Part shown: piece after piece, positions 1 to 64,000 of the stretch
How positions within the stretch are numbered: the stretch's first letter is position 1
How the letters are laid out: the number at the start of each line of letters is the position of its first letter
The notes under the pieces: model-generated
Told to the model about the DNA's origin: nothing
The model's input: the letters and a program-made list of their open reading frames with translations, nothing else
Database searches by the model: none
Made by a program: the position numbers and the translations under genes
Origin: Prorocentrum cordatum
Taxonomy: Eukaryota
Assembly: GCA_963575745.1 (NCBI GenBank)
Contig: CAUYUJ010000325.1
Coordinates: forward strand, 496,001-560,000
DNA length: 64,000 nucleotides
Direction of reading: 5' to 3'

Positions 1-329
1 CGTCGCGGCCCGCGACCGTAATGCGATCCCCAGACGATTTTGACATGACACGTCGGTCCTTGGATGGCCCTACGACCCTCGCGCGACAACAGGATGACCC
101 CGCGACAATAACATGATTCACTGCGCGACGCCGCGACGGCTCCAAGACGACCCTAACGAGACCCCATGATGACTGCATCGCGATTTCGTGGGCCTGGACC
201 GAATACGATCCCCAAGCGAAGCCATCACTCCAAGATGCTCCCAAAATGGCCCAACGACCCCCCACATGCCCATAATAAGGCCCCCATCTCGCCGTTGGGC
301 GGAGCCGCCGAAGCCAGATTGCTGGGCGA

Positions 330-880
330 CCCCTCGATCATCTGCCAAAAGCACCGCAGATATGACCCGTCACACGCGCGAGCTGTGATGCGTTGGCTTG
401 GCACGCCACGCTGTAGTGTTGCAAGGTCCTGGTCGGCGGCGCGTCGGACACTCCGGCCGCGCGCAAGAGGAGGAAGCTGCGACCCGAACGGCCGATCATG
501 ACTTGACCAGCTTGCCAGGCGCGGTTGCAGAGGATGTCACAACGTGTGAGGAGGTAGTCCACGCGCTCCTGCGGCAATCAATCGAAGCCTATAAGCGCCG
601 ACACTGCCGAGGCGCGCCCCCCCCCCGCCAGTTGGCCCCGCTGTTCGGCCAAACTGCGCATTCGGAAAGTCATCGGCGGAGCTGGGTCGCCGTTGATGGC
701 ACCCCCAGCACCGGGGCAGCTGGCGGCGACTCCTCAGCGCATTCTCGGGTAGGCCGCCTTGCGAAACTCGCAGAGGTCCGAGACCGCCACTGACCACGTC
801 ACCACCTCCCGCGCCGATCGTTTGAAGGGGGCCCGAGCTTAATCGCTGCTCGGGCCCCAAGATGCGGAGATGCCGCATGC
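330..880 (-). pseudogene. Degenerate gag relic of an LTR retrotransposon (same family as 23900-25210)
   Basis: Frame-hopping minus-strand translation gives SWGPSSD*ARAPFKRSAREVVTW ... GAINGDPAPPMTFRMRSLAEQRGQL ... QERVDYLLTRCD. This is colinear with HWGPSGQVFSREFAREVHAW ... GINIGGRHTDGATYIMFFLSTKFERLEE ... GGRIDKML at 24800-25200. Stops and frameshifts are present. Confidence 0.6.
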
Positions 881-936
881 CGCCGTGGCCGCCGTCTGAA
901 CCCACGCGGGCGAGGCAACTGGTCAGGGCGAGCACT

Positions 937-1195
937 GTTCATACAGGTCGTCCACCAGGCTCATGTAGTAAAGCCCGCCGTCCGGAGACTCCTCCAGCTG
1001 GACCGGGATCCCCGGGGCCAGCTTCACGAACACCGCGACTCCGGTGTCGCAGTCGGTGACAGCTCCCAGCTTGGACACGAGGATCGGGACGTCCTTCGCG
1101 AAACCGTTGATGGCGATGTCGCCCTCCATGCCCCTGCCGGTGATGCCGAACTTCACCTGGCCGTAGTGCAGCCGATGGGGCTTTCGTTGAGCCCC
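937..1195 (-). pseudogene. Fragment resembling the C-terminal half of a retrotransposon aspartic protease region
   Basis: DVPILVSKLGAVTDCDTGVAVFVKLAPGIPVQLEESPDGGLYYMSLVDDLY recalls the 'P.LLS...LGAVID' protease tail of dinoflagellate copia-like polyproteins (from memory, not searched). Codon usage is strongly GC3. The catalytic D-T/S-G is not seen. Confidence 0.45.
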
Positions 1196-1342
1196 CATGG
1201 GGCCCCGAAACTTTCTCCTGGGCGCGGGGGGCGCATGGTGGAGGAGGGAGGACGGAGGAGGGGGACAAGGAGGAAAGGAGGAAGGAGCGCCGGGCACTGT
1301 CTCCTCAAAACGAGGGCCTAACACCACAGGATGGTTGGGAGA
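1195..1342 (+). mobile_element. 3' remnant of satellite-bearing element (family A)
   Basis: One degenerate repeat unit, a purine-rich spacer, then the terminal motif CTCCTCAAAACGAGGGCCTAACACCACAGGATGGTTGGGA (1301-1340). Confidence 0.6.
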
Positions 1343-1737
1343 AACGAACGCGCACATTCGCATAACGAGACCCTATGCCCACTGCGGCCGCGAACGTTCT
1401 TCGGGGCGTGATCCACTCAGAGCAACCGCTCCGCTTTCGCATGCGCACAGTAAGACACCACTTCAGCACTCTTCTTGAGCGCTCGCTCTGGCAGAGAGTT
1501 CACCAGGGCACCGATCAGTGGCCCATGGCATCTAGAATGCCGCGCCCACCTTCGCCTCACCAGCGTCAGAAGCGCGGTTCATCTTGCTTGCAGGCCCCGC
1601 AGGGCTCTGGTCTTGCTGGCGAGTCGGTCTTTGGGCTATTCCCCAGAAAGGGCCGACTTGGCCGCTGGCAGCGATTCAATGGTTTGATGTCACGAAGCGT
1701 CTGTGCCGCAATATGGTACAATGGTGCGCGGTTGCGC

Positions 1738-2100
1738 AAGGACGTTTCGTGGCTCTGTAGGGGTCTCCGCCGAAGGCCCCAGTGGCTGCACTCGCATGCG
1801 GTCCCCCCGCCCAGGGCAGCGCTACGCGGTTTCATCGGGAGCTCCACCGAAGGCCCCAGTGGCTGCACTCGCATGCGGCTCCCCTTCTCAGGACAGCGCT
1901 TCGTGGCCTCATCGGGAGCTCCACCGAAGGCCCCAGTGGCTGCACTCGCATGTGGGTCCCCCACCGGGGACAGCGTTTCGTGGTCCCATACGGAGTTTCT
2001 TACTCATCCTACTGCCCCTCCTCTTCCTGCTCCTCCTCCCCCCCTGCTCCTCCTCCATCCTCGTTTGTGCCACCCTCCCTCTCGCGCCCTCTCCTCCCCG
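1738..2100 (-). repeat. About 77-bp minisatellite array (family A, ~3 units) followed by a CT-rich tract
   Basis: Repeated GAGCTCCACCGAAGGCCCCAGTGGCTGCACTCGCATG, in opposite orientation to the array at 2225-2612. Confidence 0.8.
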
Positions 2101-2159
2101 TGGCCGTGACGGGATTGCAGGCGGCGCACATCATGTTTTTTCCGTACAGGAAACTTGGA

Positions 2160-2676
2160 AAATTAGCCTGGCAATGGATCCAACCATATGCAGGTGTGGG
2201 TTCCGCAATGTTGAATCTCTTCTTCGATGGAGCTCCCCATGGCTCCACGAAACGCTGTCCTGGGTGGGAAAACCGTATGCGAGTGCAGCCATTGGGGCCC
2301 TCGGTGGACCTCTCGATTGAGCCGAGAAACGCGGTACTGGGCAGGAGAACCGCATGCGAATGCAGCCACCAGGGTTTTCGGTGGAGCTCCCGGCCACGAA
2401 AGGCTGTCCTGGGCGGAGGATCCGCATGCGAGTGCAGCCACTGGAGCCTCCGGTGGAGCTCCCTACGGGGCCACGAAACGCTGTCCAGGGTGGGGGGACC
2501 GTATGCGAGTGCAGCCACTGGGGCCTTCGGTGGGGCATCCGATAGGGACACAAAGCGCTGTCCTGGGTTGGGGAACTGCATGCGCGTGCAGCCGCTGGGG
2601 CCTTCGGCGGAGAAACGCAAGCGGTCAGCAGGGGGGAGCAGGAAGAGGAGAATAGAAGAAGCTAGCTGGGGTGGTT
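2160..2676 (+). mobile_element. Family A element: 5' end plus ~77-bp array, 3' hairpin missing
   Basis: Starts AAATTAGCCTGGCAATGGATCCAACCATATG, then ~5 units of CCACGAAACGCTGTCCTGGG...GCATGCGAGTGCAGCCACTGGGGCC, then a purine-rich tract. Confidence 0.7.
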
Positions 2677-3334
2677 AATTAATGAGGAGTGAGGAGGAGC
2701 ATGAGGAGCACGATGAGATCCGCCCGATGAATTGGAATAGCAGGCAGGAAAATCTGAACTGGCTTGGGACTGCGCGGCATTCCCAACAAGACATTTTGAG
2801 AGGGGAACGGGGACCCAACACGTCGGCGTATACTATGGAACTCTCGTTTTGAGGCGAATTGAGAAACATTGAGACTCATTGAGAGAAATTGAGATCGTTT
2901 GAGATAAATTGAAATATAATTCTCCGTTCAAACCGTGGATTAAGAGAAATTGAAACGAGAAAGGCGGTCAAGTTGAGGACAATTGAAAACGGTTGCGGTG
3001 TCCAATGGAAGTTTTTCGCAAGGGTTTGACGGCAATGCGATTTGGGAGCATGAGGAAAGCAGCAGAAGGATGGGCGGCAGGAGAAGCAGACGGCGAGGAC
3101 CCGATGGCATCGACCATGGCAACTGGAGCCAAAATATATTTCCCAAACGAGGGCAAACGGTGGAGGATGCAAAGGGCTGTCTGGCAGGGTTTCTGCAAGT
3201 CTTCTCAGGGGCTGCCGCCGCCCCTTTCGCCGCAGAGCGCCGCATGCATCGGGCCCCGCTTACCCAGCGAAGAGCAACACATGTTCACCGTGGAAGTACA
3301 TCAGGTCCACGCTCTCGCGGCAACGATTCCTCGC

Positions 3335-4533
3335 AAATTTGCCTGGAGATGGCCCTCACCATATGCAAATGTGGGTTCCGCAATTATGAATACTTCATCT
3401 TCAATGGATCTCCACACGGGTCCACGAAGCGCTGTCCTGGGTGTGGGAACCGCATGCGAGTGCAGCCACTGGGGCCCTCGGTGGAGCTCCCGATCGAGCC
3501 GAGAAACGCGGCCCTGGGCAGGGGAACCGCATACGAGTGCAGCCATTGGGGCCTCCGGTGGAGCTCCCTACGCGGCCATGACGCTGTCCTGGGTGGGGGG
3601 TACCGCATCCGAGTACAACCACCAGGGCCTTCGGTGGAATCCCCGTTTGAACCGAAAAACTTGGTCGTGGTTGGGGGGACCGCATGCGAGTGCAGCCACT
3701 TGGCCTTCGATGGAATTTCCGATTGAGCCGAAAAACGCGATCCTGGGCGGAGGGAGCCGCGTGCGAGTGCAGCCACTGGGGCCTCGTCGGAGCTCCCGAC
3801 GGGGCTACGAAGCGCTGTCGTGGGCGGAGGGAGCAGCACGCATGTCGGGCCACATGGGCCTTCGGCGGAACTCCGGATGAGGCCACGAAGCGCTGGCGTG
3901 AGTGCAAGAAGCGCATGCGAGTGCAGCAACAGGGGCCTTTTGCGGGGCTCCCCACGGGGCCACGAAGCGCCTTCCTGGGTCGGAGGTCCGCATGCTAGAG
4001 CAGCCGCCGGAACCGTCGGTGGAGCCCATATATGGGGCCACGTAGCGCTGTCCTGGGTGGTAGAACCGTATGCGAATGCAGCCACCGAGGCCTTCGGTGG
4101 GACGCCCCATGGGGCCACGAAGTGCGGACGTGGGTGGGGACGCCTGGGGACGCGCCTGCGAATGCAGCCGCCGGGGCCTTCTGTGGAGTTCCCGACGGGG
4201 CCGCGACATGCGATCGTGGGCGGAGGGGATCGCATGCGAGTGCAGCCGCTCGGGTTCTAGGTGGAGCTCTTTTTCGGGCTACGAAACGCCCGCCTGAGAG
4301 GGGGAACCCCATGCTACTGCAGCCGGTGGGGCTCTCGGTAGCAACCCCAATGGCGCCGCGAAGCGCAGTCCTAGGCGGGGGAGCCGCAGGCGAGTGCAAC
4401 CGCTGGGGCCTTCGGCGGAGCTCCCTACAGAACCCTAAAGTGGGGAAGGAAAAAGGGGGCGAGGAGGTGAGGAGGAAGGAACGCGGAAGACTCTCTTCGA
4501 AACGAGGACCTAACACCACGAAATGGTTGAGAG
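3335..4533 (+). mobile_element. Family A element, apparently complete, with ~13 units of the ~77-bp repeat
   Basis: 5' AAATTTGCCTGGAGATGGCCCTCACCATATG, array ~3410-4430, purine-rich spacer, 3' CTCTTCGAAACGAGGACCTAACACCACGAAATGGTTGAGA. Confidence 0.75.
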
Positions 4534-5579
4534 AGGTGACGCTGGCGAAGAACAGATTGGGGGATGCCCCCCCAGAGCCGCTAACAAACTCGGGCATTCC
4601 AGAAACATGTTCCCTTTTACCCAAGGCAAAGAAGATATTGATCCCGCGGGTCCCGTTCCAAAACGTACAATCGCAATGGCGTGTCCCGATCCAAAGGGAC
4701 ATCGAGCCGTGTTCAAACTGCTGCACGGGCGACACTTCTGGGGAAAATTTCACACGCGCAGGCCGCCTTCCGAGAAACAAAAACGATTTCGCACCAGCAA
4801 ACGTGCTCAACTTTCGCCTCCCCGTTGACGCCACCCCCAAGTGGAGCTGAAGGAAGCACGCCAATGTCGACGGTATCCCATCCGGACTGGAGGCCCCTCC
4901 GCAGGTCAAGGAGGCGCTGGAGGCCGGGGGGCCGCCGACGGCGTTGCTTTGACCATGAGCATTGGACCTGCCCCGGACGTACCCCTCTTCGACAGCGCAG
5001 TGGACGTCGTCTTGTGTCGCGTCGTTGTGGCTGTCACCGCGCTCGGGGCAGTCCGCAACGCATCTGCGGACGTGCCCTTCATGCATCGCGTCGTTGTGAT
5101 GTCCGCTGCTCTTAGGACACTCCGCAACGCAATTGTGGACACGCCCCTCGTTCGCCGCGTCGTCGCGGCACTAAGCACCACCAACTGCACGATAGTCCAG
5201 AGAAGCGCGCAAAAGGGATCTCGCCCTGCAGACCTGAAGGGCGCCACGAGAAAAACGACATATAGTCCCAGACCTGCTTCATCACCCCTTGGAGCGTTGA
5301 CAACGTAGTCGCCAGACACTCCACTGAAGTCCCACTCTGATCCGAACTCTTAGTCGCCTGCATTTCCTAAGACCCCCGCAACGAAGTTGCGAGGAACTCA
5401 CGGCCATGCGGCTCCGACGGCGTTTCCAAAAAGGCGTTACTTTCTGTTTGGCGATGACGGGCGTCATGGGGGGGGAGGGCGGAGGGGGTATGACAATACG
5501 CCCCCCCCCGCCGTGTGGCTCCGGCACCAACAGCCGCGCCCGTGCGCACGACGCGACGAGCGACGAGTGACGAGCGACG

Positions 5580-5890
5580 GCGACGACGCGAGCAGCATGT
5601 AAGTGGCGATCTGCCCATTGCGCTTGTGTACACCACAACGCTCGCGTGCACCACAGCGCCTGCGTACACCGCAACAACCGCGTGCAACGCACAGCCCGTG
5701 TATACCACAATACTTGGGAGCACTACAGCGCCGGTGCACATACACCGCAGCAGCCATGTGCAACACAACGCCTGTGTACACCACAGTGCTTGCGTGCACC
5801 GCAGCGCCTCTGCACGCCACAACGCCTGTCTACACCACAGCATCCGCGTGCAACGCAACGCTGGTGCACCCCACAGTGCCTGCGCGCATA
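5580..5890 (+). repeat. About 18-bp minisatellite (GTACACCACAGCGCCTGC-like) with a conserved leader
   Basis: Visible tandem units. An inverted partial copy, including the leader CATGTAAGTGGCGATCTGC, lies at 6250-6385. Confidence 0.7.
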
Positions 5891-6249
5891 GGACAGGTAG
5901 AAGGAGCATGTACGTCAGGGTTTTATGCGGACAACTAAACGCCACGCCAGGAAACTTCTGATAATCGAATGCGAAGTGTTTCCCTCCTCCCTCTCCTCCT
6001 CCTCCTCCTCCTCCTCGTCCTCCTCCTCCTCGTCCTCCTTTTCCTCTTTCTTACCCCCTGTCGCGCGGCTTGGCGTTACAACGCACGTGCGCATTTCAGC
6101 GCGCACCGCAGAATGGTCGATTGAATCGGTCCACTTGGTCCTCGGACGGCCAGTCTAGCTGAAGCCTCCTGGACGCAAGCGGGGGTTCAGGTGACGCGGG
6201 CGGACTCGGGGGGACTCGTAGATTCCAGCGGCGCTCCTTTGTCAAACTG

Positions 6250-6385
6250 ATGCTGCGTTGCACGCGGCTGCTGTGGTGTACATCGGCGGCGTGGTGTACA
6301 CAGGCGCTGTGGCGCACGCGGGCGCTGTGATGTACGCAGGCGTTGTGGTGCAGATTGCCACCTACATGTTCGTGCTACCCGTCCT
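6250..6385 (-). repeat. Inverted copy of the 18-bp minisatellite element
   Basis: GCAGATTGCCACCTACATG is the reverse complement of a variant of the leader near 5596. Confidence 0.65.
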
Positions 6386-6557
6386 CCGTCATTCCTAGCC
6401 ATTCCCAAACGCCGCCGGCGCGAAAAGTGACGTCATCGACCCCCTCCCCCCCCAGACGATTGCCGTCATCGGCCCGGATTTAAAAACAGGCTCCAGCCGC
6501 GTCCGCGCGCACGACGACGATGGGCGACGAGCGACGAACCACGGGAGACGACGACGA

Positions 6558-6588
<31 letters not shown>

Positions 6589-7556
6589 CTGCGGACCAGA
6601 CACCTATGCGGATTCCTACGCGGACACCTACGCTGAACCCAGTGCGCACGGCGGCAGTACCCGGAGCGCACTGGGGGGGGGAGCGTTACGTCAAAGGGGG
6701 GGGGGGGAGCGGGGGCAATGACGCCCGTCATGCCCCAAGCCATAAATAAATGGCCTCCAACATAGTTGGAAATCACCCTGGGAGAGAAGCAAACCACGGC
6801 GGCGGATGAGTTCCGCCCTCCTCGAAGATCTTGACGGCGTATTTGCTCTGGCAGGTGTCCGCCTCGTCGCTCGTCTTAGCGACCACGAGGTAATTGAACA
6901 CGGAGAGCAAAGATGCAAATGTTGCCGGACACGAAAAGGATGATGAGGGAAGCGGGCCGTGTCGGCAAAGGGTAATGGAAGGGCGCTGGAGCTCCGCTAC
7001 CAACAATGAAAAGGGATGCGTTCTTCGCAGAGGCGAACACCACAGTAAAACACGCGTTTAACACAGGCACAATCAAATGCAACCTGCCGCATCCCCGGGC
7101 CAAAACGGCAATGGAAAAAAAAGGCGACTGGACAGGGCAACGGAATTAGGAACTATCAGTACGTTACCTCTCGCATGGAGGGGGAAGGAGGAGGAGGAGA
7201 GGGGGGAAAGACGAAGGAAAAGGAGGGGGGAGGAGGTGCAAGAGGAGGAAGAGGAGGAGGAGAAGGAAGAAGAGGAGGAAAAGGAAAACGAGGAGGATGA
7301 GGAGGAGGAGGAAGACGACGACGAGGGCGAAGCGCCTTCTGGAACGCCTCTCATGGGGAGGGCACGACCAGACCCCAGCACGGGCGAGGGGCGCCCCAGC
7401 TGCACAAGGCCCCGCCCCCCCCCCCACCGAGGCCGAGGGCGCGGCCGCAGGCGTCCACCGCGGAGCTGCGCGCGGCCAAAGAAGGCTGCAGGGCGGCACG
7501 GTCCATGCCAGCGAGAACCTGAGAGGGGGCGCCAGGTACGAGCCAGCCTCTTCCTT

Positions 7557-7557
7557 C

Positions 7558-7593
<36 letters not shown>

Positions 7594-7603
7594 GCATCAT
7601 CAG

Positions 7604-7683
<80 letters not shown>

Positions 7684-7703
7684 GCATCATCGTCATCATC
7701 ATC

Positions 7704-7734
<31 letters not shown>

Positions 7735-7778
7735 CCATCATCATCATCATCTTCATCTTCAGCATCAACAACATCATC
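7557..7778. repeat. (CAT)n microsatellite
   Basis: Seen directly. Confidence 0.97.
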
Positions 7779-8659
7779 CCGCCTCCCCCTCCTCCTCCCC
7801 TTCCTCTTCATCCACCTCCTTTTCCTCGTTTTCCTCCTCCTCTTCCTTCTCTCATCCATTATCCCTCTCCTTCCTCCCCCGTCCCTTCCGCTCCGACCAA
7901 CGCATCGTTGGATTGGTCACTAAAGCTCCGACTACCCGAGTTCAGAGACAATCTCACAGAAGACTGGTCGACATTGAAGCTCAGAAGAGCCCGTAGAAGC
8001 CTCGAAAGACGGAATGAAGAGGTGTTCCGCCGCACTGCACCTAAGAACAAATACCCCAAATACATGTGTGCGCCGAAGGCATTACTATGTATACATATCA
8101 AGGGCGTGTTTCGTCCGCCACAGGCATTGAGACGGACCAATCGTCCTTGCCTGACGAGCCCTGTGCCTTCTATCAAGCGTCGAACCGCAGTTGGACCCTA
8201 ATGACAAGCTGTCCAGGCCTGCGCCATGTTCGACCAACGACGCCGGAAAAGGGATGCCCGATTCGGACGACCCGGGCCGCGACCCACCTCCGCCGCGAGC
8301 AGGGGAGTTCAGGACTTTCCTGGAGAGGAGGCGGGGGAGGACGAGGAGGAGGAGGGGGGGAAGGAGGGGGATGGGGAGATCATGGCCTTCCTGGAGAAAG
8401 CCGAGGCTGAACTGGGGGAGACCCCCCTCCTCCCCCCGCCTTTCCCCCCTCCTGTGACTGCCTTTCCTCCTGAATTGAAACTGCGAACTCACAAGAAGAT
8501 AAGGGAGGCCGTGGAACGCAGATGGCAACAAAAAAAATCTGCGCCTGGTCTCGGGTTGATGCCGGTCCCCCTTTTCGATCATGGCCCGTCCGAGTCAACA
8601 TGGGGCCCGTTCGCCCAATAATCTGCTCAGCAGTCCGCGTGCTTCATCGTCCTCCCGAA

Positions 8660-8978
8660 CCGGATACTGATACGGATACCGATATCGACATCGATACCGA
8701 CACCACTACTTGCCGACGCCGATACTGACACCGATACCGAAGCGAACCGCCTCTTACCGATACCGATATCGACTCCGAAACCTCCTCCCCCCTCATGTTT
8801 TCCGCTTTGCCCCTTCTCCCTCCTCTTCCTCCTCCTCCTTTTCCTCCTCCTCCTCCTCCTCCTCCTCCTCCTCTTCCTCCTCCTCCTCCTCCTCCTCCTC
8901 CTCCTCCTCCTGTTCCTCCTCCTCCTCCTCCTCCTCCTCCTCCTCCTCCTCCTCCTCCTCCTCCTCTTCCTCCTCCCC
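8660..8978. repeat. Degenerate (ACCGAT)n followed by (CCT)n microsatellite
   Basis: Seen directly. Confidence 0.9.
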
Positions 8979-9852
8979 CCATCAGTCAACGCACCCTTTC
9001 CGCACCACCATCCTTTAGCCATTGCTGCTCCTTTGCCCTGCGCGCGCTGCCCGATGCACTGACTGCTTCTGCTTCTGCAGCTATACCACTTGGCTCTAGG
9101 GAAGCGGAAAAGGAGCGAGCCTGCGGCGCGCGCGTGCGTCGGCCGGCAGACCGGCCTCCTCCCTTCAGTGTTACCCTATTGTATGCTTGACAGCAGTATC
9201 CCTTCTCCCCCATGGCATCGGCGGAGCCCACTGACCATGATAGATAATCGGAAGATCTTGCAAGGATTATGAATGCCCAGGTAAGAAATTGTTGATCAGC
9301 CGAAAATACGGCACAGCCGTTAGCTTCGCAACGCGTGGGATCACAAGAACGAGCGCTCGGACCTCCGAGCGTCTAGATCATTGTTTGAATGCGTGCTTGA
9401 TGTTCCGCGTAGACTATGGACGTTCTGCTCGAACTGGCACCCTAGCCCGTCTAGGCGCGCAGTAAGATAGCCCAAGATTGCTCCGAGTGGGTATTCTCCA
9501 ATGTGCCTCAAGGAATATATCCAAGATGGGACTACTTGTTTGGGCGCCTGCTCGGTTGGCTGAAGCTTCCCCCGCCCTCCAAGATGGCTCCAGAATGCAG
9601 TGTCACCTATCGGCCCTCGAACGGGTCAGCGGGTGGTCATGCTTTGCATTTCTTTCAGGTGCGAGCATGGCTGGCAGCCGATAGCTCCTGGAGCATTGCT
9701 CGCCATAGGGGCTACGAGCTCCGCTCCGCGATCCACGGAGCTTCGCGCCTGAAAAGAAGCCTAAGCGTAGATCGGGCGAATGGAAGACCTCTCGCCCCCC
9801 CCCCCCCCCCCCCCCCCAGAATCCCCCCAAATGCTCCAACCGAATCTTGCCG

Positions 9853-10046
<194 letters not shown>

Positions 10047-10889
10047 GAAATCTCGAACCAGATTTCAAACCAGATCTTGCCGCGAGAGAATCTCCAAACG
10101 GATCTCCAATGCAATATTCCGAGACACGTCGGGGCCCAAGCAGAAACTCAAACGAAATCTTGCCACCGCTAAATCCCGAGCGAAATCTCAAACGACATCG
10201 CGCCGCTGCCACATCCCAAACAACTTCTCGAACGAAATCTCGCCCCTTCCCAATCCCCAACAAGATCTCAAACGAATTCCTGGGCGAACAGGAACTCAAG
10301 CGCAATCCCCCCCAGAACCTGCTGGCCACGCTTCGCGCCGCGTGCGGCGCGGTGGTAAAGCACAACTTCATGGTAGTCGAGCGCTTTGTCATCGGGGCAA
10401 TGCTGATCGGAGCTGCGCGCGCCTTGGGAAGAAGCGCGCACTGCGGCGCGGACGGGCGTTCCCCGCCCCTCGATCGAGCGACTGCCTCGGCCGCGACGCT
10501 GGGCATCGAACCTGGAGATCGGCGCCGCACCGCCCGCCGACGGCCCTAATTCAGCAGGCGCACTGGCGCGCTTAGCGGCCACCGCGGGCACGGGCCTGCA
10601 GGCCGCTACGTTGCGGGGCTCGCAACCACCATTCCCTGGGCGAGCCGACTAAGGGCACCGCTTCCGGCGCGCGCGCGAGAATCGCCTGCGCCCGCGCATG
10701 GCCCAATCGGATTGGATTCGGCGGTGCATCTTGGGCGGAAGCGTCTCGGGGCGGGGGCGAACGGCCCAGGGCTCACAAGCATGCGCGTTATTTTTGGAAC
10801 CAACTCTTGGAGGTAACAGCCCTAGCGGGCGCTGACAAAGTTGACCCCCCCCCCCCCCTGGCGCCGGAGCGGTCCCGCGACGTTTTTGT

Positions 10890-11570
10890 CTTGGGGGTGG
10901 ATGCAATTGGGGCTGCGCGCGCGGTGACATGCCATGGGCCCCTTCTTCGCCCTCTTGCTTAGCTCCCCCCTCTCCTCATACTGCTTACTCCACGCCTCCG
11001 CGACCTCTGGCTTCTCCTCGGCAACCTCCGCGGGCACCTGAATGCTGAAAGCTCCCGGCACAGTCTGCCCGAGTCCCTGAGGTTGTTCTCCTGCTGCTGC
11101 CCCGGCGGCCCCTGCTGCCCCCCTGGGCCGGCGGTAACCTCGTTGGCCCCTCCGGGGCAGCTAAGGGCGACGTGCCCCTCACCGCCGCATTTAAAGCGTG
11201 ATCGCTCGCTGTGGGGCGCAAGCCCTTGGCCTCATGTACCTCCTCCTTTAGCTCCTCCGTTGCCTCCTCCTGAATACCATCCACGGCAACCTCCGTTGCC
11301 GCCATTGCCTCCTCCTGCATTTCCCTGGTAATTTTCTTGACCTCCGCATCCTCCTTTGCCACGCTGGCCGCCTTGGTAACCTTTAATAGTTGCTGTTGTA
11401 GTTGTACTGGTAACCTCCGCATTGAAATCCTTTTACCGGTCTTTCCCCCCCCTTTGCCCCCCCCCTGACCCTTACCTTTGGCAACTCCTCTGTTCGGGCA
11501 GCCGCGGCCGACGTGGCCTCCAACTCACAGGAGGTCCGGCGTAGCGGTGTTCCACGGGGGCCGCAATGAG
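10890..11570 (-). pseudogene. Gag/ORF1-like relic with two decayed CCHC zinc knuckles and a GKG-rich linker
   Basis: Minus strand reads GHVGRGCPNRGVAKGKGQGGGKG (~11520-11450) and RFKCGGEGHVALSCP (~11197-11153; first Cys appears to be tgc>cgc), separated by an E/A-rich helix. Frameshifted. Confidence 0.5.
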
Positions 11571-12879
11571 GCCTCGCCGCCCATGGCGGGCTGCGACCTG
11601 CTAAACTGTAGCCACACTTTCGTTCGCCCGGGGCGCCGAGCGGCGGGCGCCCTCAGGGCGCCGCCCTGACGCATCGCCGCCCCCGGCGGGCAGCGGCTTG
11701 AGAACAATCGCCCATGCCGTGGGCCCCTGGGGGGCCCAGCTGGGGGTGCCCCGCGCGCGCCAGCGTAGACGTCGCCGCCCTTGGGGCGCCGCTATCAACG
11801 CCGCCGCTTGTTGGGCCCCGAAAGAACTCAAACGAAGCGGCCCCCATCGGGTGGCCACCGCGAGACGGCGCCGCCCCCTGGGGGGCAAAAGAGACGGGGG
11901 CGCGGAGAAGCGCGCGGCCACGGGGCCCGCGGGCGGGCGGCGGCGCAAGCGCCGCGGCCGCCGCGCCTGGGCGCCCCAGCAACCCCAATAAGCAAGAAAG
12001 GTCCTGGCGGGGCTTTCGGCCTGTAGAACCCCCATGGAAGCGCGAGCCGGGCAGCGGCGCCCGCCGCTCGGGCAACGCAAATCGAAGCATTCGAAGCCGC
12101 GCCCGCCCTTCCCGCCCGCGGCCCGCGGCGCGACGGCCGCGCCAGGCCGCGAAAATTGTTGGCGGGGCCGCGGCGGCAGGGGGCCCCGCGGGCGCGCGCC
12201 GATGGCGGCCGCCTCGACATCGGCGCTTCAGCGCGCGCGGGCGCGCGCGCCGACTGCAACTGGCGGGCGCGCGCGCGCGAGAGCTGCGCGCGGCCATGGC
12301 GCGCGGGGGGGCGCCTCGCCAGGCCCGCGCCCCACCGCGCGCTGCCGCGCATTGGGCGACCCCTCCGCCTTTGCGCGCCGCGCCGCGGCGCGCGGCCATG
12401 CGGGCATCCATCGCGGAGGCATGGCGGCCGCGCGAAAACTTCCCAGCCATCTCGGGGGGCCGCGGCGGGCGCCCCTGCGCCGCGCCCCCCGCGGCCCCGG
12501 CCCGGGCGACCCTAACCTTCAAGGACCTCGCGGGCCGCGCTACCCGTGGAGCGCGCCGCCCGCGGAGCGCGCCGCCTGCGGAATGCGCCCGCCAAGCGCG
12601 GCCCCCCCGAGGGCTGCGCGGCGCCTGCCGGGCTGGCGAGGGCAAGGGCGCAACCCAGGGGACTTCGCCGAAGCCGGCGCGAAACGCCATCGCGACGCTT
12701 TCGCGCGCGCGCCGGGGCAGACGCCCGATCGCCCGCCTGGAATGCCTGGGGCCCCCCCGGGCAATCCCTGAAGAACTGTCGCCGCATCCGATCCCGGTCA
12801 AACATCCCCAAGGCAACCGCAGGCAATGTCACGGGACATCGCGCCCATCGGAAAAACGCCCTAGGGGATCTGCAGGGCA

Positions 12880-13520
12880 TATCCCGGGACATCTCCCGGG
12901 GAATCTTGCCCCTCGGAAATCTCGAGCCGTGGAAATCTCCCCGGAAATCTTGCCCCTCGGAAATCTACGAGGGAATCTCCCGGAAAATGTTGCCCCCCAG
13001 AACCCCCCCTGCAAATGTACTCGGAAATTGTGTGTGTTCGATTTTTTGCTTCCGAACAGAAAATGCGCCCCTCGCAGAAACCTCCGGCACCCCCCCGGGA
13101 AATCTCTCTCGCGCGCATCGCCTACAAATTCCAAGCACACCCCGCATGCCCGAAAAACGACCCCAACAATCACAGAAATCCCCGGGAAATCTTCCGGAAA
13201 ATCGTGCCCGTCGGAAATCTCAATTGATTTGTTTCGGAAATCTCGCCCCTCGGAAATCCCCGTCGAACTCTCTTGGAAAATTGCGCCCCTCGGGCACCCC
13301 CATGGAAATGCAAGACGCGCCCTGGAAATCTCCGGAAAATATCCCGGGAAATCTTGCCCCTCGGAAATCTCAATGGAAGTCTCGCCCCGCGGAAATCTCC
13401 GTGGAAATCGCCCGGGAAATCTTGCCCCTCGGGAATCCCATTGGAAATGTGTCAGGAAATACCCCGTTGTCTCCCATGGGGAATCCCCCTGAAAATCCAC
13501 CGGGGAAGCTCCCCGAAAAT
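12880..13520. repeat. Degenerate tandem repeat built on GGAAATCT(T/C)GCCCCTC
   Basis: More than 10 recurrences of GGAAATC and GCCCCTCGG motifs with irregular spacing. Confidence 0.75.
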
Positions 13521-14904
13521 CGCGCCCTTTCGGGTGCCTCCACGGGCAGCCTCCGGAGGCAATTCCAACCTTGAAGCGGAAATCCCCAAGGGGATCTCCC
13601 CCGGACCCCCGCGAACCCCCCCAAACAAAAACTGCGTCTGGCGAACTTTATCCAATGAGTCGGGCCCTGCGAAAGACGCCCCTTGGTTGACTCCAAAGGA
13701 ATCCAACTGGATTGCTTCGGCAACCCTCTGGAGACTGGCGGGCGGCGAAAAGCAGCGATTGCTGGGAATGAATCTGGCCGGAATCAGCGGAGGGTGGGGC
13801 CGCGGGAAAATCGCTGCACACCCTCGGAAAAGGCCGCGGGAGAGCATGCCCTCGAGGGAACTGCAAGAACACTTTGCACGTGCCCTTCGGCCCCCTGGCG
13901 CGGCCCGCGGACGCGCGGCCGCCCCGCCCCCTCGCGCCCGCCCCTCCGCGGGCCGCGCGGCCGCGCGAGCACGTGCGGGCGCTCTCGCAGAGCAGCCAAG
14001 CGCTCTCGGCCTCTCCCACCACATTCCGCCAAAACGCGGTTCGTCCCCCTCTCCCGCATCCGCGCGCGCTCAGGCGCCCGCGGCGAAGTCGCCGGCCCCG
14101 CCCCTCGCGCGGCGCGTCGGGCAGGCCCCCGGCGCAAGATGCCCTGCCCCATCGAAGGCGGCCCCGCGCCCCGAGCGAGCGGCGGGCCCGACCCGCCAAA
14201 CAACGGCGCCGCCCGCGCGCCGCGGCCCGCGGCCGCCGCGCGCGCGGAGCCGTCGCGGGCCGGGGCCGCCCTGGGCGGCAGCACCGTCGCCCCCGCGGGC
14301 GCGGCCCACATCGGCTCCGAAAATGAGCGCGGGGGCGCGGCGCGCAGCGGCCCCGCCCCCCGCCGCGCAGCGCCGTGGAATTCACAGCACGCGGAATACA
14401 ATCATAATCAGGATGAGGACGGACAGCGCGCTCCAAGGCACCGCGGCACCCTTCCCTCTTCGACCCGATATTTGCCACTTCTGCTGGCCAGCCCCTCACT
14501 ATGTCCGCGGGGCAGGCCACGCCCCGCGGCCGCGCGGTGCGACGCCCCTTCGGGCTGAACCCTAAGGATGCGCGATGGGCAGGGCGCCCCGCGCCACCCT
14601 CGAGCACTTCGTCGCTGCGTCGCCGTCGAGGGGGGCCGCGTTCTAGGGGGTGTGCGATGGGCAGGGCGCTGCGCGCGTTCCGTGCCCTCCAGCTCGCAGG
14701 TGGGCGCGGCCCCACTGATGCGCGATCGGCAGGGTATCCTTGGCCATGGGCCGCCCTTGCCCCCCCCCCTTTCGACGGGGGGCCGCGGCCCCGGGGACGC
14801 GCGGCGAGCTGGGCGCCCGCGCCCCCCCCCCCCCTCCCCCCCCCCCCCCACCCCCCGCCACCACCGCCACCGCCCGGCCGCCGCACCGCCACCACCGCGC
14901 GCTG

Positions 14905-15222
14905 CGCACTCACCCACGCACGCACACACGCACGCACGCACGCACGCACGCACACACGCACGCACGCACGCACGTACACACACACAACACACACACCACA
15001 CACACAAACACATTAAACACACACACACACACACACACGCACGCACGCACCACGCACGCTCGCACCACACGCACACACGACGCGGCACACGCACACACAC
15101 GCACACAGTCACCACGCACACGTCACACACGCACACAAAACAACGCACACACACCACCACACCCACCACCACCACCACCACCACCACCGCCGCACCACAT
15201 CACACACGCACCACACACACCG
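14905..15222. repeat. Compound (CACG)n/(CA)n/(CAC)n microsatellite
   Basis: Seen directly. Confidence 0.9.
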
Positions 15223-15812
15223 CGTGAATGAATGGCCGTCGCTAGCAGTAATAGCGCCGCCGCGCCCTCAGGCGGGAGTCGAGGCGCGCGACAATTCCGC
15301 CGTCGATCTGCCCCCCGAAGCCGAAAGAGAGAAAGAAGAAGACACCAAAAACAAAAAAAAAAAACAATGACCCAGACCGCTGCGCGGGGGGCAGCGGGGG
15401 GCGGTGGTGGCACGTTTTTTTTTTTGGGGGGGGGGGGAGACAACCGCGACCCGCGGCACTAATATGCGCCGAGCCTAGAATAAACGAACTACCAACGCCA
15501 AGATGTGCTTAGAAGTGGCGCTGCGAAATCTATTGCGCGGGCCTGGGCAACCAGAACCATCAGCAGAATCCATTGCGCAGGCCCCGACATTCATAATCGC
15601 AACACATGACGCGCAATATTCAAATATTCGACCCTGGTCTGATATACCCTAATTATGCCCACCTGTTCTCGCCAATTCCACAAACCAAGACGTTCTGCAC
15701 AGCTCAGATACATCCTAATCCGCGCCATCGGGTTCGACGCGGATTCCCCCCGCGGGGGGCCCTTTAGTGGAGGGCAACAATAAGACTCCAGTGAAGGAGG
15801 CGCGCATGAACA

Positions 15813-17208
15813 TTTCCCAACCATCCTATGGCGTTGGGTCGTCGTTTTGAAGAGACAGCGCCCCGCGTTCACTCCTTCCTCCCTCTGTCCCCTCCCTCCC
15901 CCCACTACCACAGCGCGCCCCATCGCACGTTTCGTGGCCCCATCCATAGGGAGCTCCACCGAGGGCCCCAGTGGCTGCGTTGGCATCGCAGCACCGCGCA
16001 CATTTCGGCACACCCCTCAGACGTTTCGTGGCTCCACAGGGAGCTCCACCGAGGGCCTCAGTGGCTGCGTTGGCATGGCGGCACCGCACGCATTTCGGCA
16101 CACCCCTCACACGTTTCGTGGCCCCATAGGGAGCTCCACCGAGGGCCCCAGTGGCTGCGTTGGCATGGCGGCACCGCACACATTTCGGCACACCCCCCAC
16201 ACGCTTCGTGGCCCCATAGGGAGCTCCACCGAGGGCCCCAGTGGCTGCGTTGGCATGGCGGCACCGCACACATTTCGGCACACCCCTCACACGTTTCGTG
16301 GCCCCATAAGGAGCTCCACCGAGGGCCTCAGTGGCTGCGTTGGCATGGCTGCACCGCACCCATTTCGGCACACCCCTCACACGTTTCGTGGCCCCATACG
16401 GAGCTCCACCGAGGGCCCCAGTGGCTGCGTTGGCATGGCGGCACCGCGCCCATTTCGGCACACCCCTCACGCGCTTCGTGGCCCCATAGGGAGCTCCACC
16501 GAGGGCCCCAGTGGCTGCGTTGGCACGCCGGCACCGCACGCATTTCGGCACACCCTTCACGCGCTTCGTGGCCCCATAGGGAGCTCCACCGAGGGCCCCA
16601 ATGGCTGCGCTGGCATGGCGGCACCGCACCCATTTCGGCACACCCCTCACACGTTTCGTGGCCCCATAGGGAGCTCCACCGAGAGCCCCAGTGGCTGCGT
16701 TGGCATGGCGGCACCGCGAACATTTCGGCACACTCCTCACGCGTTTTGTTGCCCCATAGGGAGCTCCACCGAGGGCCCCAGTGGCTGCGTTGGCATGGCG
16801 GCACCGCACCCATGTCGGCACACCCCTCACACGTTTCGTGGCCCCGTAGGGAGCTCCTCCGAGGGCCCCAGCGGCTGCGTTGGCACGGCGGCACCGCACC
16901 CATTTCGGCACACCCCTCACACGTTTCGTCGCCGAGGGCCCAGGTCAACGCTTCGTGGCCCCATAGGGAGCTCCACTGAAGGCCCCAGTGCTACCGCCCG
17001 CATGCGTCCCGCACGCCCAGGACAGCGCTTCGTGGCCCCATAGGGAGCTCCACCGAAGGCCCCAGTGCTACCGCCCGCATGCGTCCCGCACGCCCAGGAC
17101 GGCGTTTCGCGGCGCACCTTTCGTGGCCCCATAGGGAGCCCCACCGGAAGCGGCACCCACAAAGCGATATTCACAATTGCATATGGTTTGGTCCTTCGCC
17201 AGGATAAT
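15813..17208 (-). mobile_element. Family A element, complete: two 77-bp units plus eleven 90-bp units
   Basis: Minus strand starts AAAAATTATCCTGGCGAAGGACCAAACCATATG and ends CTCTTCAAAACGACGACCCAACGCCATAGGATGGTTGGGAAA. GAGGGCCCCAGTGG-like motifs fall at an exact 90-bp period from 15961 to 16861. Confidence 0.85.
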
Positions 17209-17214
17209 TTTTGT

Positions 17215-17445
17215 GGCACGTTGCGATATGATTCCTTTCGTGGCGGGTTTCAATAGGGCGCATTTAGTGCATGGTTTCAATGGGATTCCTTGCGTAGGGG
17301 ATTACAATAGGATTCCGTTTATGGACGATGGCAATGGGATTCTTTCTGTGGAGGACTACAGCACGATTCCTTGCGTGACGGACTTCAACGGGGGGTATAC
17401 GCTAAGACTCCTTTTGTGAAAGGTTACACTAGGATTCCTGACCAC
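17215..17445 (+). repeat. Degenerate 27-bp AT-richer minisatellite
   Basis: GATTC(C/T) at 17284, 17311, 17338, 17365. Same family as 21995-22290. Confidence 0.75.
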
Positions 17446-17627
17446 GATGGAAACCACCGCAACCGCAAGTTCACAAAAAGATTCCATGACGGGCGCAATC
17501 CCAAATTTACATGGCAGCGTTTCGCACTTGCACTCACGGTTCACTCTGCACTGCGCGCAGCGCATGCAATTACACGCGCCTTCGCCTTGCAAACATCACC
17601 CCAGGAACCATCTTAATAACACCAAAG

Positions 17628-19595
17628 GTGACCTGTGGGACCTGCGGGACCTGTGGAACCTGCCGGAATTGGGAGAAATGTTGGGAGCGTGAGCCCTGTG
17701 GAACTTGTGGGAGCTGTGCGGGCTGCGGTAGCTGTGGGACCTGAGGGACCTGCGAGACCTGTGGGACCCTTGGGACCTGTGGGACGCGTGGGCCTGGTGG
17801 GACCTGTGGGGCCTTCGAAATTGCAAAACTTGTCGTCCCTGCGAGACCTGTGGGACCTGTGGGACCTGCGGGGCTTGCGCCACCTGCGACACCTGCCTGA
17901 CCTGTCGGACCTGTAGGACCTGAGGGACTCGTAGGACCTGTGGGACCTGCAGGACCTGCGATACCAGTGGGACCTGTGGCGCCTGTGGCACCTGTAGGCC
18001 CCGTGGGACCTGCGGAACTTGCGGGGCCTGCGGGACCGGCGCGACATGTGGGACCTGTGGGACCTGTGGGACCGGAGGGGCTGGGTGGACCTGTGGGGCC
18101 TGTGGGACCTGTAGGGCCTGAGGGGCCTGTGGGGCATGCGTCGCCTGTGGGACGTGTGGGACATGCGGGACCTGCGCGACCTGCGAAACCTGTGGGACCT
18201 GCGGGTCCTGCGGAACCTGCGGGACCTGCGGACCCCGTGGCCCTTGTAGGACCTGTAAGCCCTATCGGGCCTGTGGGACCTGTGGGGCCTTCGGGGCATG
18301 TGGGACCTGGGGGGACTGGGACTTGCGGGGCCTGCGGGACTTGCCAGACCTACGAGGCCTGCGGGGCTTGCGGGACTTGTAGGACCTGTGGGACATGTGG
18401 GGCATGTGGGACTTGTGGGACATGTGGGATATGCTGGGCCTGCGGGATTTGTGGGACCTGCGCGACCTGCGGGACTTGTGGGACTCGTGGGACCTGTGCT
18501 GGCGGCGGGACCTGTCGGACCTGCGGGACCTGTGGGACCCGGGGGGCCTGTGGGACCTGTGGGACCTGAGGGACCTGGGAGACCTGCGGAACCTGTGGGA
18601 CCTGTGAGAGCTGCGGGACCTGCGGGACATGTGCGACCGGTGGACCTGCGAGAACCTGTGAAACCTGTGGGGTCATTCATACCTGTGGGACCTGTGGCAC
18701 CTGCGGACCTGCGGGACCTGCGGGTCCTGTGGGACCTGTTGGACCTATGGGTCCTCTGGGACCTACGGGACCTGTGGGAATTGCGGGACATGCGGGACCT
18801 GCGAGACCTTTAAAACCTGTAAGACCCGTGGGGCCTGCGGAACCTGTGGGACGTGCGGGACCTGCATGTGGGACCTGTGGGACCTGCGGGGCCTGCGGGG
18901 CCTATGGAGTATGCGGGACTGGCGGGTCCTGCGCGACCTGCGAGACCTGTGGGACCTACGGACCCTGTGGATCCTGTGGGGCCTGCGGGACCTGTGGGGC
19001 TCGTGGGACCTGTAGGACCTGTGGGACCTGTGGGACCCAGTGGGACCTGCGGGACCTGCGGGGCCTGCGGGGCCTGCGGGACCTGCGAGACCTGCGCGAC
19101 ACGCGGGACCTGCGGAACCTGTGGAACCTATGGGACATGTGAAACATGTGGGACCTGTGGGGCCTGTGGGACCTGTGGGGCCCGCGAGGCCTGTGGGACC
19201 CTTGGGACCTGTGGGACGTGTGGGACCTGTAGGACCTGCGAGACCTGTGGGACCTTTGGCACCTTCTTTGCGACTTGTGGGTCCTGTGGGACCTGTAAGA
19301 CCTGTAGGACCTGTGGGACCTGTGGGACCTGCGGGACCTGTGACACCTGCAAGACCTTGGGACCGGTGGGATCTGTTGGGCCTGAGGGACCTGTGGGACC
19401 TGTGGGACCTGCGGGACCTGCGGGACCTCCGGGACCTGTGGCACCTGTGGCACCTGTGCGGCCTGTGGGACCTGCGGGACCTGCGGGACCTGCGGGACCG
19501 GCGAGACCTTCGAGACCTGCGGGACCCGTGGGACCTATGGGACCTGTGGGACATCTGGGACACGTGGGACCTGTGGAACCTGTGGGACCTGTGAC
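17628..19595 (+). repeat. About 2-kb 9-bp minisatellite (GGACCTG[T/C]G)n
   Basis: Seen directly. Frame switches and stops rule out one intact collagen-like ORF. Confidence 0.95.
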
Positions 19596-19984
19596 CGCCG
19601 AGGACCCAAGTAAGGCCCTGAATTCTGGGACCGCCAGGCACCCAAGTAAGGACCTTACTTGGGACCCCGGGAATTCCTTATTAAATTTGGTGGATCGACA
19701 GATGTCTCGCACTTTGGGACCATCGAGGCCCCCCGGGGGGCATTTATTAAGGAACCAGAAGTTTCCTTACGTCCACCATGTTTTCTTGGAGCGGAAAGAC
19801 CCAAAGTTCAAACGTCCCGGCGTGGCCGTCGGAGGCCCCCAACCAGCCACCCAGCTTGGAAACGCGCGGCAAATGTTTCGCCGAGGCTGAACGCGACTCT
19901 GCTGCCGTCGCCACCGTAGCTGCACTGCATCCGGTGATCCACTGGCCTCAGGGCCCCGAAGAGTAAGCCTCCTAGCGGTGTCCT

Positions 19985-20690
19985 GACGACCTCCTGGAAT
20001 CTGGGGGGAGACCGCCGGGGGACCTCCCCTGGTCCTCTTGGGGGCCTCCCGCAAACTTCCAGAAGGGGGCTGGGAGGTCTCCCAGAAGCTTTTTCTGGTC
20101 CTTGCAAGCCTGCTGGGAATCCTCCCCGAGGACCAGGGTCCGGGAGCCTCCCCCAGACCTCGAAATCTGGCAGGGCTCCCTCCAAGGGGAAACTTCCGGG
20201 GAGACCAGGGGAGGCCCCCTGGAAACCTCCCCTGGTCCTCCCGGGGCGCTGGGGGGAAACTTGGTGGAGGACCAGGTGAGGTCTCCTGGAAGCTTCCCCT
20301 GGCCCTCCCGAAAGCCTCCCACAGGAGACCTCCCCCCTGCGGGAACTCTCATCGGAGGCTTCCAGGTGAACCAGGGGAAGCCTCCCAGAGACCTCCCCTG
20401 GTCGTCCCGGAAGCCTGGGGGAGGCCTCGCCTGGTGCTCCCAGGGGCCGTGGGAAGCCTCTCGCCACACCTTGTGGAAACCAAGGGAAGCCTCCGGAAGG
20501 CCTCCCCAAGCCCTCGGGGGGATCAGGGGGAGGTCTCCAGGAGAACCAGAGGAAGTCTGGTGGAGGCCCCCTCCACCTCGCCGGAGGAGGGCCCGCTGGG
20601 AGGTCTGGTCGACGTGGAAGGGGGGCATCCCACCAGACCTGTTGGAGGTGGAAGGGAGGTCTGGTACCAGACCTAGTGGGGTTGGGGGTA
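19985..20690. repeat. Degenerate repeat of GAAGCCTCCC/GAGACCTCCCCTGGTC motifs
   Basis: Recurrent motifs in both orientations. Confidence 0.6.
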
Positions 20691-21994
20691 ACTGAAGACC
20701 CAACCCAGGCAAAGCAAGAAAACCAGCATGGAGGCGAACGCGGCCCAAGACGGCACCAAGATACCCCCCAGGCAACTCACGACGGCCCAAGAGGGCCCCT
20801 AATGTCCCAGGTAGCCCCATATACGACTCAAGAGTGTCCCAGGAGGCCCCCATGACAACCCGACAGTAACCCATGACATGCCACATGTTGTCCATGTGTG
20901 CCAGGCTGCCACGTGAGAACCCCAGGAGACGCAATAATGAGACAAGGAGAACGAAATGGAAGAAGGGAGGGTGACAACATGGGGGACGTGGGAAGAGGGA
21001 GGGCGACGACGTAGACGAAGGAGTGCGCCCCGAAGCGGCGCGGAAGAGCGCGTCACATGTTGCGGCCCTTGCAAGGCTATGGGCGACGACATGTCGCGCG
21101 GTATTGCTTTCGTGGCGGTGCTCGAAGACTCGCCACGCCGAATGCTGCGCGGTCGCGGCGCGCGGGACTTGCCGCGCACAGATCGGCACGACGCACGCGC
21201 CGTGGTCTCTACCACAACCGCGCGACGCGTATGATTTGTCAACAATGTCGCGCCCTCCACGAGCGGACCCGGGCCCTCCACTTTGAGACGTGCGCAATAA
21301 AACACCATCAAAACATAATGCGAGTAGACGAGGGGGAAAGCAACCAGAAGAGGTCGCGCGAAAGGTGGACAACAAATGAACAATGCTCACAAAAAAAAAT
21401 CACATGCGCAAGCGCCCAACGAAACAAACTTATAGACACTCCAACAATTTGGCGTGCCGCGAAGAAGGGAAAAGGGGCGGGGGGCCCGCGTGCCCACGAG
21501 GAACAAACTTAACGGCATGGTAATCGCTACTGGACACGCCGTCACGCAGAGCCGCTCTGACAACACACACGCACACGGGCGCATCATCGCGCAAAAGCGG
21601 CCGAACCACGCCGCGCGAAGCATCGCTGCGCCAAGGCGATCCGCCCATGCAAAACACGCGCAAATGGCATCCGAAAAGAGCGTTACGCGCCGCGCAAAAA
21701 AATATGGCGCGGTGCCGCAACAATCAGGCGGCAACGAATGTAAACTCCTCTGAACTGCGCGAACGCGCGTCGTGTTAAACAGGCCGCGCCGCGCAGGCAC
21801 GCCACTCGGTCTCGCGCCAGCGCGTCGAAGGGAAGGTCTGCGGGAGACGCTCTGCAAGTGGCAATGAAGCAACCCCACGAGAACGCGATACATGTGAAAT
21901 CGAAACACGTGCCAACAGTAACCGCGACAACAGAACAACCAACAAAAAATCATTTTAAAGAAACATCCATAACTTCCAGTTGCGGTGGTTTCTT

Positions 21995-22290
21995 GCGCGG
22001 TCAATTCCTGTTGTGGGGGGTTACACTAGATGTCCTTGTGTAGCGGATTTCAATAGGATTCCGTTATTGGAGGCTGACATTAGGACTCCTTGTGTAGAGG
22101 ATTTCAATAGGTTCCCCAATGGATTGTATAACAAGATTCCTCTTGTGGATGATTACAATGCGGCTCCGTTTATATTATAGGATTACACTCGGACTCCGTT
22201 TGTGGAGGGTTACAACATGATTCCTTATGTAAAAGATTACAACTGGATTCCTCGCGTGGAAAATTACAATGGGATTCCGTTTGTGGACAT
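21995..22290 (+). repeat. Degenerate 27-bp minisatellite (second copy)
   Basis: GATTACAA...GATTCC periodicity, visible as a 9-aa repeat in the ORF track (DYNWIPRVE/NYNGIPFVD). Confidence 0.75.
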
Positions 22291-22525
22291 TCTCGCGCGG
22301 GCGGAATGTCCGGGAGATTTCGCCGGAGATTTGGCCGGAGATTTGGCCGGGGCCCCTAACCTCGGGGGAGCTGTCTGGAGATTTCGCCGGACATTTCGCC
22401 GGAGATTTCCGCCGCCGGAGATCCGAGGGGCCCCCGCCACTGCTGCCGGAGATTCAGGGGGGGAATTCTGGGAGAATTCTGGGAGATTCCTGGGGGGGCG
22501 AAAGGTGTTCATACACCCGATCTAA
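22286..22525 (+). mobile_element. Short dispersed element with GGAGATTTCGCC repeats; paralog at 27442-27716
   Basis: Both copies start ATTCT.GCGCG.GC.GAATG and end GATCTAA, with colinear internal motifs. Confidence 0.65.
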
Positions 22526-23700
22526 GCCTCGGCGCACTGCTCGGCAGTAGCGTCGGCGCACGTCTGCTTGAGGACATCCTCACTCTGGATCTTCCCAGCC
22601 TTCACCCGTTTGCCGATGTCGACTGCCATTTTCGTTGCATCCGCCACGCGGCCCTCCTCGCGACAAGGAAAACTTGCCTTTTGCGCTCGACCCACGTAGA
22701 ATGAGAGGAGCACGCCCGTCTCGTTCACACCAGTGGCCCTGTCCTTGCGACATTTCACGGCAAGGTGCTGGCCGCCCCAGTCGCATTCGAATAACGGGGC
22801 CAATGTCATATTCTGGCCCGTTTTCGAGAGAGTCTCAAAGAGCTGCATGTCCTCGACGTTTATGCTTCATGCCGCCGACTATCAGCACAGTGCCATCTGG
22901 CCAAGTCCCCTACACTTCCTCTCCAGAAACATGAAAATCCTCGGTGTAGATCCTGCTCGTCTTGCCGATCTTCTTCGCCCGGGCGCCCTTGGCCACGCTC
23001 AGCCGCCGCGGCTGGAGCCCGAGGCTGAGCCCGAGGCCGCCGCTCGATCTCGCCGACGGCCCCCCCCCCCTGAGGCCGGGCCCTGGCCTGGCCCCTGGCA
23101 CGTCATGTCGCGGACCGTCGCGACGGGCATCTCCGCGTTGAACGCCGACGCCAACGATGCTGGCGATGCCGAGGTTGGCGGCGTCGAGGGAGCTGCGGCT
23201 GGCCTTTTGGCTGGACGGTCGCCGTCAGACTTCCCGACCGCGACGCGCCAGACGCGCGTCATCTTCCCAGTCCTCGTCATCGTCGTCGGCGCGGCACCTG
23301 CGCCCCCAGGCCTGGCGGCTTGCTGGTCGCCCCTGGCGGCCCAAGGAGCGGTCCGACGCTGCGAATGTATATTGGAGTCCATCGTTGTGGCCGAGCTCGC
23401 ACTGGATGCGCTGAGACAGAACGCCAGCGCCTCGCGGGTTTCCCCGCAAGGGGTCATCATCACGGAAGTTCCATGTTTGTCGGGTTGCAATAACCCGAGG
23501 ATAAAGCATGAATTGGATTCCCCCCTTCTGTTGCAAGAATAATGACTTCTGAATCCGCGGGCGTCGCCGCCACGTCGTCATCTCCTTCGGCGGGCATGTG
23601 GAAAATCTCGACAAATTCAATATCGGCAGGTTGCCCCGCGATGGGCATGCCCAGCCAGTCTCCCAGGTCGATCTCATTGTGGCCCGTGAATATCTCCCCG
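22522..23700 (-). pseudogene. Decayed intronless hypothetical protein (KRPAA-motif type)
   Basis: Broken frames AKRPAAAP ... GTWPDGTVLIVGG ... PLFECDWGGQHLAVKCRKDR...LLSFY...ATKMAVDIGKRVKAGKIQSEDVLK. Coding-like composition; resembles from memory a widespread dinoflagellate hypothetical family. Confidence 0.4.
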
Positions 23701-23899
23701 AACAGCTCGTCGGCTCAATTCCCCGAGGGACATACTGGCACTCAACTATCTGGCAGCCATGAAGTTCACAACTGCAACTGAGCTGCCAGCAGGGTCGGCC
23801 AAAAGTGACTCCCAGTCAACACATTGCATGTCCAAGTCAGTTTGAGCCAAATCAATCGACGGACCTCTGCCCCCCCCCCCCCCCCCCCCCCCCATCGCC

Positions 23900-25210
23900 C
23901 CGAGGGCGTTCGCGGCGCAAGTGCTGCGTGCTACGGCAGATGTCGCACTCCATAGTTTTACCGTTGGCACCCTTTGGGTTTCCCCGACGTCCTTTGCCTT
24001 TTTCCTGATGTGCGCCCACGGTTCCTGCCTGCACCTAGGAACATCTCCTCATATTGCGGACCAGTAAGGGGTGCTAGAAATGCCAGCATGCCTCTGCCAT
24101 GAAGTCGCCGCCATGCACCTTGACCCCTGCCTCGACCCTTGCCCTTTCCCCTGAGTGCCCGTCGGATAGTACGCAGTGCCGTGCGAACTAGCTTCTTCCT
24201 AAATCGCCTCCACCTGCGATTATGTTTCTGGTGCCCTACGAATAACCATTGCGCCTGTTGTTCTTCCGTGAGGTACGTGGGCATATCGGAGTAGTCTAGG
24301 GCGGCGGCCTCGTCGCCCGAACACGCGTCGGCGTCGGTGCCAGAATCGAAGTCGGACTCAGCAGGTTGCCCCGCTGGGCCCACCAGGGCAGCGGCATGCT
24401 CGGGGGCTGCCGCGCCGGGCGGCCCCCGAAACTGGGCCAAGGAGTCTTGCAAACCCGAGGCCGAAACACCATTCTGAATCAATTATGTGGTGGTCTCCGT
24501 TGGTTGCGGATCGTCATTCCCGACGCGATTAGCAAGTTGCCCTGCGCTGGCCTCAGCGTGGAAGGTCTCGGCACGGCGACAGCGACTGAAGATGCCACCA
24601 AAATTGCCAGGGGTTCTTTCAGCAATGTGGGCACATGACCTCACGCGTTCAAGTAGAGAGTCAAACTGTTGCTGGCCCCTCGGCACGCGGTGGTTTAGTG
24701 GCTGTAGGAGTTGCTGTGCGCGCGACGCCCCCACCCCAAGGGCTCTGAATGAGATAACTGTTAGAAGTTGGAAGTTGGGGATGTTGAAGCCTGTCGTTTC
24801 AGCTTCATGGCGGGCCATCGCGAAGCGTGCAACATTTTGTCGATCCGCCCCCCCGCATGGACTCGGAAGTCAATTAGAGCTGCACCAGAATTGAATTGGC
24901 GTTCCTCTTCTAGTCTCTCAAACTTCGTACTTAAGAAGAACATGATGTAGGTGGCGCCATCGGTATGCCGGCCACCTATGTTTATGCCGAAATGGATAAC
25001 TGCCGGGGGAACTCTCATGGCTATGGTCCGCGCGAGGCCTCCCAAGCCTCGCTGCAAGACTGCAGCTTGTTGGGAGGGCGTCATGGTGCCTGTGGTCACG
25101 TTGATCCAGGCATGCACCTCGCGAGCAAATTCGCGGGAAAATACTTGACCGGACGGGCCCCAATGGGGGCCGGTCGTCCTTGCGTCGTCTCCGCAACGCA
25201 TGTGTCCCAC
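23900..25210 (-). pseudogene. Gag of a copia-like LTR retrotransposon, frameshifted
   Basis: Colinear ORF pieces 24761-25393, 24483-24818, 23958-24482 and 23852-24034: capsid-like N-terminus, basic RRWRRF/GKGKG region, and a knuckle NPKGANGKTMECDICRSTQHLRRER (CX2CX4HX4C with the last Cys lost). Confidence 0.75.
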
Positions 25211-25864
25211 CGCACACCCGATAGCAACCCATGCGAGCCCAATGATAGCTATACCAATCCAATGGCCTCGTAGGTCGTAGTCGGATATGGTTGGTTCGGG
25301 ATTACGGTGCGGTCGTAAGCCTGCGCGGGGGGTGGAGGCGGCACAATGTCGCATCGCATGTTTCCATGCAATATGTCTCCCAAGAAGTTTCAAATTGGAG
25401 TAGGTGGGTGGACTTCAGGAATGTGGTAACGCGGGGATGTAGGACGCGAGTAAGAGGCCTCTGCGTAGGAGAGGTATCACTGCAAGTGTCCTTGCTATGT
25501 TGCGTAGTTATATACATTCCTCCGCGCAAACCCACTACACCCTGATGTTCCACCACGTCAGTCGTCCACCAGATAATGTCATGGATGGCGCAGAATAGAG
25601 CGAGAGCTGACCACCACAGGCCAGCTTCGCTACCAAGTTCGAATGGGGTTGGGAGGCCCAACCAGCAGCTTCGCCTCAGGCCAAGCCCAGATTCAGATCC
25701 AACTCTGTTGTACCGTGGAAACGACAGTCCCGGTAGTACGAGGCGAATCATCTCAAGCAATGTTGGTATCGATGGCAAGTCATACACCTCGCACTGCCGC
25801 TTTGAGCCAAGCGGCCGCGGGCGCACGCTCGTTCCCACTCGCCTGTATCCCCAGCTCACTTTAG

Positions 25865-26315
25865 AATCCAAGACGCCCACCATAGCCTCCAGACGCCCCC
25901 AAAGGCTTCCCCCAAAAAAACACGCCCAAAATGGTACCAAAAAACACAATTCATTGATTTTCCCTAGGTTGTGGACGCATTTTGGGGCGTTTCCTGTCTC
26001 AGCTTCCGGACGCTCCAAGATGGCCCAAGAGGCTCCCAAGATCGCCCCAAGAGGGTCCAAGAGGACACCAAGGCAGCCCCAGAACGGCCCAAGATGGCCC
26101 AAGATGGCCCCAAGACAGCCCAAGAGGCGCCCAAGACGGCCCAAGAGAACCCAAAAACGGCCCCAAGAGGGGCCCGAGAAGGTGACCGAGGGGCCCGCCA
26201 CCCACCGCCTCCGAAAAATGGCAGCCGCCCAACCGCACCGCATTGACAACAACACCCCGACACCCGACAGCGGTGAGGCAATATTTGCCGGCGGAATGAG
26301 CGAAGCGATTCAATT
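25865..26315 (+). mobile_element. Dispersed element with an internal ~11-bp GGCCCAAGA(T/G/C) repeat and terminal hairpin
   Basis: Tandem CCCAAGA units at 26010-26170, related units at 20740-20850, and an end motif GGCGGAATGAGCGAAGCGATTCAAT. Confidence 0.6.
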
Positions 26316-27441
26316 ATACACGTGTATAGACCGGTACAGACATTCCAACTATATAATGTACAACGTATATAAAATCCAATGTATTACCCAACGCTTATCT
26401 ACAATTGACAGAACGAACGGAAACCAAAAGTCATTCAAGCAGGTGTCACTCGATCGGCCGACTGGGCTAGTGGGAGGGGAGAGACGAAGAAGAAGAGAGA
26501 GGAACAGAAAGCGCGAACGCATGAACGTCGCTGGCGGGAAAAATGCCGCCGCGCCCGCAAGAAGGAATCCAGGCATATGGCAATACCGTTGCCGATTTGC
26601 CCCCCAAAGCCGCCAAAAAAACTTACCCAACCACGTTTCGGAAAGCAGCGGGAGCAACGGGAGGGGGGTGATGGCAAGCCTTTTCTTACGAAGACTACCG
26701 CGAACGGTAACGCTAATACCTGTAGCGGCCAAAACAAGCGAACTACCACCACCAAACTGTGCTTAGTAGTAGCGTTGTAATCTCCATTGTGCGGCCCGTG
26801 GCAATTGAAATCGTAATGCAGTCCGAACAAACCTCATACATCCGAACCGAATCTAATACATTGTATCCTATGCCCACCCCAGCACACTCCTTCTCACGGG
26901 GTCGAACAGATGTAAAAGGCGAAATCTCCTTTCACCTACATCCCCTTCCTTTCCAGCGCCTTCTGATGACATCGATCTAAATCGAACGCGCTCGAATCGC
27001 TTAAAGTATATTCAAATGTGTACAAGTGGTCGCGGCAAAATCTGATACATTCGAACCCAATGTAACACAAAATGCATTTAGCAACATTACAACCACATCG
27101 AAACCATTACATAAAACTGACTTAACTCTAGCAGATTATCAACAAGTCTTACAGGATCTAACTACAATTACCCAGATCTACTGCAGTCTGATACGCTCGG
27201 GACACGGCTGGTACACCCAGACCAATCCTAACCAATCCGAATTCGTTCGAATCGAGTCAGATCATCCCTAATACGTTTTGATATGCCTGACGTTTATTTT
27301 TCATACAATCGAATGACTTCTAACAATTCTGGTCAACTCAAATTTAGCCGGATGGGACCTCAACATGGTTGGTAGAATGTCATACCTTCCGGTGCATCTT
27401 AATCAATCCTAACACATCCAGAAATCCTAGGACATTTGTCA

Positions 27442-27716
27442 GAGATTCTGGCGCGTGCAGAATGGCCCGGCGAATTCGTCGGAGATGTCCATCAGAAGGG
27501 GGGGTCCCGGAGATTCCCCAAAGATTCCTGTGGAGATCTGGCTGGGATTTCTAACCTGGGGGGCTTCGTGAGGATACCTGTGGAGATTTCGCCAGGGGGA
27601 TCTGCTGCCGGAGATCTGAAGGGACCCCAGCACTGCTACCTGGGATTCTTGGGGAGTTTCGCAAGATTCTGGGCCACAATCGTTGCGGACATCAGGTCCC
27701 CACGCCCCTGATCTAA
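27442..27716 (+). mobile_element. Paralog of the 22286-22525 element
   Basis: Shared termini and colinear internal motifs. Confidence 0.65.
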
Positions 27717-27799
27717 AGCAAGTGGAGCAGCTGGCTCCGAATTAGCGCGCGCTACTGGGCCCTCAGACGCGCTACCGCACTGGATCGACCGCACAGATC

Positions 27800-27830
<31 letters not shown>

Positions 27831-28191
27831 CGTGACATCCTAGGCCCAGGAGGGGCCTGGCCAGTATCGGTGAGGTGGTCAACTGACGTCACCCGAGGGA
27901 CTGCCATCCCACCCGTTGTCCTCTCCTTCTCTCCATTGCCGTTTCTTTTGCATGCTTCATCGATCGGTCTGTCAATGCACCACCTCGGCACGAATCTGGC
28001 ACCTTTGGGATGAACCAGCGCTTGCATTACAATGTTATCCCAGCAAAGCAACCTAACAGCGATGTGTAGGAGCATATCTGGAAGCATTCCCCTTAAGATT
28101 CAGATGAGAATCCAGTTGTAGAATTCTGCTGTTCTCGCAGTCGTAGTCGCATTCGCGATGACAGTCGCAGTGGCAACGGCAGTCGCAGTCA

Positions 28192-29728
28192 CAGCCTCAG
28201 CCTCAGCCTGCCTCAGCCTCAGCCTCAGCCTGCCTCAGCCTCAGCCTGCCTCAGCCTCAGCCTCAGCCTGCTTCAGCCCCAGCATCAGTCTGCCTTCAGC
28301 CTCGGCCTCAGCCTCAGCCTGCCTCAGCCTCAGCCTGCATCAGCCTCAGCCTCAGCCTCAGCCTGCCTCAGCATCAGCCTGCCTCAGCCTCAGCCTCAGC
28401 CTCAGCCTCAGCCTCAGCCTGCTTCAGCCTCAGCCTCAGTCTGCCTTCAGCCTCGGCCTCAGCCTCAGCCTGCCTCAGCCTCAGCCTCAGCATCAGCCTC
28501 AGCCTCAGCCTCAGCCTGCCTCAGCATCAGCCTGCCTCAGCCTCAGCCTCAGCCTGCCTCAGCCTCAGCCTCAGCCTGCTTCAGCCTCAGCCTCGGTCTG
28601 CCTTCAGCCTCGGCCTCAGCCTCAGCCTGCCTCAGCCTCAGCCTGCATCAGCCTCAGCCTCAGCCTCAGCCTGCCTCAGCATCAGCCTGCCTCAGCCTCA
28701 GCCTCAGCCTGCCTCAGCCTCAGCCTCAGCCTGCTTCAGCCTCAGCCTCAGTCTGCCTTCAGCCTCGGCCTCAGCCTCAGCCTGCCGCAGCCTCAGCCTG
28801 CATCAGCCTGCCTCAGCCTCAGCCTGCCTCAGCCTCTCAGCCTCAGCCTCAGCCTGCCTCAGCCTCAGCCTCAGCCTGCTTCAGCCTCAGCTCAGTCTGC
28901 CTTCAGCCTCGGCCTCAGCCTCAGCCTGTCCTCAGCCTCAGCCTGCATCAGCCTCAGCCTCAGCCTCCTCATCAGCCTGCCTCAGCCTCAGCCTCAGCCC
29001 TCAGCCTCAGCCTCAGCCTGCTTCAGCCTCAGCCTCAGTCTGCCTTCAGCCTCGGCCTCAGCCTCAGCCTGCCTCAGCCTCAGCCTGCATCAGCCTCAGC
29101 CTCAGCCTCAGCCTGCCTCAGCATCAGCCTGCCTCAGCCTCAGCCTCAGCCTGCCTCAGCCTCAGCCTCAGCCTGCTTCAGCCTCAGCCTCAGTCTGCCT
29201 TCAGCCTCGGCCTCAGCCTCAGCCTGCCTCAGCCTCAGCCTGCATCAGCCTCAGCCTCAGCCTCAGCCTGCCTCAGCATCAGCCTGCCTCAGCCTCAGCC
29301 TCAGCCTGCCTCAGCCTCAGCCTCAGCCTGCTTCAGCCTCAGCCTCAGTCTGCCTTCAGCCTCGGCCTCAGCCTCAGCCTGCCTCAGCCTCAGCCTGCAT
29401 CAGCCTCAGCCTCAGCCTCAGCCTGCCTCAGCATCAGCCTGCCTCAGCTCAGCCTCCTCTGCCTCAGCCTCAGCCTGCTTCAGCCTCAGCCTCAGTCTGC
29501 CTTCAGCCTCGGCCTCAGCCTCAGCCTGCCTCAGCCTCAGCCTGCATCAGCCTCAGCCTCAGCCTCAGCCTGCCTCAGCATCAGCCTGCCTCAGCCTCAG
29601 CCTCAGCCTGCCTCAGCCTGAGCCTCAGCCTGCTTCAGCCTCAGCCTCAGTCTGCCTTCAGCCTCGGCCTCAGCCTCAGCCTGCCTCAGCCTCAGCCTGC
29701 CTCAGCCTCAGCATCAACCTGCCTCAGC
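28192..29728. repeat. (CCTCAG)n satellite with ~150-bp higher-order structure
   Basis: The marker GTCTGCCTTCAGCCTCGGCCTC recurs about ten times at ~142-156-bp spacing. Confidence 0.95.
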
Positions 29729-30072
29729 ATTCAAACTGTAGCCCGGGAATGGAGTTCTTGGAACTCGAAGAACACGAAATGGCCTACAGTTGGCTCCGGG
29801 CATTCAAAATCATGCCCAGGAATGAAATTCTGGGAACTCGAAAACCACGAAGTGGCCTACGGTTGGCTCTGGGCATTCAAAATGTGGCCCGGGAATGTAG
29901 TTCTGGGAAATCGAAGAGCACGAAGAGGCCTACAGTTGGCTCCGGGCATTCAAAATGTGGTCCGGGAATGGGGTTCTGGGAACTCGAAGAGCACGAAATG
30001 GCCTACAGTTGGCTCCGGGCATTCAGAATGTGGCCCGGGAATGGAGTTCTGGGACCTCGAAGACCACGATGT
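29728..30072 (+). repeat. 73-bp tandem repeat, ~4.7 copies
   Basis: CATTCA(A/G)A at 29728, 29801, 29874, 29947 and 30020. Confidence 0.92.
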
Positions 30073-30232
30073 GCGCTACTGGTGGCAAAAACAAAAATCC
30101 TGGCATCCTCCTCCGGATCGCGCCCAGACCCCCCTGGGGCGTCATGATGCTCTCTTTTGACCCTACTAGAAGCCTATCAATCTTCGCTGTTAAGTAAAAA
30201 CATGCAAGATTTGGCTTCAGACTGCGACCGGC

Positions 30233-31987
30233 GGCCTCCCAAGTGGGGTCCAACCGGATGGGGTCGGAGGATCGCGACGCATCGCAAATGCATCTGTCTC
30301 GGCGATGCGAAGTAGATTATGGACATATGCATCTTCATCTGCATCTGCATCGTCGATGACAAATGGAGGGACACGCAATATGGATTCAAGAAACAGAGAA
30401 CGGCCATTGACGCTTTCTTCCTCGTGCAGAGGGCAGTGGAGCGAACATGGGCCATAAAGGACGGGCAACTTTGGGCCATCCTGCTTGACTGGTCGAAGGC
30501 GTTTGACCGCGTGGAGCCTGCAGCGCTAATCCTCGCTTTGTCACGCTTCGGCATTCCGGACTCCTACCTTGAGATGATTGCCAACATTTACAGCAATCGG
30601 ACTTTTGAGATATGCGACAAGTTTGGAAACTCTGGCATACGGCCGCAGCGGTCAGGCATCGCGCAGGGGTGCCCGCTAAGCCCATTCCTCTTCATCATCA
30701 TGCTCTCGGTCCTCATGACAGACGTCGAGCACGAAGTGCACAAAGAATTCGGGCCACTTCCCAATGGAAATGTCTGCTTTGATGTTGCCTACGCCGACGA
30801 CACGGCGCTGATCTCCGACGACGTCAACCGGGTGCAAGGTTTTCTGACTTGCCTCATCCGCAGAGCAAAAGCCTAGGGTCTGGAGCCTAATTGGGACAAG
30901 ACGGTGCACCTTCGAGTGAAGCACACCCAGGACGTGCTCACGACAGGAGGGGCGCCCATCAAAGTCGTGCCATCAGCTGTTTACCTGGGCAGCCTCCTGA
31001 CCGCCGACGGCTGCACAGGCACAGCCATTGCCCGGAGAATTGGCGAAGCCTGGGCAGCATTCGACAAGCTCCAGATGGTGTGGCGGCACGCCAACATCAC
31101 ACGGAAGCGGAAGCTCGCTCTCTTCGAGTCGTGCGTCATCTCCAAGCTGCGTCCAAACTCACATACTGTCTGGAGGCGTTCTGTCTCAAAAAAACTGACC
31201 AGGACAAGATCGACGCATTCCAAGCAAGATGTTTTCGTAAGATTCTCAACGTCCCACACACTATGATTTCTCACATTTCCAACGAGGAGGTCCGGAATAG
31301 AGCCAACAGTGAACGTCTGAGCCAGCGCCTTATTTTTCGACAACTGTTGCTGTACGGCCGAATTTCTGCCATGCCGAACACGGCGCTCCGAGCCAAGCTG
31401 TTCCAGACAGGAACCCTGGAAGCCGCTGGTCTGGGGGCGCGGCGCAGACAAGGCCGCCCGCGTCTGGCATGGGGCCCAGTTGTCAGGGCGCAGGCGCGTT
31501 TGATCATCGAGGGCGCTCTCGGTCCCTCCCCGCCCATTCCCCGTCCTCCCCTTCCTCTTGCCCCCGCCCCCTCCCCCGAGTCCGCGCTCCTCGGTGTTTT
31601 TCTTGGCCCAGCACGGTACAAGAAGACAGTCTGGAAGGCAATCGTCAAGCGACATATTTCTCTCACGTGAATGCTGAGACTGAAATCTTGCTTCTTCTTT
31701 TTCCGCGGTGAAGGACAGACGCCTCCTGGGCCGTCGCGCTATCACTGCAGCCGATGTGTCGTAGAGACACGGCGTTTCAGTTCAGTTCATCGGCGATGCG
31801 GCCTCATGCGGAGCCCGATCTCGGCGATGCACCGTCCATGCACTTGCGATGCAAGAACGACGTCGGCGATGCATCGGAGCCGTCGGCGTGGAGATCGGTC
31901 TAATTACGCGTCGAGCCGCATCACTGATGAATCGGCGATGCGGCGCGATCCTCCGACCCCATCTGCTCGGACCCCATCTGGGAGGCC
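30233..31987. mobile_element. MITE with 53-bp TIRs, split by a LINE insertion
   Basis: 30233-30285 and 31935-31987 are inverted repeats (47/53 identical by eye). An empty relative lies at 49655-49884. Confidence 0.8.
30340..31789 (+). mobile_element. 5'-truncated non-LTR retrotransposon (RTE-like reverse transcriptase), inactivated
   Basis: RT motifs QYGF, LLDWSKAFDRV, GIAQGCPLSPFLF, YADD and YLGS, plus an RTE-like C-terminus (KIDAFQARCFRKIL..SNEEV). TAG at 30874-30876, frameshift near 31150, and a short (TTCAG)n tail at ~31776-31789. Confidence 0.92.
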
Positions 31988-32016
31988 TAGGATCTTGGCA
32001 TTGAGACTGCGCCCTC

Positions 32017-33923
32017 AGCATCGCTTAACCGATCCATACCCCCGCTGGCGTGGCCCGGGCCCCACTGGCCGATTTACCCCACTAGATGGGGATACAGGCA
32101 GCTCCCTTCGATTTCCGAACGGCACATACCCAACTGGGATGGTGGGATGGTGGGAGAGAGCGTGATCCACCGCCGCTTTACTATGGAAAATCCCCCCCCC
32201 TTCCTCCGGAACCCGGGGGTCCCCCCCTCCGAAAAATCCCCCCCCTGCTGGACCCCCCCCCCTTCCCCCCCCCCCCCCAGCAACCCCCCCCCTTCCCCTA
32301 ACCCCCCCCCCCTCCGAAAACCGAGGGGGTCACTACTGGTTCGAACGCCCTCCCCCCCCCTCTGCGGAAAATCGTGGGGCGTCACTACCGGTTCGAACCC
32401 CTCCCCCCCCCAGAAAACCAGAGAGGGGTCACTACCAGTTCGAACCCCCCCCCTCCGGAAAACTGCAGGGTGTCACTACCGATTCGAACCCCCCCCCCTC
32501 GAAAACGTGGGGGGGTTCACTACGAGTTCGAGCCCTTTCGAAAACCGGGGGAGGTCACTACCGGTGCAAGCCCCCCCCCCTCGAAAACCGAGGGGGGTCA
32601 CTACCTGTTCGACCCCCCCCCCACGCTCACCGCCAGCACACAACTCTGGGTCCCTACCACCGTCCGCACCACATCCCCCACTGCTGTCCCCAGCAGCACT
32701 GTCCTCACCACCAGTGTCCCCACTGTTCCCACCACCGTCACCACTGTCCTCACCAGTGCCCCCACCACTGTCGCACTGTCCCCACTGTCCCCACCACTGT
32801 TCCCACCACGGTTCCACTCCCCCCACTTTCTCCACGGCCCCAACCACTGTCCCACTGTCCCCAATATCCCGCTGTCCCCGCCGCTGTCCCACTGATCTGT
32901 CCCACTGTTCCCACCACTGCCCCCACCACTGCCCCCACTGTCCCCACCACTGTCCCTACTGTACCTCTGTCCCATTGTCCTCGCCACCGCCCTCACCACT
33001 GTCGCCACTTCCACTGTACCCTCCACTGTCCCACTGTCCACTGTTTCCACCACATTCCCACTGTCCCCACACCACCGTCCCCACCACCACTGTCCCCACC
33101 GCAGTCCCACTATCCCCACTGTTCCCACCATTGTCCCCGCTGTCCCCACCAGTGCCCCCCACCAGTGTCTCACTGTCCCCACTCTCCCCACCATTGTCAC
33201 ACCACGGTCCCACTCTCCCCACTTTCCCCACGGTGCCCACCACTGTCCCACTGTCCCCACTGTTCCCACCACTGTCCCACTGTCCCCGCCGCTGTCCCAC
33301 TGTGCTGTCCCACCGTCCCCACTGTCCCCATCACTGTCCCACTGTCCCCACTGTCCCCACCACTCTCCCCACTGTACTCACCACCGCCTTCACCACTGTC
33401 CCAACCACTACCGTCCCCACCACTGTCCCACTGTCTCCATCACTGTCCCGCTGTCCCCTCACCACTGTCCCCACCACCACCGTCCCCACCACTGTCCGCA
33501 CCACTGTCCCACTGTCCCCGCACCACTGTCCCCACCACCACCACCGTTCCCACCACTGTCCCAACATCCCCACCATTCTCCAACTGTCCCGAAGAGCGGG
33601 CATCGTTTGCCGGCGGCGAGGGGGGGGGTTCGAACCGGTAGTAACCACCCCCCAATTTTCGAGGGGGGGGGGCTTGAACCGGTAGTGACCTCCCCCGGTT
33701 TTCGAGGGGGCGGTTCGAACCGGTAGTGACCTCCACCCCTTTTCATGATGGACTCGGGGGGGTTCGAACAGGTAGTGACCCCCCCCGGTTTTCGGGGGGG
33801 GGGACGGGTTATGACCCCCAGTGACCCCCCCCGGTTTTCCGCCAGCAGCGGTAGAACACGCTCTTTCGATGGTGGGGATCGGGATGGAAATTGGGATGGG
33901 GATACGGATCGGTCAAACGATGC
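32017..33923 (+). mobile_element. About 180-bp MITE (TIR GCATCGYTTRACCGATCC) interrupted by a foldback-like element
   Basis: Ends 32017-32043 and 33897-33923 are inverted. The two halves together align with the uninterrupted copy at 41773-41953. Confidence 0.75.
32154..33867. mobile_element. Foldback-like non-autonomous DNA transposon with an 8-bp TSD
   Basis: TIRs GAGAGAGCGTGATCCACCGCCGC / GCAGCGGTAGAACACGCTCTTTC (19/23). TSD GATGGTGG at 32146-32153 and 33868-33875. Inverted subterminal arrays of GGTCACTACCGGTTCGAACCCC, and a central CCACTGTCC-type satellite. Confidence 0.8.
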
Positions 33924-34489
33924 GGACACCCAGCGGCCTCCAGTACGCGCTCCCACCGCCGCCCCCGCGCCAGCGCCCCCGCAAGCGCGCCGAGGCACGG
34001 AGCGTCCGGCCGCAGCAGCCGCCTGCGCGCGCTGCCTGCGGGCGCCACCGTCGCCAGGACCTGCCACCACCGCCTCCGCCACGCCCTCAAGTGCCGCCGC
34101 CGCCGCCGCTGCTTTCGCTGTCGCTGGCGCCGTCGCCGCCGCCCTCGTCGCCGCCGTCGCCGCCACATCACCGCCGTCGACGCCGCCGCCGTCGCTGTCG
34201 CTGGCGCCCTCGCCGCCGCCCTCGCCGCCGGCCTCCCCGTCGCCAACACCGCCGCCGCCGAGGTCCTCGGGGGTGCTCTGGCCCCTGCTGGGCCTGCGCG
34301 GAGGGGCCTGCAAGGGACCCCCTTGGTTGGGTTTGGAAGCCTCCAGGAGGCCCCTGGTCGCCACCGCCGCCGCCGCCGTCGTCGTCGCTCACGTCGGCCA
34401 CCACAATCGTCGTCGACGACGATGGCAGCGACGGCGGTGATGGCGGCGTTACCCTACGGCAGGCACGGCGGGCGACACGAAGAGGCTCT

Positions 34490-37400
34490 AAAATCCTTGG
34501 TGCCTCAGTCCGCAGGACCCACCAGCTGCGTGGCGACAGTTTCGCAGATCGCAGCCCCCCAGGGACGGCGAGGACCCCAGACCCCCGCGATGCCTCACTC
34601 CGCTGGACCCACCAGCAGCCCTCGAAAGCGGCGACAGCTTTGCAGATCGCAGCCCCCCCAGGGACGGCGAGGTCTACCTCAGATCCCCGCGGTGCCACAG
34701 TCCGCAGGACCCACCAGCAGCCCTCGAAAGTGGCGACAACGTCGCAGATCGCAGCCCCCCAGGGACGGCGAGGTCTCGCTCAGATCCCCGTGGCCCCTCA
34801 GTCCGCAGGACCCACCAGCAGCCCTCGAAAGTGGCGACAGCGTCGCAGATCGCAGTCTCCAAAGGACGGCGAGGTCTCGCTCAGATCCCCGCGGTGCCTC
34901 AGTCCGCTGGACCCACCAGCAGCCCTCGAAAGTGGCGACGGGTTCGCAGATCGCAGTCCCCCAGGGACGGCGAGGTCTCGCTCAGGTCACCGCGGTGCCT
35001 CACCCCGCTGGACCCACCAGCAGCCCCTGAAAGTGACGACAGTTTCGCAGATCGCAGCCCCCCAAGGATGGCGAGGTCCGCACAAAGCAGGAGGAGACAA
35101 GAGGAGAGCGGGAGACGGGAGGCGGGAGGCGGGAGGAGAACTGGAGACCGCAGTGCTCTATTCAGAACGAATGCCCAACCAAGGAGGGTTGGGAAAAAGA
35201 CACAAAACTTACCCTGGCGACATACCCAATCCCTGCGCAATGCGGTGCATGAATAGCCTGGGAGACGTCATACGGAGGTGATGACGTGACATGAGCGCAT
35301 ATATTTCTGCGAGCGGCACTCGTGAGGCTCGCACCCCCCAAAGGATTGCGAGGTCCCGCTCAGATCTGCGTGGAGCTCCACTCCGCTGGACCCACCACCA
35401 ACCTTCAAAAAATAGCGACGGTGTCGCAGGTCGCAACCCCCAAAGGACGGCGAGGTCCCGCTCAGATCTGCGCGGTGCCTCATTCCGCTGGACCCAGGGA
35501 CGGCGAGGCCTCGCTCAGATCTGCGCGGTGCCTCACCCCGCTGGACCAACCAGCAGCTCTCGAAAGTGGTGGCAAGTTCGCATGTCGCTACGCTGCCCCC
35601 CCAAGAAGCCTTCGAAAGTGGCGACAATTTCGCAGATCGCAGCCACCCAGGGGTGACGAGGTCAAATTTGGATCTGCGGCGGCTACCCACTATAGCTGCC
35701 CCCCCAGGCAGCTCTCGAAAGTAAAGCCATAATCGCAGCCCCCCCCAGGGATGGCGAGGTCTACCCCGGACCTGCTGCGGCTACCCACTATGCTGGCCCC
35801 CCAAACAGCCCTCGAAGGTAGCGACAGCTTCGCACATTACAGCCCCTCCCAGGGATGGCGAGGTCGAATTTGGATCTGCGGCGGCTATCCACTACGCTGC
35901 CCCCCAAGCAGCTTTCGAAAGCAACGACAGTTTCGCAAATCGCAGCATCCAAGGGATGGCGAGGTCGAATTTGGATCTGCGGCGGCTACCACCCACTATG
36001 CTGCCCCCCAAGCAGCCCTCGAAAGCGGCGACAATTTTGCAAATCGCAGCCCCCCAGGGATGGCGAGGTCAAATTTGGGCATGCTGTGGCTACCCACTAT
36101 GCTGCCCCTCACAGAGGCCCTCGAAAGTGTTGTCAGTTTCGCAAATCGCAGCCCCCCAGGGATGGCGATGTCTATGTTGGGCCCGCGGCGTCTACCCACT
36201 ATGCTGCCCCCCCCAGCAGCCCTTGCGATAGTTTCGCAAATCGCAGCCCCCCCCCAGGATGACGAGGTCGACTTTGGGTCTGCTGCGGCTACCCACTATG
36301 CTGTCCCCCCCCATTAGCCCTCGAAAATGACATGATCGCAAATCGCAGCCCCCCAAGGATGACGAGGTCTAGTTTGGGTCCGCGGGGGCTACCCACTATG
36401 CCGTCCCCCCCAGCAGCCCTCGAAGGTTGCGACTGTGTCGCAAATCGCAGCACCCCAGGGATGGCGAAGTCTAATTTGAGCCCGCGGCGGCTACCCACTA
36501 TGCTGCCCCCCCCCAGCAGCCCTCGAAAGTGGCGACGGGTTTTACAAATCGCAGCACCCCAGGGATGGCGAGGTCTAATCTGGATCTGCGGCGGCTACTC
36601 ACTATGCTGCCCCCCCTAGCAGCTCACGAAAGCGGCGTCAGTTTCGCAAAATCGCAGCACCCGAGAGATGGCGAGGTCTAATCTGGGTCCGCGGTGGGCA
36701 CCCACTATGCTGCCCCCCCCCCACCAGAAGCCATCGAAAGTGGCGGCAGCTTCGCAAATCGAAGTCCCCCAAGGATGGCGAGGTGTAATGTGTGTACGCG
36801 GCGGCTCCCTCTATGGGGTCCCCCCCCCCAGCAGCCCTCGAAAGTGGCGACACCCCAGGGCCCTCGAAAGTGGCGACAGTTTCGCACATCGCAACCCCGC
36901 CAGGGATGGCGAGCTCTACTTTGGCCCCAGCAGCCCTCGAAAGTGCGAAAGTGGCGACATGTTCGCAAATCGCAGCCCCCCAGGGATGGCGAGGTCTAAT
37001 TTGGGTCCGCGGCAGCTGCCCACTATGCTGCCCCCCTCGGTAGCCCTCGAAAGTGGCGACAGTTTCGCAGATCGCAGCCCCCCCCAAGCAAGATGCACAC
37101 AGAAGCGGTACCGCAAGCAAGATGCACACACAAAAGGTACGCGCAAAGCATGAGGCGGGAGGCGGGAGAAGGAGAAGACGCGACCGCAGTGCTCTATTCA
37201 AACCGAATACCCAACCTAGGAGGGTTGGGACAAAAACATTCGCAAAGGGCAAACGGATGCAGGAGGGATGCGGGAAGGAGGAGGAAGGACGCGCGAGCAG
37301 TGCTCCATATTCACAACGGGTACCGAACCTGAAGCGGGTTGGGAAACTTACCCTGGCGACGTACCCAACCCCTGCGCAATGCGGTGCATGAATAGCTTGG

Positions 37401-38730
37401 GAGACGTTATACGGAGGTGATGACGTGACATGGGCGCATCTACTTCTGCGAGCGGCATTCGTGAGGCTCGCAGCCCCCCAAAGGATTGCGAGGTCCCGCT
37501 CAGATCTGCGTGGTGCCCTACTCCGCTGGACCCGCCACCAGCCCTTGAAAGTGGCGACGGCTTCGCAGATCGCAGCCCCCCAGGGACGGCGAGGTCTCGC
37601 TCAGATCTGCGCGGTGCCTCACCCCTCGAAAGTGGTGACAGCTTCGCACATCGCTATGCTGGCCCCCCAGCCAGCCCTCGAAAGTGGCGACAGTTTCGCA
37701 AATCGCAGTCCCCCAGGGGCGACGAGGTATAATTTAGACCTGCGGCGGCTACCATACTATAGCTGGCCCCGCAAGCAGACCTCGAAAGTGGCGACAGAAT
37801 CGCAGCCCCCCCACCGGGACGGCGAGGTCTACTTTGGATTTGCGGCGACAGCTATGCTGGCCTCCCCAAGCAGCCCTCGAAAGTGGCGACAGTTTCGCAA
37901 ATCGCAGCCCCCACAGGGATGGCGAGGTGAAATTTGTGCCCGCGGCGGCTACCACCCACTATGCTGCCCCCCAGAGCAGCCCTCGAACGCGACAACAGTT
38001 TTACAAATCGCAGCCCCCCAGGGATGGCGAGGTCTGCGTTGGGCTTGGGGCGGCTACGCACTATGCTGTCCCTCCCAGCAGCCCTCGAAAGTGGCGACAA
38101 TTTCGCAAATCGCAGCCCCACAGGGATGGCGATGTCTAATTTGGGTCCGCGGCGGCTTCCCACTATGCTGCCCCCTCCCAGCAGCCCTCGAAAGCGGCGA
38201 CAGCTTCGCAAATAGTAGCCCCCCAAGGATGGCGAGGTCCACTTTGGGCCCGCGGCGGCTACCCACTATGCTGCCCCTCCCCAGCAGCCCTCAAAAAGCG
38301 GCGACAGCTTCGCAAGACGCAGCCCTCAGGATGGCGAGGTCCACTTGGGTCCGCGGGGGCTACCCAATATGCTGTCCCCCCCAGCAGCCCTCAAAAGTGG
38401 CGACAGTTTCGCAAATCGGCACCCCAGGGATGGCGAGGTCTAACTGGGGCCCGCGGCGGACACCCACTATGCTGCCCCCCCAAAGCAGCCCCCGAAAAAA
38501 GCGACAGCTTCGCAAATCGCAGCACCGCCAGGGATGGGGAAGTGAAAGTTGTGTCCGCGGCGGCTACCCACTATGCTGTCACCACCACCCCGCAGCCCTC
38601 GAAACCGGCGACAGTTTCGCAAATCGCAGCCCCCCAGGGATAGCGAGGTGTAATTTGTGTCCCCCCAGCAGCCCTCGACAGCGGCGACGGCTTCGCAAAT
38701 CGCAGCCCCCCAAGGATGGCGAGGTGTAAT
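34490..38730 (+). mobile_element. Three head-to-tail copies of a family B element carrying a ~101-bp minisatellite
   Basis: CTCGAAAG at 34621, 34723, 34824, 34925. A near-identical ~130-bp leader at 35207 and 37346. Terminal hairpins at 35174-35193 and ~37210-37229, with a degenerate one at ~37323-37343. Confidence 0.85.
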
Positions 38731-39416
38731 GTGTGTATGTGTGTGTGTGTGTGCGTGTGCGTGTGCGTGTGCGTGTGCGTGTGCGTGTGCGTGTGCGTGT
38801 GCGTGTGCGTGTGCGTGTGCGTGTGCGTGTGCGTGTGCGTGGTGCGTGGTGCGTGGTGCGTGGTGCGTGGTGCGTGGTGCGTGGTGCGTGGTGCGTGGTG
38901 CGTGGTGCGTGGTGCGTGGTGCGTGGTGCGTGGAGCGTGGTGCGTGGTGCGTGGTGCGTGGTGCGTGGTGCGTGGTGCGTGGTGCGTGGTGCGTGGTGCG
39001 TGGTGCGTGGTGCGTGGTGCGTGGTGCGTGGTGCGTGGTGCGTGGTGCGTGGTGCGTGGTGCGTGGTGCGTGGTGCGTGGTGCGTGGTGCGTGGTGCGTG
39101 GTGCGTGGTGCGTGTGCGTGGCGTGCGTGTGCGTGGTGCGTGGTGCGTGTGCGTGTGCGTGTGCGTGCGTGCGTGTGCGTGTGCGTGTGCGTGTGCGTGT
39201 GCGTGTGCGTGTGCGTGTGCGTGTGCGTGTGCGTGTGCGTGTGCGTGTGCGTGTGCGTGTGCGTGTGCGTGTGCGTGTGCGTGTGCGTGTGCGTGTGCGT
39301 GTGCGTGTGCGTGTGCGTGTGCGTGTGCGTGTGCGTGTGCGTGTGCGCGTGCGCGTGCGTGTGCGTGCGCGTGTGCGTGCGCGTGTGCGTGTGCGTGTGC
39401 GTGTGCGTGTGTGTGT
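38730..39416. repeat. Compound (GTGCGT)n/(GTGGTGC)n microsatellite
   Basis: Seen directly. Confidence 0.97.
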
Positions 39417-39659
39417 CGTGGGTGGTTCTTACTCCCCTGGGGTCGCTCCGCCTATCTGTCTCGCTTTGCCTTTGGCGTCTCTGTTGCCTTCCCGCTCCTC
39501 TGTTGAGGAGAAGTGTTTTTTGTCAATACGTTGGATCTCTGTGGAGACTCAGACGCTGCCTGGCCTCTCTGGCTCGGCCCTCGCTGCCCACTTTCGGGCG
39601 GCCCGCCGCCCAGTCGCGGTCGGCCGCCCGGAGCAGCCCCGGGGGGGCGGCACCCGCCA

Positions 39660-40110
39660 GGGAGGAGGAGGAGGAGGAGGAGGAAGAGGAGGACGAGGAG
39701 GAGGAGGAGGAGGAGGAGGAGGAGGAGGAGGCGCAGCAGGAGGAGGAGCAGCAGAAGGCGCAGCAGGAGGAGGGGGGGGGCAGGAGGGCAGGAGGAGGAG
39801 GAGGAGGAGGAGGAGAAGCAGGAGGCGCAGCAGGAGGAGGAGTAGCAGGAGGAGGAGGAGGAGGAGGAGGAGGAGGAGGAGGAGGAGGAGTTGGAGGAGG
39901 AGGAGGAGGAGGAGAGAGGAGGAGGAGGAAGAGGAGGGGGAGGCGGAGGGGGAGGAGGAGGAGGAGGAGGAGGGGGAGGAGAAGGAGGAGGAGGAGGAGC
40001 AGGAGGCGCAGCAGGAGGAGGAGGAGCAGGAGGAGGAGGAAAAGGAGGCGCAGGAGGAGGGGGAGGAGCAGGAGGAGGAGGTGGAGGAGAGGGAGGCGGA
40101 GGAGGAGAAC
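39660..40110. repeat. (GGA)n-rich tract
   Basis: Seen directly. Confidence 0.9.
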
Positions 40111-40311
40111 GAGAAAAAGAATGAGCCAACCAATACCAAGCAGAGCCAAGCAACGCCGAGCAATGCCAAGCAATGCCAAGTAACGTCAAGCAATGTGTTG
40201 CATTGCATTGTTCTACGTTGTACAAAACTGATGTCACTTGTTTCGGAACAAACGAGACCCCTAATTGGGGCCGCGCGGGCGACACCCTGTACGGGACACA
40301 CAAACACACAC

Positions 40312-40763
40312 ACTTTGGCGTCGCCGCGCGCGCGGCGGCGCGGCGCAGGTCAGGTCGGACGGGAGCGCGCGAGTCGGTCCAGCTAACGCATGGTGGAAAA
40401 TCTGGATCCAGGAAATCAACAGAACACTCGTGGGGGGGGCGCCGCCAGGGGAGTGACTGGGGGAAGAAGGGCAAGAGGGGAAAGAAAGGGGAAGCGTGGA
40501 CGTGGAGACACAGTCGCAGTGACAAACCGAGACAACAAGCGGGGGCGCAGCGGGAAGGCGGCAACGGCAGCCAGCCAGGAAGGAGGACCGAGGCAGAAAG
40601 TGGACGTGGACCGACCAGGGGGCGCCGAGTAGAAACCGCGAGGCGGCCAGGCAACGCCAAGCGAGGAGCGGGAAGGCAACAGAGACGCCAAAAGCAAAGC
40701 GAGACAGATAGGCGGAGCGACCCTAAGGGTAGAAAAACCACCCACGACACACACACACACACA
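40312..40763 (+). mobile_element. SINE-like element bounded by (CA)n; its last ~95 bp recur inverted at 39405-39500
   Basis: 40663-40762 is the reverse complement of 39405-39500 apart from a few substitutions. Confidence 0.6.
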
Positions 40764-41639
40764 CTGTCGTTTTTTTTTTTTTTGTTGTTTTCTCTCTCTC
40801 TCTCTCTCTCTTTCTATCGCTCCCTCCCACACACACAGGCACACACACACACACACACTTTTGCGGTCGCACGCAACTGGGGCGGAAAACCACACGAGCA
40901 CTCAAGGTCGCACGCCCAGGAAAGCGAACTGGCGCTGGGCGCAGTGAGGCGCCCAGGGACGCCCCGGGAACTGAAAAATGAAAGGGGGAAGAACCGCTGG
41001 GCTCATGATGTTCCAACCTACTTCAGATCGCCAGAAAGAACCTCGGGCACCAAAAAATACCGAAATTGACTGGCTTTCACGTGTCGGGCCCTGGGAGGCG
41101 CTAGTTACTCCTTTGGCTGTTTCGATACTTTCCTGGGTGCCCTAAAGTATTCGGCGGCGAGCGAGGGGGGAAATGAGAGGGAAAAGGCCTGCTCGGAAGG
41201 CTCCGAAGTCCCCCGGGTTTCTGAAAAGTTTCCTGAGCCTTCCCCGAAGACGGAAAAAACGGTTCAGAAAGCCAGAGGGCTTCCGAAAAGCCCCGCCGCC
41301 TTCCGAGAAGGCCTTCTCCTTCTCACTTCCCCCCGTCGCTGGCCGCCGAACTGTCCCTGGGCTGTGGTCCGCAGGCGCGGGGGGGAGCACCAGAGCGCTG
41401 GGCCCTCACCGGGGAGTGGCGCGGGGCAGCGGGCAGCGCTTCGTGGCAGGGAGCAGCGGCGACGCAGCGCCGCGCGGGCGCCGGCGGCGAGGGCGGCAAG
41501 CGAGCGCCGAGGAGGCGAGGCAACGGCCACAACGGGCGCCCGAGGGCCCGCTGCCCGGCGTGGCGTCTGCGGCCGAAGTGCCCACAGAGAGCCAACGTCT
41601 TGAACAAAAAAATCGAAGCGGAAGTTCTTTCGCCACTTT

Positions 41640-42092
41640 CGGCCTCTAGGGGCCCCCGCCGGGCCTCGGGGCCGTCAAGAAAGGACTCGGGATGAGAAAC
41701 CGGTCCTGGGGAACGGGTCGAGACTTCCGGGGACCCCGCACTGAAAACATCACGACGTCGGATCTCTGGGTCAGTGTCGTTGAGCCGATCCCCATCGCCA
41801 TCCCCGTCCAGACCCTCACCGTCTCATCCCTCCAGTGGGGGACGTACCCTTCGAGATCTGACGGAAACTGCCGATACCCCCATCTGAAGGGGGTACACGG
41901 GCCAGCGGGGGCCCAGGCCGCGCGAATGGGGATAGGGGTCGGTTAAACGATGCTCAAGAGAGACCTTCAGGGGCCCCCGCCAGGCCTCGGGACCGTCAAA
42001 CAACGACTCGGGATCAAAAACCACTCCTGGGGGATAGGCCGAGACTTCCAGGGACCCCGCACTGAACATCAGGGCGTCGGATATCTGGGCAC
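41640..42092 (+). repeat. Two ~130-bp direct repeats (41640-41772 and 41961-42092) bracketing a MITE
   Basis: AGGGGCCCCCGCC.GGCCTCGGG.CCGTCAA...GGGACCCCGCACTGAA occurs in both. Confidence 0.8.
41773..41953 (-). mobile_element. Uninterrupted copy of the 32017-33923 MITE
   Basis: The reverse complement aligns with 32017-32150 followed by 33868-33923. Confidence 0.7.
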
Positions 42093-43579
42093 ACGGGCGG
42101 CGCCAAACAGCGCGCCGCCCCACGAGCGGAGCCCGCGGACGACGCCGGCGGCGCACCCGCAGGCGCAGAGAGACGGCGTTTCACCGGTCCGCTCGACGAG
42201 GCCGTCAGTGGATCCCTTGGAGGCCACCAAAAAGTTTGGAAAACACGTCCGTCGTGATTCTGGATTTTGCTCACGACTCGAGGCGGGCTCGGCGTCGAGT
42301 GCAGAGCCGCTTCGCAAAGAGCACCCCGCGGGGCGCGGGGCGCCGAACCGAGCCGAGCCCCCCAGACATGTGGCGTCCTGATTTTTTTTCAGGGCGGCGT
42401 CTGAAATCCCGACCCTTGCCCTGGGACGGGCGTTTCGTCCTGAGCCGTTTCTGTGGACGGCCCCGAGGCCGGGCGAGGGCCCCCCTGGGGCCGAGACTGG
42501 CCAGAAACATCTGGTCCTGATTTTTCGGGGCAATTTCTCAGGGTGGAAGGCTCAGGGTAAAATCCACATGGGCTTCCGCGCCTCGAATATCCCCCCTGTT
42601 TTGCGAGCCCCCCTTTGCAGATTCGAGCCTCGGACATCCATCGAATCGTCACTTCATCACCTTTGACCAGCATGCATAACACATTCATCCAATATTGTCG
42701 TCGTTCGAAGGGTCGCCCGATCCTTTGGCAAACAGCGCGGCGCCCTTTTGCGCGAAGGCCGCTTTACACAGACACGCGCAATTCAAACTCGTCACGAACC
42801 CGCGGCGCCGCCGTTTGCCCCAAACGAAAAGACAGCACGCAGAAGCTGGCAACGGAAAATTTGCACTGGCGGTGGCGTCGCGAACAAAAAACTCCACGCG
42901 TGCTACACCATTCCATCCAATATTTTAACACGCGCGCGGCAGCGCGGAAAACCCGCGAAAACTGGGCCGCCGACGCGAGGGCGCGGCACTGGGGAGGCGC
43001 GCGCGCGTGCAAAAAAACGCGGCTGAACGAATCGTTCCACAACCGAGGGGGGAGCGCGAGCAATATTGGCGCAACGGAGAAATTCAGACGATCTTGGGCG
43101 TCGTCGCAGAAACGCTTGCGACGCAGCGTCGCACTGAGGCCCCGCTACCACTGACGGGGCGCACCCCGCAAACACACAGCGCAGTACCCGCACCAGCGCT
43201 GGGCTCGTTGCCCAAAGGCTTGGCGAAGGCGCGAGCAGGGCTTGGGACCAAAGTTACAAATAGGCGTGCTGAGAGTCGCTCGGCGACAGGGGGAGCGGGC
43301 GATAAAGAGGGAGGGCAGTGGCAGGAAGTGAGCAAGGACTCGAAGGTGTAGAGAGCAAGGAGGGGGGAGGGGGAAAAAAGGCGAAAGGGAAGCGGGCAGG
43401 GAGGGGCGAGAACACACGGAAGAGAGGGAACGAGGACAACAAAGGCAAAAAATGGGGGGCGAGGGAGGGAGCGGGGGAGAATGAGGGAGGGAGCAAGGGG
43501 AAGCGGAAGACGAGGGAGGTGAATGAAGGGAACTGGGAGGAACGAAAGGAGGGAGGAAACATGCAAGCGGGGGGTCGCA

Positions 43580-44013
43580 GTCCCGACAGGGCGCCTACTT
43601 GACAACGCCCGCTCCGGTCCCGACATGGCGCCTACTTGACAACGCCCGCTCCGGTCCCGACGGGGCGTTTCCTTGACAACGCCCGCTCCACTCCCGACAG
43701 GGCGCATACTTGACAACGTCCGCTCCGGTCCCGACAAGGCGCCTACTTGACAACGCCCGCTCCGGTCCCGACGGGGCGTTTCCTTGACAACGCCCGCTCC
43801 GCTCCCGACAGGGCGCTATCTTGACAACGCCCGCTCCGCTCCCGACAAGGCGCATACTTGACAACGCCCGCTGTGGTCCCGACAGGGCGCCTACTCGACA
43901 ACACCCGCTCTGGTCCCGACAGGGCGCCTACTTGACAACGCCCGCTCCGGTCCCGACAGGGCGCCTACTTGACAACGCCCGCTGCAATCCCAACGTGGCG
44001 TTTAGTTGACAAT
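43580..44013 (+). repeat. 37-bp tandem repeat, ~12 copies
   Basis: TTGACAAC-like motif at 43599, 43636, 43673 ... 44006. There are no spacers. Confidence 0.95.
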
Positions 44014-44014
44014 G

Positions 44015-44348
44015 CCAGCCGCGGCTTCCAGCGCATAGCGTGCGCCACATAGTTTGCGCAACTGAACTCGCACCACATAGATTTCACTACATAGGTTACG
44101 CCGCATAGCTTGCATCCACATGGCTTGCGCCACATCGCGTGCAACTCATATTTTGCACCACCTAGCTTGCGCCACAAAACTCACGCCACGTAGCCTGCAC
44201 CACATCGCTTCGGACGCATAGAATGCACCACACAGCTTGCGCCACATAGATAACAACACCACATAGTTTGCACCACGTGGCTTCCCTCGCATAGCTTGCA
44301 CCACATAGCTTGCAACATGTAGCTTGCACCCCATGGCTTGCGCCATGC
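44015..44348. repeat. Degenerate CATAGCTTGC(G/A)CCA repeat
   Basis: Seen directly. Confidence 0.75.
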
Positions 44349-47300
44349 GAGGACAGCAACCTGGAATCTGGAACACCGTCGGGACCCCCCGGGGCCATCC
44401 AGAAACCACCTGTCGGGCCACCCCCGGGGCCATCCAAAAACGCCGGCGGGCCCCCCCCGCGACCATCCAAAAACTGCGCCCGGGACACTCGAAAGAGCCC
44501 CCCGCCAAAACGTCCACCAAAAATTCGCAGAAAAACAATTTCGAATTCCATCGCCAATTTCTCCTCCAATTTTTTAAAGCAGGAATCCCGTCATAAGAAA
44601 ATTGGCGGAGAAATTGGCGGCCGTCCCCCGGGGCGCTTGCGGGGTCCCCCGCGGGGGAGGGGCGGGAAGGTGGAGGAGGGCCGGTGGAAACCGAGGCAGG
44701 AGGTGGAGGGCGAGGGAGCGCGAGGGGGAGTCGAGGGTAAGGGTGGAAGGTGAGGGAGAGGGAATGAGGGAATATGAACGAGGGTGGAAGAGCGGACGGA
44801 AGGTGAGGGCGGACGGGGGTTGGGGTGGGCGGGAGGAGGCAGGGCAAGTGAGATGAGGGACTGCGGGGCGAGGGAGAATGGGTGAGGGCGGAGGGCGAGG
44901 GAAGGCGAACGCATGGCGCGGAAGAGGACGGGGGAGGGCAGAGTGGGGGGCACGGCGGGGGAAGAGAGAGAAGGGGGGGGCGAGGGAGCGCGGGGGAGCG
45001 AAGAGAGGGAAGGGAGGAGGAACAAGGGAGGTGGAAGATAAAAGGAAGAAGAGAGGGGGGCAGGAAAACGGAAGCAGGGAGAACGAGGGTGAAGGAAGGA
45101 GAGACGAGGGACCGCGGAGGGGGAAAGTGGTTGATGGGGGGGGGCGGGGCAGTGCAGGAGCAGGCGAGGGGGTGCAGGAGGGGTAGGGGGGGCGGAAGGG
45201 GGCAGGCACCAGAGGAAAAGGCGCAGGAGGAGGAAGAGGCAGGAGAGGGACCACGTCGTAGAGACACCTGGGCTCTTGGGTTTCCTTAGGGTCCCTGGGC
45301 ACTGTCCTTCCGGACCCCCGGGTTTCCCAGAGGCTCCCTCGGGGAATTCTAGAAAAGATTTCCGTAAATGCCTACGCCTCCCCGCGCAAACGTTGGGGAT
45401 GCGAGGGGCGACGTTCCAGAGAAGACAAATAATTACCCCGCCGACTGGCGAGGGAAGCCCCTGGGGGCTCCCCCGCTGGACTCTGGACGCCGGCGATCGC
45501 GCCGAAAGGGCGGGGGCGCGTCGAAACGAGCGCCCGGCGATGAGTAGGGGGGGCAGGATCGTCACGGCTTGGGGCACCCGCGCAACGGGCCGACGGTTCC
45601 CCCTGGGCGACGCTGACAGGGCGCTCGCCGAGACGGAAGAGTTCGCCACCCACGCGATTCGGCCCCCCAGCGATTGAACGAAAGCCAAAATGAGTCCAAA
45701 AAACTGGGCGAGAAGAAGGGCGACGGAAGGAGGGCCGACGCGAGGCATCACGGCCGCCACCCAACGATCAAACGAACGAGGATGATCAAGGATCAGTCCG
45801 TCGGAACCTCCGAGCACGCTCGCGCAAAATCAAGACAGCCATACTGTTACTTTGTACCGTGGGTTCTGGGAGGTAATACGGGACTGGGCACCCCAATCGT
45901 GGAAAAGGGCTGCCACGCCCGTCGGTCGCCGCGTCTCCCAAGGAGCGGGGCGCCGGGGGTGCTACGAAGGGAAGTTGCCCGGCAACAATATCTGTAGCCG
46001 CGGACTGGGCCCGCGCGAAGGCCCCTTCCAGGCGGGCGGCCCGCGGGCTCGCGGGCAAGATGGGGCGGCGCCCCCTGCGCGCCAGCGACAAGAACAGGGG
46101 GGGATCGAGTGTGGGAACGGCGGGATGCCGCGGGAGGGGAGGGAGGGGACAAACAGCTCCCCTCCTCCCGCCCGCCATCGCCCTTGGCCCACCCTACGCC
46201 CCTTTTGGGGAGGACAGAACTCTCCAGTTATGGCGATGGAGCAACACATGTGAACATCGCGCATATCCATGGGCTGGGCGACGCAACCCGGCGGTGGCCC
46301 GACTTCGGCCCGATGGCTTCGGATCAAAAAGCGCGTTACAAGTTGAACGCAACGTGGAGATCGCGCCAAATGTTGTGGGGGGCAAAGCGAGCCCACTCCA
46401 ACCGCCGATCTACGAATATCAGAAAAATTCAAAACATAAAAATTGACCTCCAACCTTTCTGGTATTGGTCAGAGCTGACACTTCAGGTTTCACCCTTTGC
46501 CCTCCAGCAAAAGAAAACACTCGGTTTGTGTCACGATCGGCGATTCCGTCTGGGGTGGGACGCGCGAGAAAGAAACGGCCCCGAGGCCCGGCGAGGGCCC
46601 CCCGGGGCCGAAAAGGGCCAAACACCTCCCATCCTGGTCCTTTTACGACGCGATCCTGCCCGGGGTGGACGCGCGCAAACACCTCCCGTCCTGACTGCTT
46701 TACGATCGGCGATCCCGTCTGGGGTGGGTCGCGCGAGGCAGAGATGCCGCAAAGGCGTCCGGCCAAGGCTGGGGCAGGGCGCCACGCAGCCGGTCGCCAG
46801 GCCGCTCGGGCACGTCCCCTTACCGGAGGATTTTTGGACGAAAGATGAGAAATACCCACACCAAATACCCTGAGATCCTGGCGACTTCATTTTTCGAGCC
46901 GAGCGTTTTCGCCTCTTCTCGGGCCCTGGGACCCTCACAGATCGATCCGGCTCGAAAAATGACGCCGAAAGATGGAGTCTGGGGCTCTGGGCGCGAATTT
47001 TCACGATGTTGCAATTTTTCGCTGCGTCGGATCTCAGGGTACGCCAACATAGTCACAACTGGTCCGAAAAATCGTCCCTGGACAATTTTTGGACTATTTT
47101 TTAGTATTCCGTGTAGAGGGACAGGCCCGACTTAAGGTTCGGGATCGGGAGCGGGCAGGAGGGGGATGTCCAAGAGGGGGGGCATGTGCGCGGCCCAGGG
47201 GGGGGCCAGGGACGTAATGAAACAAGAAGAGGCGCCATGAAATCAGGGGAAATATCATGGCCCCCGCCATGATATCCACCGCCCCCCTGTCATCACCCCC

Positions 47301-47508
47301 CTCTTTGCCGCCCCCGAAAGGCCAGCGAGGCCCAGCGCGCCACGCAGCCGGGCCGGCGGGGCCGGCGGGGCCGACGGGGCAGGAGTAGGCAGGGGCCGCT
47401 GCCGCGCGGGGGCAGCCGCGGCAGAGGGGCGGCGGATCGAGCTGCGGAGCGGAGGGGGGCCAGCGATCCCCGCACAGCGAGGCCGTGACCACCGGTCAGC
47501 TGGCCTCA

Positions 47509-47659
47509 GGTCGGGCGTGTCCCCCTACAGGGGGGATTTTGAACGAAAAAATATCCACATAAGATTCAAACATAGTCAAAAGAATAGAGAAAAATCGTCC
47601 CCCGACTGTTGTTTTGGGCTATGCTTGGATATTCCTCCTGTAGAGGGACGCGCCCGGCT
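47509..47659. mobile_element. About 150-bp MITE; copies at 50818-50969 and (partial) 47045-47132
   Basis: TIRs GGTCGG(G/A)C.TGTCCC.CTACA / TGTAGAGGGAC..GCCCG.C with a shared AT-rich core (AAAAATCGTCCC). Confidence 0.8.
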
Positions 47660-48923
47660 TAACGCTGGCCCTGCAAGACAAGGCGCCAGCTCCCCGGAGC
47701 CGAGGGGCGGGCAGATCCGCGCCCAAGGGCAAGTGAGCGACGACAAGAAAGAGGTCTTGCGGGAGACGGCATGGCGACCTCACGCGGTGGCCTGCGCCGG
47801 CCACCGGCGCGGCACTCCACGTCGGCGACGAGGGCGCTCGCGCGCGACCTCACGCGAGCAGCTTACGCGCGGATGTCGGCGCGGATGGACCCGTTCTCTT
47901 TTCGTCGCTCAAGTGGGGGCCGGGCGGGCTGGTGCCTCCGAGAAGGCATGCTGCCCAACACCCTAGCCTGGCGGCGCAGCTGCACGAAGCGAGCGCACCA
48001 GAGGGGCAGGGCGGGCGGAAGTAGAGCGCAGGTGAAACCCATCGCTCACGCGGGACACGTCGATCCGACCCTGCCCGGGCGCCAGGGGGCCCCCAGCGCC
48101 GATCCGAGAAATCCGCGCGGACCTCCGAGTCTTTATGTTCATGTCAGTGTTCGTTCCCCTGGAGGAAGGGGAATCCCCTATGGCTGCCAGGAGGCCTGCC
48201 AACGGGAGGAAAGGCGTAAACATCCCTGCTGCCCGCGGCGCACGCGGGCGATCGCGATGAGGGAGACCATCCCTGGTGGCCACCCGTGGTCGGCCACCCG
48301 CTCCTGGCGACACCGGGCGCCCCCTAGTTCCTGCTCCGTCGGCGGGGGACTCAGGGGCGCGCCCATCCTTCAGTCGCCGATACACCCCCAGCACAGCGAC
48401 AGCAGGGAGGTCCCGCTGTCGAAGCGCCTGCGGGGCAGCGGCAGGGCCCCTCGCGAGTCTCAAGCAACGCATCGAGAAACGCCTCGCGAATTTGGGCGCC
48501 GTTGGAGCCGCGGCCGCGGAAGCGGCTCCGCTGAGGCAGAGGCAGCATCGGCTGCATCGCCCTTGCTCCGCCCGGAGGCCCTCGCATTGGCGTGCGGGTG
48601 CCTGGGCACGGGAGATACGTGATACCGTTCCAGTACGCCGGGCACTGACAGCGAAAGCAGCTCTGCCCGTAGCGGGGGGGCACAGAGCGCGGCTTCGTGT
48701 CCGGCGCGCACCACTCGCAAGGGCAGTCTGGAACCCGTATTGGACGGCACGCTCGTAGCCAGGAGCGGAACGGCTCCCAGGTTCCCACCAGCACAAAAGG
48801 TAGGGCCCGTAGCCAGCTACGACCCCGACGGGGCGGGTGGGACCGCGCTTGGGCGGGAGGACCCACAGAACGGAACGGAACGGAACGAAACGCATGTGCG
48901 GGCATGCGCCCGGGCCCCTTAAG

Positions 48924-48984
48924 GGCGAGGCGGGTGAGGCCGTGGCCTCGCATGAGAAGCTGCGCGCGTCGGGGGTCTACTCAG
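48924..48984 (+). CDS. Candidate short host exon (GEAGEAVASHEKLRASGVYS)
   Basis: Acceptor TTAAG|G and non-canonical donor CAG|GACAATG of the type known in dinoflagellates, with GC3-rich codons. Unconfirmed. Confidence 0.3.
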
Positions 48985-49654
48985 GACAATGCGTGCTTCA
49001 GGAGCTGATTTCCCGACACTCCCCACTCATCCGTTTTCTCATGATGTAGCCACGTCGTCTCGTTGAAATCGTAGTGCTTGTGGTGTGAGACTGTCGGAGA
49101 AACCCGTGGGTTTCCTCGTCCGTCCTTTCTGTGATCTCGAACTCATAGCAAAACACGTTCGGGTTGAACTCCTCGGACCTCCAATACACTGCACATGGGT
49201 GTGGGAGCACTGGTGTTCTCATGAACTCTGTGTCACATCCTTCAGGTACCACTCAAGAAACAGATCACCACGTGCAGTCGAAGGCCCATACGCGCTCTGT
49301 GACACACCCAAGAGATCAGCTAGAGGTCGATTGGTGGTGGAAGTGGGAAGTCAAATGTGAGAGGTTGGAGGTCTGAATGTTGTGCTGGTGGAGGGTGGTT
49401 TTTGATTGGTGGAGATGGAAGTATAGAGTCGGATGCTGGAGGTTGGAGGTTGAAATGCTGAGTTGATGGACGCCGAAGTCGATAGACAGAGTTGGCAGTG
49501 GAGAGTTGGATGCTAGAGAATGGAGGTCGTAGGACCCACAGGCGTGTGGCAAACATGATATCCATCACCGCCCGAAAGGCCGCACTGGGCGCACAAGGGA
49601 GCGCGTTCCGAGTCGGCTCACCTGGAAAGGATGCGCCCATGTATCCGCCGTAGA

Positions 49655-49884
49655 GGCCTCCTAGATGTGGTCGGAGTACGTATATGGGGTCGGAGGATCT
49701 CGCCGCATCGCCGATACATCGGCGACACATGGCCGATGCATCGGCAATGCATCGGCGATGCATCGGCAATGCATCGTCAGCGTCGGCGATGCATCAGCGA
49801 CGCGTCGGCGTGGAGAAAATCTGGCGCCGCATCGAGCCGCTTCGCCGATGAATCGGAGATGCGGCGCGATCCTCCGACCCCATC
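49655..49884. mobile_element. Empty MITE (family of 30233-31987) with internal GCATCGGCGAT repeats
   Basis: TIR core ATGGGGTCGGAGGATC.CGCCGCATC / GATGCGGCGCGATCCTCCGACCCCAT. Confidence 0.8.
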
Positions 49885-50817
49885 AGACGCCCGGGGCATG
49901 TCATGTCTCGCCTGCGCACAGCCAGCCAGCCGACGCAGGGGCGCCAGGCGCCAGCGCCCTAGAACGTCGCGGGCGAGACGGAAGCCGCGCGGCACGACCG
50001 GCCAAGGGAGGGAGGGCGTCGGACACGCCAGGCGCCCGGGGCAGCCGTGCTCGGTCCGCGGCCACGGCGCCCGGCCTGGGCAGGCTGGCGCGGAAGAGGA
50101 TTCGAGCCATGAAGGGGCCCTGGGACACACGAATAAATACACACAAATACCAGGATGCCCCATATTTTCCCATATGTTCTGCGTTTCTGTCTTCCCCCCC
50201 ACTTCCCAGATTTTCCCACGTCTTCCTGGGAATCGGCGATTAGTTGTGTTGTGTGTTTTTGTTCCCCTCCTGAAGCCAGCATGCCGCGGGAGAGGAGGGG
50301 CTGGCGACAAGCCGCGGAGGAGTTCCGAGCCGCCGCGGCGGGGGGCGGCACAGTGCCGCTCAGGGGGAGCGGCGCCTCGCTCGCCCTCGAGGCGAGAAGG
50401 GGCAGGTGCGAGGCACAGTGGCTAAAGGGCCTCGCGGGGTCCAGGTGTATTGGGAGACGGCCGAGGGGCCGTTCCAATACGGGGTCCGTAGGCAGAGGCG
50501 AGGAGTAGGACTCCTTGTCCAGGGCACTGCGCAGGAAGCAGTGCACTGTTAGTGTATTGCCAATACCTGAGCCAATACAGTTGCGGTAAGAAAGGATACG
50601 AAAAAAGGAAGTGAGCGGACTTCACACACACGGTCAGCCGCCCTCGGTCCACCGAGACCCGAGGCCAAGCCGGTGCGACGCCGCGACCGGTCGTGCCGCG
50701 CGCGAGCCTGCGGGCAGCCCGGGCTCGAAGGGCGCCGCTGTGGGGGAGCGGGCACCCAGCACACGACGGCGCCCAGCCGAGGAAGGCGTCCAAGTGCGTC
50801 GCCTCGTGGTAGACTTA

Positions 50818-50969
50818 GGTCGGACATGTCCCTCTACAAGCTGCTTTTGGATGAAGAATTTAACATACCCCAAAGTATTCAGAGATAGTCAACAATGGTC
50901 AAAAAATCGTCCCCAGACTATTCTTTTACTATTTCTGAATATTCCCCCTGTAGAGGGACAGGCCCGACG
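50818..50969. mobile_element. MITE copy flanked by TTA and TAA
   Basis: Same TIRs and core as 47509-47659. Confidence 0.8.
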
Positions 50970-51217
50970 TAATGGTAGACCGGGCCAATGCCAATCTGGG
51001 CGGTGTGGCAGGTGCACCATGCCTGCCAGTTGCGAGGGGCAGACAACGGCGCCGCCCAAGGCCGAGGGTGGGCACAACGGAAGCTGTGAGCCACCGGGGG
51101 CGCGCTCGGGCGGCCCGCGCTGAGGCGCGGGGCCTGGCTGGCCAAGGGTCGGCCGCCTCCGACCATGATGATGGGCGTGTTTTCTACCACCACCACCACC
51201 ATAAGTTGGAGGGGGGG

Positions 51218-51770
<553 letters not shown>

Positions 51771-52139
51771 TCCTCCAACTTATCGTGGTGGTGGTGGAAA
51801 ACAAGCGCATCAGACCATGGGTCGGGGGCACCGAGCGGCTGGTCGGTGCGCCCGCCAGTCCGGGCAGCCGCGGCCTCCATCGCACGGAGGAGCGCTCTGA
51901 CCGTCAGCTGCACGGGCGCGCGGGGGGGGGTGCGCCGGGCTGCGCTGGCCAGAAGGGCGGCGGCGTCGCGGGGAAGCTGGCGTCCCGGCTGGCGATCGTC
52001 GCCCTGACTGCCAGAGAGGATCTGGGGGCCAGTGCCCGCCGCGGTGTCCTGGGAAGAGAAGATGCGGTGCAGGGGCCCGCGCCGTAGGGGGGGTCAGGCC
52101 CGAGGCGGCGGTCATCCCGCAGGTCCTTGCGCGACGTCA

Positions 52140-52200
<61 letters not shown>

Positions 52201-52516
52201 ACACTGTGGTGTCGCAGCCACGCGCGCAGCAACGCGGCGGAGGCAGGCAAGCTATGGAGGCAGGCAAGCTATGGAGGCTGGAAAAGGTCGCGCGCGGCGG
52301 ACCCAGCTCAGCGGCAGCGGGGCGTGAAGGGTTCACCCATAGGGGAACCACGCTGCACGACTCGGGGGGGCAGCCGCAAGGAGGCACGAGAGGGGGTCGA
52401 CGTGGGAACGGGGAGGCAGCGAGCAGGAAGCAAGAACAGAAGGGAGGTGTGTAGGTCATGCGCGAGCGCAATCAGCGAACAGTGGCGGACCAACAAGGTT
52501 CAACAGGGAGCACACC

Positions 52517-52548
<32 letters not shown>

Positions 52549-53244
52549 GCGCGGTCGCGGCCTCGCGCGCGGCGAAAAGGCGGAGCAAATCGACCAGTCG
52601 GAGCGAGCGAGCGCGCGCAGCCAGGCCCTCCGCCGCGGGACCACTTTGGATCGACCGCACATACCACCCGGGCAGGGTGGGGAGTGAGAAGATTGAGACA
52701 GCGTCCGAAGACAAAGACGATGGTACACGACAGCGGCACCGACGTGTGGGAGACGAACGGGACTGACACCCGAGAAGGGCGGCGACACACACACACACAC
52801 ACACACGCACACAAGCACACACACACACACGCACACACACACACACACACACCGCCAGCATTGAGAAAACCCAATGCGCCCGAGGACTGGGCAGGTTAGG
52901 GTGGTGGAGTACCTAGATATCCGGCGTCGTGTCTTTTTCACTACCTTGACCCCCCGAAGTCTACACCCCTTCCCTGGGGCCGGTTTTACATCCCTACATG
53001 TTAATTGACGGTCTGGGGGCTCGATGAAGGCCCCCGGAAACTGAAAGCGACCAGAAATCTTCGTCGTGATTTCTTCGCGACGAGAGGAGGGCTGGAGAAA
53101 GTGATGGAGGAGGTGGAGGTGGAGAGGCCCTCTTCGACAATGCACTCACGCGAGCGCCGAATTCTCAGTGGCTACCATGGGGCGGCCGCACACGCCGGGG
53201 CCTGGAGAGACCGCGGGCCCAGGCGGCGGCAGGTGCCGATTCCA

Positions 53245-54724
<1,480 letters not shown>

Positions 54725-54746
54725 TCCGTAGCCATTTTGGCTCAAG
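54725..54746 (+). other. Complete dinoflagellate spliced leader (DinoSL), retroposed
   Basis: TCCGTAGCCATTTTGGCTCAAG is an exact match to DCCGTAGCCATTTTGGCTCAAG and is not followed by a GT donor. Confidence 0.97.
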
Positions 54747-54749
54747 TCA

Positions 54750-54766
54750 GTAGCGTTTCGCTCAAG
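54750..54766 (+). other. Degenerate relic spliced leader
   Basis: GTAGCGTTTCGCTCAAG versus SL GTAGCCATTTTGGCTCAAG, 3 nt downstream of the intact SL. Confidence 0.65.
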
Positions 54767-54945
54767 GGCTTGACATTGTGGCAAGGGGTTCTGCGGCCTC
54801 AAATGCTCGAGCCTCCAGCAGCCTGCCCAGGCAGGAGACCCCTCTCTTTTCATCTTCTCATTCCCATACTGTACTGCGGGTTGCCCGCACTCTTTGCGAC
54901 CATCCTGTGCTGTAAGGGCGCCTCGGCACTTGCGGCCCAGGCGCG

Positions 54946-56113
54946 ATGGTTCCTTCTCTCTCGGGCCATCGGAAGCAAAGAAGGGCTTGGGCATCTCCGT
55001 GGTACTGCAAACACTGCTGGTCACCGTCGGGTAAGGACAAGTAAGTGGTGGAACAGAGCTGATTGCGAGAGCTGTACTAAGTGTGGTCAGCACAAACCAT
55101 CGGCGTTTGCGGGGCATAAGCAGCCGCTTCTACCGTCGAGGAGTGTTTCGTATGATGACGCTGAGCAGGGTTCCAATACTGCGACAGCGAAACTGGAGGA
55201 GGAGCTCAAGAAGTGCAAGGACGAGCTGGCGCTGCTCAAGTCAGCTGCTGCCCGCGCGCCTGACCGCATGGAGGTGGATGACGGGGCCGTGGACCCTGCG
55301 CTCCAGGGCGGGATGGAGGGCGCGCTGCGCAAGCAGCTGGCAGACACGTCCTCGCACATCGAGGCGCTCAAGGACATCCAGAACCCAGACGTCGTCGAGA
55401 CGCTGGGCAAGCTCCGTGCGAAGCAGCAGGACTTGCGCCAAAGGTTAGCGTCGGGCAAGCCACTGGATGTGCGTCTCAGGGAGATCGGGTTTCAGCACCA
55501 TAAGTTGGAGAAGCGGCGTGAGAAGCAGGAGGCGGCCGTCAAGGCAGCTCAGTCCGCGCTCGAGGAGGCCGAGCGCGACCTGCAGGAGGTGCAGGAGGGG
55601 CTTCGTGACACGTCGAAGGGGATCCTTGAGCTCGAGGAGACACGGCGGCAGCTGGTGGCGTCCACGCCGAGGCCTGCAGAGGGGGCGGTGGCCTCGCTTG
55701 AGCAAGTCCCCCCGCAGGCGGCAGGTCTCTCGGTCGCGAGGCTGGGCGAGATGCTCAGCAGTTTTGGCGGCACGCAGTCGATGGCTGAGAAGCTGCACGC
55801 AGTGTTGGAGGAGGTGCGCCAGGCCAAGGAGAAGCACAAGGAAGAGCGCCGGCGGGCTGAGGCTGAGCGACAGCAGGCCCCTGCCGCTCCCGATCCAGGA
55901 GAGCCGGCGGGGGCCGCGGCGTCAGCAACGGCCCCAGCCGCCAGCGCCGCGTTCATCCCCAATCCTGGCACTGACTCGCTGGACGCGCTCAAGGCGTTTG
56001 TCGAAAGTGTTAATGTTGAAGTGTCGTCGGAAGATTCCGAACTACGTGAGGCAGCCAAACGCGCAGGTGACAACTTGGCCCTCTTTGTCAAGCGGGCGGA
56101 AGTCACGGCTTAG
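54946..56113 (+). pseudogene. LINE ORF1: N-terminal C4 (RanBP2-like) zinc finger plus coiled coil, one frameshift
   Basis: ATG at 54946 reads ...PWYCKHCWSPSGKDK. Removing a 4-bp duplication (AAGT AAGT, 55039-55046) joins WWNRADCESCTKCG and the long heptad-rich frame ending at 56113. Confidence 0.75.
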
Positions 56114-56129
56114 TGGGGGCTCTAGGCGA

Positions 56130-56902
56130 TGCAGGCATGCAACCTTTGCTTTCATGTTTTTAGTCTCGGCACATCATATCGCAGAAATAAATAGAGTCGT
56201 GACAACGAATACCATTTCGCATGGACCATTGGCCACTATCTTGGAGTCGAAGCACACATCATTGAGTGACGGCGCCATAGTGGCCATGGCCCAGGAGCAT
56301 CATCGTTTACCCGAGCAGCTTCCTGATTTCCAAGTGCGCGTTACCGCGGCAGGATTTCATGGAGTTTGGGCGCCAGCCACCCCGGGCGAGGGAGGCGGTT
56401 CGCACGGCGGCGTCGCCGTGCTTGCGCCTAAGAGGATTCAAGTGACGGCGCCACCTTTGCTGCCTAGCTGCCTCATCAGCCCAGGGCAAGCGGTGGCAGG
56501 ACACATCCACACGTGTTGCAAGAAAGGGTGTGTGGCGATCTCGGCTTCTCTTCATACTTCGGCCCAGCGAATGTTAGCTTGCTGACAGAGATCGCTGCCT
56601 ACGTCAACCGCGTCCACAGCCTTGGCTACGAGCGGGTCATGGGAGGCGACTTCCAGATGCACCCTGACCAGATCTCGTCTTGGAGCGCTGGTATCGGAGC
56701 GGTGGTTGCGGCATCTGCAGGCCCCACGTGTATTCAATCGGTTCCAGGCGCTAAGATAGATTTCTTCGTGGTCAGCACCAACCTCGCCATCAGGACCAAG
56801 GCTCCCTTAGTGTGTGATGACATTGACACCTCTCCACATAAGCCAGTGGCGATGGAAATAGGTGGGCCTAAGACAGTCTCGTGGTGCCGAGTTCCCAAGT
56901 AG
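56130..56902 (+). pseudogene. LINE ORF2 apurinic/apyrimidinic-like endonuclease domain
   Basis: Motifs in order: VTTN, AMAQEHH, GGVAVLA, VMGGDFQMHP, IDFFVVS, SPHKPV. Frameshift near 56550. Confidence 0.85.
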
Positions 56903-57479
56903 CCGAACATATTCCCGACAGTTGCCAAGCCTGGTTGTGGCAGACATCCCAGGCTCTGGCCAAATTTCCATGCGCGGCTGACGCAGGCTGCGGGCGCAGA
57001 TGATTTGCGCGAGTTCTGGGATACTTTCCTTCACGGGATGGAAGCAGAGTGTTGCGATCGACACGATGTCGTCGAGGATGCAGTTCAACCATCTGCCAGG
57101 CATGGCTGTCCGCGGGAGATGCAGCGGCGGCGCTTGCAGTTCGCCCCGAGACATCGACTTCCGCAGAAGAGCTCCGTGCAGGCGGCTTGGAGCGTGGCGG
57201 CCAGGTGGGCCCGTCACCTGCGAAGTGTCGATGCGGCGATTCAAATTTATCTCGTCTCTCGGTCGACGATGGAGATCAGGAGCGACGGCTCCAGCGCGCA
57301 GCTCGCGTGCCCTACGAGGTGGAGAAGTTCTGCCAGAGGATCTGCTCCCACGGCTGGGTCTCCGCGCACCCGGGCGACATCGCGGCGGGGTTCTTCGGGG
57401 CGGGCACTGACGTCCTGGGCGACCCGTCCTTCGCGGACCTGGTGCAGCGGATCTTGGGCAGGGCTGCCCTCCACGAGGC

Positions 57480-58635
57480 AGTCTTTCTTGCGGTGAAAAC
57501 TGAGGAGTGGCAGGCTTGGGTCAGGCCCTCTTTTTCGAGCGGAGCTCGAGCAGCTCACCGCTACTCCAAAACCAAGGCGGTCCAGGAAGCCGTGGGAGCC
57601 ACCGAGCGGGTCCAACCCTTCGAGCTGGCGGATGAGTGCTTGTCCGAGCGGGGTTCGTCTTGGGCCACCCGCAGAGCTCCTGAGCTTCCTGGAGACTATT
57701 CGTCTTGGGAGCCCCATGCCGGACATCGCTGTGCCAGCGCTGCGTGCTGCGATAGGCCAGTTCGCAGAGCGAACGGCAATAAGGTTTCCGTCAATACATC
57801 CTCGGTCGCTGATGTACCTTTCGGGCGAGGCCCTCGAGGCCTTTGCGTCATTGCTGCATCGGCGCGAGCCGGTAGGAGCGTGGCCTTCGCGAAGGCTCGT
57901 ATCGAAGCTGATCAGGCTGCCAAAGCCAGATGGGGGCCATCAGCCGCATTGCGCCGTTAGATTCGCTGATATGGATCTGGCCCAGGGTCCGCAGGCCTGT
58001 CTCTGAGCGCTGGGAGTGCGACAATAGGACGGAGGAGTTCTGGGGTAGCGGGCTGGGGAGGAGTGCGAGTGATTCAGCTTTTGATTTAAACCGTTCGGCT
58101 GAGATTGCCAGGGCCAAAGGTTGGCACTGGATAAGCGTACTTCTCGACATGGCCAAGTGCTGCGAAAAAACTAGGTTGTCAGTTCTCTTCGACATTTACA
58201 GAGCAGTAGGCTTTCCTCTGAGGTTAGGATGGATGTTGATCCAATCGTAGATTACGCCCAGGTGTATTGAAGCTCACGGATCGCTGTCTGAATTTTATGT
58301 CTCGTACCAGGGGGACCTGGCTGGGCGCGGCCACGCGCGTGCCAACATGTCAGCTGTTATGTTAAATCCTGTCAGGCAGACCATTTCCAGATGTCCGCCC
58401 ATCAACGCTCGGGCTTCCACGGGCGACGTTTCTCTCCAGTGGCAGGGGCCAGACGTGCAAAATGCAGAGCTGGCGTTCGCTGCGGTCCGAGATCTGCGCC
58501 TCCGACTCACCACGGTCGGCCTTCTGCTGCAGCCGAAAAAGCCTGGTTTCCTGGCCCACTCGATCGCTGTCGAAAAGAAAGTCAGTCTCTCGGCGCGACG
58601 GTTGGGGATTGAAAGCAAGGCGAATTTTAACACAC
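57480..58635 (+). pseudogene. LINE ORF2 reverse transcriptase, heavily decayed
   Basis: LPKPDGGHQP, IAPLDSLIWIWPRVRRP..WE, FWG..GRSASDSAF, VLLDMAKCCEK and QGDLAG. The YxDD motif is degraded to STGD; multiple stops and frameshifts. Confidence 0.8.
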
Positions 58636-58639
58636 AATA

Positions 58640-59593
58640 CCCAAGCCCTCCTCGTGGGAAGCGTGGGTCGAGCCCCTTGCTCGATGCAGATCTGGGTGAA
58701 CGTCATGCTGTTGCGTATCCTGGTTAAGATGTTCTGGTGTGTTCTGGTCCAGAGCCTACAGACAGACGACTTCGAAGGGGATATCGGAGCGTCGCCAATT
58801 TTACAGAGTTCGAGTTCGACGATTAGTGTTACTGCACCATCCTTCTCTGAGGACTTCCATGAAGATCCGCCGGTGGGATGAGGTGATAAAAAAAGAGGGT
58901 TTGCAGGGCTCGAAGGTGAAGGGGCGCCGACGGGACCGTGCCAATGAGATTCAGAAAATGCAGGAGTCACTACGTTCACTCGCTGGGAGAGTGGGAGGTG
59001 GCTACCAAACGAGACGGCAGCAACAGACCAAGCTATATCGGGGCTCCCGACTGCTGGATGACGTCCGAATGCTGATCAAGAAGGTCGATGAGATGGGTTA
59101 CAGACCCACGAATGAGCAGGTCCGAGAGAAGCTCCAGCAGCTCTTGGGCAAGCCCACTACGAAGCAGAAGCAGCAGCAGCAGCCCAAGCAACAGCAGCAG
59201 CAGCAGCACCACCACCACCACCAACAGCCGAAGAATCTCAAAGTTGTCAAGAGTCCGCGGAGTGATGACTGCCCGATCTGGACAGCGAAGAGGCTGCAGG
59301 ATTGTCATTATGAGCGGCCTCATTTGATGGTGTGTCAGAATGAGAAGGAGCACGACGCTACACGGAGATGGTTGGACGCCCTGGGGGGCGCAGAGCGATC
59401 GGCCACTATCATCATTTTCAATGTGCAGCGCATCCTGGAGGGCTCGGTCTTCGGAGATACGCTGGTGGACGCCCCCCAGGGCATAGGAACGATGACGCAG
59501 AGGGGCTTGGTTCTGGAGCTGGGCGCAACTCCACCAAAGAAGAAAGGCCCCCCCCCCCCCAACGGCGCGCAGGACGACGTGCCTATGGGCTAG
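58640..59593 (+). mobile_element. Unrelated coding fragment (basic/Q-rich, possibly ORF1 of another element) interrupting the LINE
   Basis: 284-aa open frame 58739-59593 with no RT motifs, lying between the RT core and the RT C-terminal motif. Confidence 0.4.
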
Positions 59594-59862
59594 CGGCGGA
59601 GTTGATGGGCGCTAACGGTCGGGCCCATGTCACTGCTCATATTAGCACCCATCGCGACGTTAGCTACGATCACATAGTTGACGCTACAGCGCCGCCGGTT
59701 GTCCGTTATTGCTGTTGGGTCTGCGATCGTAGAGCGAACGACTCCGATATGCGCAAGGCTTGGCAGCTCGCTTTCGACACGCTTGCTGCGAAATCATCGT
59801 GGGCCCAGCTCCGAGGCCCTATTGGGGCCGTCATTTTGAGCCTCCGCCGTATCCACTGGCAC
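59594..59862 (+). pseudogene. Resumed post-RT region of the LINE ORF2
   Basis: MRKAWQLAFDTLAAKSSWAQLRGPIGAVILSLRRIHW resembles the W..V.GP..A...L.R..W motif recalled from dinoflagellate LINE ORF2 proteins (not searched). Confidence 0.6.
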
Positions 59863-59979
59863 GGAGGAGGTGAGGACCAGAGTCGGGGGCGGAGGAATGG
59901 CGCATGACGGGCGCCTGGCTGGGCCGCGATCGGCTCGGGAAGAGGCAATCGTCCTTCAGGCCACGTACTCTGGGAGCGC

Positions 59980-59996
59980 ATATACAGATACATACA

Positions 59997-60039
<43 letters not shown>

Positions 60040-60070
60040 ACCACATATCACATATACGTACATATACATG

Positions 60071-60102
<32 letters not shown>

Positions 60103-60173
60103 TACCACCTTGCCTCTTATAGACATGCATGTATGTATGTGTATATGCGCATGTACACTTACCCGATGTATGC

Positions 60174-60207
<34 letters not shown>

Positions 60208-60210
60208 AGA
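59980..60210. repeat. (TA)n/(TG)n AT-rich microsatellite region
   Basis: Seen directly. Confidence 0.9.
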
Positions 60211-62324
60211 CGCAGTTGCGAACATGTTGGTGCATGTGTGTGCGCACGTGTCCACCATATGGGGTCTCCAATCAACAAACACATGAGATCCCCCGCCCCC
60301 CCCCCCCCCCCCCCCCCTTCCCCCGAACCGCCGCCCCCCTCGAGGGCGCCCGTGGCAACCCCACAGGACCAGATCACGCGCTGCCCGCGACCCGACCCCC
60401 AGCGCGACCGCCAGGGGGCCCCCAAAAAAAACACGCAGGCCGTAGCGGCCCGCTGGGGTGGGAAGGGCGGCCCCGCCGCCGCGCCGCTCCACGGCCGCCG
60501 CTTGGCTCGGCGGCGGGGCCCACGGGTCTGGCGGGTCGGCGCAGCGGCCATTGCATGACCCCCCCCCCCCCCCCGCCTCCGCCACAACCCACAAACCAAA
60601 AAGCTAAGCATGGCATATCATAGCATGGCGGGCGTTAGTGCGCCACCGAAGTAGATGCGAGGTTAGCTGCTGAGGTATGTGTCAGTGCACTTCGCTCGGG
60701 TCTGTTCGCTCTCATGCGCGGGCGCTCGCGTGCGATGCCTGGATTCTGCATGGACCACCGCGCTACACGTGGCCGCGCGTTTCCCTGGAAATCCCTTTTT
60801 TGTCTCCACTTTCGATCCAGCATCTTCTAGCCCGCGTACCCTTCGGCATGCCAGCCGACGTTTCATAGGACAGCGCGCCGCAGAGAGCATGGCCGCGCCC
60901 GCGTGGCCGCACACTGGGGCGCGGGCACGGCCGCGCCCGCGCGGCCGTAGACGCCCCCCCGTGGAAGGACGACGCCCCCGCGGAAAGATGCACGGCCGCG
61001 CCCGCGCGGCCGTGCACTGGGGCGCGGGCACGGCCACGCGGGCGCGGCAGTCAACGCGGCGCGCAGCAGTCAAAGCCTAAGTCCATTCACATCGAAGTCG
61101 CCGACTGGCAACTCAGATCAGGCATGGCCGCCGCGACGACCGAGCGCGGCTCCAAGCCGCGCCTGGGCCGCCGACGCGGCCAACTGGGCCGAGACGTGGC
61201 CCCGCGATCAGTGCCCCTCGCCTTGGGCGGCGAGCTTGCGTGCGTCGACGGGTTTAGGTTGCGGGGCCACCTTAGCGGCTTTCCGAGCGCGCCTGTGCAG
61301 AGCCAGAACCTCGCCCGCCTCTAAAGGCCGCTTGTTGGTCAGCACTGGAATCCCTGCGCGGAATGCGGCCCCTGCCGACGCATCCGCCAAATGGGCTCGG
61401 TCGCCAGCCGCGGGCCGCGCAAAAGCGGACGCCAAACCCGCTTTCGGGGGCTCTTCTTTCGCCGCGCTGGCAGGCGTGCCAGCGGACTTGGCGGCGGGCT
61501 TGCCTGGGTGGAAAGGCGGGCGCACGCCGGCCGAACCCGCCGAGAGGGGTGGCGAACGCGCCCCTGGTTGAGCCGCCGAAGCGGCCGGCTGGCGCGACGC
61601 GGCTGGAGCCGCCGAAACGGCGCCTGAGGCTGCCCCTTGCGAGGCTGCGTCCGCGAAACCGTCATGCTCAGCCACTGCGACAACACCCACAGCCACCCAA
61701 GTAACTTCCACGTTCGCCAGGGCACTGTCCTCTTTGCCAACAACCGAGAAAACGTGATATTGGTATTCTTTTGTGTTGGTATTCCAAATCTGAAATCAAC
61801 CAGGCGGCGCCCCTGCAGGGGTAGTGTGGATCTTGGCCGACACTCCTGGGGTCTGCTGGCCCTTCTCTCTTTTCCGCGCCACCTCGTCTTCGCTGAAAAA
61901 CATAATTATGGTAGGTTCGGGCGGCAGCATCAGGGCCCCAGCTGGCACTGCGCTTTTGGTCATGGCGCATTTCCTGGGCCGAGCCCGGGCATCTACCATC
62001 TGGGCGCACGGGGCCTCGGCGGCCGCTGCGGCCGAGACTTCGCGCACAGCGATGGCAAGGGAACCATTCACCGCCGAAGCGGCATTGGTCTCCAGCTCGC
62101 CTGGCGCGGGGCGGTCTGGCCACCCGTCTGGCGGCCGCGGCTGCTGCAGAGCAAGAGTGGCTGCCAGAGAGCCCATCGCTGCGAAGGTCTCCCAGGGCAT
62201 CGCGTGCGCCCCCCCATCTCCCGATCGCGGAGTCAGCTCTACGTAAACGCGGCGTTCTGCGTCTTTGAAAGCTCTCGAAACCCGCCGCGCCACTCGCGGC
62301 GCCCAAAGGGCGCTGGGCGAGCAA

Positions 62325-63430
62325 ACGCGACACGAAGGTACCCCGACATCATGGCACCGCGGGCAAGCCCAAAAACTGAAGCACGAACGTGCCCCGACAC
62401 TGTGGCACCGCGGGAAGCTGGGGCGCGAACGCGCCCCAGCTTCGGGCCTGCAATAAAACACTGGGGCACGAACGTGCCCCGACGCTGCGGCGCCGCGGGC
62501 AGCTGGGGCACGAACGCGCCCCAGCTTCGGGGCTGCAAAAAAAAAACCAGTGCGACCCTACCTAGGAGTTGGAACCCATGGGAAAGCAGCGCTAGTAGTA
62601 ACAGTAACGCTAAGCTAAAGCTCAGCTACAGCTAAGCTAAAGCTAAGCTAAAGCTAAGCTAAAGCTATGCTAAAGCTAAGCTAAAGCTAAGCTAAAGCTA
62701 AGCTAAAGCTAAGCCACAACTGAGCTGAAGTTAAGCTAAAGCTAAACTAAAGCTAAGCTACAGCTAAGCTAAAGCTGAGCTAAAGCTCAGCTACAGCTAA
62801 GCTCAAGCTAAGCTAAAGCTAATATACAGCTAAGCTAAAGCTAAGCTAAAGCTAAGCTAAGGCTAAGCTAAAGCTAAGCTAAAGCTAAGCTAAAGCTAAG
62901 CTAAAGCTAAAGCTAAGTTAAAGCTAAGCTAAAGCTAAGCTAAAGCTAAGCTAAAGCTAAGCTAAAGTTCAGCTACAGCTAAGCTCAAGCTAAGCTAAAA
63001 CTATGCTAAAGCTACGCTAAGACTAAGCTAAACGCTAAGCGACAAGCTAAGCGAAACGCTAAGCTAAAGCTAAGGTACAGCTAAGCTAAAGTTAAGCTAA
63101 AGCTAAGCTACAGCTAGAGCTAAAGCTAAAGCTTCCAGGGGACCGGGGGGAACCGCTCCCAGGGGACTGGGGGAACCGCCCGGGGCGTGTTGCACTGCCC
63201 GGCCCCTTTAAGCTAAGAGAGTAAGAACCCTTCTAGGCAGAGCCTAGGTAGGGAAAAATGGGGCACGAACGTGCCCCGACATTGTGGCACCGCAGGTGGC
63301 TGGGGCACGAACGCGCCCCAGCTGTTGGGCTGGAAAAAAACACCGGCGCACAAACGTGTCCCTCGAGGGTGTTCGCGGGCCCGAGCTGCTGGGCTGGAAA
63401 AAGGACTGGGGCACGAACGCGCGCCGGTAG
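62325..63430 (+). repeat. GGGGCACGAACG(T/C)GCCCC palindrome-unit array, split by an inner element
   Basis: The same units occur at 62380-62535 and 63259-63425. Confidence 0.75.
62547..63253 (+). mobile_element. Family C element: perfect 11-bp subterminal IR, (AGCTAAGCTAA)n core, 3' hairpin, inserted in an A-run
   Basis: CCCTACCTAGG at 62556-62566 and CCTAGGTAGGG at 63243-63253. Hairpin CCCT.CTAGGC-AGA-GCCTAG..AGGG at 63228-63253. A10 on the left and A5 on the right. Confidence 0.85.
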
Positions 63431-64000
63431 GGTGCTCGCGGGATCTGCGGGTCTCTCCGCCCCAAATTTCGACCACAGGGGTGTTCCCGAGACGTTTCAG
63501 AGGAGGCCGAGGGCGGCGCATGATTCGCCGCAAGCACCTTCGAAAGAACGCGACCCGTTTGCACGGCCAAAACAACTGTCCAAGATATGCGGATCCAGGA
63601 CGGCACGGGATCACCGCGTCGGGGGCGTTCAGCACCGCGGAGCCAGCCTCCGCTGACACGGCGGACCTTTCGCCTGGGCGCGGCGCGGCCGCCGAAACGG
63701 CCAGCGCAGGCGCCGAATCCAATTCCGCAGCGGCCGTTCTCGCTGACTTGGGCCGCGCCGCCCGCAGACGCGGGCCACCCGATGCGGCGGCCGCCGAAAC
63801 GGCGCCTCCCGCAGTGGCCTGGTCGTCGGCGAACTCCTCAGTAGACTCCTCTAGCAGATCGCCCGCCTCCGCTTCTCGCCTGCGCTGGTGGGTCGCCGAC
63901 TCACAGCGGACGCCGCGGCGACGAAATAAAGTCAAGGAAAGTCGAATCACTGACCCCGCCCCGCCCCGATGACGCGCTTCGCCCCGCCGGCCTGTTTCTG

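What the first reader, a model, noticed from the sequence alone, without database searches (positions are those of the whole stretch)
54725..59862. LINE retrotransposon capped by a complete spliced leader: mobilisation through an SL trans-spliced RNA
Seen: a perfect 22-nt DinoSL directly precedes a ~200-nt 5'UTR, a zinc-finger/coiled-coil ORF1, an APE endonuclease and an RT. The upstream flank is pure microsatellite. Established: DinoSL is trans-spliced onto dinoflagellate mRNAs, and genomic SL copies mark retroposed mRNAs. Inference: this copy was reverse-transcribed to the very 5' end of an SL-bearing LINE transcript. The element may then need no promoter or ribozyme of its own, being cut out of read-through transcripts by the host trans-splicing machinery. 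This differs from SLACS/CRE/NeSL elements, which insert into SL-RNA genes and use a restriction-like endonuclease.
Basis: partly seen in the sequence, partly recalled or inferred. Interest (0 to 1): 0.85.

Follow-up and report, generated by a model that had tools for sequence, protein, structure and literature searches.

The report
Dead LINE capped by spliced leader
A decayed jumping gene (a LINE) in a dinoflagellate genome begins exactly with the 22-base leader that these cells splice onto their messenger RNAs, so it was copied from a processed messenger RNA, and two unrelated elements elsewhere show the same thing.

Summary
An exact 22-nt DinoSL sits at 54725-54746, the only copy in 64 kb. 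It is followed by a 199-nt leader, an ORF1 (Cys4 zinc ribbon plus coiled coil), an APE endonuclease and a probable RT. The upstream flank is microsatellite. The copy is dead: ORF1 has a 4-bp duplication frameshift, and ORF2 has at least six frameshifts and two in-frame stops.

1. The 20 nt after the SL are a decayed, full-length second SL, so the lineage went through at least two SL-capped generations.
2. ORF1 is a LINE ORF1. Six Prorocentrum cordatum gene models are collinear with ORF1 followed by APE.
3. Two unrelated elements found through a DinoSL scan also start with the SL. One (L142) is intact, with RanBP2-finger ORF1, APE, RT and an RNase H-like motif read by eye. It has the same (GA)n microsatellite on both sides, so the SL lies inside the insert.

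Insertion into an SL-RNA gene and a retrogene-plus-LINE chimera are both rejected. Independence from a promoter remains an inference. Copies of this same family could not be tabulated, because no genome is held. Six full-text searches found no explicit description, only an implicit hint (Song 2017). Interest is moderate to high: a new variant of a known kind.

The parts
53246..54724 (.). 5' flank: compound microsatellite (CTCCTC/TCATCA/TCC)n. On the + strand the last ~70 nt are almost pure pyrimidine.
   Evidence: TRF rows 53246-54486, 53430-54657 and 54662-54727; sequence.
54725..54746 (+). Complete DinoSL, 22 of 22 (D = T): the 5' end of the retrotransposed unit.
   Evidence: Exact match, the only one in the window at <=3 mismatches, chance 0.01; sequence.
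54747..54766 (+). Decayed full-length relict SL, TCAGTAGCGTTTCGCTCAAG: 17 of 22 SL positions kept, 3 mismatches, a 2-nt gap, aligned end to end.
   Evidence: Local score 23 after masking the true SL. No 40-nt tile elsewhere on either strand of the window reaches 23; the maximum is 22, over 8528 tiles.
54774..54785 (+). Possible third, truncated relict (CATTGTGGCAAG against SL positions 9-22). Weak.
   Evidence: Score 15. 388 of 8528 tiles reach 15, so it could be chance.
54767..54945 (+). Rest of the 5' UTR; it belongs to the repeat family.
   Evidence: Logan contigs at >=80% identity give depth in bins 54700-54875 and 54876-55051.
54946..56113 (+). ORF1: Cys4 zinc ribbon (about 55000-55084) plus coiled coil. 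Broken by a 4-bp AAGT duplication at about 55039-55046, which shifts frame 1 to frame 2 and gives TAA at 55042.
   Evidence: P0001 (73% identity) reads ...SPSGKDKWWNRADC... across the break. tblastn shows two frames, 54976-55041 and 55043-55423. 29 relatives were found; alignment A1.
56154..56899 (+). Probable ORF2 start (ATG 56154) and APE endonuclease domain, with a frameshift near 56545.
   Evidence: tblastn of P0013, P0041, P0003, P0040, P0017 and P0035 onto 56052-56785, E down to 7e-27. Pfam Exo_endo_phos on those proteins. Weak ExoIII match in PDB, E 0.29.
56900..57670 (+). Linker between APE and RT. In-frame TAG at 56900 and frameshifts near 57298 and 57650.
   Evidence: Collinear tblastn of P0003, P0040 and P0041 onto 56510-57301 and 57295-57639. 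Position 56900 reads C (CAG) in 3 of 3 other contigs.
57671..58724 (+). Probable reverse transcriptase, degenerate. Frameshift near 58000 and TAG at 58248.
   Evidence: ESM Atlas: 26 of 30 hits in the RVT_1 set. blastp of 58002-58250 to L142 residues 1717-1785, inside its Pfam RVT_1 domain, E 0.003. Pfam and PDB negative.
58725..59907 (+). C-terminal part of ORF2, with at least two more frame changes. The last homologous stretch is 59590-59862. The 244-aa open frame 58859-59593 is of uncertain meaning.
   Evidence: P0040 residues 2410-2502 match 59590-59862, E 1e-8. Repeat-family contigs cover these bins.
59908..60210 (.). Unresolved 3' boundary, then a (TA)n/(TG)n microsatellite. No A-run and no TSD.
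   Evidence: One Logan contig departs from the window at 59941.

Best explanation
Positions 54725 to about 59900 are a dead but 5'-complete copy of an APE-type non-LTR retrotransposon of a GC-rich dinoflagellate. ORF1 encodes a RanBP2-like zinc ribbon plus a coiled coil. ORF2 encodes APE, RT and a C-terminal region. The nearest named relatives are predicted proteins of Prorocentrum cordatum. Its template was a mature, SL-trans-spliced mRNA of the element, and reverse transcription ran to the first base of the leader, so the DNA copy starts with the whole 22-nt DinoSL. The parent locus itself began with an older SL, now the decayed relict at 54747-54766. SL-capped RNA is therefore the regular transposition intermediate of this lineage and not an accident. 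What is shown: the SL, the relict, ORF1-APE linkage, multi-copy status, and the same architecture in two unrelated elements. What is inferred: the 5' end of the element's RNA is made by host trans-splicing of whatever transcript runs through a copy, using an AG at or just upstream of the relict SL. On that reading the element need not carry its own promoter or 5' ribozyme, and the SL gives its RNA the same capped 5' end as host mRNAs.
For: The SL is exact and unique in the window. It is not followed by GT, whereas the six SL-RNA-gene-like hits elsewhere are followed by GTAC. A full-length decayed SL abuts it, with score 23; no tile elsewhere in the window reaches that. ORF1 has 29 relatives. 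Six P. cordatum gene models (P0003, P0013, P0017, P0035, P0040, P0041) are collinear with window ORF1 followed by APE. Four of them have Pfam Exo_endo_phos at E<1e-3, two above the curated cut-off. 81 and 27 short contigs from two runs, at 80-99% identity, cover all 30 and 26 of 30 bins, so the whole unit including the 5' UTR is repeated. Independent cases come from an exact-SL scan of MAG contigs, which gave 20 unique SL sites: 6 SL-gene-like and 14 retrocopy-like. In L133/L142 the order is (GA)n, SL, 93-nt UTR, ORF1 with Zn_ribbon_RanBP, an uninterrupted 2536-codon frame with Exo_endo_phos and RVT_1, 38 nt, A6, (GA)n. In L136 the order is unique flank, SL, UTR with a relict (score 20) just before the ATG, ORF1, then ORF2 starting with Exo_endo_phos. 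No ribozyme or SL/5S family was found.
Against: No second copy of this same family could be examined at its 5' junction. No genome is held, and Logan laying masked 54700-54736. The SL could therefore be particular to this copy's sub-lineage. The relict is full-length and not cut at the AG of SL position 7, as in the classic recycling pattern. That requires an acceptor exactly at the parent's 5' junction. No TSD, poly(A) or defined 3' end was found here, and compared with L142 the element lacks the CCHC and RNase H-like part. The RT call is weak. No RNA run holds the locus, so transcription and trans-splicing of any copy were not observed. The window's own ORFs are broken, so nothing shows that this family is active.
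Confidence: 0.8

Rival explanations
1. SL capping is real but incidental. The element has an internal promoter like most LINEs, and its transcripts receive an SL only because every Pol II transcript in dinoflagellates does. The SL then plays no part in freeing the element from the need for a promoter.
For: Nothing here measures transcription. SymbioLINE elements are described with conserved 5' UTRs (passages of PMC5890265). The 5' UTR of this family is conserved enough to recruit contigs at >=80% identity.
Against: An internal promoter that starts transcription at the element's first base leaves no upstream acceptor for trans-splicing. A new SL placed 5' of a complete old SL, and 79 nt of extra leader ahead of the relict in L136, both indicate transcripts that started upstream of the element.
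Confidence: 0.3
2. One-off chimera. The LINE reverse transcriptase switched template at the 5' end of an uncapped LINE RNA onto an SL RNA or another SL-bearing mRNA, as in U6-L1 chimeras. The SL would then not reflect trans-splicing of the LINE RNA.
For: Template switching by LINE RTs is established (recalled, no call). Tandem full-length SL-SL is what a jump from one SL end to another SL could give.
Against: A jump to SL RNA would carry intron sequence between SL and LINE, and none is present. The two SLs differ in age, 0 of 22 against 5 of 22 changed positions. The same SL-then-UTR start is seen in three unrelated elements.
Confidence: 0.08
3. An SL-tagged host retrogene (ORF1) lies by chance next to an unrelated 5'-truncated LINE.
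For: ORF1 has no Pfam family. SL-tagged retrogenes are reported as more than 20% of genes in Symbiodinium genomes (passages of PMC5585692 and PMC6050394).
Against: ORF1-like and APE are collinear in six P. cordatum gene models and in L142. There is no poly(A) between ORF1 and ORF2, and the spacer is 40 nt. ORF1 is as repeated as ORF2.
Confidence: 0.03
4. Site-specific insertion of a LINE into an SL-RNA gene, of the SLACS/CRE/NeSL type.
For: A genomic SL abuts the element.
Against: There is one SL in 64 kb and no SL, 5S or snRNA family hit. The whole 22-nt exon lies upstream with no intron (GT...) after it, unlike the six SL-gene-like loci. The upstream flank is microsatellite. The endonuclease is APE-type. 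In L142 the same (GA)n lies on both sides of SL plus element.
Confidence: 0.02

Closest known systems
Dinoflagellate SL-tagged retrogenes ('mRNA recycling', Slamovits & Keeling 2008). That paper was not read. It is known here from passages of PMC3229502, PMC6050394 and PMC5585692.
   Same: A genomic DinoSL at the 5' end marks reverse transcription of a trans-spliced mRNA. Tandem relicts that decay downstream mark repeated rounds.
   Different: The recycled RNA here is the retrotransposon's own bicistronic mRNA, not a host gene. The relict is full-length and not truncated after SL position 7. The literature read treats RT genes among SL-tagged genes only as a GO enrichment ('RNA-dependent DNA replication', PMC5585692) and favours Ty1/copia as the source of RT (PMC6050394).
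SLACS / CRE / CZAR / NeSL elements (recalled; only a search listing of PMC3636483 was seen).
   Same: Non-LTR elements found physically joined to a spliced-leader sequence.
   Different: Those elements insert into SL-RNA genes at a fixed exon position with a restriction-like endonuclease, and are flanked by gene halves. Here there is an APE endonuclease, a whole SL at the 5' end only, microsatellite flanks, and the SL inside the insert (L142).
L1Tc/ingi (Pr77 promoter plus HDV-like ribozyme) and R2-type ribozyme processing (abstract starts seen: PMC1874656, PMC3185411, PMC4035085; R2 recalled).
   Same: The same problem is solved: making a defined 5' end for an element that is co-transcribed with host sequence, in an organism with SL trans-splicing.
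   Different: Per its abstract, L1Tc yields unspliced transcripts and cuts itself out with a ribozyme. Here no ribozyme family is hit and the 5' end is the host's SL.
SymbioLINE-Dnmt and other Symbiodinium LINEs (passages of PMC5890265).
   Same: Dinoflagellate APE-RT LINEs with ORF1 plus ORF2 and no poly(A) tail.
   Different: Those are described with TSDs and conserved 5' and 3' UTRs, a DNMT in ORF1, and no mention of an SL. Here ORF1 is a zinc ribbon plus coiled coil, with the SL at the 5' end.

Membership tests
APE-type non-LTR retrotransposon (LINE) | Apurinic-like (EEP) endonuclease at the N-terminus of ORF2 | tested here: met
   56178-56785 matches the Exo_endo_phos regions of P0013, P0041 and P0040, E down to 7e-27. 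Pfam directly on the broken pieces found nothing.
APE-type non-LTR retrotransposon (LINE) | Reverse transcriptase domain downstream of the endonuclease | tested here: inconclusive
   ESM Atlas gave 26 of 30 hits in the RVT_1 set. blastp to the RVT_1 region of L142 gave E 0.003, collinear with the other matches. Pfam, PDB and the word-index search were all negative.
APE-type non-LTR retrotransposon (LINE) | ORF1 upstream of ORF2 on one transcript, linked in other copies | tested here: met
   Six P. cordatum gene models are collinear with ORF1 then APE. The spacer is 40 nt with no poly(A).
APE-type non-LTR retrotransposon (LINE) | Dispersed multi-copy family | tested here: met
   81 and 27 contigs from two runs at 80-99% identity lie over the whole unit. 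There is no second copy in the 64-kb window.
APE-type non-LTR retrotransposon (LINE) | Target-site duplication and a 3' tail | tested here: not met
   No shared k-mer of 8 or more between the flanks and no A-run. The 3' end is unresolved. L142, by contrast, has A6 and the same (GA)n on both sides.
SL-tagged retrocopy (mRNA recycling) | Genomic DinoSL directly 5' of the transcribed body, not part of an SL-RNA gene | tested here: met
SL-tagged retrocopy (mRNA recycling) | Relict SLs truncated at the AG of SL position 6-7 | tested here: not met
   The relict 54747-54766 aligns to SL positions 1-22. Only the weak third relict is truncated.
SLACS/CRE/NeSL site-specific SL-gene elements | Insertion inside an SL-RNA gene, with gene sequence on both sides and tandem SL arrays | tested here: not met
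   There is a single SL in the window, microsatellite upstream, no GT intron and no Rfam hit.
SLACS/CRE/NeSL site-specific SL-gene elements | Restriction-enzyme-like endonuclease C-terminal to the RT, and no APE | tested here: not met
   An APE-type domain is present. No REL-endo search was run.
Ribozyme-processed LINEs (L1Tc/ingi, R2 type) | Self-cleaving ribozyme at the 5' end of the element RNA | tested here: not met
   No ribozyme family at E<=1 in 54400-55300. The only hits are sub-threshold snoRNA models on the microsatellite. Unknown ribozymes cannot be excluded.

The most novel reading that the evidence does not exclude
Dinoflagellate LINEs are promoter-less passengers of host transcription. 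Any read-through transcript is cut at the element's 5' edge by SL trans-splicing, and the relict SL (or AG-rich microsatellite flank) of each new copy supplies the next acceptor. The element thus regenerates a host-like capped 5' end every generation and can pick up upstream flank (5' transduction). The same APE-RT machinery, which lands in microsatellites and copies SL-mRNAs to their first base, would be the long-sought maker of the thousands of SL-tagged retrogenes, rather than Ty1/copia.
Probability: 0.4. Interest if true: 0.75.

Novelty: new variant of a known kind. Interest (0 to 1): 0.6.

Why it matters
Dinoflagellate genomes are full of SL-tagged retrogenes, but the passages read say that the enzyme behind them is unknown and lean towards LTR Ty1/copia elements (PMC6050394, PMC5585692, PMC12014239). 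A LINE whose own full-length copies begin with the SL shows two things. An APE-RT machinery in these cells does copy SL-capped mRNAs to their very first base. It also integrates them, in several cases at microsatellites, just as some SL-tagged retrocopies do. That gives a concrete candidate and a testable signature for the retrogene machinery. It also adds a third way, beside internal promoters and 5' ribozymes, for a non-LTR element to obtain a defined and translatable 5' end: borrowing the host's trans-splicing. A specialist may find this half-expected, since all mRNAs there are trans-spliced. Even so, six full-text searches did not find it spelled out.

Tried and rejected
- No whole genome is held for the window, so the family's 5' junctions could not be tabulated.
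- blastn and tblastn found no second copy in the window.
- Pfam on ten window pieces, and on read-through pieces with X at the stop, found no APE or RT.
- PDB phmmer on four pieces gave only a weak ExoIII match, E 0.29.
- Word-index protein searches: ORF1 at near lengths, none; shorter, one hit, P0001; RT piece at longer lengths, none.
- Metagenome scans: window ORF1, none. P0002 gave one locus, L001, which is a bacterial coiled-coil protein without an SL, a false lead.
- A viral-contig scan with L142 ORF2 found none.
- The look-up of sequencing runs listed no RNA holder, only two DNA holders with small shares.
- Read laying skipped 54700-54736 as repeat, and only 16 of 110 pieces are listed. 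It therefore says nothing about the SL junction or about contigs bridging ORF1 and ORF2.
- ESM Atlas on the 979-aa ORF of L128 gave nothing usable.
- The search of earlier findings by place, words and sequence returned nothing.
- No TSD or A-run was found.
- Rfam at gathering and at E<=1 gave no relevant family.
- The sigma-70 scan is irrelevant to a eukaryote.
- The RT/APE was not placed in a non-LTR phylogeny, because no reference clade sequences were at hand.
- Of the 14 retrocopy-like SL sites in MAG contigs, 10 had ORFs tested in Pfam without any retroelement domain, and 2 were too short to test.

Full report
**What is there**

The 22-nt dinoflagellate spliced leader TCCGTAGCCATTTTGGCTCAAG is exact at 54725-54746 on the + strand. 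It is the only match in the 64-kb window even at 3 mismatches, against 0.01 expected by chance. Upstream, from about 53246 to 54727, lies a compound (CTC/ATC/TCC)n microsatellite. The window is about 0.6 GC throughout.

Downstream come 199 nt of leader and an ATG at 54946. The ORF1 frame ends at 56113, a probable ORF2 ATG follows at 56154, and about 3.7 kb of broken ORF2 run to about 59907.

**ORF1**

Only one close relative exists in the 5.8-billion-protein index. This is P0001, 148 aa and 73% identical. It reads ...PWYCKHCWSPSGKDKWWNRADCEKC... without a break. The window needs two frames for the same stretch (54976-55041 and 55043-55423). The cause is a 4-bp AAGT duplication at about 55039-55046 that creates a TAA at 55042. 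ORF1 is therefore not intact.

An exhaustive HMMER search found 29 relatives at E<=1e-3, seven of them at E<=1e-10. Those that carry names are predicted proteins of Prorocentrum cordatum. An alignment of 18 sequences shows a conserved W-x-C-x2-C...N...C-x2-C motif followed by a coiled-coil body. hhalign places that motif on the Pfam-validated RanBP2 finger of L142 ORF1 (prob 77%, E 2e-5). Pfam itself does not call the window family.

**ORF2**

Pfam and PDB searches on the window's pieces fail. However, six P. cordatum gene models (P0003, P0013, P0017, P0035, P0040, P0041) match the window collinearly. Their ORF1-like part matches 54952-55873, and their next part matches 56052-57639 in three successive frames. 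Four of them have Pfam Exo_endo_phos at E<1e-3 in exactly that part. Two of these, P0013 and P0040, are above the curated cut-off.

So ORF1 is linked to an APE in other, diverged members of the family. That removes the retrogene-plus-LINE rival.

The RT is less certain. Three lines support it:
- The ESM Atlas puts 26 of 30 hits for 58254-58724 in a set carrying RVT_1.
- 58002-58250 matches residues 1717-1785 of L142 ORF2, inside its RVT_1 domain (E 0.003). This match is collinear with weaker APE and RT matches.
- Motifs such as LPKPDGGH and LLDMAKC can be read by eye.

Counting frames, ORF2 has at least six frameshifts and in-frame TAGs at 56900 and 58248. The one at 56900 reads CAG in 3 of 3 other contigs.

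**Repeat status**

No genome is held and the window has no second copy. Two public DNA runs hold small shares of the stretch. When laid at 80% identity or more, 81 and 27 short contigs cover 30 and 26 of the 30 bins, most of them under 90% identical. This is a diverged multi-copy family that includes the 5' UTR and ORF1. The SL junction itself was masked by the tool, and the contigs are too short to bridge ORFs.

**A second SL**

After masking the true SL, the next 20 nt (54747-54766, TCAGTAGCGTTTCGCTCAAG) align end to end with the SL. 17 of 22 positions are kept and the score is 23. None of 8528 40-nt tiles elsewhere on either strand reaches 23.

A third, truncated look-alike at 54774-54785 scores 15, which about 4.5% of tiles reach, so it may be chance.

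A perfect SL in front of a decayed one means that the parent locus already began with an SL. The lineage therefore passed through SL-capped RNA at least twice. Unlike the classic relicts, this one is not cut at the AG of SL position 7 (passages of PMC3229502). The last acceptor must then have lain exactly at the parent's 5' junction.

**Independent cases**

Scanning two collections for the exact 21-mer gave 119 stretches in IMG/VR and 20 in MAG contigs, or 158 unique sites after de-duplication.

Of the 20 unique MAG-contig sites:
- 6 are SL-RNA-gene-like, followed by GTAC and a shared motif.
- 14 are retrocopy-like.

Two of those 14 are LINE 5' ends.

L133/L142 is a 9096-nt contig at 0.72 GC. 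Its order is:
- (GA)n microsatellite.
- SL (21 of 22).
- A 93-nt UTR.
- ORF1 with Zn_ribbon_RanBP (31.1 bits, cut-off 27).
- An uninterrupted 2536-codon frame with Exo_endo_phos and RVT_1, both above cut-off. CCHC and RNase H-like motifs were read by eye.
- 38 nt, A6, and then (GA)n again.

Because the same microsatellite resumes after the element, the SL lies inside the inserted unit.

L136 (0.43 GC) has this order: unique flank, SL (D = A), a 96-nt UTR whose last 14 nt before TCG-ATG are a relict (score 20), a 266-aa ORF1 unrelated to the window's, and an ORF2 that opens with Exo_endo_phos (32.9 bits, cut-off 24.5). The contig ends there.

Of the other 12 retrocopy-like sites, ten had ORFs with no retroelement domain and two were too short to test.

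**Rivals**

- Insertion into an SL-RNA gene fails on every feature tested.
- A template-switch chimera would carry SL-RNA intron sequence, or would give two SLs of equal age. Neither is seen.
- No ribozyme family is hit at E<=1 around the 5' end.
- One question stays open: whether the element also has a promoter of its own. No RNA run was listed, which is not evidence either way.

**Mechanism proposed**

The shown steps are that SL-capped element mRNA serves as template, that reverse transcription is complete at the 5' end, and that this recurred over generations and in other families.

The inferred steps are transcription from upstream of a copy, trans-splicing at an AG at or near the relict, and hence no need for an own promoter or ribozyme. 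The 79 nt between the SL and the relict in L136 would be captured parental flank.

**Literature**

Searches, and passages read in 12 papers, gave no description of an SL-capped LINE. The closest points are these:
- Song et al. 2017 (PMC5585692, passages) report that 'RNA-dependent DNA replication' is enriched among genes with DinoSL relicts. The authors read this as activity of retrotransposons.
- PMC6050394 favours Ty1/copia as the RT source.
- de Mendoza et al. 2018 (PMC5890265, passages) describe SymbioLINEs with TSDs and conserved UTRs, and do not mention an SL.

Supplements were not opened and may list such genes. Slamovits & Keeling 2008 and the SLACS/CRE/NeSL literature are recalled, not read.

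**Verdict**

The finding is a new variant of known kinds, namely LINEs and SL-tagged retrocopies. It is partly predictable from first principles, but it bears on the open question of what drives retroposition in dinoflagellates.

Noticed in passing
L002-L120 (IMG/VR loci), e.g. L014, L025, L052, L057: Giant-virus bins carry many exact DinoSL 21-mers encoded in their DNA: 138 unique sites. The base before the 21-mer is A in 129 of 137. In 120 of 136 the upstream 25 nt have GC of 0.24 or less, with recurring AT-rich motifs. The first ATG lies a median 47 nt downstream. One bin (951 kb, CheckV 94%) has NCLDV capsid genes, E 8e-40. This looks like viral genes with a genome-encoded spliced leader right behind a promoter (SL mimicry). 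A search for 'giant virus' + dinoflagellate + 'spliced leader' found 16 papers (15 listed), none on this by title or abstract.
   Followed up: partly
L121, L124, L133/L142, L135; window 53246-54724: SL-capped retrocopies often abut a microsatellite on their 5' side: (GT)n, (TCA)n, (GA)n (on both sides in L142), (ACAG)n, and (ATC/CCT)n in the window. That is 4 of the 14 retrocopy-like SL sites in MAG contigs, plus the window. This may reflect a target preference of the integrating machinery, or assembly breaks at repeats.
   Followed up: partly
L128, around 7001-7021 (- strand): A solitary SL 21-mer lies between two copies of the 19-nt TTTTGCTTGCAGGCGTGAG, as if the SL alone had been inserted with a target duplication. 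The downstream ORFs of 482, 399 and 979 aa have no Pfam family.
   Followed up: partly
L025 7001-7121; L065 4200-4269; L131: There are tandem full SLs at a 50-nt period in a giant-virus-bin contig. L131 shows a classic SL followed by two truncated relicts (CCATTTTGGCTCAAG twice).
   Followed up: no
L126, L127, L132, L138 (MAG contigs): These are SL-RNA-gene-like loci: the SL is followed by GTAC and a shared ...GCAGGCCTTTTTGC-like motif, sometimes in pairs. They show that 'bacterial' MAGs contain dinoflagellate contigs.
   Followed up: no
P0035, P0040 (P. cordatum gene models): Gene predictions fuse LINE ORF1/APE with host domains. P0035 carries EFTUD2 and GTP_EFTU, and the 3800-aa P0040 carries RRM_1. 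These are probably annotation chimeras caused by unmasked LINEs.
   Followed up: no
L142 1358-4890: About 3.5 kb lie between ORF1 and the APE domain. The region is open in the ORF2 frame but Arg-rich and internally repeated. A second 694-codon frame (1672-3756) overlaps it. Its nature is unknown.
   Followed up: no
window 15784-17043: A 90-bp tandem repeat array is present. Its units score up to 22 against the SL by chance-level similarity (CCCATTTCGGCAC). Many overlapping long open frames across the window are an effect of the 0.6 GC content.
   Followed up: no
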